Origin: Heteronotia binoei
Taxonomy: Eukaryota
Direction of reading: 5' to 3'
Length of the DNA stretch: 64,000 nt
Assembly (NCBI RefSeq): GCF_032191835.1
Contig: NC_083237.1
Coordinates: 496,001-560,000 of the forward strand
Shown: positions 1 through 64,000 of the stretch, piece after piece
Layout: each line of letters opens with the position of its first letter
Numbering within the stretch: position 1 is the first letter of the stretch
Made by a program: the position numbers and the translations under genes
The notes under the pieces: generated by a model
Told to the model about the DNA's origin: nothing
Seen by the model: only the letters and a program-made list of their open reading frames with translations
Databases searched by the model: none

Positions 1-62
1 GTCCTGATAGGAGCCCTCCGGGGGCCTGATCCAGCCCCCAGGCTGCATGTTTGACACCCCTG
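1..62 (-). mobile_element. End of a hAT-like MITE (truncated by the window edge)
   Basis: Reverse complement begins CAGGGGTGTCAAAC, a typical hAT-family terminal inverted repeat end. Confidence 0.5.
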
Positions 63-390
63 AGGTAGGAAGTTCCACCAGGCCAGGGTCAGGGCTGAAA
101 AGCCCCGGCTCTGGTTGAGGGCAGCCGGACCTCTTTTGAGCCAGGGATGACCAGTAGAGTTTGGTCTTTGGTGGACATAACTGGGAGAGGCGGTCCTGCA
201 GTTATGTTGGTCCCAGGCCATTAAGGGCCTTAAAGGTTAGAACCAAATCCTCGAAGCAGATCTGGTGCAGCTGGCAAAGCCCTGGTGGAATGAGTGCTGT
301 CACTGGGGTACCTGTGAGGACCCAGGCCGCTGAATTCTGGACAAACTGCAGTTGCCAGTTTTGAAAGTTCAGTGGCACCTTTAAGACCTC
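63..390 (-). mobile_element. Degenerate L2 LINE ORF2 3' fragment
   Basis: Minus-strand translation gives LQFVQNSAAWVLTG...LVLTFKALNGLGP and TRAGAFSALTLAWWNFLP. These match L2 C-terminal motifs (LQLVQNAAARLL, YKALNGLGP, AFSxxAPxLWNxLP). Confidence 0.7.
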
Positions 391-483
391 CAAAAGTTTA
401 TTCATGATATGAGCTTTTGTGTGCATGCACATGGCCATAGATGCATAGAAATAGAATGTGAGGACCAGCATTTCCCTGGGCTT

Positions 484-1460
484 GTAGGAAGGGCCCACAA
501 GAACTAAGCCCTGAGGCGGCCCTTCCTGCCCTCCTTCTCAGGATCTGCCTAATTCACAGGATCAGCACTGCTGTCAGGTGGCCATCTAGCCTCTGCTTAA
601 AACACTCCAGAGCCCACAACCTCCTGAGGAAGACTGTTCCACTGTGGAACCGCTCTGTCAAGAAGCTCTTCCTAATGTTCAGCTGGAAACGCTTCTGATT
701 TAATTTCAGCCCACTGGTTCTAGCCCAGCCTTTTGGGGCAACTCTGTACCATCCTCTCTATGAAGGCCTTCAAGTATTTGAAGATGGTGATGAGATCACC
801 TCTCAGCCGCCTCCTCTCCAGGCTGAACATGCCCAGTTCCTTCAACCTTTCTTCATAGGACTTGGTCTCCAGACCCCTCGCCATCCACCATCTTTGTTGC
901 CCTCCTCTGGACACATTCCAGCTTGTATGTATCCTTCTTAAATTGTGGTGCTCAAAACTGAACACAATACTCTACCATCACTTCATGTGGACACTATACT
1001 TCTATTGATATCACATTGACCTTTTTAGCCACTGCATCACACTGCTGACTCATGTTCAGTGTATGGTCCACTAAGACCTCCGAGATCCTTTTCATACATC
1101 CTACTTCCAAGACAAGTCTCCCTCTTCCTATAATTATGCACTCGATTTTTCCTACCTAAATGCAGAACTTTACATTTATCCCTGTTAAAATTCATTTTAT
1201 TGGTTTTAGCCCAGTTTTCCAGCCTGTCAAGATGATCCTATATGTCTTCTACTGTATTTGCAACCCCTCCCAATTTAGTATCATCTGCAAATTTGATAAG
1301 CATCCCCTCTATTCCTTCATCCAAATCATTTATGAAGATCAGGACAGATCCTTGAGGCACTCCACTTGTCAATCCTCTCCAAGAGGAGGAGGAACCATTC
1401 ACAAGCACTCTTTGGGTGCGATCTGTCAAAGAATATTATGTGGAAATCACAGCTGAGCAA
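484..1460 (-). mobile_element. Degenerate CR1 LINE fragments (RT region to 3' end)
   Basis: ORFs 1238-1429 ([25 protein letters not shown]...[10 protein letters not shown]) and 720-965 ([30 protein letters not shown]) are CR1 ORF2 motifs. Confidence 0.9.
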
Positions 1461-1639
1461 TGACAGCTGTCCTCTCCAAATGCCGTTCAATGATTTGTCC
1501 TAAAGTTTTCCACGTATAAATGTTAAGCTGATGGGCTGCTGGTTACTGGGATCCTCCTTTCCTCCCTTCTTGAAGATGGGGACAACATTTGCCTACCTCC
1601 AATTTTCTGGCACCTCCAGAACTCCAGAAGCCCCCCCCC

Positions 1640-2110
1640 CATTGTCCCCCCCCCCCAAGCACCAAAAATACTGAGCATCACTGCTCCAGACATTAGAGAA
1701 GCCATGTTGGATCAGGCCAGTGGCCCACCCAGTCCAAAACTCTGTCACACAGTGACCAAAAATCCCCATCAGGAGGCCCACCTACTAGAAGCCCTCCCAC
1801 TGTTGCCCCCCCCCCCCAAGCATACAGAGCATCCCTGCCCCAGACAGAGAGTTCCCTCTTGGCCTTGTGGCTAACAACCCCTGATGGAGCAGAAGAGAAG
1901 CCATGTTGGGTCAGGCCCATCCAGTCCAACAATCCGTGTCAAACAGTGGCCAAAAAACCCCAGGTGCCATCAGGAGGTCCACCAGTGGGGCCAGTGAAGC
2001 TCTCTCACTGTTGACCACCCCCCCCCCCCCAAGCACCAAGAAGACAGAGTGTCCCTGCCCCAGCCAGAGAGGTCCCTCTTGGCCGTGTGGCTCAAAGGCA
2101 GGGATGGCGC
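1640..2110 (-). mobile_element. Two partial copies of a CR1-3'-end-derived short repeat
   Basis: agagaagccatgttggatcaggccagtggccc at about 1696 and again at about 1896; same family as the 22.2-24.5 kb units, in the opposite orientation. Confidence 0.6.
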
Positions 2111-3900
2111 TCTGCCCCAGATATTTCTCCAGACCCCTCTTGAAAGCGCCTGTGAGGCAGGCTGGGGAGGGCAGCTGGCGGCGAAGGGTTCCAGCCCCGT
2201 GTGAGAGCGTGGAGCGGCTGCGGGCCCGCAGGGCCTCCAGAGAACCGGAGAAAGAGGCCCTCCTGCCGCCGGCCCTCGGGGGCGCAGAGCAGGCAAGGGG
2301 AGGGGGCTTCCGAAGAGGAGGCGCCACAAGCGGGGCCCGGTGCGCAGCGGGGGCTGCCTTGCTGGCCCTCCAATCGCCAGGGCCTAAGGAGCTGGCCGGG
2401 GGGCGGGGGACGCAGCCCGGCCTTCTGGAGCCCCCCCCCCCGGGCTGCGCAGCAAGGGGCCCAGAGGCGGCGGCGGGGGGGGGGGCTTTCTGGTCCAGCT
2501 GCAGAGCAGGGGCGGAGCGGAGGGGCCCCCACTGGCGGGCTGGGGGAAGCCCCGGGGGGGGGAGAGGGAGGGGGCGGCGCGGAAGGAGCCCGAGGACCCT
2601 CCCCCCCCCCCGAGAGGCGGCGTGCGGGGCGCGAAGGGGCGGGGGCGTCGCTGTCCAGAGCGCCGAGGTGCTGGACACGGAGCCCGGACGCCAGCTCCCT
2701 CCCAGCAGGCCGCCCTCTGCACACGCTCCGAGGCACGGCGGGGCTGGGGGGGTCTGGCCACGTGCCCAAGGGGGAGGAGGCTCGCGCGAGATCTGGCGGC
2801 GGCGGCGGGGCTGGGCTGGGCTGGGCTGCGCTGGCCGGAGGGGTGCCGATCCCGCCGCGGCCCGATCCCGAGCGCGCACAAGCCCGCCGCAGAGGTAAGC
2901 CGCTCCCCGGCTGCCCGGAGCCCCCCCCCCCAAGCGCGGTGGGAGGGCGGGGGCTGCAGAGAGCTCAGGGGTCCCCCCACCCCTCCTCTCAGGACCAGAA
3001 GCCGGGGGGGGGCGGGCCCCCCAGCAGCAGCGACCACCCCCCCCCCGGTGGAGGAGGAGGCTGGCCCGGGCCGGGGGGGGGGTGAGAGAGGCTGCCTGGA
3101 AAAGCCCCTCCCCCGCGGCAGAGCTGGGGCGGCGGGGCTGGGCGAGGCACGTGCCGGCTGCGGGGGGGGGGGGAGGGAGGGGGGCTCTAAGCCCGCAGAG
3201 GTTCCCCAGCCCTGCAGGCCCATTCCGGCTCCGCGGTCCGGGGAGGGGGGGTCCAGCCCGGCGAGCATGCGACCCTCTCCCAGCGCCAGCCAGGCCTCCT
3301 ATCCGCCACCCTCTTCTGCCCCCCCCCCACTTTGGCCATCAGGCCTAGGCCCGCCCCCCCTCGGCCCCCAGGCTCCGGCCTTTGGGGGAAGGGGGGCAGC
3401 CTTCCCAGGAACCCCAAGAGAGGGGCGAGGTCTGGGCAGCGACGCCCCCCCCCCCCGCCGAGCGCCCTCCTCTCCCGGCCCGGGAGCCCTCCGCCCCTCC
3501 CCCCGGCGGGCCGGCCAGCGGGAGGGGGGGGAAGCCTCCGAGTGGGGCCGAGTCCTGCCCAAGCAAGGGGGTCCCAGCCTGGGCCGCCGCCCCTCACCCC
3601 ACCCCTTGTTCTCTGGCCGCCGGCGCCAATCCAGGCCCGGAGGGAGGGGGGAGCGAGCGAGGGGGGGCTCCGCTGGACTCTGGCTGCTGCAGGGCGCCCC
3701 CCGCCCCGCCCCCCCCCGTCTCCATGGCCCCCGCCGGGTTGTTTGCAAACAGAGCAGCTGCCCGGGATTAAAGGAGGGAGAAGAGGGCGGGGGGGGGGGC
3801 TCCTGGGAACCTCCGAGGACAGCAGCGCCCCTTCCCCGCGCGCCTCCCGCAGGTGCCCCACGGAGGCCTTTCCTCCGCCCCACATACTCCCCACCTGGCG
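2100..3900 (+). promoter_or_regulatory. ACHE: CpG island, probable ACHE promoter with a non-coding first exon
   Basis: Very high CpG/GC content with multiple GC boxes. Consensus donor CAGAG|GTAAGC at 2894/2895. N-box-like TTCCGG at 3223-3228. Lies about 5 kb upstream of the coding exon. Confidence 0.6.
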
Positions 3901-6589
3901 TGGCTGGGGAGGGGCTGAGTCACCTGCCCTCAAGGCCAAACCCGCTCCGAAAACACTTGGCTCTCCAGGTGTGGGGCAGCCCCCCAGAAATTCCTCCCCT
4001 GCATGGGCTCCTGACCAGCCCAGAGAGGGGGGTCTTCGCCTGGGCCACCGCTTGGTCCAGAGGGTAGCAGTAAGGCAACCGCAGAAGGAGCTGTGAGTCT
4101 CTGCCCCCCCCACCCCCCTTCCCCAGGGATTCCAAACGAAGACCTGCTTTCCCCAGTCCCTTTGCTTTCACACACACACCCAGCATTGGACTTCTTGCCC
4201 AAGCTCACGTTGGTGGGGGGCCACCACGCAGGAGGCCTGCCAGCGCCTCCACTCTGCTGCCCGTCTGCTGGCCCCGCCTTGTGCCCTGCTGCTGGTGCTC
4301 CTTGGGACAGAAGCCATGCTGCGCCCCCACTCCTTTTGCCACTCCTGCCACCCTTCAGAGGTGTCTGCAGCCCCTCCCAGCCGGCTTTGGGGCAGCTACA
4401 GAAAGGCTGAGACCCAGACAAGCCCCACAAGCACAGCCTCTTGCTGGCGGGGAGGGGGAGGGCGGGTGGGCTTCCCCAGAGGGAGGAGGGCTGCAGGGAC
4501 CTGGGGGAGGGAGAGAAGGAGCTGTTCTTAACAAAAAACCTCTCTTGTTTATTTCACTTCAATCCCCAATGTAAATTCTTCAAAACATGCAACAAGAATC
4601 CAAACTCCAACCCTTAATCCTGGCCCCCTGTGATTTTGTAAAGGACAATGGCCTTGGGGGCTCTGGCTCAAGACCCATAAGGAGGGTGCTCTGCTCGCTG
4701 GGGAGCTGTCAGTCAACCCTTCCGAGGCCCAGAACAGAGCCCGCCCCCGGCCCTTCCTCCTTCCTTCCAGGGTCACGAGAGTCAAGGAGCCCTCAGGTGA
4801 CTCGGGCCTCTGAGGCTCTGCCTATGGAGAGGTGGCGGGAGAGAAACACTCCAGAAGGCGAGAGTCATGCCAGGGGGAAGGCAGGGGCCTGAAGCCTCCT
4901 GGGAAACAGAACCAAAGTCCCAACTACAGAGGCCAATTGATGGAGACTCAGTCCAGCCCTGATTCCCCCTCTGGGCCAAGGGAGGCCGGAAGAGGGAGCC
5001 TCTCTGCTCTCTGCATTCAGGGACTGAGACCCCAGCGGGCTGCAAGGTCACCCGGGAGAGAGGGCCTCTGGCAGAGACCTGCCTAGGTGGTGGGTGGGGG
5101 GATCCTGCTTCCGTCGAGGCAAAGGAGAGCCGCCCTGGCTGCTCTCTGGCTGGGAGGAAGCCCGGAGCTGCTGTGCAGAGGAAGGGGGGATGGGAAGTCA
5201 CCTCTGCTCCACTCTTGCCTTGACCGGGATGCCTCAGGCTGCCCCACAGTCGGCCCTGGCTGGCCCTTGGATGCGAGACCCACTGCGGGAGTCCAGGGGC
5301 CCTACAAAGGAGCACCCCAGAGAGCCCAAGCGAGGAAACCCCCGCCAGCCAACCACACCTGTGCGCCTCTTGCCTTTCAGACCCACAGAAGGAAAGAAGG
5401 CTGCAGAGAAGGGAGCAGGGAATGGGGCGGGGCCCATTATCACACACACACACACACACAACCCTCGGGGAGGGGGGCTGGCAGCCCCACCAGCCCCTCT
5501 CCCCCCCCCCACTGGGGATCCAAAGCGGCTGGCAACAACCTCCCCCTTTCCCATTTCATCCTCTCATCCCAGGGTCATCACCCAGCTGGCTTCCAGGGCA
5601 GGGTGGGGATTCGAACCTGAGTCTCCCCGGCCCGAGTCCATCCCTTGACCCACTACACCAGCCTCCTCCCCAGGCCATGCAGCTTCCTACTGAGTCAGTC
5701 CCTCGGTCTCTCTCGCTTAGCCTGGTCTCCTGGGGCCCCCCAAGGCCTCGGTCGGAGACGGAGGAAGAGCTCTGCCCCTGCCCTTGGCCACACCCTCGAC
5801 TGACAAAGTCCTCTTCTTGCCATTTATTCCTGTCTATCTGGGCTGCAGTGACACAGGCCAGGGAGGGGCAGCAAACACTGCTGGATTAGCACGCCATGCG
5901 ATAGGAAGGACAACGGAGTGGAAAATAATACCCTGCAATGGAGGGCAGGAAGGCGCCAGGCCCGAGGGAGGCAGAGAGGGTGAGAGCCAGGGAGGCCCCC
6001 CCATAAGTGCTGTGGGCAGGGAGGCTCCACGCAACCCAGGCCCCCGCCCACCTCCGGCCAAGGCAGGAGGGGAGATCAGACTCAAGCAGGCAGCCGTGGG
6101 GGAGGGGGGCCCTGGGCCCTGTCTCCAGCTCCTCTTCAGGCGAGGGGGGGGGCTGGGCTTCTTTTTGCTCCCCTCCCCCCCACAAGAGGAGCTGGCTGCC
6201 AGCAGGAGCAATGGCACTCGGATGTTGGAGGGTGCCAAGGATCAGATTGGGTTTCTGCTGGCTGGCTGGGGGGGGGGGGGGAGCAGCACTTGGTTCCGGC
6301 TGGGGGGGGGGGTTCCCAACAGGCATGCGATCAGCGGTAGTGACAGTGATCTTTGCACGCACTCTCTCTCCCTCTCCCTGTTACGGAGAGAATATGGATT
6401 CCCCCCCCAAAAAAACACGCCCCCCCTTGCCTCTGTGCAGCTTCCCCAGGGAGGGAGGAGGTCCCCCCCAGCCCAGCCCTCCAGCTCAGCTGCCTCAGAG
6501 ACTCCCCCCCCCTCCACAGACAGCATCTCTTTGGATTTATTTCTTTACTGATGTTGTTTATCCCCTGACTTTCTTTTTCTTTCTCCCCA

Positions 6590-6760
6590 GCAGAAACCCA
6601 GATCAGCTTGCATCTTTCTCCATTTTATGGTCCCCACAACCCTGTGAGGTAGGCTAAGTCGAGAGAGGGCCCGACTGGCCCAAGCTCCTCCAGCAAGCCT
6701 CCATGGCAGAGCCGGGATTTGAACCTGGGTCTCCCAGATCCGAGTGCAGCCCTCGGACCA
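6590..6760 (-). mobile_element. Sauria/Squam-type SINE fragment
   Basis: ccccacaaccctgtgaggtagg...gggatttgaacctgggtctcccagatc, homologous to the other SINE copies in the window. Confidence 0.6.
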
Positions 6761-7668
6761 CCGGAGCACCCCGGCTCTTTGCCTGGCCTGGAGCAGACGG
6801 CAGAAGCTACCAGCCCCCTCCCCGCCCACCGCAGCAGCCTAGCTCTCAAGGCCAAAGGGGAGGGATTCTCACCCTCCCCCCCCAATGGTCAATGTGGGGG
6901 GGGGAGGCTGAATGATCACACAGAGGAGAGACCCCCAGTCCCCCCCCCCCGCCCGCTGCCGCTTTATTTTTGACGCAGGTTATTTTAGTCCCAGAACAGC
7001 TGCAGGGGAGACATCTGAGCCTCTCTCCTCTCTGTCCCTCCGCCCTGCTGAGCCGTGGGGGTTGGGGGGAGGCAGTTCCCCTCCACTCCTGCTGCTGCTG
7101 ACATGGAACAAAGACCCCGCGGGGCTGTGTGAGAAGCTGGGGGGCAGCCCCCCTCCCCCATGCCCCACCCACTGCCTCGGACTAGCCAAAGGGATGCAGG
7201 GATGCCGAAGGTGGCTTCAGGAAGGGAAGGGGAGCCGTTGTTCCCCCACACTCTGTGCTGCTGCCGTTCAGGGGCTCTTCTGCCTGAGCCAGTCTGGAAG
7301 GAGGCAGAGCTCCCCGGGGCGAGGGGGGGGATTTGTGTGTGCATCACCTGGAAGTCCTGGTGACCTCTGATGACTGACCCCTACTGGGGACCTGGAGGAT
7401 GCTCAGAGAGGTAGCTGAATAAAGCCTGCCCCTGCCTCCCAGCTCCAGTATTCCCAGGAGGTCTCCCACCCAAGTCCTTGCCAGAGTAGGCCCTGCTGAG
7501 CTTCCCGCATCAGAGGAGACCGCTGGGCTTGCAGCTGGGCTGTCAAGTTGAACTCCCTGGGGGGAGGAAGGGACCAGGCTCTGGTGACAAGCCTCTGTCA
7601 GGCCTCCACCCGCTTCCCTTTGCACCAGAGCAGCCTGGGGCAGCCTGATAAGGGCGGGGCGGGGCTGA

Positions 7669-17479
<9,811 letters not shown>

Positions 17480-18209
17480 GGGGGGAGCGAAGGGGGAGCC
17501 TGTCTGCCCTCCCCACCTGCCCACCACGTCCCCCAGGGGCCCAACGAGCCCCCCACCCCGTCCCAAAGAGCCCAGCCGAGAACAAAAGGCACTCCCATCG
17601 GAGACGCAAGCGACCCACCCACCAAGGCCTGCTCTGTGCACTGACCCTCCCCTCCTGGCCAAGCTCTTGCCCAAGAGGTCAAGCCCACCAGTGCGGGGGC
17701 ATTCCCCTCCCTCTTCGGCTGCCAGGGCACAGGGTTCAGCCCCTCCCAATCCAGTCCCCTGCTCTCTCTGCCCCCCCCCCCCCGGCTTGGGATCCTTCCC
17801 CTCGGCCTCCTAGCCAGACTCCGGACTCCCCTGGCAAAGAAACCTGCCTCCATCCGTCGCTCTCGATCTGGAGTCCACTTGGACAGAGAGCAGGGCAGCC
17901 CCGCCTCCAGGCCTCCCAACACCTTCCCCCCCCCCCCGTCCTTCACAGCTGCTTCCTCTTAGCCCCCCACACATGCATCAAGCCCCCCCCCCCCACGTGC
18001 TGCTCCCCGAACTGTCTCCCTGTGGCTGGCTCCAGGGGCCAGAGCCACACTCCGCCTGCAGCCCCAGCAGACCCCCATGCCCTCCCCCCCCCGGCCTTGT
18101 TTCCCCCCTCCTTCCCAGTGGATCCCCCTGCCCCACTCGGAGAGTGACAAAAGCCCTCATCTGCCAGCATGGCCCGTGTGTGTACATCTCCCCGCTGTGT
18201 GTGAACTCC

Positions 18210-18215
18210 AATAAA
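18210..18215 (+). terminator. ACHE: Poly(A) signal of the ACHE T exon
   Basis: AATAAA about 730 nt after the T stop, preceded by TGTA (tgtacat at 18181). Confidence 0.75.
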
Positions 18216-19473
18216 GAGAACTCCGCCCTCCTCGGTGTGGCTGTGCGGGGGAGGGAGGGGGGTCAGGGCACATCCAGGCTGCCAGTTTCCCAGCAGGAGC
18301 ATCGAAGGAGCCCGTCTTCCACAGCGTCCTGCCGAAGGGCAAGGAGGAAGGGCCCATGTCGGCCTCCTCCCCACACTGCTCTCCTGGACTTCTGCACAGG
18401 CCCAGAAGCAAGCCAAGGGGCCTCCGTACAGGACACAGTGCGAGGTGACCACCTGGTGGACAGAGCCTGACTGGAGGAGGAAGCCAGCTGCAGCTGCACC
18501 ATTTGGAACAGGCAAGGCAGCATACCTGAGCATGTGCAGAGTGCTGTTCCTTGGGCAGCCAGTCAGGAACACTGGCTCAGGGAGGTCCTTCACGTCCACC
18601 GCTGGCAGGCCCAGCTGCCCGGGGGGCAAGGTGGGTGATGATGGAGAAGGCGTCTCCTCCCCTCTTGGCAGAACGGGGTGGGGGGGCATGGCGACATCCT
18701 GGGGGGCTCCTCCCGGCCAGCACCTAAGCAGGGGTGGGAGAGGAAAGGGGAGGCCCATGTTGAGCCACAGAAACAAGGCTTCCTCCATACGGTCCCTCCC
18801 GGAGCCAATTCCAAGGTCAGAAACTCTCTCTGGACAAAAGGGGTGGGCAATAGTGACCCCTCAGACCAAAGGCTCGTGACGAGGTCCTTCGCCAAAGAGG
18901 ACTCCTGAGTAAGGTTAGCAGTCGTGGGATAAGAGGAGGCGTTCTCTTCTGCATTCAACATTGGCCCAACAAGAAGCACACCGTAAAACCCAGCGGACCG
19001 TTCTCTCAGTGGCTCCCAGGGAGCAGCGGGGGGGAGGGGAGCAAGGCGCAGGCAAAGTAATCCAAGACAGTGGGAATTAAGGCCAACAACAAATAGTGCC
19101 ACAAATTGTGTGAGGGAGACCCCAGTGTGACAAACAGCATTCCATGCAGCCCAGGGCAAGGCGGAGGGGTGACACTGGAACCAAAAAATCCCGTCTTTCA
19201 CGATATGCTGACAACTCATTAAAACTGAGAGGTAAATAGACTTCGGGGTCACATGGATAGTTCATCGGAAATGACACTGCCCAGTTACGGCAGTGGAAAG
19301 AAACGCAAACTCCATGCTGGGGATTGTTAGGAAAGGGACTGAAAATAAAGCTGCTGATATTATTATTATCTACCTCCAGCAGTGAGACCCCAGCAAGCCA
19401 AAGGCAAGTCACTGGCTGGGAATCCTCTCTCCCCCCCCCCCACCCCTTCTGCATCCCAGAGCCAGGAGGCAAC

Positions 19474-20413
19474 ATCAGGGGAAGGCCTCAGCCTCCATGC
19501 TCTGTTCTTCGGCCCTGCAAAGGGACTGGTTGGCCACTGTGGGAGACGGGAGGCTGGCCAAGATGGACCTTCACTGGTCTGACCCAGCAGGGCTCTTTTG
19601 ATGTTCTCCTCAGGGGAAGGCCCCAGCCTCTCTGCCCTGTTGTTGGCCCTCCAGAGGAACTGGTTGGCCACTGTGTGAGACAGGAGGCTGGACTAGGTGG
19701 ACCCTCCCTGGTCTGATCCAGCAGGGCTCTTCTGAGGTTCTTCTCAGGGGAAGGCCTCGGCCTCTCTGCCCTGTTGTTGGCCCTCCAGAGGAACTGGGTG
19801 GCCCCTGTGTGAGACAGGAGGCTGGACTAGATGGACCCTCCCTGGTCTGATCCAGCAGGGCTCTTCAGATGTTCTCCTGAGGGGAAGGCCTCGGCCTCTC
19901 TGCCCTGTTGTTGGCCCTTTAGAGGGACTGGTTGGCCACTGTGTGAGACAGGAGGCTGGACTAGATGGACCCTCCCTGGTCTGATCCAGAAGGGCTCTTC
20001 TGATGTTCTTCTCAGGGGAAGGCCTCGGCCTCTCTGCCCTGTTGTTGGCCCTCCAGAGGAACTGGCTGGCCACTGTGTGAGAAAGGAGGCTGGACTAGAT
20101 GGACCCTCCCTGGTCTGATCCAGAAGGGCTCTTCTGATGTTCTTCTCAGGGGAAGGCCTCAGCCTCTCTGCCTTGTTGTTGGCCCTCCAGAGGAACTGGC
20201 TGGCCACTGTGTGAGAAAGGAGGCTGGACTAGATGGACCCTCCCTGGTCTGATCCAGAAGGGCTCTTCTGATGCTCTTCTCAGGGGAAGGCCTCAGCCTC
20301 TCTGCCCTGCTGTTTGCCCTCCAGAGGAACTGGGTGGCCACTGTGTGAGACAGAAGGCTGGACTGGATGGGCCTCCTCCTGGTCTGATCCAGCAGGGCTC
20401 TTCTGAGATTCTT
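19474..20413 (+). repeat. Second 134-bp tandem array (7 units), same family as 15599-16536
   Basis: Unit starts at about 19474, 19609, 19743, 19877, 20011, 20145 and 20279. Both arrays are preceded by gcatcccagagccaggaggcaac. Confidence 0.95.
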
Positions 20414-20999
20414 ATGGCACTCTGCCCCATATTCTGGAGCAAAAAGACATCAGAAGGTCCATTGTGGTGTATTGACTGTAAGCCTTATGACAGAGCAGTC
20501 CACTTTCGCTCCTGACACGTGTGTGTGGTGGTTGTGCCAGGGAGGAGCGTCTCTGGTCCTTTGTTCTGTTTGTGAGTTAGACTTATAGACTGGGCAGGTT
20601 CCTTGTCTTGAACTCTGATCTTCCCTCGCCTGTATCTGCTTGCTAATGAATAGATGCTGTTTTAAACACCCCCCTCTCTGCTGTGTGACCTTAAGAGCAA
20701 GAACTTGAGTAAGCACCAGGTGGGCAGCGCTGCAGCTGCGAAGCAACAGAACAGAGCCCAGTAGTACCTTTAAGACAAAGTCTTATTCAACTTTTATTCG
20801 ACCTGGGCTGCTACTGGATTTTATTGAGTAAATCCCCCGTTCCTGACTTGCAAGCCAAGCAGAATGTCACATGGTGTCAGGAATGGTCTTAAGCACTGTC
20901 CCAAAACACCCCAAACCCTTTCAAGCCTCATAAGATGCATATTTGCGGGAAATCTAGGGGAGAACTGGAGACGACGGGAAGAGAAACGACAGCTGTCCC

Positions 21000-21950
21000 T
21001 GGCGGCCACCGAGACGAAAGAAGAGGCTGAGGATTATAAAACTGCAGTCCCGCAGCTCGGCCGCAGAAGCCCTTGAGATTTATAACAACACCCAAGCGGT
21101 GTTTGCAGACCACAGGAAGCACGTGCAAGAGAGGAGGGCCACAATTACGCGTTCTGCGCCCCCACTCCTGCAGGTCCGGATCCACAAATGTACGTCCGGG
21201 AAGCAGGTGCTGCGGGCGGCTTTCTTCCAAACTTCCGGCGCCAAACTCCCCCTCCCTAAACGCAGCCCCCTTCCGCCGCGCAATTGCGGGCGCCACTCCC
21301 CGCGTGAGTCTCCAAGCGGCAGCTCCCCCAGTGGCCACGAGGTGGCGCCAGAAGGCGGGATCCAGGCGGCCCTTGCAGTGCCCCCCGCGTCCACCGGAGG
21401 GCGGGAGGCGGCAGGAGCGGGAAAGGGCGCCGGACACGTGCCAGGGGGCCGCAGCGAAGCTGGAAGCCCAGCCGGGGGCGGGAGGGTGGCATGCAGCAGG
21501 CAGCGGGCAGCCGCTTCAAAAGCGCCGAGGGAGCCGCTGGACGATGCCAACCCCACCCCCCGCGAGCTACTGCAGCGACGCCCCCCCCCCCGTCACCATT
21601 GATCCTCTCCCCAAAAAAGGCAACCTTTGCTCTCTCCGGGGGAGGCAGTGGCGAGGTGCCCCCCCCCAAAAAAACCTGTGCTCCCCTCCCAGGGCGATTC
21701 TTCGGGCGGGGGGGGGGCAGCCGCAATACAAAGATGGGGGGGGGGAGTCCTGTCTACGCTGCAGACCGAGACACACACACACCCCAAGCCCCGCTGCAAG
21801 GGAACGCGGGCTAAGGGGGAGGGAGGCCCCACCCTTGACTGCTTTACCCTGGAACCCCCCCCCCTATGGAAGTAGACCCTGCGGCATCAGCCATCCCCCC
21901 TCCCCCGCAGGGCCTGCCTGCCCCATGGGGAGAAGGGAGAAAGGGGTGAC
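21000..21950. promoter_or_regulatory. Orphan CpG island with housekeeping-promoter motifs
   Basis: CpG-rich. ETS motif ACTTCCGGCGCC at 21230-21241 and ZNF143-like aaactgcagtcccgcag at about 21038-21054. No coding exon found nearby. Confidence 0.45.
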
Positions 21951-22264
21951 ATTTGGCCGGCCGCCTCTGCACATCTTCCCACGGAAGGGGGGGCGCTCGG
22001 GGGCCCTGTCTTCCCTGGGAGCCATGGAGGGGCTATGGGAGCCCGCAGCCTGGATGGAGGGGCCATTGGTCTGACCCAACATGGCTTCTCTTCTGTTCCT
22101 AAGAGCAGTGCTCCATCGGGGGCTGTGAGCCACAAGGTCAAGAGGGAACTCTCTGTCTGGGGCAGGGATGCTCTGTATTCTTGGAGGGGGAGCACAGTGG
22201 GAGGGCTTCTAGTGTCCTGGCCCTATTGATGGACCTTCTGAGGGCATCTGGTTTTTTGGCCTCT

Positions 22265-24640
22265 GTGTGACACAAAGTGTTGGACTGGATGGACCATTGG
22301 CCTGACCCAACATGGCTTCTCTTACGTGACACAGAGTGTTGGACTGGATGGACCATTGGCCTGACCCAACATGGCTTCTCTTATGTGACACAGAGTGTTG
22401 GACTGGAGGGGCCACTGGCCTGATCCAACATGGCTTCTCTTCTGTTCTTATGTGACACAGAGTGTTGGACTGGACGGGCCACTGGCCTGGTCCAACATGG
22501 CTTCTCTTCTGTTCTTATGTGACACAGAGCGTTGGACTGGATGGGCCACTGGCCTGATCCAACATGGCTTCTCTTATGTTCTTATGTGACACACAGCGTT
22601 GGACTGGATGGGCCACTGGCCTGATCCAACATGGCTTCTCTTATGTTCTTATGTGACTCAGAGTGTTGGACTGGATGGGCCACTGGCCTGATCCAACATG
22701 GCTTCTCTTCTGTTCTTATGTGACACAGAGTGTTGGACTGGAGGTGCCATTGGCCTGACCCACCGTGGCTTCTCTTCTGTTCTTAAGAGGGAACTCTCTG
22801 TCTGGGGCAGGGATGCTCTATATTCTTGGTGCTTGGGTGGGGGGCAACGCTGGGAGGGCTTCTGGGGTTCTGGCCCCGCTGGTGGACCTGGTTTTTTTGG
22901 CCACTGTGTGACACGGAGTGTTGAACTGGATTGGCCATTGGCCTGATACAACATGGCTTCTCTTCTGTTCTTAAGAGCAGAGGCCCTCTTAACCCACCAA
23001 CTGCATGTATTTCAGCCCACTGTACTTGATCCCCTAGTCTGAAGAAGTGGACGTTTAGCACACAAAAGCTTACATTCTGAATAAAACTTTGTTGGTCTTA
23101 AAGGTGCAACTTGACTCCTGCTTTGTTTAGCTGGAACACTGTTCCAGCCATGTTAGAAAGAAGAAGCCATGTTAGGCTTCTCTTCTGTTCTTATGTGACA
23201 CAGAGTGTTGGACTGGATGGGCCATTGGCCTGATCCAACAGGGCTTCTCTTATGTTCTTATGTGACACAGAGTGTTGGACTGGAGGGGCCACTGGCCTGA
23301 TCCAACATGGCTTCTCTTATGTTCTTATGTGACACAGAGTGTTGGACGGGATGGGCCATTGGCCTGATCCAACAGGGCTTCTCTTATGTTCTTATGTGAC
23401 ACAGAGTGTTGGACTGGAGGGGCCATTGGCCTGATCCAACATGGCTTCTCTTATGTTCTTCTGTGACAGAGTGTTGGACTGGAGGGGCCACTGGCCTGAT
23501 CCAACATGGCTTCTCTTATGTTCTTAAGAGGGAACTCTCTGCCTGGGGCGGGGATGCTCTATATTCTTGGTGCTTGGGTGGGGGGCAACGCTGGGAGGGC
23601 TTCTGGAGTTCTGGCCCCGCTGGTGGACCTCCTGATGGCACCTGGTTTTTTTGGCCACTGTGTGACACATAGTGTTGGACTGGATTGGCCATAGGCCTGA
23701 TACAACATGGCTTCTCTTCTGTTCTTAAGAGCAGAGGCCCTCTTAACCCACCAACTGCATGTATTTCAGCCCACTGTACTTGATCCCCTAGTCTGAAGAA
23801 GTGGACGTTTAGCACACAAAAGCTTACATTCTGAATAAAACTTTGTTGGTCTTAAAGGTGCAACTTGACTCCTGCTTTGTTTAGCTGGAACACTGTTCCA
23901 GCCATGTTAGAAAGAAGAAGCCATGTTAGGCTTCTCTTCTGTTCTTATGTGACACAGAGTGTTGGACTGGATGGGCCATTGGCCTGATCCAACAGGGCTT
24001 CTCTTATGTTCTTATGTGACACAGAGTGTTGGACTGGATGGGCCACTGGCCTGATCCAACAGGGCTTCTCTTATGTTCTTATGTGACACAGAGTGTTGGA
24101 CTGGATGGGCCATTGGCCTGATCCAACAGGGCTTCTCTTCTGTTCTTATGTGACACAGAGTGTTGGACTGGATGGGCCACTGGCCTGATCCAACATAGCT
24201 TCTCTTATGTTCTTATGTGACACAGAGTGTTGGACTGGATGGGCCATTGGCCTGATCCAACAGGGCTTCTCTTCTGTTCTTATGTGACACAGAGTGTTGG
24301 ACTGGATGGGCCACTGGCCTGATCCAACATAGCTTCTCTTATGTTCTTATGTGACACAGAGTGTTGGACTGGATGGGCCATTGGCCTGATCCAACAGGGC
24401 TTCTCTTCTGTTCTTATGTGACACAGAGTGTTGGACTGGATTGGCCACAGGCCTGACCCAACATGGCTTCTCTTCTGTTCTTAAGAGCAGAGTCCTTCTT
24501 AACCCACCAACTGCATGTATTTCAGCCCACTGTACTTGATCCCCTAGTCTGAAGAAGTGGACGTTTAGCACACGAAAGCTTACATTCTGAATAAAACTTC
24601 ATCGGTCTTTAAGGTGCAACTTGACTCCTGCTTTGTTTAG
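22265..24640 (+). repeat. Higher-order repeat: 59/67-bp CR1-tail minisatellite blocks alternating with a Penelope-end fragment (period about 755 bp)
   Basis: Unit gtgacacagagtgttggactggatgggccactggcctgatccaacatggcttctcttatgttcttat (starts at 22452, 22519, 22586 ...). The same 140-bp cassette has its CTGAAGA at 23039, 23793 and 24549. Confidence 0.92.
24500..24640 (+). mobile_element. Penelope-like element terminal fragment with hammerhead-like core (also at about 22990-23130 and 23745-23885)
   Basis: ctgaagaagtggacgtttagcacacgaaagcttacattctgaataaaac...aaggtgcaacttgactcc resembles vertebrate Penelope/Neptune ends, from recall. Confidence 0.6.
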
Positions 24641-24899
24641 CTGGAACACCGTCTGAGGCAGGGACGCTCTTCTTGGTGCTGGGGGGGGGGGGGGAGAGTG
24701 GGAGGGCTTCCAGGGTCCTGGCCCCACTGATGGGCCTCCTGTTGGCGCCTGGTTTTTTGGCCCCTGCGTGGCACAGTTTTGGACTGGGTGGGTCACTGGC
24801 CTGCTCCAACAGGGCTTCTCTTCTCTCCTCTTCTCAAGAGCAGCGCTGCATCAGTGGCTGTGAGGCACAAAGCCCAGAGGAACTCAGTCTGGAGCCGGG

Positions 24900-25750
24900 A
24901 GGCTCTGTTGGGCTGGGTGGGCCAGTCGCTTGATCCCACGGGGCTGGCTTCTCTCTCAAGACGGAGGAAGCAGGCGCAGGCGGGGGCCCTCTTCCCTCCC
25001 CCACGCTGCCGCTGCCCTTCGCGCTGAAGCCAGGCCGGGCAATGGGGCGGGGAGGGGAGGGAGCTGGCCGGGCGCCCCCCTGGCCCTCCTGCAAGGCCAC
25101 CTGTGGCTGGGCCGGCACCAGCCCAGAGCGCATGCCAAGCGGGGGGAGGCCCTGCATGCCGGGAGGGGGGGAGGGGGGGCAGGGCTGCGGGCCGGCTCTG
25201 CCGAACCAAGCGGCGGCGAGGGGGGGGGGGGGAGAGAGGGCGGCCGGGTAAAGCTGCCTGCGCGTCGGCATCGCCAGATTCGAGAGGGGAGCGCCAGCCA
25301 GCCAGCCAGCGCGCACACACACACACACCCGCGCGCACACTCCGAGAGGCGCGCACGGCCCCCCCCCTTCCCCGCCCGGGCGTCTTGCAAAAAAGCCCCC
25401 CCCCGCGCGCCGCCTCGCCCCGCACAGCCCTTCCCGGGCAGGGATCGGGGGGGGGGGGGGGGCAGGGTGGCCCCGGTCCGGAGCGCGGCCGGCAGAGGCC
25501 AAGTGGCCGTTTGCAAAGCCAAGTCCGCCTCCTCGCGAGCTGGCACCGCGACAAAGTCAGCCGGGGACGTCCAAGCTGGCGGGAGACGGAGCCCCACACA
25601 ATCATTTTTTCCCGAGGGAACGGCTGCCCCGATCCGCCCCAAACTTCACACGCCGCCAGGGGGGGCCCGGGGCTCCCCCCTGATTTTTTTGCAGATTTTT
25701 CCCCCCGCCCCAAAGGGGTTTATTCAAGTGTAGAAAGTTGCGGAGGGGGA
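24900..25750 (+). promoter_or_regulatory. CpG island, probable promoter of the miR-497/195 host transcript
   Basis: CpG-dense, with no assignable ORF. A perfect + strand donor CAG|GTAAGT lies at 26199/26200, upstream of the miRNA hairpins. Confidence 0.45.
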
Positions 25751-28101
25751 AACGGCACCAGGCTTTTCTTGGTTCACCCTGTTTTTTTCCTCTCGGTCTC
25801 TCGTTGCCTTCCACGAGCGCCCGGAAAGGGCTGGCGGCCCTTGGGGGGGCCGAAGGGGACCCTCTGGTTTTCTTTTATCCCCTTCCCCCCCCCCCCATTC
25901 CCGCATTCTGGACTCCCTGGCCAATTTGGGGTAAGAGCTATCTGGGGGGAGCTGGAGGAGGGCCCCCAATTCCTGTGGCTGCAACAGAAGGGGGCATAAA
26001 TTACCCCCCCCTTTGAGGACGCCCCCCAAGTGGACGGAGAAAGGGCCCCCTCCCAGCACTGGAGGGCAGCTGGGGCAGCCAAGACACTGGCCCTCGGGGG
26101 GGGGGGGAGGGCAGAGAGTTTTAATGGCTCAAGCCAGACCCCTGGAAGCCGGGGGGGGGGGGCGAGTGCCCGGAGAGGGGCTGTGGGGCAGCAGGACAGG
26201 TAAGTTGGAGTGGCAGGGTCTGGGAACTGGGGCCAGGTGCCCAGCAGTGCGTGTGCCAGTGTGGTGCCAGCACCAGAGGCTTCCCAGGCCCACACGGCTG
26301 CTAATCTAGGGCAGATTGTGGGGTGGGGCATTATGGCAAAGCCCCCCAACAGCTCCAACGGCCTAGAGGCCCAGCCGGGCCAATTCTCCTGGAAGAGAGG
26401 GGGGCGGAAATGGAGCCTCATAAAAAGCAGAATCACACCCGGTGAGAAAACCCCAAAGGAAGGCCAAAGGAAGCCAAGGCTCCGGTCTGAGGAGGGGGCG
26501 GGTTGCAGCCCCCCAAACAGCCCCACAATTAACCAGAATGGGCCCCAGAAGCCATTCACTTTCCCCCCCAACCGGGAGCCCTCCTTGGGGAAGAGATGCG
26601 TCATCTTCGCAAGACACCAGCCAGCCTCTGCTGCCTTCCTTGCCAGAGGAGGGAGGAGGGTGACACAATTCGGTCAGGAAACAACCCCCACACACACACA
26701 CACACCTCACAGGGAAACAAAAGGGGGGCAAAGGGGGGGAATCACCCCTCACCACTTGCCCCCTGAAGCCAAATGCCCCCCCCCCCCAGTGACTGCAGGA
26801 GCTCAAAGAAAGATGGCTGCTGGAAGCCCCTGGAGAGGCCCAGAAACATTTCCCCCTCCTCGGAAAAAGAACCCAGGGAAATATTTTCTCTCACATAAAC
26901 AAGAGTCAGGGCACATTATAACACCCCCAGCCACAAAAGAATCTTCGATTTTGAGGGTGGCATCCCAATTAATTGCTGGGGGGGTGGTTAATCACACACC
27001 CTCCCCCATGCTTGTATTTTCCAGATTTTTCTTTTAAAGAAATTACATCGTCTGCCTCTGAGTAAGCCTTCATCCAGCCTTTTGCAACAATCCACTCTAA
27101 GACACTGCCCCCCCACACACACATTTACCATTTTTACCGTGTGTCGTTCCCCACAAAATGGGGCGGGGGGATGTTTTATATCTTTCCCTGCAGAACAGGA
27201 TGCAAAAAATAGGCTTTCTGATTAGACCAAAGGAGACAGGCAATTTTACCTAGGGGGTCTCCGTTCCATATAAAGGAATACCTGTATACCCCCTGCAGTG
27301 GACAGCCGATATTATTTTATTTTTTTAAAAAAAGATCTTGCAATTTAGTGGCTTCTGGAATGCAATTGTTTTATGAACTGTGACCCACCCCTGCCCCCAG
27401 AAAAGCCTGCCCGAAGATCAGAAACACATGTGTCTGCGAGCACCCCACATAATTTAGGGCCACAGTTGGTCAGAAATCAGTGCCAAGTTCCATCCTAGCA
27501 GCAACGTGGGCAGGGGGTCACGCAGGTCATTGTGCCCTGGTGGCAGGGAGGAGGCCACCCCCCAAAAGCCCCCGTGCCCATCTGTGGAGAGGAATCAGGC
27601 CTGCCTGGGGGGGCCATGTGCTGTGATGGAGGCACAGAGAGGCCAGTCACCCCACAAAAACACACACACCCCACCACCACCCTGGGGGCCCACTCGTCCT
27701 CCCTGGAAACCCCCCCCCCTGCTTGTGGCCCCTCCTCTCACAGCCCAGTGGCCCCAGGTCCCAGAGCGGCTTGTGTGGTCACCCAGCTATCATTTTGTGC
27801 TCCATGCCCAGAGCTCCCTGGCCTCTTAGGGGTACAGGCACATTCTACAGGGCCAGCTGCAACCCTTCCACCCGCGAGAGGGAAGCACGTGGGGCTAGCG
27901 GGGGCAGCGAGTGCTCCCCCAGGGCAGCAGGAGACAGAAACCAGGGAGGGAGGGAGCTCTGGGGCCTCTCTCCTGCCCACCCCTACCCTGCCTGGATCGC
28001 CAAGAAACCTCCATTGGGAAGCAGAACGGCAGGAGGGCATGGAACTCTGGAGCAGGAACCTTCTGGACCACTGGACTTCACGACAGGCAGCACAAACCAG
28101 C

Positions 28102-28176
28102 TCCCACGCCAGCAGCACAACATGGTTTGTCGGGCAATCAGGTATCCACAAACCATTTTGTGGTGTTAACGTGAGT
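28102..28176 (+). ncRNA. MIR497: miR-15-family pre-miRNA (miR-497-like)
   Basis: The 5p arm CAGCAGCACAACATGGTTTGT (28110-28130) pairs with ACAAACCATTTTGTGGTGTT (28148-28167). It carries the AGCAGC seed and a 5' C like miR-497, and sits in the syntenic position beside C17orf49. Confidence 0.88.
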
Positions 28177-28263
28177 GGCCGGGATTTCTACAGGAGCACC
28201 AGACAGGAGCCTAAGGGGCCCCTCGCTACTGCCGCCTCCTCCTCCTCCTGCGGCAGGCAGCGC

Positions 28264-28346
28264 TGGCCCCCCTCTAGCAGCACATCAGTACTGGCACCCC
28301 CTGCCCCGCCGGCTGCCAGTCTGCCTTGTGCTGCCCCAGGGGGGCT
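28264..28346 (+). ncRNA. MIR195: miR-16-family pre-miRNA (miR-195-like)
   Basis: The 5p arm TAGCAGCACATCAGTACTGGCA (28275-28296) pairs with TGCCAGTCTGCCTTGTGCTGCC (28314-28335). A basal stem forms from cccccctc and gggggg; the hairpin lies about 90 nt downstream of the first. Confidence 0.88.
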
Positions 28347-28494
28347 CGGCCTGAGCAGCGGGAGTCCAGGCGGCAGAGGGAGCCCTCCCCCACCCCGCAG
28401 GCTTCAGCAAGGCAGCTGAAAGCCCCCCCCTCCTGCCCAGCGGCACTGAAGAAGCACACGGAGGGAGGGAGGGGCCACCAGGCTCAGCCCAACT

Positions 28495-28500
28495 TTTATT
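28495..28500 (-). terminator. C17orf49: Poly(A) signal of BAP18
   Basis: tttatt on + reads AATAAA on -, about 270 nt after the stop. Confidence 0.75.
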
Positions 28501-28770
28501 GCAGCTCTTCAAGAGGAACAAAACCCCCAAGCTCTCTTGCTGCTCTGAGCTCCAGAGGGGGGGCTTGGCCTGGAGTCCTGGCGCCAGCCGCACACATCCA
28601 GGGGCTCTTCCGTCTGCCGTGGGGGGCGGGGGGTGAGATACCCAGCTCCAAACTGCGGGGAGGAAGACTGTGGGGCAAGAGGCCGGCCAGGAAGGAGAGC
28701 TGCTGCGGGTGCCCCCCCCCCCAGATCAGGAGCAGCTGCAGGAGGCCAACCCGCCCCCCAAGAAGCCTTC

Positions 28771-29856
28771 TCAGCGGGAGAGCAGGGGCAAGTCCGAGCC
28801 CGGGGGGGCCATGAGGAAGCCAGAGTCCAGGGTCAGGCTGTCTGGAAAACAGAGGGGGACAGGGGGGTAGGGGGGTGAGCGCCCCCCAGTCCCCCCCCCC
28901 GCTGGGCAGCCCAGCCCCACCCCCCAACGGGAAGGGGCGGGAGGGTTACCCTGGTCGAAGTTGAGCTTCTTGGCGGGGGCCGAGCCCCCGAGGCCCTCCA
29001 TGTCCACCAGGTCGCTGTGGGCGTCGGCGTCGTTGAGAGCGCTGAGGGTCACGTCTGCGGGCGAGGGGGGGGGATAGAAGAGAGGCCGGCCTTGAGCCCC
29101 CACCCAGCCCAGCCCCCCCCTCCCTCCCTCCCTCCCCGGGGGCTCACCGGCGGGCTTGGGCTTCTTCAGGCTGGCCCCGGGGGGCGCGGGCGGCGGGGCG
29201 GGCTCCGGGGGGGCGGCGGGCTGGCTCTTGCGGGGCCCCTTCTTGGGCGACTCGCCGGGCGGGGGGGGCAGGCCGCTGTCCTCGTAGGCCTTGCGCTTGG
29301 TGGCCCCCTTCAGCTGCGCCCTGCGGGGGGGGAGGGAGGGAGGGGGTCAGGGGGGGGAGAGGGAGGGGGGCGAGGGGCCGGCCTCCCCTCCCCTCCCCTC
29401 CCGCCCCCGCTCCTGCCCCCCTCCTTACACGGTGCGCTCCTTGATGAGGGCGCTGATGCGGTTGAGGTCGTCTCCGAAGCGCTGCACCGAGGCCCGCAGC
29501 AGGGAGATCTCGGCGTCGGTCCACTTGGCCCTGGGGGAGGGGTCAGGAGGCGGTGGGGGCGGGGCTCGCGCGGGGCTCCTCCCCTCCCCGCCCAAGCCCC
29601 GCCCACCCCCCCCCGCGGGGCTCACCCTGCCGGCGAGGAGTCGGCCACCGGGTGCAGCTGCATGGTCAGCTCGCCCAGCTTGGTGAAGGCGGCGCCGGCC
29701 GCGGAGAAGATCTCGCCCACCTGCGGGGACAGGGGAGGGGGGTCAGGCGAGGGCCCGTGCGGAGCGCGCCCTCCCTCCTTGGGGCGGCACTCGGGGCATG
29801 CTCAGAGGCCCGGGGAGGGGGGACGAGGCAGCCACCTTGGTCGAGGCCGAGGTCAT
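28771..29856 (-). CDS. C17orf49: BAP18 / chromatin complexes subunit (SANT domain), 6 coding exons
   Basis: Exons 29856-29836, 29720-29626, 29530-29429, 29320-29148, 29054-28950 and 28841-28771; all GT-AG with consistent phases. Protein [47 protein letters not shown]...[18 protein letters not shown]. Confidence 0.96.
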
Positions 29857-32558
29857 GGCGGACCCTTCTGCAGCCGGGACTGCGGGAGAGAGAGGCCAGG
29901 CGGGGACGGGCCGCTCTCTCCTCCCTCCCTTCCTTCCTTCCGCTCTTCTCTATGGCCGGCCCTTATGCGCCTGCGCGCGGGGCGCCTCGTCCTGGCTACT
30001 GCTCGCGCTGGGGCCGCCCGCCGGGGAGGGGGGGGGGTCTCTTGCAGCAGCAGCTTCTTCCCCAGCCGCCGCCTGGCCTGGCCTGGCCCCTCTTTGAGCA
30101 GCCTCAGCCCGGCTGCTGGAGGACTGCCCCAGGCGCTGCAGCGGGCGGCCCTTGGAGGCGGCAGCATTGAAGCCAAGCCCGGAGGCAGGGTTCTCAAAGG
30201 GGGGGGGGCATGTGAGAAAGCCAGGGAGCACTGAATGGCCCCCCTCTCCGGCCGCCGCCGCTGCTGCTGCCTGGACTCAGCGCGCCCGGCCCCCCTTAGC
30301 TGCAGCCCTTGGGCGGGGGGAGGGGAAGAGGGGCTCCGTCCAGGCGAGTCCTACTACTGTGCAGAAGGCGGCAGTCCCAGGAGCGACGGCCGCGCTCCCG
30401 CTTCCAGGCGAGGGGCTGGGGCCACCTTAACACCCTGCGCAACCTCGGACACTCCCCCGGCGAGAGGGCTGTGCACCAGCGGGGCACTCTGAGCCGGAGG
30501 ACCGGCTGAATCCCCCACGCAGGTGCTGGGTGACCTCAGCCCATCTGCCCCTCCCAGGGTGTCTGTTGTGGGGAGAGGAGGGGAAGGAGGCTGGAAGCTG
30601 CTCTGAACCCGCGAAGAGGGAGGCGAAGGCTGCCACCAAGCCTATCATTAGCAGGCATGGAGGGTATTTTATTTCGGTTTTAATTCAAAATGTTTAACTC
30701 TGTTTTAACTCAAAATTTTTAAGCATAAATAGTTTCCTTCACTGGGAGGCCCCCCTGCAGAAGCACCTGCGGCCATCATAGCCCCCTCCTCCACATTCTG
30801 CAAATGGCCCCCGCTTCCAATTCCACCTACGGGTTGGGATTCAGGAGTTTCCTTAGTGGCTAGCCGGCGCCGGGTTCACATACTGGCCACAGGGATGTCA
30901 GCCCCGCCCCCACATTAGCCCACTCGCTGGGGAGGCTGGCCCAAGCCCCGCCCTTCCGGCCTCCTTTATAGGACTGTCGTGCAGATAACATGAAGAGCTG
31001 CTCACCACTCAAGATGCGTAATGCTCCCCCTTCATGGATGACAGGGACCGGGAAGCCCGACCCCTGGCTCAGAGGCAATCTCTGAACCACATCAGAGCTA
31101 CCTGGTGGGCCTCCGGGTGAGACTGATGGACCCTCACTGGCCTGATCCAGCAAGCTTTTGAAAGGGACTTACAGCGCTGTATTGTGTGGCCTGTGGGAGG
31201 AGGGGGGGAGAAGAGAGGGAGGATTGATTAGGCTGTTTCAATGCTACCTGGACTGAGCACATGCTTTGAGACTACAATATTGCTTCGCTGCTTTCTAGTG
31301 CATTCTGTTTCACTAACATTTGGGGAAACTGAAGCCTCCACAAAGCTGGCTGGATTCATGGTCCACCTTTAGGATCTGAGCACGCTCCTCTTTGTGCTTG
31401 GAGCCGAAAGACCCCCTCCAACCCAGATGAAACGCTGCCGTCGCCAAAAGACATTCTCAAAGAGATCAGACTGCAGTCCACAACTCAGTGTGCAGGATAC
31501 CCATGGATTGCCCGCAATGGCTATCTAACAGTCTTGCTCCAGTTGCAAATGGCAGAGAGGTGCTCTTTTACCGATATACCCTACAGCAAGAACTTAACAG
31601 GCATCCACAGAGACAAATTCTGCCTGCAAGAGACATCACGGAGGCTGTTAGGTCTGCGTTGTGCCTCTGTAACAAGCTGTCAGTTTCCTTCAACGGCAAG
31701 CCCCAGCACCACAAGGATTTCCTTACTGGGAGATGGGGGGGGCCTTGTCCAAAGAGAAGCTCTGGCGGCAAACTGAACAGCCTCGGTCCTAGGAGATTCG
31801 TCAGCTGCACAAGGCAGACTGGCCACTGACTCAGCGACTGGTGAACGAGGAGGCCGCGTGCTCATAGCATGTTTTCACCACATGCAGTCAGAGCGACATA
31901 CGAGAAAGGGCGGGGGGGGGGGGACACACAAGATTCAGGCCATCATCACAAACGTGAAAAGCACAGAGACCATCTCCACCTCAGGAAAGCTGCTCTTGGG
32001 GGCGAGAGAGAGAGGTGACCATTCCAGAAGACTTTGACTTCTAGCGGCAGATTCCACTGAGCACAGTTGGGGTCCTCTCAGCCCCACCCCCGCCCCCCCC
32101 ACTCCACAGGAGGCAGATTCTCTTCCTGGCTCCTGCTAACTAGTCTGGTCCTCTTAGCAGAGCAGGAGTGGCACAGAACATAACCCTTCCTCACCAGCAG
32201 AGACCCCCCCACACACACACACACACAAAGGCTCAGATCATTTCCCTGTATAGTCCCCCACCTCAACTGGATGTCCAGTGTCAATTTTAGCAACTGCCAC
32301 TTGCAGTGAGATATTGGCGGGGGGGGGGGGGGGGCGTAAAGCAAGCCTGGCAACCAGCGGGGTCCTCCCCCCCCCATCCTTTGCCACCTCCAGCCCCCCC
32401 CTCCGCAAATTGTAGGAGACAACTGTCCCAAAAATGGCCCCTCCAGCAGGGAGACACCAGCAAGCCCAAGGCAAACTGCTGGCTGGGAATCCCCTCTCCC
32501 GCCACCCTCTGCCAAGAAAGAGGAACTGAAACAGAAGACAGAACAGGGCCCAACAACA

Positions 32559-32564
32559 TTTATT
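32559..32564 (-). terminator. RNASEK: Poly(A) signal of RNASEK
   Basis: tttatt on + strand, about 1 kb after the stop. Confidence 0.6.
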
Positions 32565-33546
32565 ATTGCACAAGTGACTGAAGAGATGGTTAAGACCCCC
32601 CCCCCCCCAAGGGCCCAGCAACCATCACACAGGCCCTCTACCCTCCCCCAGCTGCCAGTATCTCTCACTGGGGCACGAAGGGGCACTGGTGGCCCAAGGA
32701 AAAGATGTCCAGACGGCCAGTCTCCAAGGAACGGCACCCCAGCCAAGCTCCAGAATGTGCAGGAGGTGGGGGAGGGGAGTCTTTCCAGGAACAAAACCTC
32801 CATGCAATTCCATATCTGAAAGGCTCCTGTACTCCTCCTCCAGCTGGCACGGGGGGGGGGGGGGGGGACGACACAGCAGATGGCAGAGGGCTCAGAACCT
32901 GGGGCCCTCAAAGCAGCAGGCTCACATGACCACCAAGGAGGAAAGTCTGACCAAGAAACGGCGAATGGATGTCACACTGCCACAGCACAGCCTGGCTCAC
33001 GCACAGCACAATCTCCCTCCCACCTCAGAGAGTGGGAAGGAAGAGGTGGCGTCCTCAATGTTTACCCAACACTCGAGTCTGCGGCCCGTCAACAAGGACC
33101 AGCCACAGGCGCCCTGGGTGTTGCTGGCATGGAAGAGGTGACCTTGGGGGGGGGGCTGTGCAGGAAAAGCCGGCCGGACTGAGCGGGCAAGGTGGGGGGG
33201 AGCACCTGGCAGCTATTTTGAAAGGAGGTGGTGGGAAGGGACCCCCCCCCCAAAAAAAGCAGCTTCCCTCCCCTTTCTGACACATGGGAAAACCATCCCA
33301 GAAAAGGAGATCCGTGTTAGGGGAGGAGGGGAACTTTGAGGAGAGCTCACACTGGGGGACCACCCGCCCCCCCAATGCTCCCAGGCACAAGAGAAGGAAA
33401 GAGGGGGGAGGGCAGGGAGAGGGGAAGGAGTGCCCCCCCAGAGTCCCACGGCCAAGGGCAAGGCCAAACAGAATAAATACAACCAGGAGGACTGGAAGGG
33501 AAAGGAGGAACAACCAGCAAGGAGTTGGGGGAGGGGGGAAGCATCT

Positions 33547-35100
33547 TCAGCGGACCATGTACTCCTTCCGCTTGTTGAGCCGCACTTGGCAGAATGAGAA
33601 GCCCCCCAGGAGGACGTAGAGACCAGCCGCGATGAAGCAGTTGTAACTGACTTGGTTGTAGAGCTGGTAGATCTTCTCCGGCCCTTTGCTGTTGCAGAAC
33701 GGAGACAGAAGAGGGATCAGACATCCCACTCCCAATAACACACACACACATTCGTGCTCATCATTCCTCCCCAGGCCGGGGGGGGGGGGGGGGCCGCTTC
33801 TGCCTTGCAGTGTGCCCGACTCCAAGGCATTTCCTCTCAGCTTTCTCCAGGGAAGGCACCTCCCTGAGACCCAGTTTGGGGTAGTGGACTCTTATGTGGG
33901 AGAACCCGGTTTGATTCCCCACTCCTCCACTTGCAGCTGCTGGAATGGCCTGGGGTCAGCCATAGCTATTGCAGAGTTGTCCTTGAAAGGGCAGCTTCTG
34001 GGAGAGCCTCTCAGCCCCACCCACCTTACAGGATGCCTGTTGTGGGGGAGGAAGGGAAAGGAGATTGTAGGCTGCTCTGAGCCTCTGTCCTTGAAAGGGC
34101 AGCTTCTGGGAGAGCTCTCTCAGCCCCACCCACCTCACAGGGTGTCTGCTGTGGGGGAGGAACGGAAAGGAGATTGTAGGCTGCTCTGAGACTCTGTCCT
34201 TGAAAGCGCAGCTTTTGGGAGAGCCTCTCAGCCCCCACCCCCATCTCACAGGGTGTCTGTTGTGGGGGAGGAAGGGAAAGGAGATTGTAGGCTGCTCTGA
34301 GACTCTGTCCTTGAAAGGGCAGCTTCTGGGAGAGCCTCTCAGCCCCACCCACCTCACAGGGTGTCTGTTGTGGGGGAGGAAGGGAAAGGAGATTGTAGGC
34401 TGCTCTGAGCCTCTGTCCTTGAAAGGGCAACTTCTGGGAGAGCCCTCTCAGCTCTACCCCCCTCACAGGGTGTCTGTTGTGGGGGAGGAAGGGAAAGGAG
34501 ATTGTAGGCTGCTCTGAGACTCTGTCCTTGAAAGGGCAGTTGCTGTGAGAGCCCTCTCAGCCCCACCCACCTCACAGGGTGTCTGTTGTGGAGGAAAAAA
34601 ATAAAGGAAATTGTAAGCCGTTCTGAGCCTCTGATTGAGAGTGGGGGGCGGAATATGCATCCAATGTCGTGGTCGTCTTCTTCTCCTGAGGCAGGAGGGA
34701 CCTGCAGGATGCAGCCAAGGGGGGAGGCAGACAGGCCAGCCCCACCCCAGTTGTGTGCAGCAAAGAGAAAGGCCAGGAGGAACGCCTCCCCCCCCCCCCG
34801 TCAACGCACCCTTTGAAGTCCTCCTCCGTGGCCGGGACGTCTTCGATGAGGACGGCGGAGTGGACGTTGAAGAAGATGCCCAGCAGAACCTGGAGGAGGA
34901 GGAGGGGGAGGTCCGGGCGAATGAGGACCGCCGGCTGGCTCGCCCACCCCGAGGGGAAGGAAGCTGGGCAGCTGCCTCTTGCCCCCCTCCCCGCCGAGGG
35001 CTCTCTCCCCGCCGCCACTTACCAGCATGATGACCCCCCAGGCGCTGAGCACAATCCCGCAGGCGGCCATCTTCGGCCCGCAGCACAGCAGCGACACCAT
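33547..35100 (-). CDS. RNASEK: Ribonuclease kappa (V-ATPase-associated), 99 aa
   Basis: Exons 35100-35023, 34889-34810 and 33688-33547. Protein [45 protein letters not shown]...[13 protein letters not shown]. Confidence 0.97.
33868..34665 (+). mobile_element. Sauria/Squam-type SINE with an internal 109-bp tandem expansion (6 units) in RNASEK intron 2
   Basis: A-box tggggtagtgg and B-box ggtttgattcccc at about 33875-33920. Unit ttgaaagggcagc recurs at 33983, 34091, 34200, 34311, 34419 and 34528. Confidence 0.88.
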
Positions 35101-36394
35101 GGCGGCGGCGGCCGCGACGACGCTCCCCCCGCTCCGAGCTGCTGCCTGGCCGAGCCGACGCAGCAGACTGAGCCCGCCCCAACGCAGCGCCCGGCAGGTC
35201 ACCTGACAGGGCGGAGCCAGAGAGCCCCGCCCCTCCTCGGGCGCAGCGCTCCGAACCCATTGGCGGGAGCAGGGCGCGCAAGCGCAGAGGGGCGCACCTG
35301 CCCCAGGAGGAGAGGGCGGGGCTCCCCGTCCAGGAGAGACCACTAACCGGGGGGGGGGGGGGCTGTGATGGGGCCTCTGGAATCGTGCGCCGGGAAGGGG
35401 GGGAGCGGGCGAAGGGACTTCTCCCCCCTGCACTGTTGGGCCTGGGGGTGGAAATGCCACTTTCAGGTGCTCAGGACGTGCCCAGACCAGAGGACGTGGT
35501 GATGGCCGCAGCTGTCGAAGGGGCTTGGAGGGAGGAGAGGTCGCTCCAGTGGCTGCTGTGCTGACACCTGCCTTGCGTGTGGCCCCCCAGAAGAACTGGC
35601 TGGCTGGCCACTGTGGGACGGGAGGCAGGAGGCTGGACCACGTGGACCCCTCCGCCCCGACCGCTCTTCCGATGTTCTCATCGTCCACCTTTCTTAACTG
35701 AGGCCATCGACTAAGCAACGTCACAGGACTAGGGTTACAGAAACCTGCAGCCAAGCCTTAAGTATTATTAGCCTGCATAGGCTCCCCAGTGCAGAAAATG
35801 GCAATACATAGAGCAAATAGAGCATACATCCCATGGCCACAGACCTTACTGTCCACAGCACTTTCCCCGATTAAAGCACCTTCCTGGATCATTCTGTTCC
35901 GGCCTCTGCTCCCCTTCTCTCTGCCAGCTCCCTGTTCACAGATGGGCTCCAAAGACAGGGCAGCCCCAACAGCTGAGGCATTGGGGTGAACTCTAGAGTG
36001 GAAGCCATTTCTCCAGCTGGTGTTCCCGCCATTAGGCCTCGCAGGGTAGAACACTGATCACGCGTTAGGACTGCATACAGATGCACCTTGGATTTCCACC
36101 TTTCGTGAAGAATGGACATGAGCGCATGGATTTTCAGGAGTTTTGTTTAAAATCAAGAAAATATTTATAAACCCTCCTAACATATTTATGATACCATATC
36201 ATCATGTGAAGATGCTGAATGGATTTTTACACTTACATCACTTACTAGGAATAAGGCTATTTGTAACAACAGAACAGGCTCTAGAAAGAGGCGTTGGGCG
36301 AGTGCCTTGACCCAGAGTTCTTGAGAGATTTGCAATGATCATGCAGATGCTGAAACTCAAGTTCTGTCAGAGCTCTCTCAGCCCCACCTACCTC

Positions 36395-36660
36395 GAGAGC
36401 CAGTTTGGTGTAGTGGTTAAGTGCTCGGACTCTTATCTGGGAGAACCGGGTTTGTTTCCCTACTCTTCCACTTACAGCTGCTGGAATGGTCTTGGGTCAG
36501 CCATAGCTCTCGCAAGAGTTGTCCTTGAAAGGGCAGCTGCTGTGGGAGCCCTCTCAGCCCCACACAGGGTGTCTGTTGTGGGAGGAGAAGATATGGAAGA
36601 TAGTGATCCACCCTGAGTCTGATTCAGAGAGAAGGGCGGGATATAAATCTGCAATCTTCT
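36395..36660 (+). mobile_element. Sauria/Squam-type SINE, near full length
   Basis: agccagtttggtgtagtggttaagtg...ccgggtttgtttccc head with the body and tail seen in the other copies. Confidence 0.8.
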
Positions 36661-36777
36661 TCTCACAGGGTCTGCGTTGTAGGGAGGGGAAGAAGGAGGC
36701 TGAAAGCTGTTCTGACTTTTTCGGATAGTGAAGGGCAGGGTAGAAGTCCAATCTCCACCTAGAAGGTGCTGCCAGGG

Positions 36778-37012
36778 CTAAGGTAGCCAACCTCCAGGTG
36801 GAGCGTGAAGATCTCCTGGGATCACAACTGAACCCCAGACAACAGATCTCTCACCCTGGAGGAAATAACTGCTTTGGAGGGTGGACTCTATGGCATTCTA
36901 TTCAGTTGAGGCCTCTCTCCTAATTCTGGCTCCCCGAATTCTGGCTTCCTCAGACTCCACCACAAAATCTCCAGAAATTTCCCACCAACCTGGAGCTGGC
37001 AATCCTAGTCAA
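36778..37012. mobile_element. Non-autonomous DNA transposon (MITE); related fragments at about 7370-7500, 9480-9620, 12540-12725 and 50310-50460
   Basis: Imperfect terminal inverted repeats aggtagccaacctccagg ... cctggagctggcaatcct. Confidence 0.55.
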
Positions 37013-37751
37013 CTGGCCCCAATGAGTTCTCCCTCAAAGGCCAAAGCAGGCCTGGAAAGGGCCTCCTCCCGCCATCTTTTACTGACAGAACCAAGCTTTG
37101 AATACTATGGTTGCCTAACAACAGCCACTGAGGAAATATGGAGGACCTGGCAAGACAGGCCAATAAGACATAAAGGCAACTTTCCCAGTGGCCCAATCCT
37201 CATCTGTCCTGAGGCTGGAGGGTGGGGTTACACTCCATGGAGACTGAGCCACACGCAGCTCAACCAATGGGAGGATAGGTGAGTCATCACCAAGGCAGCT
37301 TACTTTTTATATCGATATAGGATGATTTATAAAAGTGTGCATGAATACCTTGATCTTTAAGGCGCCATGGATTCAAACTTTGTTCTGTCACTCATGTTGC
37401 AATTCCAATTCCCTCGTTTCTTGTGGATCAGTCCAGTTATAAAGCATATCCCTGCCCCATGCAATGGGTATTGAGAAAGCACTGTAAATTGGGGACTAAT
37501 GCAAGGATATGGGATTGTCTTTGGGGCCCCTGCCCCACTTCCTCCTCTCCACCCATCTCACCGCAAGCAAGCTGCTGTGCCTCCTCCACACACAAACCCC
37601 CGGTAGCCTATCAGAGCAGCTTCTTCACACAAAACCTCATCCATGAACCAAGACATCAAACCCAGAAAGTTTATTGGACTTTTCCATTCATACAAAACAC
37701 ACGACCCAGCCCCTCCCCCCCCCCATGACGCCGCTCCTTCTCTCCTGGGGG

Positions 37752-40700
37752 TCAGGAGGTGGCCTCCTCCTCCGGCCCCTTCTCCTCATCCGGGGGGCAG
37801 TCCACGAAGTCTGCCAACATGGCTTCTGTCTCATCGGGTGGCGTTGCCTGGGCAGGAGAGGATGAGCAGAGAAATCAGGGGGCTGCATTCCCTGCGGGAC
37901 AAAAAGCCCCCAACATCCCGTTGCCAACCACGGGGAGGGGCCGCGACGGCCCAAGGGCACAGCATCTCCTGGGCATGGACAACAGCACAGGGTTAGCCCC
38001 AAGCAGCCCCTCCAGTTAAAAGGGTCAAGACATACGTGGTGTGGGGGCAGGGGGTAAGACCTCCACTTGAACCCTGGAGAGCCACTGCCAGGCTAAGTAG
38101 ACAGCACTGACCTTGGCAGAACAGGCATTCAATTCCGGATAAGGCAACCTCACAAGCAGGGCCTGAGGGAACAGCGCTGCCTGTAATTGCCACTTAACGG
38201 TGGTATACTACCTCTGAACATGGGGGTTCTGCTTAGCTCTCACATTCTCTCCTCTTCCTTGAGCACCAACGCTAAAGACAACACACCTTCCAGTGGCAAA
38301 AGCCACATTAACTGAAGGTTCTAGAAAATCCTCCTCCTTCCTCTGCTGCCCCTCCCCTTCACACTGGCTCCTTGGTGCAGAGGGAGGGGCTCTCTTTGCA
38401 CTTTCTCCCTCTCCTACTTTGAGGAGGTTGCCCTGGCCATGCCCGGATCCGCCAATCGCCCTCTGCAGTCTGGCAAGTGCTCCGTGTCCCCCTACCCACC
38501 ACCAGCACCAAGATCTGGGGCTTCTTTTCCCAAGAAATGGGGCTCCTTGCTTCACACTGTGCTGACTGCGGGGGAGGGGAGGGCTTCTTGTGCAGACGAA
38601 AAGCGTCTCAACCCAACTGCAAGTGGACTGGGCCCAGTGGCAGAGCCTCTGCTAGGAATAGAGAAGGTCCCTAGTTCGGTCCCAGGCATTTCCAGCGAGA
38701 AAAGGACAAGGCAGCAGGTTTCTGCACGCTTTCAGCTCTGACCTGCCTGCTGCTTCCCGACCTCCCCTCCCCTCCCTTCCCCCCACCTCACCTCCTCCTT
38801 CACCTCCACAACCTCCTCCTCCGGCGGTGGGGGGGGCTTCTCCGAGGATGGCTCCCCAACCTCTGCGAGGTGGCCTCCAGGGGGCACGGCCTTCTTCTCC
38901 TCTTCCTCCACTGGGGGGGCCCCAGGAGAAGCAGTTGCAGGGGCTGCCCCACCCGGAGGACCCTCCAGCTCCCCACGGGGCTTCTCCTCCTGGCCCTCAG
39001 GGGCAGCGTCCGGTCTGGAGGGCAGCGGAGGGGCCGAGGGGCCCGGAAGCAGGAGGGGTGGCCCTGGCAGGACTTTGGCAGGGGGCGAGGAGGCAGGCTC
39101 CTCTGCCTTCATCATCAGGAGGTCCTCCTCCTCCTCCGGGGGGTGGAAGGCCTCCTCCTCCTCCACCTCCATGAGAAGCCCCGCCCCTTCCTCTTCCTCC
39201 CCCACCAGCTTGGGGGGCGCCTCCTTCCCAGGCAGCAGCTCAGGAGGCTGCTCCTCACTCCGGGGGGGCAAGGGGGGTGGCAGCCCATCCTCTTCCTCTT
39301 CTGTCAGGCCTTCCTCCTCTTCCTCCTCCTCCTTTTCGTCTTCTGTCATCCCTTCCTCTTCCTCCTCATCGAACTCCTCCTCCTCCTCTTCGCCCAGCTC
39401 CTCCAGCTCTTCCTCATCCAGCTCTCCCTCCTCCTCCTCCTCATCCAGCTCCCCTTCAAACTCTTCCTCTTCCTCCTCCTCGTCAAATTCTTCTTCCTGG
39501 CAAGCCACCGAGAGGAAGAGGTGGTCATCCCCTGGGAAGGCTCTCCGGCTGCCAATCTGAGGGGCAGAAAGAGCACCCCCACCCCCCTCCCCAAAAGCTC
39601 AGACGGGACTTGCTGAAGGGAGAGGCTCCGTGCTCCTTGGACAGGCAACCAGGCTCCTGAAAGACCGGCACCGTTTTCGCCCTAGAAAAAGCCTCCGTGG
39701 ATGAGAGGCCGAATTCTGCAGGCACCAGTGAAGGCCGCATGAGCAGCCTCTGCAGGAAGAAAACTGCGCACACCTCTCAAGTTTTGGAGAGATCTCAGGG
39801 CAGGGCCCGCCTCCAAAGAGCGGCGTTGGGCCACCCCTGCACACTCACCTCTTCCTCCTCGTCAAAATACTCCTCGTCCTCGGGGAAATCTTCCTCGTCG
39901 TCTTCCTCCTCCTCGTCTTCCTCATCTTCCTCGCTGCTGTTGATGTTGATGACGGTGGGGGTGTCCTCCTCCTCCTCCACCAGGGCGGGCAGGGAGGCTT
40001 CGCTTGCCATGGGAGGGGCGGGGGAAGGGGGCAGCACCAGCGGAGCTGCCGAGGGAGGGAGCGGGGGGCCGAGGGGGAGGGGCTCCGCCAGGGCTTCCTC
40101 CTGGGCTGGCCCAGGGGGAGAAGAGGGGGGCACCGGCGGGGGAGGGGCTGCCGGAGGCAAGGGCAGGGGCACGGCTGGGGCGGGGGCTGGCACTGTCACC
40201 ACCGCCCCACTCATGTGATTGGCCGTCTTTCCCAGCAGCCCCTTGGGCACGATGACCACACTGTCATCGGAGTCGCTCTCCAGGGAGAGTTCCACGTCCT
40301 CCTCTTCCTCCTTGTCATAGTGGATGAAGATCGGGCGCCGCATCTTGGCTCCCGCCGCCAAGGCCGCCGCTTCTGCCGTGCCAGGAGATGCCGGGAGGGT
40401 GGGCTCCTCGGGGGTCAGGCGGGGGGGCAGCTGGCCCAAGCTCAGGTTGGGCAGAGGCAGCCCCAGGGAATTGGCCGGGGGGCCCACGGAGGGGGGCGCA
40501 GAAGGGGAGGCGGGCGGGGGGAGGCGGGCGGCAGGGAAGGGGAGAGGGGGGGTGGGGCGGAAGGGGGAGGCCATGGCGGGCGAGGAGATCTCGGAGGAGC
40601 CGGGGGGTGGGCCAGAAGGCCCCGCCAGCGGGAGCTGCAGAGACGGCACCCGCGGATGGAGCAGGGCGTTGCAGGTCACCAGAGCCTCCGCACAGAAAGA

Positions 40701-43700
40701 GGAGACCTGCGGAGAGAGGAGCGCAGCTCAGAAGGTGCAACTGGGCCAGCCACGGAGGCCTTGGTCCCTGGCCTGGGAAGGGGGACGTGGCCCTCACCTG
40801 GAGGCTGGCATCTGCACGGCCCTGCCGCAGGAGCCCGAGAGCGCAGTGCAGAGGTGGCGGGCAGGAGGGGGCCGGCGACAACACCAAGGCCAAGAGCAGG
40901 CGGTAGAGTTCCTGTCGGCAGCCGGCCCTGGAGTAGGGGGAGCCGGGGAGGGGGTCGGCCTGGCTCAGGCGAATCAGCAGGGGGATCACCAGCTCTTGCA
41001 GCCTCTGGCAGACAGACAGCGACAGGGCGGGAGGTCAAGAGGGTCAACACCCAGCCCCTTCACGGGGGGGGAGGAAGGAGGGGCTGCCTGCCCACCCCCC
41101 CTTGGGGCCTCTTTGCTCAGCCTCTGAGCACGTGCAGAGTTGCGTCTCGCCCAGTCAGCCAAGTCCCAAGAGTAGGCCTGAGACCACCACCCCCCCTTGG
41201 GCGGGCAGGCAGGCAGGCGGTTGCCCACCCTTCTCCCCTCCTCACCTTGTGGGCCTGCTCCTTCAGGAGACTCCCGCTGAGGAGAACGATGCGGCTCAGA
41301 CCTGGCAGAAGGGGGGGGGGATCTGTCAGTTTGACTCCCTGATCTTCTCCCCACCTCTGCTCAGGGCTCCCATTATGCTTCTTGGGGGGGGGGGCAGGCA
41401 CAAAGCTTTGAGGGAGGGGCCTAGCAGCAGGCCTTTCCTGGAACTGGAGGCGGCAGGGAACAGGCACCCTTCACAAGCCCCCCCTTTAGCCTGAGGGCAA
41501 GACAAGGCTCATGAGTGGGGAGGGACTTACTTCTCCCTCTCCCCCCCCCCCTGCCCAGACAGCCTGCTCTCCCCTGGGTGGGTGGGGGTTTGCTCTCATG
41601 GAGCAGCAGCCTCCTCCTCCCCCGGAAGACTTCCAAGGAGAATCGTGGCCCCCTGAAGCTTCCCTGGAGGCCAATGCAGAAGAAATGGGGAAGGCCCCCC
41701 ATGCCAGTTCTCAGGTGTGCCCACAGATGCCTGTGCCGGGGTCTCTCGAGGGCTACCTTGCAGGGCTGCCAGGCAGACGTCACTGTTTGCCCAGGGGTCG
41801 TGCTTGCGGTGGGCAGAGGGCCCCGGACTCCCCAGATCAGACAGCCGGGGTCTCTTGGGGGCGCTGGGCTTCCCATCAGAGCCGGAGCAGCCCTCTCGCA
41901 GCTGCGGAGGAGGAGAGAGACCGTGAGGCGACGGGCCCAGGCAGACGGGGCTCCCAAGGCCAGCAGGGGAGGGGAGGGGCGGGGAGGCTCACCTTGAGCG
42001 TCTCCGTCGGAGGACTGATGTCAGCAATCAAGTGGCCCAGAAGGGCCTCGCTGTGTGGCCGCTGCCCCTGCAGGACCCCAGACGCTGCTCCAGCCACCTG
42101 TACCCAGAGATCCAGCACCTGGTACAGGCGCGTCCGCACTGCGCTGAGGACCAAGGGACAGGGCAGGGTGACTTCCCCTCTGGCAAGCCAGCAGCACAAG
42201 CAGCCCACTTAACCCCCCCCCCCCCGCCAGCACCACAGCAGGTCTGCCAGCCTCTTTCCAGACTGCTTTTCTCCACTGCCAGCCTCTCCTACCTGTACGG
42301 GCGCTCCTGCCCAGGGAGAAGCAGGTCCTGTTGCCCAGCACTCCAAGTGGTCAGCACCTGCGGGAAGAGGCGGCAGAGGGCCCCCCCCAAGCGCACCAGC
42401 CGAGGGCCGCACCTGCGAGGGGAAAGAGGGAGGGGCCGGGTCAGGAGGAGGCAAACATCCAGACGGAGGGGGGGGGACCCGCTCTACCCACCCTCCCCCC
42501 AACTCACGCCAGGATGAGAGCAGAGAGCACGTCCAAGATCTCCAGGTGGATCGAAGGCAGAAACAACACCCGTAATGGACCATCGCCAAACCAACCCTAG
42601 AAAATGAAGGGGAAGGACGGTGGCTCAGTGGAAGAGCATCTGCTTGGCAAGCAGGAGGTCCCAGGTTCAATCCCCGGCATCTCCAACTAAAAAGGGTCCA
42701 GGCAAGGAGGCGTGAAAAACCTCAGCTTGAGACCCTGGAGAGCCGCTGCCAGTCTGAGTAGACAAGACTAACTTTGATGGACCCAGGGGGGTCTGATTCA
42801 GTAGAAGACAGTTTGTTCATATGTTCATAAGGAGGGGGGCTTTTAAAGGCTGAATCCTGCACCATCTTCTGCTCCAGCTGCGCTCTGAGCAACGGGAGCT
42901 GCACGCTGGTGACCCCCCCCGGCAACCCCCACCCGAAAGGGCTTTTGCACCAGCCGTGCTCCATGGTGGCCTCTGGCCACGGTGCAATGGAGACCCAGCC
43001 CTGGGGTCAGGGCAGGCTGGGAGCGAAGCAGGACTTTGTGACCCCCGCCCCAGTACCCCCTCCAGATTGCTGGTGGGCCTCCAATCAGCTCTGCAGGGGA
43101 TTCTGTCATGGGGAAAACCACTGCCCCCTTTCACCCCACCCTCAGGCCCCAGCAGAGCTGAAACCAGTGGCTGGTCCCCACATCCCCCCCATCACAGAAA
43201 GCAGCACCTGCGGCATGGGTGTGTGTGTGTGTGGCTGTGCTCATTTAGATCGCACCGGGAGGGGGTGGGGAATCCTGCCACGGCCTTTCCGTAACCACTC
43301 CACCTGCTCTGTGCATTGCCCCCACAGCCCCTGACTTTCCTTCCCCAGCATTCCTAGCACAAGCAGGGAGGGGAGGGACAGGCAGGCTGGCCAGCCACTC
43401 TCCCCACCCCCCATCTGTGCTGCCACTGGCTACCCTCCCCCCCCATGCCTCACGACTGGGATGGCTCTGCCTGAGACTCTGCCCCCCTGGACAGAGAGAG
43501 CTGGCAACCCCCCGCTCATCGCTTGGGTCCCTGATGCAGATCCACCCGTCGGTCTGATGGGCCCATTCTCCTCCTCCACCAGCACTGCCCTCTTCACGAG
43601 CCAGCCTGGCGCGCTGCTTCAGACTGCAGACTCCGGAGAACCAGGCTTCATTCGCCCTTCTCCAAGCCAGCTTGGTCTGAGGCCCTGGAGGGTTTTGTTG

Positions 43701-46700
43701 TTGCTGTTCTTTTGCCATCTTTGGGCTTGGCAATGCAAAAGAACAATGGCAGCACAATATATGGACTACAAAAATATTGTGCAAAACACACACTCTTGAG
43801 CAGTTTATACAAAATTAAGTATATTGTATTGTGTCATATAATGAACAGCCTACAAAAGTAGGCATACATTCATACAATCAGAAATTAAAGCCAAACAAGA
43901 GTCTCAAATACAGTATTTCAGGGAGGACCCCTCACAGTCTCTTGATTTTTCAAACAGAGTACTAAGACTCAATAATAAAGTTCCACAGGAGTCCCTCCAT
44001 TGCTTGTTGGCTTCTGAAGGAGAAATTCTTGCCTTCACACAAACTCCGGCTTTGATTGCGTTCCGCTGCTCCTGCAGCTTCCTCGTAAGCCAACTGAAAA
44101 TTCCAGCCAAGTTCTCTCTCAAACAACCATTTCAGTATCTTAATTAGCAGCTTAATTTTCCTTCAGAAGCCAACAAGCAACGGAGGGACTCCTGTGGAAC
44201 TTTATTATTGAGTCTTAGTACTCTATTTGGAAAATTAAGAGACTGTGAGGGGTCCTCCCTGAAATACTGTATTTGAGACTCTTGTTTGGCTTTAATTTCT
44301 GATTGTATGAATGTATGCCTACTTTTGTAGGCTGTTCATTATATGACACAATACAATTTACTTAATTTTGTATAAACTATTCAAGAGTGTGTGTCTTGCA
44401 CAATATTTTTGATATTTTTATACCTTTGGGCTTGGAGCAGAGACTGCTGGGAGGGTGTGTAGAGGGGGAGGGACTTGTGAATTTCCTGCACTGTGCAGAG
44501 GGTTGAGCTAGATGACCTTGGAGGTCCCTTCCAGCTCTATGACTCTATGCTGCCTGCAGGGCTCCTGTTCCCAGCCTCCTGGGAGGGGGACAGCTTTCGC
44601 AAGGACACTCCCTGACCTCTGCAAGATCCCCCCATTGGAGGTTAAGGCTCCAGCAACCGAGAAGCAGGACCCAGACAAGGCCAAGTGGCCCAGAAACCTC
44701 AGCCTGAGCACACGCTTATGGCCAAAGGGCACAGGAGAAACACCCTGCAGTCAGAAAAGGAGGCCAAGAGAGAGACCCTCCCCCCTCATGCACAGGACTC
44801 TTCTCTTCAGACCCTGATATCGGGGGGGAGGGGGGGAGGGGGGCTCGCTACTCACAATGTTTTTGGTGGAGACACTGAGAGCGCGACAGACAAGGTCCAG
44901 GATGTCCTGCACGGGGACTGTTACAGGCGCTGGAAAGTCATTCCTAGAACAAAAAACAAAAGCATAAGGGGAGGGAAGGGAAGGGGGCACCAAGCACAGG
45001 CCACGAAGGACTCAGTGGGAGGGGGGGGTCTCTCTACCTCAGCATCCTGCAGAGGCACCTGGCCAAGCCTGCAAACCGGAGGTTCAGGTGGAGAAGGAAG
45101 TCTGTCTGCCCCTCTTCTGGCGCCGGCAAAGGGATCTCCACCCCAGGCCCTTCGTAATGCAGAGGCTCTGGAACAAGTGGGGGGGGGGGGGGATGAGCGC
45201 AGCACTGCTTCCAGAAACCCTCCTTCCCCCCGCCCCGAACGCAGATTGGCCTCGCCTGGGGCTCTGCAAGGGGAGGGGGGCTTTATCCGAGGCGTCTCTT
45301 ATTCCGCCCGCGCTTTGGGAGACAAAACAGACCTGGAGACTGAAGTCACCAGCTGAATCAGAAACTTTGTCATTATTACTATCACTATTATTTCTTGATT
45401 TGTTTTGCTTCATCGCCCCCTCCCTGCCTCAGGCCAGGCTCTGGGAAATGTAAAATACAACCACCACCACAAAAAGTACACAAAACAATATACCAACACA
45501 AGTTGACCATAACACTGCCCTGATGGTGTCTAGCCGGTGGCTGACTGTTACCAGGGAGTCCACACTCTCTTTTCGTAAATCAACTTCCCAAGGTGCCCCC
45601 TCCCTCTGCTCCAAGGGTTCAAATCCATCCCCTCCCTGGGCAAAAACAAGAGCCAGCCCACTACAGAACGCCACCCCCCCTTGGCTCTCCAGGGGTTTCC
45701 TCTTCACTGGCCAACCTGGCAGTAGGGAGCTGGGGGGAACGATGCCACGCCATGCCACCCAGGTATTGTGGCAGAGCACCCTAAAAACACCAGAGCAGCC
45801 CTGCTGGAACTGACCAGAAAGGCCCATCTCACCCGCCATCCTGTTTCCTTGCACAGAGGTGCCCCCCACTTCCTCCTGGGCAGTACGCACCTGTCTCTGC
45901 GCCCTCACAGAGAGTTCCCAGCAGGCCGTGCAGCGTGGCCAAGAGGCAGTGGAGTTGCTGCTGCCAGCATTCCGTGTACTTGAGTCCTTGTGCAAAGCCG
46001 GCCCCCAGGGAGGGCAGGAGGGCATAGCAGTCGCAGGCCAGCTGGGAGAGCAGGAAGGCATGATGAGGACACAGACCTGGCCCCCCGCCCTTGGCCCAGA
46101 ATGCCCTCCTGCTCCCGCGCGTGAAAACTGTGGACAGTGAAGACGTTTACCTGCTGCAGGTGAGGCATTTCTGAATCCACACAGGCCAAGAAGAAGGCTG
46201 CCAGCTTCCCCTGACGGAGGAGGACCGGAAAGAAGTGGGTCAGTAGCTCCCTCATCTCATCTCATCCCCCTGCCCCACCCCACCCCACCCCCTGGTGAGG
46301 TGCCTGACACTTACTCGCAAGGAGCCACAAGCACGTGGATAGAACTTCATGCAAGCCTTGCTTCCTTCCAGGGCAGAGATCTGGCACTGGAGGAGAGAGA
46401 AGGGGAGGCGAGGCTGAGGAGGCCTGGGGGGAAGGGGGGGGGCGCTAAATGCGGCCATGGGGGGGGGCATCGCCTACCTCGGGCTTGAGGGCCAGCAGGG
46501 AGGTGAGGAGTCCCGGGATGTGGTTGGTGCCGATGTCCCTTGCCAGGTCGGGCAGCTGGCAGGAGTACTCGAGCAGGTCTCGCAGGACCAGGACGGCCAG
46601 CTCCATGGTGGGGGGAGGGTCCGGGGACTGCGGGCACAAGAAGCGCGGCCTGAGCAGGGAAGGGGGCCGAGCAGGCCCGCCCGCCCCGTCCAGCCCCCCA

Positions 46701-47232
46701 TCCGGGCGGGGCGCTCACCTGCAGGACGTGCTGGAGGCTGCGCAGCCAGGCCAGGCAGTGGTGGCGGAAGGTGGGCGTGCTGCTGCGGCTCACCAGCACC
46801 GAGAGGAGGCACAGGCCCTCGAACCTGCCGCCGGCCCGGGGAGAAAGGAGGGAGGTGAGCAGAGGGGAGGGGAGGGCAGAGAAGGGCAGGGGACCGCCTC
46901 CCCCCCCCGTCCAGTCCCGCACTCACCGGCTCTTGGGGGAGCCCAGCCGCGCCGCGCACGGGCCCAGCAGCCCGCCCAGGGGGGGCGACGACGCCGACGC
47001 CTGCAGGGGGAGGGAGGAGGTGAGGCCCGGGGGGGAGGGAGGCGGAGGACCCCCACCCCCCCAGCCCCGCCCGGCTCACCTGCGCCTCCCCCCCGACGCC
47101 GCCCCCGCTGTCCCTGGCGCAGCGCACGAGGCAGGGCAGGCCCCGCGGGGGAGCCCCCGACGCCGCCTCTCCGCCGCGCACCAGCCCGGCCAGCGTCTCC
47201 AGCCCCCTCGACGCCGCCATCGCCGCCGCCAT
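37752..47232 (-). CDS. PELP1: Proline-, glutamic acid- and leucine-rich protein 1, about 1136 aa, 18 coding exons
   Basis: Exons 47232-47080, 47000-46927, 46824-46719, 46627-46478, 46386-46315, 46210-46151, 46041-45891, 45167-45038, 44943-44856, 42596-42508, 42412-42293, 42143-41993, 41901-41757, 41301-41246, 41004-40798, 40706-39849, 39496-38792 and 37847-37752 (3411 nt, all GT-AG, frame continuous). Motifs [34 protein letters not shown], an acidic tract and [17 protein letters not shown] (minus) at 37670-37675. Confidence 0.95.
42615..42830 (+). mobile_element. tRNA-derived SINE (second family); minus-strand fragment at about 38600-38740
   Basis: A-box TGGCTCAGTGG and B-box GGTTCAATCCC, followed by a non-tRNA body and a gttcat tail. 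Confidence 0.75.
43770..44410. repeat. Long inverted repeat (arms about 260 bp, spacer about 125 bp) in a PELP1 intron
   Basis: Left arm aaaaatattgtgcaa...ttctgaaggagaaatt (43770 to about 44028) is the reverse complement of aattttccttcagaa...ttgcacaatattttt (about 44154-44410), with few mismatches. Confidence 0.93.
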
Positions 47233-47481
47233 CCCGCCGCGCCTGCGCACACGCCCGGGGAGGGGAGGGGAGGGCGCGCTCTCTGCACATGCTCGCCCGC
47301 CCGCCTCCTGGCCCGGCCCCGCCCCGCCCCGCCGCTCCCCATTGGCCGCGGCCCGCCCCACGTGAGCGGGGCCCGGAGGCTCGCCATGGCTTCAGTGTGG
47401 TCCGCTCCGCCTTGCAGCCCGGACGCCGCCGCGGGGCCCCAGCAGCAGCAGCACCACTAGGCGGCCCGGCCCGGCCCGGCC
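47233..47481. promoter_or_regulatory. Bidirectional CpG-island promoter, PELP1/ARRB2
   Basis: Divergent ATGs only 249 bp apart. NRF1-like GCGCCTGCGCA at about 47239, GC boxes, and ATTGG at 47341. Confidence 0.8.
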
Positions 47482-50400
47482 ATGGGGGAGAAGGCCGGCA
47501 CCAGGTACCCTCGGCGCCGCCTTGCCCAGCCCGCCCGCCCGCTGGCCCGGGGCAGGGAGGGAGCCGGAGGGGCGCCGCCAGCCAGCCAGCCACCCCCCCC
47601 CCCGCCTAGGGAGTCGCCCAGGCACGGAAAGGGGAAGCGCGGCCGCCCGAGCCCCCCCAGACCCCCCCCCCTCAAAACTCTGCCCTGCTCGGAGCACTCA
47701 GCCCTGGGCCCCCCTCAGAGGGCGGGGGGGGGGGGGATCGGCGTCGTTAAGCAAAAGCCACTTCCTGAAGACGGGCATGGGCGCCACGGGGAAATGACAG
47801 CGCGGGGGGGGGGGGATCTGTGCGCGCCCTCCATCCCCACCCCCACTCCCCAAGACTGCTCAGGTGTGGACTTCTTTCCCAGCCCCCACCACCACCACCA
47901 CCACCCAGCTTGCAAACAAAGGGCTTCTTCCCCCTCCAGCCAAGGAGAGGGCAGCTGCTCCCTTCCTCCGTTGCTGCGGGGACGCCCAGGCATCTGGTCC
48001 TGATGCTGTTCCCACGGCAACACAGGCTGTTGATCCCTGCGATGCAGCTCAGACTGTCCCCAGGCCCCAACTCACTGGGGAGGAACGGATCTCATAAGGA
48101 GCCAGGGTTAGCCCCCGTTGTTTGGCAGAGGGGGGGGGTTGCATCTTTCTGACTGGGCTTGTTCTCCATCTCCCCCCCCCCCAGGGTCTTCAAGAAATCC
48201 AGCCCCAACTGCAAGGTAAGAGCCACCCCCCTTCCCCTCCACTTCTGCCCCAGCAGGCATGCCATCCTTCTGGCCCCTCTCTGAGATCTGCAGTGACACA
48301 AACAGTTTCTGTGGCCCGTCCCCACTTGTGGGTTTCCTGTCAGTGTTCCTCCCCGCCCCCACTTCCTTCCTCCCTCCCAGAGCAGCTTGCATGGCAGCGG
48401 CAGGAATTGGCAGCAGCAGCAGGCCAGGGCCTTCCATCGCCTCCCCCCACCTCAAAGCTTGCCTGGGGTAGGGGGCACAATGTAGCCACCCTGTCCTGCA
48501 TGAGCACGCAAGGCTGCTGGGCTCCACCACAAGGTCCTGTGCACTGCCACGCACAAGAGCGTGCTGGTCTTGGTGTTGCAGAGCTGCATGCGTGGGGGTT
48601 TGGGCAGCCTTGCATGTGGAGCCCTGCAGAGCAGAGGCCCCGGAGAGGCTCGTGGGCTGTCGAAGGGCAGACCCAGGACGGCACCCCCCTCTCCTCCCGC
48701 TCCATCCTTGAGGAAGTGAAGGGCGGGTGCCAGACCCCCTCCCCCCAGCTCTTCCTCAACCAGATTGGGTTAACCCTTCCCGGGGCGACGGAGATGTTCC
48801 GTTGGCTCCCCTTGTCTCCATGGTGATGCCCATCTGCCGGATTGGCGTCCTTCCTGGGGGGGGGGGTGTTTGGAGGAGGTGACAAGGAGCAGACCGAGGC
48901 AGCTGAGGTGGGGGGTGTGCTCTTCAGGGGCATTTCAGACGGTGCAAGAGCAGCAGCGGGAAAGGGATGCAGAACGGAGCCCCTGGAATTGGACTGAGTT
49001 CAGAAGTAGATGCTGGGGAGGGGGCTCTGTGGGGGTGGGTGAGGAGTGTGGCTGTGGGTGGCGCTGGGCTGTCTATTTGCCTGTGTTCCTCCTCTCCAGC
49101 TCACTGTCTACCTGGGGAAGCGGGACTTTGTGGACCACCTGGACAGAGTTGACCCTGTTGGTGAGTGGGGTCAGGACACTGTGGAAGTGGGGCTCTGCCT
49201 TGGGACCCCCACATGACCCACCTGCCTTTGAGAGGCAGCACCCAGCCTGCAGTTGCCCTGCATCCCTGGCGGGCCCTTCCGGAGTCTTCAGAGCAATGCC
49301 TGGGAGGGGGCCCCGAGAGTGAGGGAGCTGACCGGGGGGAGGGGGGGCTCATTTCTCCTCCTCTTCCCACCTCAGCAATGATTTGCACAGGGGCAGTTTC
49401 CATTGGGCCCGGGAGAGGAGGACAACTTGCTGTGGTCTGCCCCTGTGAAGGAGGTCCTGCGATCTTCCTCTTCTCTTTGTTTCTCCCCCCCTCCCATGTT
49501 CTAGATGGGGTTGTCCTGGTGGATCCGGAATACCTCAAGGATCGGAAGGGTGAGCGTGGCGGTGGAGTGGCGTGGGGGAGAGGCAGAGAGAGAGGGGGTC
49601 TGCCTGCCTGGGGGTGGGACTCTCTTCTGTGAGGGGGCAGAGGCAGCAACGTGCTCACTGCAGATTTGGCCGAGTGGCCCCATTGCTCAGATTGCCCCAC
49701 TGGCCCTCTAGGGCACTGGCCTCCTGGCAACCTTTCCCAAGCAGTTGAAGGGCCAGGAAGCCCCTGAAAGGGAGACGCTTTGGGGACCGATGCTTATGGG
49801 GAGGTGTTCTCTGAGTGGCCAGAATTCTTGCCAGGGGTCACCACTGCCCTGGGGAGAAGGGGGGGCTGTGAGGCAGTTGTTGTCCAGGCCTGGAGTCTGT
49901 CAGAACACAACTGTCGAGCATGCGGGTGGGGGGGAGAAAGGAGCCAGGATGGCTGGGGGAGGGGCCCCCCACAGAGGGAAAGGCTGGAGACAGCAGGACA
50001 CCTTGAGTGCTGTTCTGCCTGTTTTACAGACTTTTCCCTCCCTGTGGGGGTCATGCTCTGTACTGCTAAATAAAAGCGCCTGGGCAGACCAGAGGCATGG
50101 CAGGAAGGGGTGGGAACAACGTGGGAATCCTCCTCCTCTCCCTGAAAAAGAATAATGTTCCCCAGTGAAGACTCCCAGGTCCCTTTTTGCCTATCAGACT
50201 TTCCCCCTTATTTTTTCTGGAAGCCTGTTGAGCTTCCCGGCAGGTGGAACCTTGGCTGCAGGTGCCTTCTTGTCATCCTGTTTCCTCTAACATTTCCCCC
50301 AGGATTTTCACTGTCAAATGGAGATTACGGGCCCTGCATTTGCAACGTCAGAGAGTTCTGCTGGCACCAATTACAGCTCCTTTCCCTTCCATTTTGCTCC

Positions 50401-53400
50401 ATCAGCTTAGCTTGGGGGCTCTTAGAGGTACCAGGGTTTGGATGGGGTGTGTGGCATCGTTGACCTTCCCCTTTGCCCCCCGCAGTGTTCGTGACGCTGA
50501 CCTGCGCCTTCCGCTATGGGCGTGAGGACCTCGATGTGCTGGGCCTCTCCTTCCGCAAGGATCTCTTCTTGGCTTCCTGGCAGGCCTTCCCGCCTGCCGA
50601 GGAAGCCCCTGAACCTCTCACCCGCTTGCAGGAACGGCTGCTGCGGAAACTGGGTGCCAATGCCTACCCCTTCAGTTTCGTTGTGAGCTCTCTTCCTCCG
50701 CCCTCCCCCATTGCTCCTTCTCCCTGGCCCTTCCTTTGATCCTCAGAGCCCCCGCCCCCCCCTGCTGCCTATCCCAAAAGCTACCAGCCCCAAGCCCCCC
50801 CCCCTCACTGACCCTTTGGCAGGGGGTGCCGGAGGAGCCTTTCCAGTCCAGACAAATTTCTTCCCTTTCCTTTGCTTCCCCCCACCCCCTTTCCCTAGAA
50901 TATGATGGGGAAATCTCTTGTTAAACAGAAGGTTACGTTGCTCACTGTGTTTCCCAATCCCCTTCAGGTTCCACAGAATCTCCCGTGTTCAGTAACGCTG
51001 CAGCCGGGCCCTGAAGACACAGGAAAGGTAGGGGCCGGGGGCTCCCCAGAAATTGCTGGGGTGGGTGGGAGTGGGGGGGGGAGGATCAGCAGAATCAGTC
51101 GGGGGTTGGGCTGGGATGGGCAGGGCAGGAGTTTGGGTGATCCGAGTCGCGGGGCTCTGGATTATGATTATTCTTTTTCTTACTCTCCAGGCTTGTGGAG
51201 TAGATTTTGAGATCCGGGCTTTTTGTGCCAAAAACGTAGACGAGAAGATCCATAAAAGGTGAGCTGGTTTTATGGGGGCACTGCTGGTTTGGGAGGGGAG
51301 CGGGCCTCAGTCCAGGCCCCAACCAGACCTGGAAGACCCTCGTCCCAACACCAGATGGCCCTGGACCAAGGGGGACTTCAGGAAGCCCCAGGACCAACAT
51401 CAGGAACCTTCTATTCTGTTTTTTTTTTTTTTTAAAAGGCAGCTTGTAAATATAGCAAAGTTAAAATGACAGTGTTAAAGCCAGTTAGCACACTGATGAT
51501 TAATCTAAAGCATTTACACCATAAAGAAATCAGTCATACGATGAAAAACTTTGAAGCCAGTGCACGGAGCTCTTTTGAAAAAGGCGTCCAGAACCCATTC
51601 TGGGGGTGGGCCCTGCAGCCAGAGGGCCCCTATCAGAGCTGGCCCTGGTCTCTGCGGGGGGGCCTTGAGCCACATCCTTCAAGAGGGGACCACGGAGTGC
51701 CTTCCCTACTTTGAATGGTGCTTGGAGGTTCTGGGGGGGGGGGGGGATGCTGATCCTAGCACCTCTCCTCCCCCTGCAGGAATTCTGTCCGCCTCGTGAT
51801 CCGCAAAGTCCAGTATGCCCCCGAGAAGCCTGGCCCCCAGCCCATGGCAGAGACCACCCGCCACTTCCTGATGTCGGACCGCTCCCTGCACCTGGAGGCC
51901 TCGCTGGACAAGGAGGTGAGTGGGGGGGGGGCAGCGGGAACAGGGGAAGTTCCCCTTGAACAACCGAGAGGGGAGGATTTGGATGGCCCCTGGAGCAGAG
52001 GGGCCTTCGGTTGGGATTTCTGCAGACATTGAGGGGGTCCTGCTGTGCTTTATTATCATTCGGGGTCGTTGTGATGTCTGCATTTAGTATTTCATTTAGT
52101 GCAATTTTCAGCCAAGTATATTTGAGGAAAGCACCCAGGAGGAGGGGGGGGTGTCCTTGCTTATTACTCTTGAGACTTCTGAGATTCAAACCTTCCAGCC
52201 AGAGCTAGGGAGAAACAGGACTGGGACAAGCGGAGGGCGAAATGTTTGGGACTGGGCGCTGCCCAATACCAGAGGGCCTACGCGGGGAGGGGGGTGGCGG
52301 GAGAGCTTGAGCTTGACATTACACAAAAAGAACTCCTGTGATGGATTGAAGGCCCAGCTGCATGTCTGGGGGCGGGGGGGGGGGGGCTTGCCTAACTCCC
52401 CTTCTGACCCCTCTCTTGGGAAACAGAACAAGGAGAGGGGGCGCCACATTGGTCTGAAGCAACAGCACATTTTGAGTCCAGTCTGGCACCTTGAAAACCA
52501 GCAAAGCTTGACCCCTCCCCCCTTTCACCTCTCCTTGCAGCTGTACTACCACGGCGAGCCAATCAGCGTCAACGTCCACGTCACCAACAATTCTAGCAAG
52601 AGCGTCAAGAAAGTGAAAGTGTCTGGTAGGAGGGGGGGCTGCTAATTTTCAGCTGATTGGTTTTCGGGGGGTGGTTTAGGAGCTGGACTGGAGAGATGGG
52701 GCCACTTTCTGTCTCCTGGTCTGTCCTGGGACAGCTTCAAAGGCAACAAGATCTAGTCCCCCTGTAAAGTTACCCCCCTCCCCACAAATAGTGCTGCAAT
52801 TAGGGCTGTTGGGGGAGTCTTTCTTGGGCCTGTGCACACAAGGGTGGGGGGGGGATGTGTGTGGAAGATCTCAGGGCCAGAAGCTCCCAGACATCCACAA
52901 GGCCTCCTCTCTGCAGGGAGGAGGGGGGGGGGAGATACTCCCACAACAGAACCTTTTCTCCTGTTCTCCCCATGCAGTGCGGCAGTACGCAGACATCTGC
53001 CTCTTCAGCACAGCCCAATACAAGTGCCCAGTGGCCCAAATCGAACTCGAGTGAGTGTGCTCTACATCATGCAGCCCCCCCACCCCCAGCATCACTACAG
53101 GTTGTTTGGCAGCCAGTCCAGGGGGTGTGAGGGCCCCCCTCCCCGCCTGATGCACCGGAGGAGCTCCATTCAAGCCCAGACCAGCATCTCCTCTGGCGTC
53201 CCTTCTGCCCTCACTGGAATCCAAGGGTTGGCTCGGGTGGGGGGGGGAGGAGATACTGGGTCTCAGCTCTACTCAGGCCTTTGCTCTGCCCTAGAAGTGT
53301 GCCCCCCCCCCACCGAGTCTGATTTGGATTCTCAGTTGCATCAACATTCCCAGTTTATAGATAACTTGTAGTCCAGGTTTTGGCAAGCTCCATCTCTGCG

Positions 53401-54626
53401 GCGTTCTGGCAATCCTGTGGTTTTTGCACCTACAGCACCATGCTTTAAACGCCCCCCCCCCCCATCCTCCCTTGTAATTCTTTTGTGCTGGTCTGTTAAC
53501 TTCCCGATCTTTTCTCCCCCCCCCCTCCCGCGGCTGGCAGTGACCAGGTGGCCGCCAGCTCCACCTTCTGCAAGGTCTACACCCTGACCCCTCTGCTCAG
53601 CAGCAACCGGGAGAAACGGGGCCTTGCCCTTGACGGGAAGCTGAAGCACGAAGACACCAACCTGGCCTCCTCCACCATGTGAGCCAGCTGGCCTGCCCTT
53701 CAGGGTGTTGGAAGGGGTGGGGGGTGACATTAGGAGCCATGGGGCAGGGCTGGCCCCACAGCCCGAGCTCCACGTGCACCCATCTCTTGCCTTGCAGCGT
53801 CAAGGAGGGGGCCAACAAGGAAGTGCTCGGCATCCTGGTCTCGTATCGCGTCAAAGTGAAGCTGGTGGTGTCCCGGGGCGGGTAGGTGTGGGGGGAGGGG
53901 GCACGGCACCCCTCACCCTTTGCCCTCCACTCCCATGGGAGCGCCTGCTCATTGCCTCCCCCCAATCTTCCTGCCTGAACAGGGACGTGTCCGTGGAGCT
54001 GCCCTTTGTACTCATGCACCCCAAGCCTCCGGACCAGCCACCCCTTTTGCAACCCCAGACAGGTAAGTGTCCACTGGCCCCCCACCCGATGAGAATGCTG
54101 GGAGGAGGATCTCCCTATAGGAGGGGGTGACTCATTTCCTCATGCTTCTCCCCCACAGCTGTCCAAGAAACAGACGCTCCGATTGACACCAACCTTATTG
54201 AGTTTGAAACCAAGTAAGAGAGGGCAGAGTTTACTGCTGGGGATATTGCCTGTGGGGGGACGCAGCACTGGTTGCAGGCCTAGATTGGGAGGGGCCCATT
54301 TGGAGAGAGCAATGTTGTGGCTCCCCTCTTCCCTTTTTTTGTTACTGTGCCTTGTACTTCGTTATGGTGGGGTCTGCGCATTTTGGCCCCACTGGTCACT
54401 CTGGCAAGAGCTGTGAATGCCTGGCTCTGTGGCAAAGCCTCTTGGGGAAGGGCAGCCGAAAGGGGCCACAGCACAGCCATGAAGGTGCAGGAAAACCTCC
54501 TTACCCTGCCCCTCTCCCTACCCCCCCAGCTACGGGCAGGATGAGGACATCGTTTTTGAGGACTTTGCTCGCCTGCGCTTGAAGGGCCTGAAGGACGACA
54601 AGGAAGATGATGACCATTTCTGCTAG
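47482..54626 (+). CDS. ARRB2: Beta-arrestin-2, 410 aa, 15 exons
   Basis: Exons 47482-47504, 48185-48215, 49100-49160, 49505-49549, 50486-50682, 50968-51027, 51191-51258, 51780-51915, 52541-52625, 52978-53050, 53541-53678, 53798-53881, 53983-54062, 54159-54213 and 54530-54626 (1233 nt). SPNCKLTVY, clathrin box LIEFE and the ARRB2-type [13 protein letters not shown] are present. AATAAA at 55099-55104. Confidence 0.97.
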
Positions 54627-55419
54627 GGAACTGGCTTCCCCTGCCTGGGGATGGATGGAGGCAGGGAGGACGCCGGCCCCCTCCCATGAATGTTTCTTTA
54701 TCCCCCCTCCCACTTTGTGTCTTTTGTGCTGTATGGTGGTGGGGGGGAGACTTTTAATGTGACTTATTGGGGGGCAGTTTCGTGTTCAGCTTCTCCCTCC
54801 CCCTGCTGCTGTTTTCCAAATGGATTTTAATGTTTAAGGACATTCTCTCTCCCTGCCCCCCCATGCACTGGAGTCCTTCTTGGGCATTATCTTCTGTCCT
54901 GCCTCTCCCTGCCCCTGTGGATAGTTTATTGGAGCTGCACCCAGTCGGGGCTAGTGCGTGCCTGTCTCTCCCTTCCCTGGGGCTCTGCCAGTGCCATATG
55001 CCCCCAGGAGGAGGAGTTCTGTGCCAGCTGCAGCCAGCCCCTCCCCTTGTTTATCAGGTTGGCACAGGTGGCTGCCGTGTCTGTGCAAAGGAGAACAGAA
55101 TAAAATGAAGCAATTCTTCACTTGCCTGCAGCTTCCATTTCTCAAGGGATCACACACACCCTGCAGGCTGCACATGTTTATTTGGTGCCTTTCCCCCCCT
55201 TCCAAGTAACCCCCAAAACAGAACGCTGCAACATCCCTGAAGTCTCTGCCCTGCTGCTGCAGCAGTCCTCAAAGCTCAGCAGCACAGGCAGCAGCTGCCT
55301 GGCCACAAGCCCTCTGGGCTAGTTCTTCCAGAAGGTGACAGGCCCAGCTCTCCCCTAGGTATGCCCAGCGGCGGCCCAAGACAATCCCCTTCCAGTCCAG
55401 AAGGAGCCTCCTTCACACG

Positions 55420-58400
55420 TCAGTACCTGCAACAGACAGAATCATGAAGCTGGAAGGAACCACAGAGGCCATCCAGTCCAACCCAGCGTAGACCGTAGAG
55501 CATCCGTGACCGGGATTCATCCAGCTGCTGCTTACACTGCCAGTGAGAGGGAGCTGAACAGCTGCTTCCACTGCTGAAAAAGTTTTTCCTGCTCTCCAGC
55601 CGGTCCCTTCCAACCCTTCATTTAAACCCAGGATTGCAAGTCCTCTCCTGCCAACAGGAAGAGCTCCCTGCCCTCTGCTAAGGGGCAGCCCTTTAGAGAG
55701 CCATCCTGTTCCCCTCCCCCCCCCCCCCCGGCCACCTCCTCTTCTTCAGACTGAACAGCCCAAGTCCCCCAGCTTCTCCTCCTAGGGCTTCCTGGTCTCC
55801 AGGACCCTGAGCATCCTTGGTGCTCTCCTCTGCACTTGACCATTCTGTCCACATCCTTCTTGAAATGAGGCCTCCAGATCTGCACCCAAGACTCCAGGTG
55901 TGGCCTGACCAATGCAGTGTGCAGCAAGACTTTGACATCTTGTGATCTGGAAGTTGTGCCTCTGTTGATACACCCCAAGATGGCATTAGCCTTTGTTGAC
56001 ACGCTGCACTGGCTGCTGCTATTTTACTGTGCCCCTTTACCCTGACATCTGATCTGCACACATAAGAACATAAGAGAAGCCATGTTGGATCAGTCCAACA
56101 CTGTGTCACACAGTGGCCAAAAAAAGGAGGTTCACAAGTGGGGCTAAAAGTCTTTCCATTTTGCCTCGCCCCCGCCGCAAGCACCAAGAAGACAGACCAT
56201 CCCTGCCCCGGACAGAGAACTCCCATCAATACCCTGTGGCTAACAGTCACGGATGGACCTCTGCTCCATATTTTTATCCAATCCCCTCTTAAAGCTGGCT
56301 ATGCTTGTAGCCGCCACCACCTCCTGTGGCAGTGAATTCCACATGTTAATCACCCTTTGGGTGAAGAAGGACTTCCTTTAATCCGTTCTAACCCGACTGC
56401 TCAGCAATTTCATCGAATGCCCACGAGTTCTTGTATTGTGAGAAAAGGAGAAAAGTACATACTTCTTTCTCTACTTTCTCCATCCCATGCATAACCTTGT
56501 AAACCTCTCTCATGTCACCCCGCAGTTGACGTTTCTCCAAGCTAAAGAGTCCCAAGTGTTTTAATCTTTCTTCATAGGGAAAGTGTTCTGAACCTTTAAT
56601 CATTCTAGTTGCCCTTTTCTGCCCTTTTTCCAACGCTATATCGTTTTTGAGATGCGGTGACCACACACTGCTACCTAAAAGCGTATCCCCCCTCCAGTCA
56701 GTTACCCCAAGAAGCAAAACCTCTGAGCATGTACGGAATGATTTGCCGTAGCCTCTCACCTGTGCTGCTGGGGGGACTCCTGACCCATCCCGCAGGGGAA
56801 GACATGTTTGGGGGGATGGCCTGCCCCATGGTTACAGCCTAGGCCACAAAAAAACAAAACAATGGTAAACCCACAGGCCATTCTGCTGGGTCCCGTTGCC
56901 AGCCCAGTCTTCTTTCTGCCAGCCACAGCAGCTCAAAAGCAAGCCCCATGGCAGTCAGTAGGAGCAACGGGAAAGGCTGCCCATGGCCAGCTCTCCCCTG
57001 ACCCCCTCTCAGGGACGGAAGAGACCCGACTGCTGCTCCTTTTCCCTGGTGCGGCAGTTGCGATCAGCCCCACTGAATTCACCACCCCTTGCCCCAAGTC
57101 CCTTTATGTCCCAGACCCCCTCCCCCCCAGGGGGGAATCCTCTTGGGCCTCCTGCCCAGGACAGCCACAAGAGCCCCCCCGGCATACCCTCCTTTCAGGC
57201 TCCTCCCAAGATGCACTGCTGCTGGCTTCTCTGGCTGGCATTGTGTGGCCCATCCTGGAGAGTCCAAAAGGAAAGAGAAACCAGGTTTGGGTGCAGAGCC
57301 AGCTAGTCTCTTTACGGCTTTGAGAGGCCCAGATATTTGCATCTGCTGCTGAAAAGTTCCCCCTGCCCTGTGTAGCCCAGGCAAGCTCCATCTTGGAAGC
57401 TAAGCGGGATCAAGTGTGCTTACTACTCGAATGGGAAACTGTCCTTGAAATACCCAGTCAGGAGGCATGGGCAGGCTTATTCAGCCACCTCCCTGAATAT
57501 CCTTCAGGCCCCCAGTAGGGGTCAGTCACCAGTCACAACGTCCAGGTGCAGACACATAAATGCATACACGTGAAAAATACCCCCCTCAAAAAAGACATCA
57601 CCCGTCCTGTGGGCTGTGTTCAAAATCACAGAGCAGAAACCTGCTGAGCGCTGCCTGTGCCAGGCTGATTCTGGGAATTAGGCAGATCGTGAGAGGGAAG
57701 GCAGGAAGCCTTGCATCAGGCCTTAGTTCTCGTGACCTTCCTTACACAACCAGGGAAATGCTGTTTACCACTTTGGGGACAGTCAGCAATTTTTCTCCAG
57801 GCTAGTTTGACCAGAGTTCCTGGAAGGGGTTTTTTTGTGGGCGAAGAGCAGGGATCATTGGGAGTGTGGGGGGAGGGATTTTGGGTTTCCTGCATTGTGC
57901 AGGTTGGACTACATAGCCCTAGGGACCCTTTCAATTCTATAATTCTATGATCGTTAGAGAGCAGAGCTGCTCTCTACAACAGCCCTCCCCCCAAAAAACC
58001 CTTGCGAGCAAAAACGTCAATGCCACTCAGCCGCTGTAGTTGGAAAGAGGAAGCGGGGGGGGGGGGGTGGAAAGACAGCACTTACTGCAGGGCTCCTGCT
58101 CTCACTCTCTGCAACTTCTCCCGGAGGCGCCTCACCTTCCGCTGATACCTAGAGAGAGCCAGCAGGGGGAGATCAGACCCACTTCCTTATTCACTCAGCA
58201 AGTTCTTTCAAGTAAGCATCAGGAAGAACTTCCTGCCAGTTAGAGCCGTTCCTCAGTGGAACAGGCTTCCTCCTCGGAAGGTGGTGGACTCTCCTTCTTT
58301 GGAGGTTTTTCAGCAGAGACTAGAGGGCCATCTGACAGCAATGAGGATCCTGTGAACTTCAGCAAACCATGAGAAGGAGGGCAGAGGGAGGTCCTTGTGA

Positions 58401-61307
58401 TTTTCCTGCATTATGCAAGGGGTTGGACTACATAGCCCTGGAGGTCTCTTCCAATTCTGTGATTCTATAAGCCCAAATGAAGTAGAAAAAGGAACCAACA
58501 TGTACAATAACCACCACAATAGGCTACAGTACTACTTGCTGGAGAACCTATCTTTTCAGCTGTTCTAACCCCTTTGTCAAAAAGTCCTCCTCAGCATTTG
58601 TTTTGTAGATGGCAGAAGTATTTGTGGTCTCCTCGGGCAGGCTGTTCAACCAAGCAGGTGCCCCTGCAGAGAATGACCGATTGGAGGCCATCGTCCTCCT
58701 GCAAAGGCTGTGTGGGTGAGCAAGACAGTCCCGCAGGCACGAGGGCCCACGGGCAAGGAATTCTTGCAACGTGACAGCCACTGTCCTGAACTGAAGCCAG
58801 GAACTGGCCTGGAGCCAATGGAGTGTGTCTGTAGAATGGGTGTAGTCGTGGAAGAGGGCACTTCCTGAGGTTTCTTTTTCTCTCTGTTACTCTAACCTAT
58901 GGGTTGTGAATTGAATCTGTCAGACGCGGCTGATAATAAGAACAAGAAAGAAAAAAAACCAAGCCAAAGACATCAAGGACACACCACATTAAGGAGAGTG
59001 TCCTTTTACCGGCTGCTGAACAAGAAATTTAGCTAGAAGAAAGTTTTCTAATCTAGAAGCTATTGTAACTAATAATACCTGGAGAAAATTCATTCCACTG
59101 TTGCTTACAGGGGTTGAATCCATTTCTCTCAAGCCTCAATATGCCCTGCACATTCCATCAGAAGATGGGTCACAGTTTCTATCTCACCCACACCATAACC
59201 GCAGTATCTATCTGGGAATGGTATCCCTAAGATACGTCCTTCAGAAACTGCAGATGATAGTGCATTTAATCTTACAAACGTAACTGCTCATTGTACCTTG
59301 AAATTGCGAGAATTAACAGATATTTTGGTATTGCAAAAAGCTGTGGGATACCCATCTAAGGAAGAAAGGAACATGTCCAGCTTGACAGATGATACTACTA
59401 TTACCAACCTCCTCCATAACCTGCCACTTAATAATCAAGTACTCGGTGGCTTTGATCAGTCTACTAATTACACCAAGCGCCCTTCAAGCAGCAGACTTAA
59501 TACTTTGAGGCATCAAGGTGGGGAGGGGAGAGAAACAGCAAGAAGCCCTGCCCCCATCTTACTTTTCTTCTTGCTCCAAGGCCCAGTTGAGCCGCTCAGC
59601 CTCCAGGGCCTTCTCTCTCACCCAGCGGGCCTCCAGCTCCTGCCGCTGTTGCTGGGCTCTGTGCAGCAGACCCCGCACGCAATCCAGCTCCCCACGCAGC
59701 CCCTCGGCCTCCTGGGAGAGCTCCCAGGCCTGGCACTGCAGCCCTTGGTGCTGGTGTCGAAGAGCTGCCAAGTCCTGCGCGAGGCGCTGCGTCCTGGAAG
59801 GGCAGCCTGGAGTGAGAAGCCCCTCCTTTTTCTGGGTCCCTGCTGCACAGGGCAAGAGCTCCCACCCCACTCCCTGGCCTTCTCCCACCTGGCCTGCTGC
59901 TCCCGGCTCTCCCCTTCAGTCCTTCCCAGGGTCTCAGTGAGGAAGGCCAGGCGCTGGTGCAGCTGCAGAGGAGAGAAGAGCAGGGAGGTGAGAGAGAAGG
60001 AGAAGATGATATTGGATTTATAGCCCGCCCTCCACTCCAAATCTCAAAGTCTCAAAGCAACTCACAATCTCCTTTCCCTTCCTCCCCCACAACAGACACC
60101 CTGTGAGGTAGATGAAGATACTGGATTTATATCCCGCCCTCCACTTCGGAGAGTCTCAGAGCGGCTCACAATCTCCTTTCCCTTCCTCCCCCACAACAGA
60201 CACGCTGTGAGGTGGGTGGGCTGAGAGGCTCTCCCAGAAGCTGCCGTTTCAAGGACAGAGTCTCAGAGCAGCCTACAATCTCCTTTACCTTCCTCCCCCA
60301 CAACAGACACCCTGTGAGGTTGGTGGGGCTAAGAGGGCTCGCTCAGAAGCTGCCCTTTCAAGGACAGAGTCTCAGAGCGGCCTACAATCTCCTTTCCCTT
60401 CCTCCCCCACAACAGATCCCTGTGAGGCGGGTGGGGCTGAGAGAACTCTGACAGCAGCTTCCCTTTCAAGGACAGATCTGCAAGAGCTCTGGCTGACGCA
60501 AGGCCATTCCAGCAGCTGCAGGTGGAGGAGTGGGGAATCAAACCCGGTTCTCCCAGATAAGAGAGCTATGGCTGACCCAAGGCCATGCCAGCAGGTGCAA
60601 GTGGAGGAGAGGGGAATCAAACCCGGTTCTCCCAGATAAAAGAGCTATGGCTGACCCAAGGCCATTCCAGCAGCTGCAGGTGGAGGAGTGGGGAATCAAA
60701 CCCGGTTCTCCCAGATAAGAGTCCGCGTACTTCACCACCACACCAACCTGGCTCTCCTCAGCCCCGTCCACCCACCCCAGCAGCCAGCCAGCCCTCCCTC
60801 CCGCAGGGGCCATCCCCTGGGCACGAGGCCTTTGGCAGGGGACCACCTCCCTGCCGGCCCTGCGCTCCAGAGGTAGACTGCCTCAGGCTGGGGAGGCTCC
60901 CCCGCAGGGCGGACTCACCTCCTGCCGCTCCCGGCGCAGCTCCAGCACCTCCAGCCCCTGCCTGCGGGGGGGGGGGGAGAGGAGAGGTCATGAGTGGAGT
61001 GGGGAGGGGAGGGGAGGGGAGCCCCTCCCTCCCCCTCCTCCCCCCTTACTCGGTTCCAGCGGCGGCGCCGCGCAGCAGCGTCTCCAGGCGGTCCTGCAGC
61101 TTCTCATCTGGAGGGGAGGGGAGCAGAGGGGGGCGAGGAGTCCGGGGGAGAAAGGGATGGCAGCCGCCCCCTCCCTCCCTCCTCCACCCACCGCCGCCCC
61201 CCCGGGGGCCACTCACGCCTCTCCAGCAGGCCCCGCAGCCGCCCCTCGCGGCCCTCGCGCCTCTCCAGCGCCTCCAGCACGTGCTCCCGCCACGCCGCGC
61301 GCCGCAT
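55420..61307 (-). CDS. Short ATG16-family protein (ATG5-binding helix plus coiled coil, no WD40)
   Basis: Exons 61307-61217, 61107-61050, 60961-60919, 59962-59889 and 59793-59563, all GT-AG and in frame. Candidate last exon starts at 55426 (K-Y-TGA at 55422-55420), with AATAAA (minus) at 55177-55182. Motifs WREHVLEALERR, EVLELRRERQE and QELEARWVREKALEAERLN match ATG16L1 WKRHISEQLRRR, ELTELHKKRGE and QELVTRWMAEKAQEANRLN. The 3' end is uncertain. Confidence 0.8.
55435..56690 (-). mobile_element. Cluster of degenerate CR1 fragments
   Basis: KANAILGCINRG...LVRPHLESWVQIWRPHFKKDVD (55622-56002) and YEERLKHLGLFSLEKRQLRGDM (56388-56759), plus CR1-tail pieces. Confidence 0.88.
58240..58470 (+). mobile_element. 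CR1 3' end (another at about 57880-57950; also 44420-44550)
   Basis: ggttggactacatagccctggaggtctcttccaattctgtgattctat, a CR1 3' hairpin with ATTCTRTG repeats. Confidence 0.75.
58548..58790 (-). mobile_element. Degenerate L2-like LINE 3' fragment
   Basis: Translation SNRSFSAGAPAWLNSLPEET resembles the L2 motif RAFSVAAPxLWNSLP. Confidence 0.45.
58950..59500 (-). mobile_element. Degenerate non-LTR retrotransposon ORF2 C-terminus (zinc-knuckle region)
   Basis: Minus frame RLNALSSAVSEGRILGIPFPDRYCGYGVGEIETVTHLLMECAG, a decayed CCHC-type motif with nearby stops. AT-rich. Confidence 0.55.
59995..60750 (-). mobile_element. Sauria/Squam-type SINE with internal tandem duplications (109-bp and 79-bp units)
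   Basis: Contains both the 109-bp body unit seen in RNASEK and the 79-bp head unit seen in ACHE. Head ends at cttcaccaccacaccaacctggct (about 60730-60753). Confidence 0.85.
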
Positions 61308-61473
61308 CCCTGCACGTGACCGCGCGCAAAGGCTGACGGGACTCGTAGGCCCCGGGCGTCTTTTGAAGACTCTGACGCATGCGCGCGAGGGAGAACGCCT
61401 CCGGGTGCCGTGGCGCGCATGCGTCGTGCGGGGAGGCCGGAAGGGGCGCGACGGCGGTCGGCGAGGGCCAAGC
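61308..61473. promoter_or_regulatory. Bidirectional promoter, ATG16-like/MED11
   Basis: 166 bp between divergent ATGs. NRF1-like GCATGCGC at 61377 and GCGCATGCGT at 61415-61424; ETS CCGGAAG at 61437-61443. Confidence 0.8.
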
Positions 61474-62054
61474 ATGGCGTCGGGCTCGTCGGGAGGCGGC
61501 GGCGGGGCGTCAGGGGCGGCGGGGGGCGCGTACAGCCTGGGCCTGGCCAACGAGCGGCTGCGGCTGCTGGAGGAGCTGGAGCGGGAGATCGGGGCGGCGC
61601 TGCAGTGCGCAGGTGGGCGGGGCCTCCCGGGGGCGGGGCGGGAGGGCGGGGCCAGGCCGGTGACGTCACGCTCCCTGCCCCTCCCCCTGCAGGGACGGTG
61701 ATCCTGGAGCTGTCCAAGGAGAAGCCCAACGAGCGGCTGCTGGACCGGCAGGCGGGGCAGTTCGCCGCCTCCGTGCAGAAGGTGGAGGCAGAGCTCTCCG
61801 CGCAGATCCGCTACCTGGCACAGGTAAGGCCCTTCCGGGGATCGGCTGCATGGCCTCCAGGGTGCCCCCTGTGACCCTCCTCTCCCCTCCCGCAGGTGGC
61901 CACCGGGCAGCCCCACGAGGGCTCCAGCTACTCCGCCCGCAAGGACTGCCAGATGGCCCTCAACCGCGTGGACTACGCCCGCCTCAAGCTGGGGGACCTC
62001 TGCCGCGCCTGCGAGCCTCTCCTCCTGCCCGCCGAGCACCACCAGCAGCCCTGA
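61474..62054 (+). CDS. MED11: Mediator subunit 11, 142 aa
   Basis: Exons 61474-61612, 61693-61823 and 61896-62054. Protein ...[34 protein letters not shown]...[38 protein letters not shown] at 63086-63091. Confidence 0.96.
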
Positions 62055-62710
62055 AGGAGCAGCCGCACCGGGGACCCCCCCCAACACAAAGGCCACAGGC
62101 CTCCACCAGGTGGCCCTCAACCGCGTGGACTACGCCTGCCTTGAGCTGGGGGACCTCTGCCCCTCCTGCCCCCCAAGCACCACCAGCAGCCCTGAAGGAG
62201 CAGCCGCACCGGGGACCCCCCCCCCCCAACACACAGGCCACAGGCCTCCACCAGGTGGCCCTCAACCACGTGGACTACGTCTGCCTTGAGCTGGGGGACC
62301 TGACACGCCTGCGAGCCCCCCCTCCTGCCCCCCAAGCACCACCAGCAGCCCTGAAGGAGCAGCAGCACCGGGGACCCCCCCCCCAACACAAAGGCCACAG
62401 GCCTCCACCAGGTGGCCCTCCACCACGTGGACTACGCCTGCCTTGAGCTGGGGGACCTCTGCCCCCCAAGCACCACCAGCAGCCCTGAAGGAGCAGCCGC
62501 ACCGGGGACCCCCCCCCCAACACAAAGGCCACAGGTCGCCACCAGGCAGCCCCACGAGAGCTCCAGCAAGGACTGCCAGGTGGCCCTCAACCACGTGCGG
62601 TACACCTGCCTCAAGCTGGGGAACCTCTGCCGCGCCTGCGAGCCCCCCCTCCTGCCCTCCGAGCACCAGCAGCAGCCCTGAAGGAGCAGCCGGACCGGGG
62701 GACCCCCACA
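61953..62710 (+). repeat. Five tandem copies (145-168 bp) of the MED11 exon-3 coding end and stop region
   Basis: (a/g)tggccctc...ccctgaaggagcagc units start at 61953, 62110, 62255, 62412 and 62580. Confidence 0.93.
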
Positions 62711-63339
62711 CACACACACACACACACCTGGCCAGCTGCAGGCTTCATGGAGCTGCACCCCTGGCCAGCAGCCATGCCTTGCAAAGGCACCAGGGCGGAG
62801 GAGGCATGCGGCTGGCTGTGCAGTTCTGGAGGCACTGCCCTGTGGAACCCCCCATGCGTTCTCTGCTGGGCAATGTGTGCAGCACAGCCTTAGCTGGGCA
62901 GAGAGCATTCAAGAGAGGGAGCAGGCAGCAAGAGAACAAACTGGGTCTCCTCCAGGCAGAGCGGGGGAGGGCGCAGAAGGGAGCAGGATCAGCATGAGGG
63001 GGGCGGGGCTTTGCGCCCAGAGGGACCCCGGAGAATCTCCTCTTCCAAAGCTGCAGCAGCGTCTGCTTTCCGATCTCCTGGGCAAAATAAAACTCGTTTT
63101 TTCTTATAGAAAGAACTTTTTGATGCGGCACCTTCTTTTTCTTCATCTTTCCTTTAACGTATTACTCTGCACAGAGCAAACCGCAGATTTTTGTTTTTGA
63201 CTCAGGAAACGTGTCCATTCCCTGTTGAAGATGGGAAGACTGAAAGGCAGGAGGGACCTTAGAAAGGAAGGCCTGAACTTTGACCTCTTCCTTTCTTCAT
63301 GGGTCGGGTATCCTAGGAGGATTAAGAAACTTGTTTGGC

Positions 63340-63865
63340 AGCAGCTGACCAGCTGTACAGAATCAACAATAGACACAACCACACCCTACCAAAAAATTTA
63401 ATTAATAACTATAATCAAAATATAGTTCTGCAGAAGTGTCAACAATTCAAGTACAAAAGTAATAACATTTTAGTAAACAATAATTTACACAAAGGATTTA
63501 TACAAAATATTGCAATTGTGAAGTCATTCTTTCTTCGTGTAAGTATCCACGTAATATCAAAAGTCCAACTCAATAAAATCCAGGGTTCTCATAAATTTAA
63601 CATAATTTTTTCAGTTGAAGAGGACATTAGTTCTAAATTCTTCCACAACCCATTCATCCACCATCTGCCAGAGGCCTGGTAACATCCATTTAGAAAAGAT
63701 TCTTCCTCAAGATCCGGTGGTCTTAATTTTTGAGTTGCCTCAGATTTCCTGTTACAAAAGAGCATTTAAATGGAATCCAGCAATCTCTCAGTTCTTCATC
63801 ACCAATTTATATGTAAATATGGGTCGTCTTCAACTGAAAACAAAATTTATGTGGAATTTATGAGG
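63340..63865 (-). mobile_element. Probable degenerate L1/Tx1-like LINE 3' end
   Basis: AT-rich block that contrasts with its flanks. The minus strand gives stop-interrupted W-rich peptides (IFSKWMLPGLWQMVDEW) followed by a T-rich tail. Confidence 0.35.
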
Positions 63866-64000
63866 ACACTGAATGTGGGTACAATATGTGGCTGTTTTCT
63901 ATTGCATCTGCTCCAGAGGGACTTGAATGCTAGGGACTGGAGTGCCCCGTGTTGTATGCCATGCCCCACAGCTGTTCGATATTTCAGACAGATGCCAGAT

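Follow-up and report, generated by a model that had tools for sequence, protein, structure and literature searches.

The closest described systems are the vertebrate proteins ATG16L1 and ATG16L2, the yeast and fungal Atg16 proteins, and engineered derivatives of ATG16L1. ATG16L1 (607 aa) begins with an ATG5-interacting helix, the motif of which comprises W13, I17, L21, R24 and Q28 (PMC6769624), and continues into a long dimerization coiled coil. The conserved end of this coiled coil (RW-x2-EKA-x-EA-x-R-x-N) binds RAB33B, with contacts at R193, L205, N206 and N209; N209A causes a 9-fold and N206A a 36-fold loss of affinity (PMC8496732). E226R and E230R each abolish binding of ATG16L1 to WIPI2b, and mutants of the E226R/E230R type fail to rescue starvation autophagy (PMC4104028, PMC9977175). 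A linker, a FIP200 site and a WD40 propeller complete the protein. ATG16L2 is a fast-evolving paralog of about 600 aa that also has the WD40 propeller; it is basic at 226 and not acidic at 230, and it has kept K198, A202 and N206 and lost R193 and L205. Yeast and fungal Atg16 have only two elements, an ATG5-binding helix and the coiled coil behind it, and in yeast it is Atg21 that recruits the protein.

In vertebrates, ATG16 is regarded as a family of two genes, and a survey of duplicated ATG genes from 2026, the main text of which does not mention reptiles, speaks of 'the ATG16 pair'. Here we describe a third member, without a propeller, which squamates have retained for roughly 200 My. It lies in a 64,000-nucleotide stretch of Heteronotia binoei DNA (the window; all coordinates are window positions). 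Automatic annotation has already put the gene into databases under several misleading names, and it is undescribed in papers: literature searches for 'ATG16L3', for a squamate ATG16 and for an ohnolog of ATG16 found no description of it. Like ATG16L1, the short ATG16 protein has an N-terminal helix bearing W, I/V, L and R, the long coiled coil and the conserved coiled-coil end. Unlike ATG16L1, it is 239 aa long, lacks the linker, the FIP200 site and the WD40 propeller, and belongs to a family in which the WIPI2b contacts are replaced. It resembles ATG16L2 in its fast evolution, in the residues at 226 and 230 and in the retention of K198, A202 and N206, and differs from it in lacking WD40, in forming a separate clade and in keeping R193 and L205. 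The resemblance to yeast Atg16, a WD40-less architecture, is convergent, via secondary loss; the exons and sequence are of the vertebrate ATG16L type.

A nine-exon gene between MED11 and ARRB2

The short ATG16 gene is a genuine, transcribed, spliced, protein-coding gene with nine exons, encoding 239 aa (RefSeq XP_060111425.1, 'autophagy-related protein 16-1-like', Heteronotia binoei). It is on the minus strand, with MED11 on one side and ARRB2 on the other, as a sequence-only reading of the window had placed them. ARRB2 (+) runs to about 55100, and MED11 has its ATG at 61476 (+). Exons were located by exact splice mapping and with RNA contigs, and the strand of the transcripts was set from GT-AG sites.

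Exon 1 (61217..61307, -; 91 nt, phase 1; ATG at 61307-61305) encodes aa 1-30, namely the helix carrying the ATG5-interacting motif (W6, V10, L14, R17) plus the first part of helix 2. In the profile alignment these motif residues pair with W13, I17, L21 and R24 of ATG16L1. An RNA contig spans 61217-61449 and runs on beyond the exon-1 donor. Exon 2 (61050..61107, -; 58 nt, phase 2) encodes aa 31-50, which complete the N-terminal helix and form a Gly/Ala hinge. The coiled coil begins in exon 3 (60919..60961, -; 43 nt, phase 0), which is followed by exon 4 (59889..59962, -; 74 nt, phase 2). These four exons come from the splice map, and the junction between exons 4 and 5 was present in RNA from two runs. 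Exon 5 (59563..59793, -; 231 nt, phase 2), covered by RNA contigs, encodes the main coiled coil, aa 90-166.

All five of these exons carry canonical AG/GT sites, and the sequence-only reading had identified them correctly, together with the intron phases (1,2,0,2,2) and the 74-nt fourth exon, which equal those of the gecko's own ATG16L1. Its peptide had one Glu too many at the junction of exons 2 and 3 (...GTEEQG... instead of the spliced ...GTEQG...), and its five-exon, 167-aa product does not correspond to the actual one. The TAA at which that product ended (59561-59559) sits inside the exon-5 splice donor (AA/GTAAGA; GTAAGA at 59557..59562, -), where the RNA contigs splice, and would be translated only if intron 5 were retained. 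Because the TAA is within a donor that is spliced, and because additional exons follow, the product is 239 aa from nine exons.

The RNA contigs join exon 5 to exon 6 (58086..58148, -; 63 nt), exon 7 (57188..57254, -; 67 nt) and exon 8 (56760..56838, -; 79 nt). Exon 6 encodes a helix (aa 167-187) homologous to about residues 212-232 of ATG16L1, which form WIPI2b-binding site 1; at position 58130 in this exon, RNA contig depth was equal to that of the spliced contig. Exons 7 and 8, defined by RNA contigs and the splice map, encode a disordered tail that is Ser/Pro-rich in exon 7. A related organism's transcript has a 2-nt deletion at 56791, in exon 8. The coding part of exon 9 (55413..55426, -), placed by the RefSeq protein and exact splice mapping, encodes GTDV and the stop codon TGA (55415-55413). 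A further 121 RNA-contig bases past the aligned stretch are consistent with exon 9, and the 3' UTR is predicted to go on. Contigs from the RNA of two organisms, in two runs, thus join exons 4-5-6-7-8 at low depth, so the spliced transcripts that the sequence-only reading had wanted to see do exist.

The 168 bp from ATG to ATG between this gene and MED11 (61308..61475) are G+C-rich and presumably form a bidirectional promoter; the same head-to-head arrangement is found in Paroedura and Anolis. At the other end, the short ATG16 gene and ARRB2 end tail-to-tail, with a polyadenylation signal (AATAAA, 55177..55182, -) predicted from sequence about 75 nt from that of ARRB2 (55099-55104, +). We obtained exact nine-exon maps in four squamates, and the frame was intact at all four loci. 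Across the mapped squamate loci exon 5 is 210 nt or 231 nt, reflecting heptad-sized deletions.

Homology to ATG16 and distribution among squamates

The protein is an ATG16 homolog, as had been proposed. A profile of 14 orthologs matched PDB chain 5npv_B, ATG16L1, at E = 3.8e-16, with profile positions 7-219 collinear with chain positions 4-240, and the three top PDB matches of the family profile were all ATG16L1. Exon 5 alone matched PDB ATG16L1 at E = 3.4e-4. Against the Heteronotia paralogs, BLASTP gave E = 7e-8 for ATG16L1 (about 29% identity over 112 aa) and 1e-3 for ATG16L2, and a family HMM run on two gecko exons scored 24.8 bits for ATG16L1 and 4.3 bits for ATG16L2. Five introns are at aligned codons, with identical phases, in the short ATG16 gene and gecko ATG16L1. 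Exon 5 of the short gene is exactly 21 nt (one heptad, 7 aa) shorter than that of ATG16L1, which removes I171. The gene is therefore a third ATG16 locus in the gecko genome, besides ATG16L1 and ATG16L2. The outcome of the suggested Pfam search was mixed: PF08614 (ATG16) was the best family for seven of eight orthologs, but with 13.6-23.6 bits, below the gathering score of 33.7. A few orthologs carry a precomputed PF08614 match.

The AF2 monomer model has two helices with a break at residues 41-47, an uninterrupted helix from 48 to 187 (pLDDT 95-99) and a disordered tail of 52 residues, where the coding sequence ends. When this model was compared with AFDB clusters, Foldseek returned unrelated helices only (E 0.27 or worse), because the model is essentially a single long helix. 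The nearest ESM Atlas clusters carry ATG16 names, with scores of 0.93-0.95. A fungal ATG16-domain cluster is among the nearest Atlas neighbors of the Elgaria ortholog (0.87), which we regard as a lead only. A 452-member chordate Atlas cluster was considered as a source of non-squamate orthologs and set aside; its members are most likely N-terminal fragments or isoforms of ATG16L1. The absence of WD40 was confirmed, in that tblastn with the linker and WD40 of ATG16L1 and ATG16L2 against four squamate loci returned nothing better than E = 0.5.

The gene is annotated full-length in about 25 lizards and snakes, representing all major squamate clades, so the caution that an annotation might already exist was justified. 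Its placement between MED11 and ARRB2 is shared by a gecko, an iguanian and a snake. No ortholog outside Squamata was found when 1.84 billion protein representatives were searched exhaustively with exon 5, and two protein profile searches (131-633 aa) returned only squamates; matches without a species name nest inside squamates. The gene has passed down vertically from the squamate ancestor, in its place between MED11 and ARRB2.

Interaction surfaces, constraint and possible role

The helical core of the protein is under purifying selection, and the C-terminal tail is evolving neutrally. The ratio dN/dS was 0.38 for the core, 0.15 for aa 139-166, 0.94 for the tail and 0.49 overall. Sixteen columns are invariant and cluster at the interaction surface known from ATG16L1, and the most conserved stretch, within exon 5, is aa 141-160 (ELEARWVREKALEAERLNWA; 59580..59639, -).

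The ATG5-interacting motif is kept in part. All 17 N-termini have equivalents of W, V(L), L and R, with variation at adjacent positions; the Q28 position, which the sequence-only reading had counted as matched, is variable. The helix-2 alignment differs between HMMER and MAFFT, and in the version that fits the intron position helix 2 keeps its hydrophobic positions. At the coiled-coil end, K150, A154 and N158, the counterparts of K198, A202 and N206 of ATG16L1, are invariant in the family, so retention of these three residues, claimed from the gecko sequence, holds throughout. The R193 equivalent is kept in 17 of 18 sequences and position 205 is always hydrophobic. The N209 equivalent is Asn in 13 of 18 and Leu in Heteronotia, Gekko and Paroedura.

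The WIPI2/FIP200-binding segment had been described as missing. This is correct for the FIP200 site: past the exon-6 helix, the alignment meets an unrelated, non-conserved tail, and the segment at about 235-241 is absent. The homolog of 212-232 is present, however, in exon 6, with its WIPI2b contacts substituted. Of the site 1 residues of ATG16L1 (L220, L224, E226, A227, A228 and E230), L220 and L224 are kept. The E226 equivalent is Arg in 11 of 18 sequences, Heteronotia included, and Glu in three; that of A228 is Arg or Lys in 16 of 18 (Arg in Heteronotia) and Gln and Gly in the remaining two; that of E230 is never acidic (Gly in Heteronotia); and that of D164, in site 2, is never Asp. With a basic residue at 226 and a non-acidic one at 230, loss of binding to both WIPI2b and FIP200 is expected, as published for ATG16L2.

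These features suggest a mechanism. Because W, V, L and R and the hydrophobic face of helix 2 are kept, the N-terminal helix should bind ATG12-ATG5. Helix 48-187 is predicted, from the AF2 monomer and the alignment with ATG16L1, to form a parallel dimeric coiled coil, and its conserved EKAxEAxRxN end may still engage RAB33-type GTPases, probably more weakly in Heteronotia, in which N209 is Leu. Given the changes of the E226R/A228/E230 type and the missing FIP200 site and propeller, recruitment of the protein by WIPI2b, FIP200, V-ATPase or any other WD40 ligand is not expected. It would then behave like ATG16L2, as an ATG12-ATG5-binding scaffold without canonical phagophore targeting, and could either buffer ATG12-ATG5 and RAB33 or compete for them, or else offer a RAB33-directed scaffold independent of WIPI2. 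We infer both the partners and the competitor or scaffold role from the conservation of residues. If they are right, the gene would be a natural separation-of-function allele, with the ATG5 and RAB33 surfaces kept and the WIPI2, FIP200 and WD40 surfaces lost, with which targeting of the ATG12-ATG5 E3 without WIPI2 could be tested. It would be a natural analogue of the engineered N-terminal fragments and the E226R/E230R mutant of ATG16L1, predicted to bind ATG12-ATG5 without WIPI2b; unlike those constructs, it is a natural gene that has been selected for roughly 200 My and has many further substitutions.

The distribution of constraint could also be read differently, with the protein functioning as a coiled coil outside autophagy conjugation, without binding ATG5, either as a RAB33/Golgi adaptor or in an unrelated role. 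Constraint is strongest at the end that resembles the RAB33 site, the N-terminal 45 residues have a dN/dS of 0.80 in the gecko pair, and Q28 is not conserved. In addition, exon 1 is inside the CpG island of the MED11 promoter (dS 0.15), so part of the conservation seen at the N-terminus could reflect the DNA rather than the protein. We nevertheless consider this reading unlikely: W, V, L and R persist in 17 of 17 N-termini while adjacent positions vary, N-terminal dN/dS is 0.37-0.48 in deeper comparisons, and the intron-consistent alignment preserves the hydrophobic positions of helix 2.

Origin and persistence of the gene

Each ATG16 gene of Heteronotia binoei is next to a different arrestin gene. 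ATG16L1 is 36 kb from SAG (S-arrestin), ATG16L2 is 120 kb from ARRB1 (beta-arrestin-1) and the short ATG16 gene abuts ARRB2. The arrestins were located with an ARRB2 exon query, used in place of an Arrestin_C Pfam genome search that gave only large-exon ARRDC-type genes. The four arrestins are products of 2R (PMC5501109), and three ATG16 genes beside three arrestin paralogs is the pattern that an ohnolog from whole-genome duplication should show. A genome-wide PF08614 scan had no match near ARR3 (C11:119 kb). The short ATG16 gene and ARRB2 are convergent, as are ATG16L2 and ARRB1; ATG16L1 and SAG are in tandem.

In a maximum-likelihood tree, three clades were recovered: the short ATG16 family (100/100), ATG16L2 (100/99) and tetrapod ATG16L1 (95/90), with the short family outside tetrapod ATG16L1, frog and mammals included. 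The tree was made without an outgroup or fish sequences; an alignment with a poorly aligned family row and ATG16L2 exon fragments was left out, and a replacement alignment was used. The rate of evolution of the family is more than ten times that of ATG16L1, and the family's long branch invites long-branch artifacts in the tree. In AU tests, nesting in squamate ATG16L2 was rejected (p 0.006). Nesting in ATG16L1 fell short of formal rejection (p 0.055-0.067).

From these data, the short ATG16 gene is probably a 2R ohnolog of the ancestral arrestin-ATG16 gene pair. The earlier proposal of an ohnolog thus gains from the arrestin neighbors, although the tree by itself leaves room for a later duplication of ATG16L1 (AU p 0.055). 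The ancestral pair would have been duplicated in 2R, after which this copy would have been reduced to the six-exon N-terminal module, without linker or propeller. We consider it likely that the account as a whole is right, that is, that this is a genuine WD40-less third ATG16, a 2R ohnolog and an ATG12-ATG5 scaffold without canonical targeting. A more specific version is tentative, and we lean slightly toward doubting it in full: that the gene is the sole surviving third 2R ohnolog ('ATG16L3'), sister to ATG16L2 as ARRB2 is to ARRB1, lost independently in every other vertebrate lineage examined and reduced to a yeast-like, ATG5-binding coiled coil in squamates, where it would act as a WIPI2-independent, RAB33-working ATG12-ATG5 scaffold or decoy that modulates ATG8 lipidation. 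A 2R ohnolog would add a hidden member to the autophagy gene set and document an ancestral arrestin-ATG16 linkage. The gene is squamate-restricted, fast-evolving and already automatically annotated, and its function is predicted from sequence, which bounds its significance.

The first six exons of ATG16L1 might instead have been duplicated on the squamate or lepidosaur stem, landed between ARRB2 and MED11 by chance and diverged very fast. The gene is found in squamates only, and absence elsewhere means that a 2R origin needs many independent losses; the family is also closer to ATG16L1 than to ATG16L2 (24.8 vs 4.3 bits; E 7e-8 vs 1e-3), and a clade of the family with squamate ATG16L1 survives the AU test (p 0.055). 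Against this, chance insertion within a few kb of either remaining arrestin has a probability of about 1e-5 in a 2.6-Gb genome, and all three ATG16 genes adjoin arrestins. The tree sets the family outside tetrapod ATG16L1 (95/90), the convergent orientation follows the ATG16L2-ARRB1 pattern and not the tandem ATG16L1-SAG one, and the basic residue at 226 is shared with ATG16L2. We therefore regard such a duplication as quite improbable and favor the 2R ohnolog.

That the gene is a decaying or functionless relic, transcribed from the MED11 bidirectional promoter with an ORF no longer useful, would fit the low read depth, the overall dN/dS of 0.49 and neutral tail (0.94), the 2-nt indel in exon 8 of the related transcript, the heptad-sized deletions in exon 5 (210 vs 231 nt) and the sub-threshold Pfam scores, but is very improbable given the intact nine-exon frame at four of four loci, the full-length proteins in about 25 species, the clustering of the 16 invariant columns at the ATG16L1 interaction surface, the position of the stop codon in the last exon, because of which nonsense-mediated decay is not expected, and the substitution counts in the core (41 synonymous changes at 133 sites vs 55 non-synonymous changes at 398 sites; chi-square about 19.6).

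Exon structure and transcripts

The sequence-only reading had described a five-exon gene of 167 residues on the minus strand between ARRB2 and MED11. All five exons exist, flanked by AG acceptor and GT donor sites: exon 1 at 61307-61217, exon 2 at 61107-61050, exon 3 at 60961-60919, exon 4 at 59962-59889 and exon 5 at 59793-59563. The substance of that observation stands, but the extent of its gene model does not. The TAA taken as the stop (59561-59559) comprises bases 2-4 of the exon-5 donor, GTAAGA, and RNA contigs splice onward. Exact splice mapping of XP_060111425.1 to the window gave nine exons (91, 58, 43, 74, 231, 63, 67, 79 and 14 nt), with a TGA at 55415-55413 inside the last exon. 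This RefSeq model from H. binoei, named 'autophagy-related protein 16-1-like', has 239 residues and is 100% identical across exon 5. At the exon 2/3 junction, the product had been read as GTEEQG, counting a Glu twice; the spliced product is GTEQG.

We mapped RNA contigs and reads to 55450-61449. A 739-nt contig from run X1 and a 425-nt contig from run X3, which carries a second organism label, both connect exon 4 to exon 5 and then to downstream blocks (61 nt covering 58130, 57187-57253, 56757-56837, and onward). Downstream of the TGA there is an AATAAA at 55182-55177, approximately 75 nt from the opposite-strand ARRB2 signal. At the other end, the ATG of MED11, on the opposite strand, is 168 bp from that of the gene. 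The RNA contig over exon 1 (61217-61449) does not stop at 61449: at least 94 nt more carry it into MED11 exon 1 (61476 onwards). This reflects either a 5' UTR antisense over MED11 or an unstranded assembly that fused both divergent transcripts.

Two introns contain repeats with very high RNA depth. Intron 3 (60000-60760) has several tandem or nested SINE-like copies of about 120-200 bp, whose many internal 'joints' are repeat artefacts and not splicing. Intron 8 has a CR1-type LINE 3' fragment (56050-56650, minus strand) with a reverse-transcriptase C-terminus readable in frame. All four RNA runs cover it at enormous depth and show many variant positions and back-joints there, and it dominates coverage of the interval.

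A third ATG16 locus beside a third arrestin gene

Sequence and exon comparisons show that the gene is an ATG16 homologue, as had been proposed. With exon 5 alone, the three best PDB matches were all ATG16L1 coiled-coil entries (E 3.4e-4). A profile of 14 orthologues matched the ATG16L1 chain 5npv_B with an E value of 3.8e-16, in an alignment collinear from the ATG5-binding helix through residue ~240. ATG16L1 of the same species is 29% identical over 112 residues (BLASTP, E 7e-8). Pfam ATG16 was the top family in seven of eight orthologues, but with scores of 13.6-23.6 bits, under the 33.7-bit cut-off.

We reconstructed the exons of the gecko's own ATG16L1 on contig C6. Intron positions agree between the two genes at the level of aligned codons, as do the phases (1,2,0,2,2), and both have a 74-nt exon 4, as the sequence-only reading had stated. 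Exon 5 is 252 nt in ATG16L1 versus 231 nt here, a difference of exactly one heptad. Exon 6 is 64 nt versus 63 nt and ends in a different phase, and there is no relatedness downstream. An AF2 model has helices at residues 2-41 and 48-187 (the latter with pLDDT 95-99), a hinge at 41-47 and a disordered tail. No trace of ATG16L1/L2 linker or WD40 exons was found in the locus of four squamates, which bears out the WD40-less architecture. In the Paroedura picta orthologue, exon 5 (10765-10975 of locus L021) is 210 nt, a further exact one-heptad coiled-coil deletion that mirrors the difference between this family and ATG16L1.

The gene is a third ATG16 locus. Genome-wide, the family profile matched this locus only, and ATG16L1 and ATG16L2 are on contigs C6 and C3. 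A search of the genome with an ARRB2 exon found four arrestin genes, identified by best PDB matches. ATG16L1 is 36 kb from S-arrestin on C6 (tandem), ATG16L2 is 120 kb from beta-arrestin-1 on C3 (convergent), and the third gene abuts ARRB2 on C15 (convergent). The arrestin on C11 is ambiguous, presumably ARR3, with no ATG16-like match nearby. It is accepted that 2R gave rise to the four arrestins (PMC5501109), and whole-genome duplication of a linked pair predicts what is seen here, an ATG16 gene next to each of three arrestin ohnologs. The odds of a chance insertion beside an arrestin are of the order of 1e-5. The proposed ohnolog origin largely holds. The gene order CXCL16, MED11 (head-to-head), third ATG16 gene, arrestin (tail-to-tail), PELP1 is the same in Paroedura, Anolis carolinensis and Pantherophis.

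The N-terminal region of gekkonid ATG16L2 (Heteronotia and Gekko japonicus, P0149 and P0150; G000:C3:193703862-193703987, equivalent to L018:9862-9987) uses an earlier exon-1 donor and lacks about eight helix-2 residues (RFxDLVQA) retained in Eublepharis, Podarcis and turtles. The N-terminal part of Heteronotia ATG16L2 is also annotated separately, as a 225-residue 'Atg16l2-like' model.

Distribution and phylogeny

Queried with exon 5, an exhaustive phmmer search of 1.84 billion representatives returned 19 matches. Profile searches gave 23 family members at 131-418 residues and about 12 at 199-633 residues, and a score gap separates the family (≥140 bits) from ATG16L1 (≤117). Named matches, from about 25 species, are lizards or snakes without exception, and unnamed matches all nest within squamates. 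Among annotated or assembled proteins, the scope of these searches, there was no family member from tuatara, turtle, crocodile, bird, mammal or frog, although their ATG16L1 is in the same database. The squamate-only range has two further caveats. ARRB2 itself has been reported missing from bird assemblies (PMC5501109). In addition, the ESM Atlas neighbours of family proteins P0001 and P0003 include a 452-member chordate cluster whose WD40-less members bear the name 'autophagy-related protein 16' (255-residue representative, 72% with PF08614), and this cluster is no farther from the family than a 50-member one.

Several orthologues have misleading RefSeq names, including 'eukaryotic translation initiation factor 3 subunit A-like' (Varanus P0018), 'golgin subfamily A member 8M-like' (Lacerta P0028), 'leucine zipper putative tumor suppressor 1-like' (Rhineura P0148) and uncharacterized; several models have spurious N-terminal extensions. 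Literature searches on a third ATG16 gene, on ATG16 in squamates and on ATG16 ohnologs turned up no account of this gene. In a 2026 study of duplicated ATG genes, ATG16 is handled as a pair, short sequences were removed, and reptiles go unmentioned in the main text. The gene is present solely as automatic annotation, and the sequence-only interpretation needs correction on that point.

We inferred a tree from 46 N-terminal regions (240 columns, LG+C20, without outgroup or fish sequence). It had three clades: the third family (100/100), ATG16L2 (100/99) and the ATG16L1 of tetrapods, frog and mammals among them (95/90). Branching within the family matches squamate phylogeny (geckos; lacertids with Rhineura; iguanians; Varanus with snakes). 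AU tests rejected nesting in squamate ATG16L2 (p 0.006). Placement of the family inside squamate, sauropsid or amniote ATG16L1 was disfavoured without being rejected (p 0.055-0.067, delta lnL ~7). The strong conservation of ATG16L1 leaves few discriminating sites, and a very long stem leads to the family; the tree is therefore consistent with an ancient origin but is not proof.

Interaction sites and selective constraint

The ATG5-binding motif of ATG16L1 is W13/I17/L21/R24/Q28 (PMC6769624). In the family, W, V(L), L and R are present in 17 of 17 sequences, as had been noted for Heteronotia; the fifth position, also counted as a match, is variable. Helix-2 residues F32/I35/I36 correspond to L24/L27/L28 under the HMMER alignment, the sole one that preserves the intron-1 position; an ATG16L2 BLASTP alignment backs it and MAFFT differs. 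ATG16L1 contacts RAB33B through R193, L205, N206 and N209, with N206A and N209A lowering affinity 36-fold and 9-fold (PMC8496732). K198, A202 and N206, reported as retained, are invariant in the family; R193 is present in 17 of 18, position 205 is always hydrophobic, and N209 is Asn in 13 of 18 and Leu in Heteronotia.

The WIPI2 segment had been described as missing. Instead, L220 and L224 of WIPI2b site 1 are retained and other contacts are replaced: E226 by Arg in 11 of 18, A228 by Arg or Lys, and E230 never by an acidic residue. At site 2, D164 is Asp in no family member. Either E226R or E230R alone abolishes binding of ATG16L1 to WIPI2b, and there is no binding to WIPI2b or FIP200 by ATG16L2, in which residue 226 is Lys (PMC9977175, PMC4104028). 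The FIP200 segment, as had been stated, and the propeller are absent. The heptad deletion takes out I171, and K179 is Leu. Judging from these features, the protein should escape recruitment by WIPI2b, FIP200 and WD40 ligands and would act like a propeller-less ATG16L2. It might buffer ATG12-ATG5 and RAB33 or compete for them, or it might serve as a RAB33-directed scaffold.

We compared Heteronotia and Paroedura by the Nei-Gojobori method (dS 0.39). The dN/dS ratio was 0.49 for the whole protein, 0.38 for the core (residues 1-186), 0.32 for the coiled coil (46-186), 0.15 for residues 139-166 and 0.94 for the tail (187-239). In the core there were 41 synonymous substitutions in 133 sites versus 55 non-synonymous in 398 (chi-square ~19.6, our own calculation). 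In exon 1, dS was low (0.15), probably because this exon is within the MED11 CpG-island promoter, and protein-level inference for the N-terminus is therefore weaker in this close pair; in deeper pairs its dN/dS was 0.37-0.48. Tail exon sizes are variable, and in exon 8, at 56791, the run X3 contig is 2 nt shorter, a change that would put the last ~15 codons out of frame and fits a tail without constraint. Together with the dN/dS contrast, these features indicate that the helical core is constrained and the tail is not.
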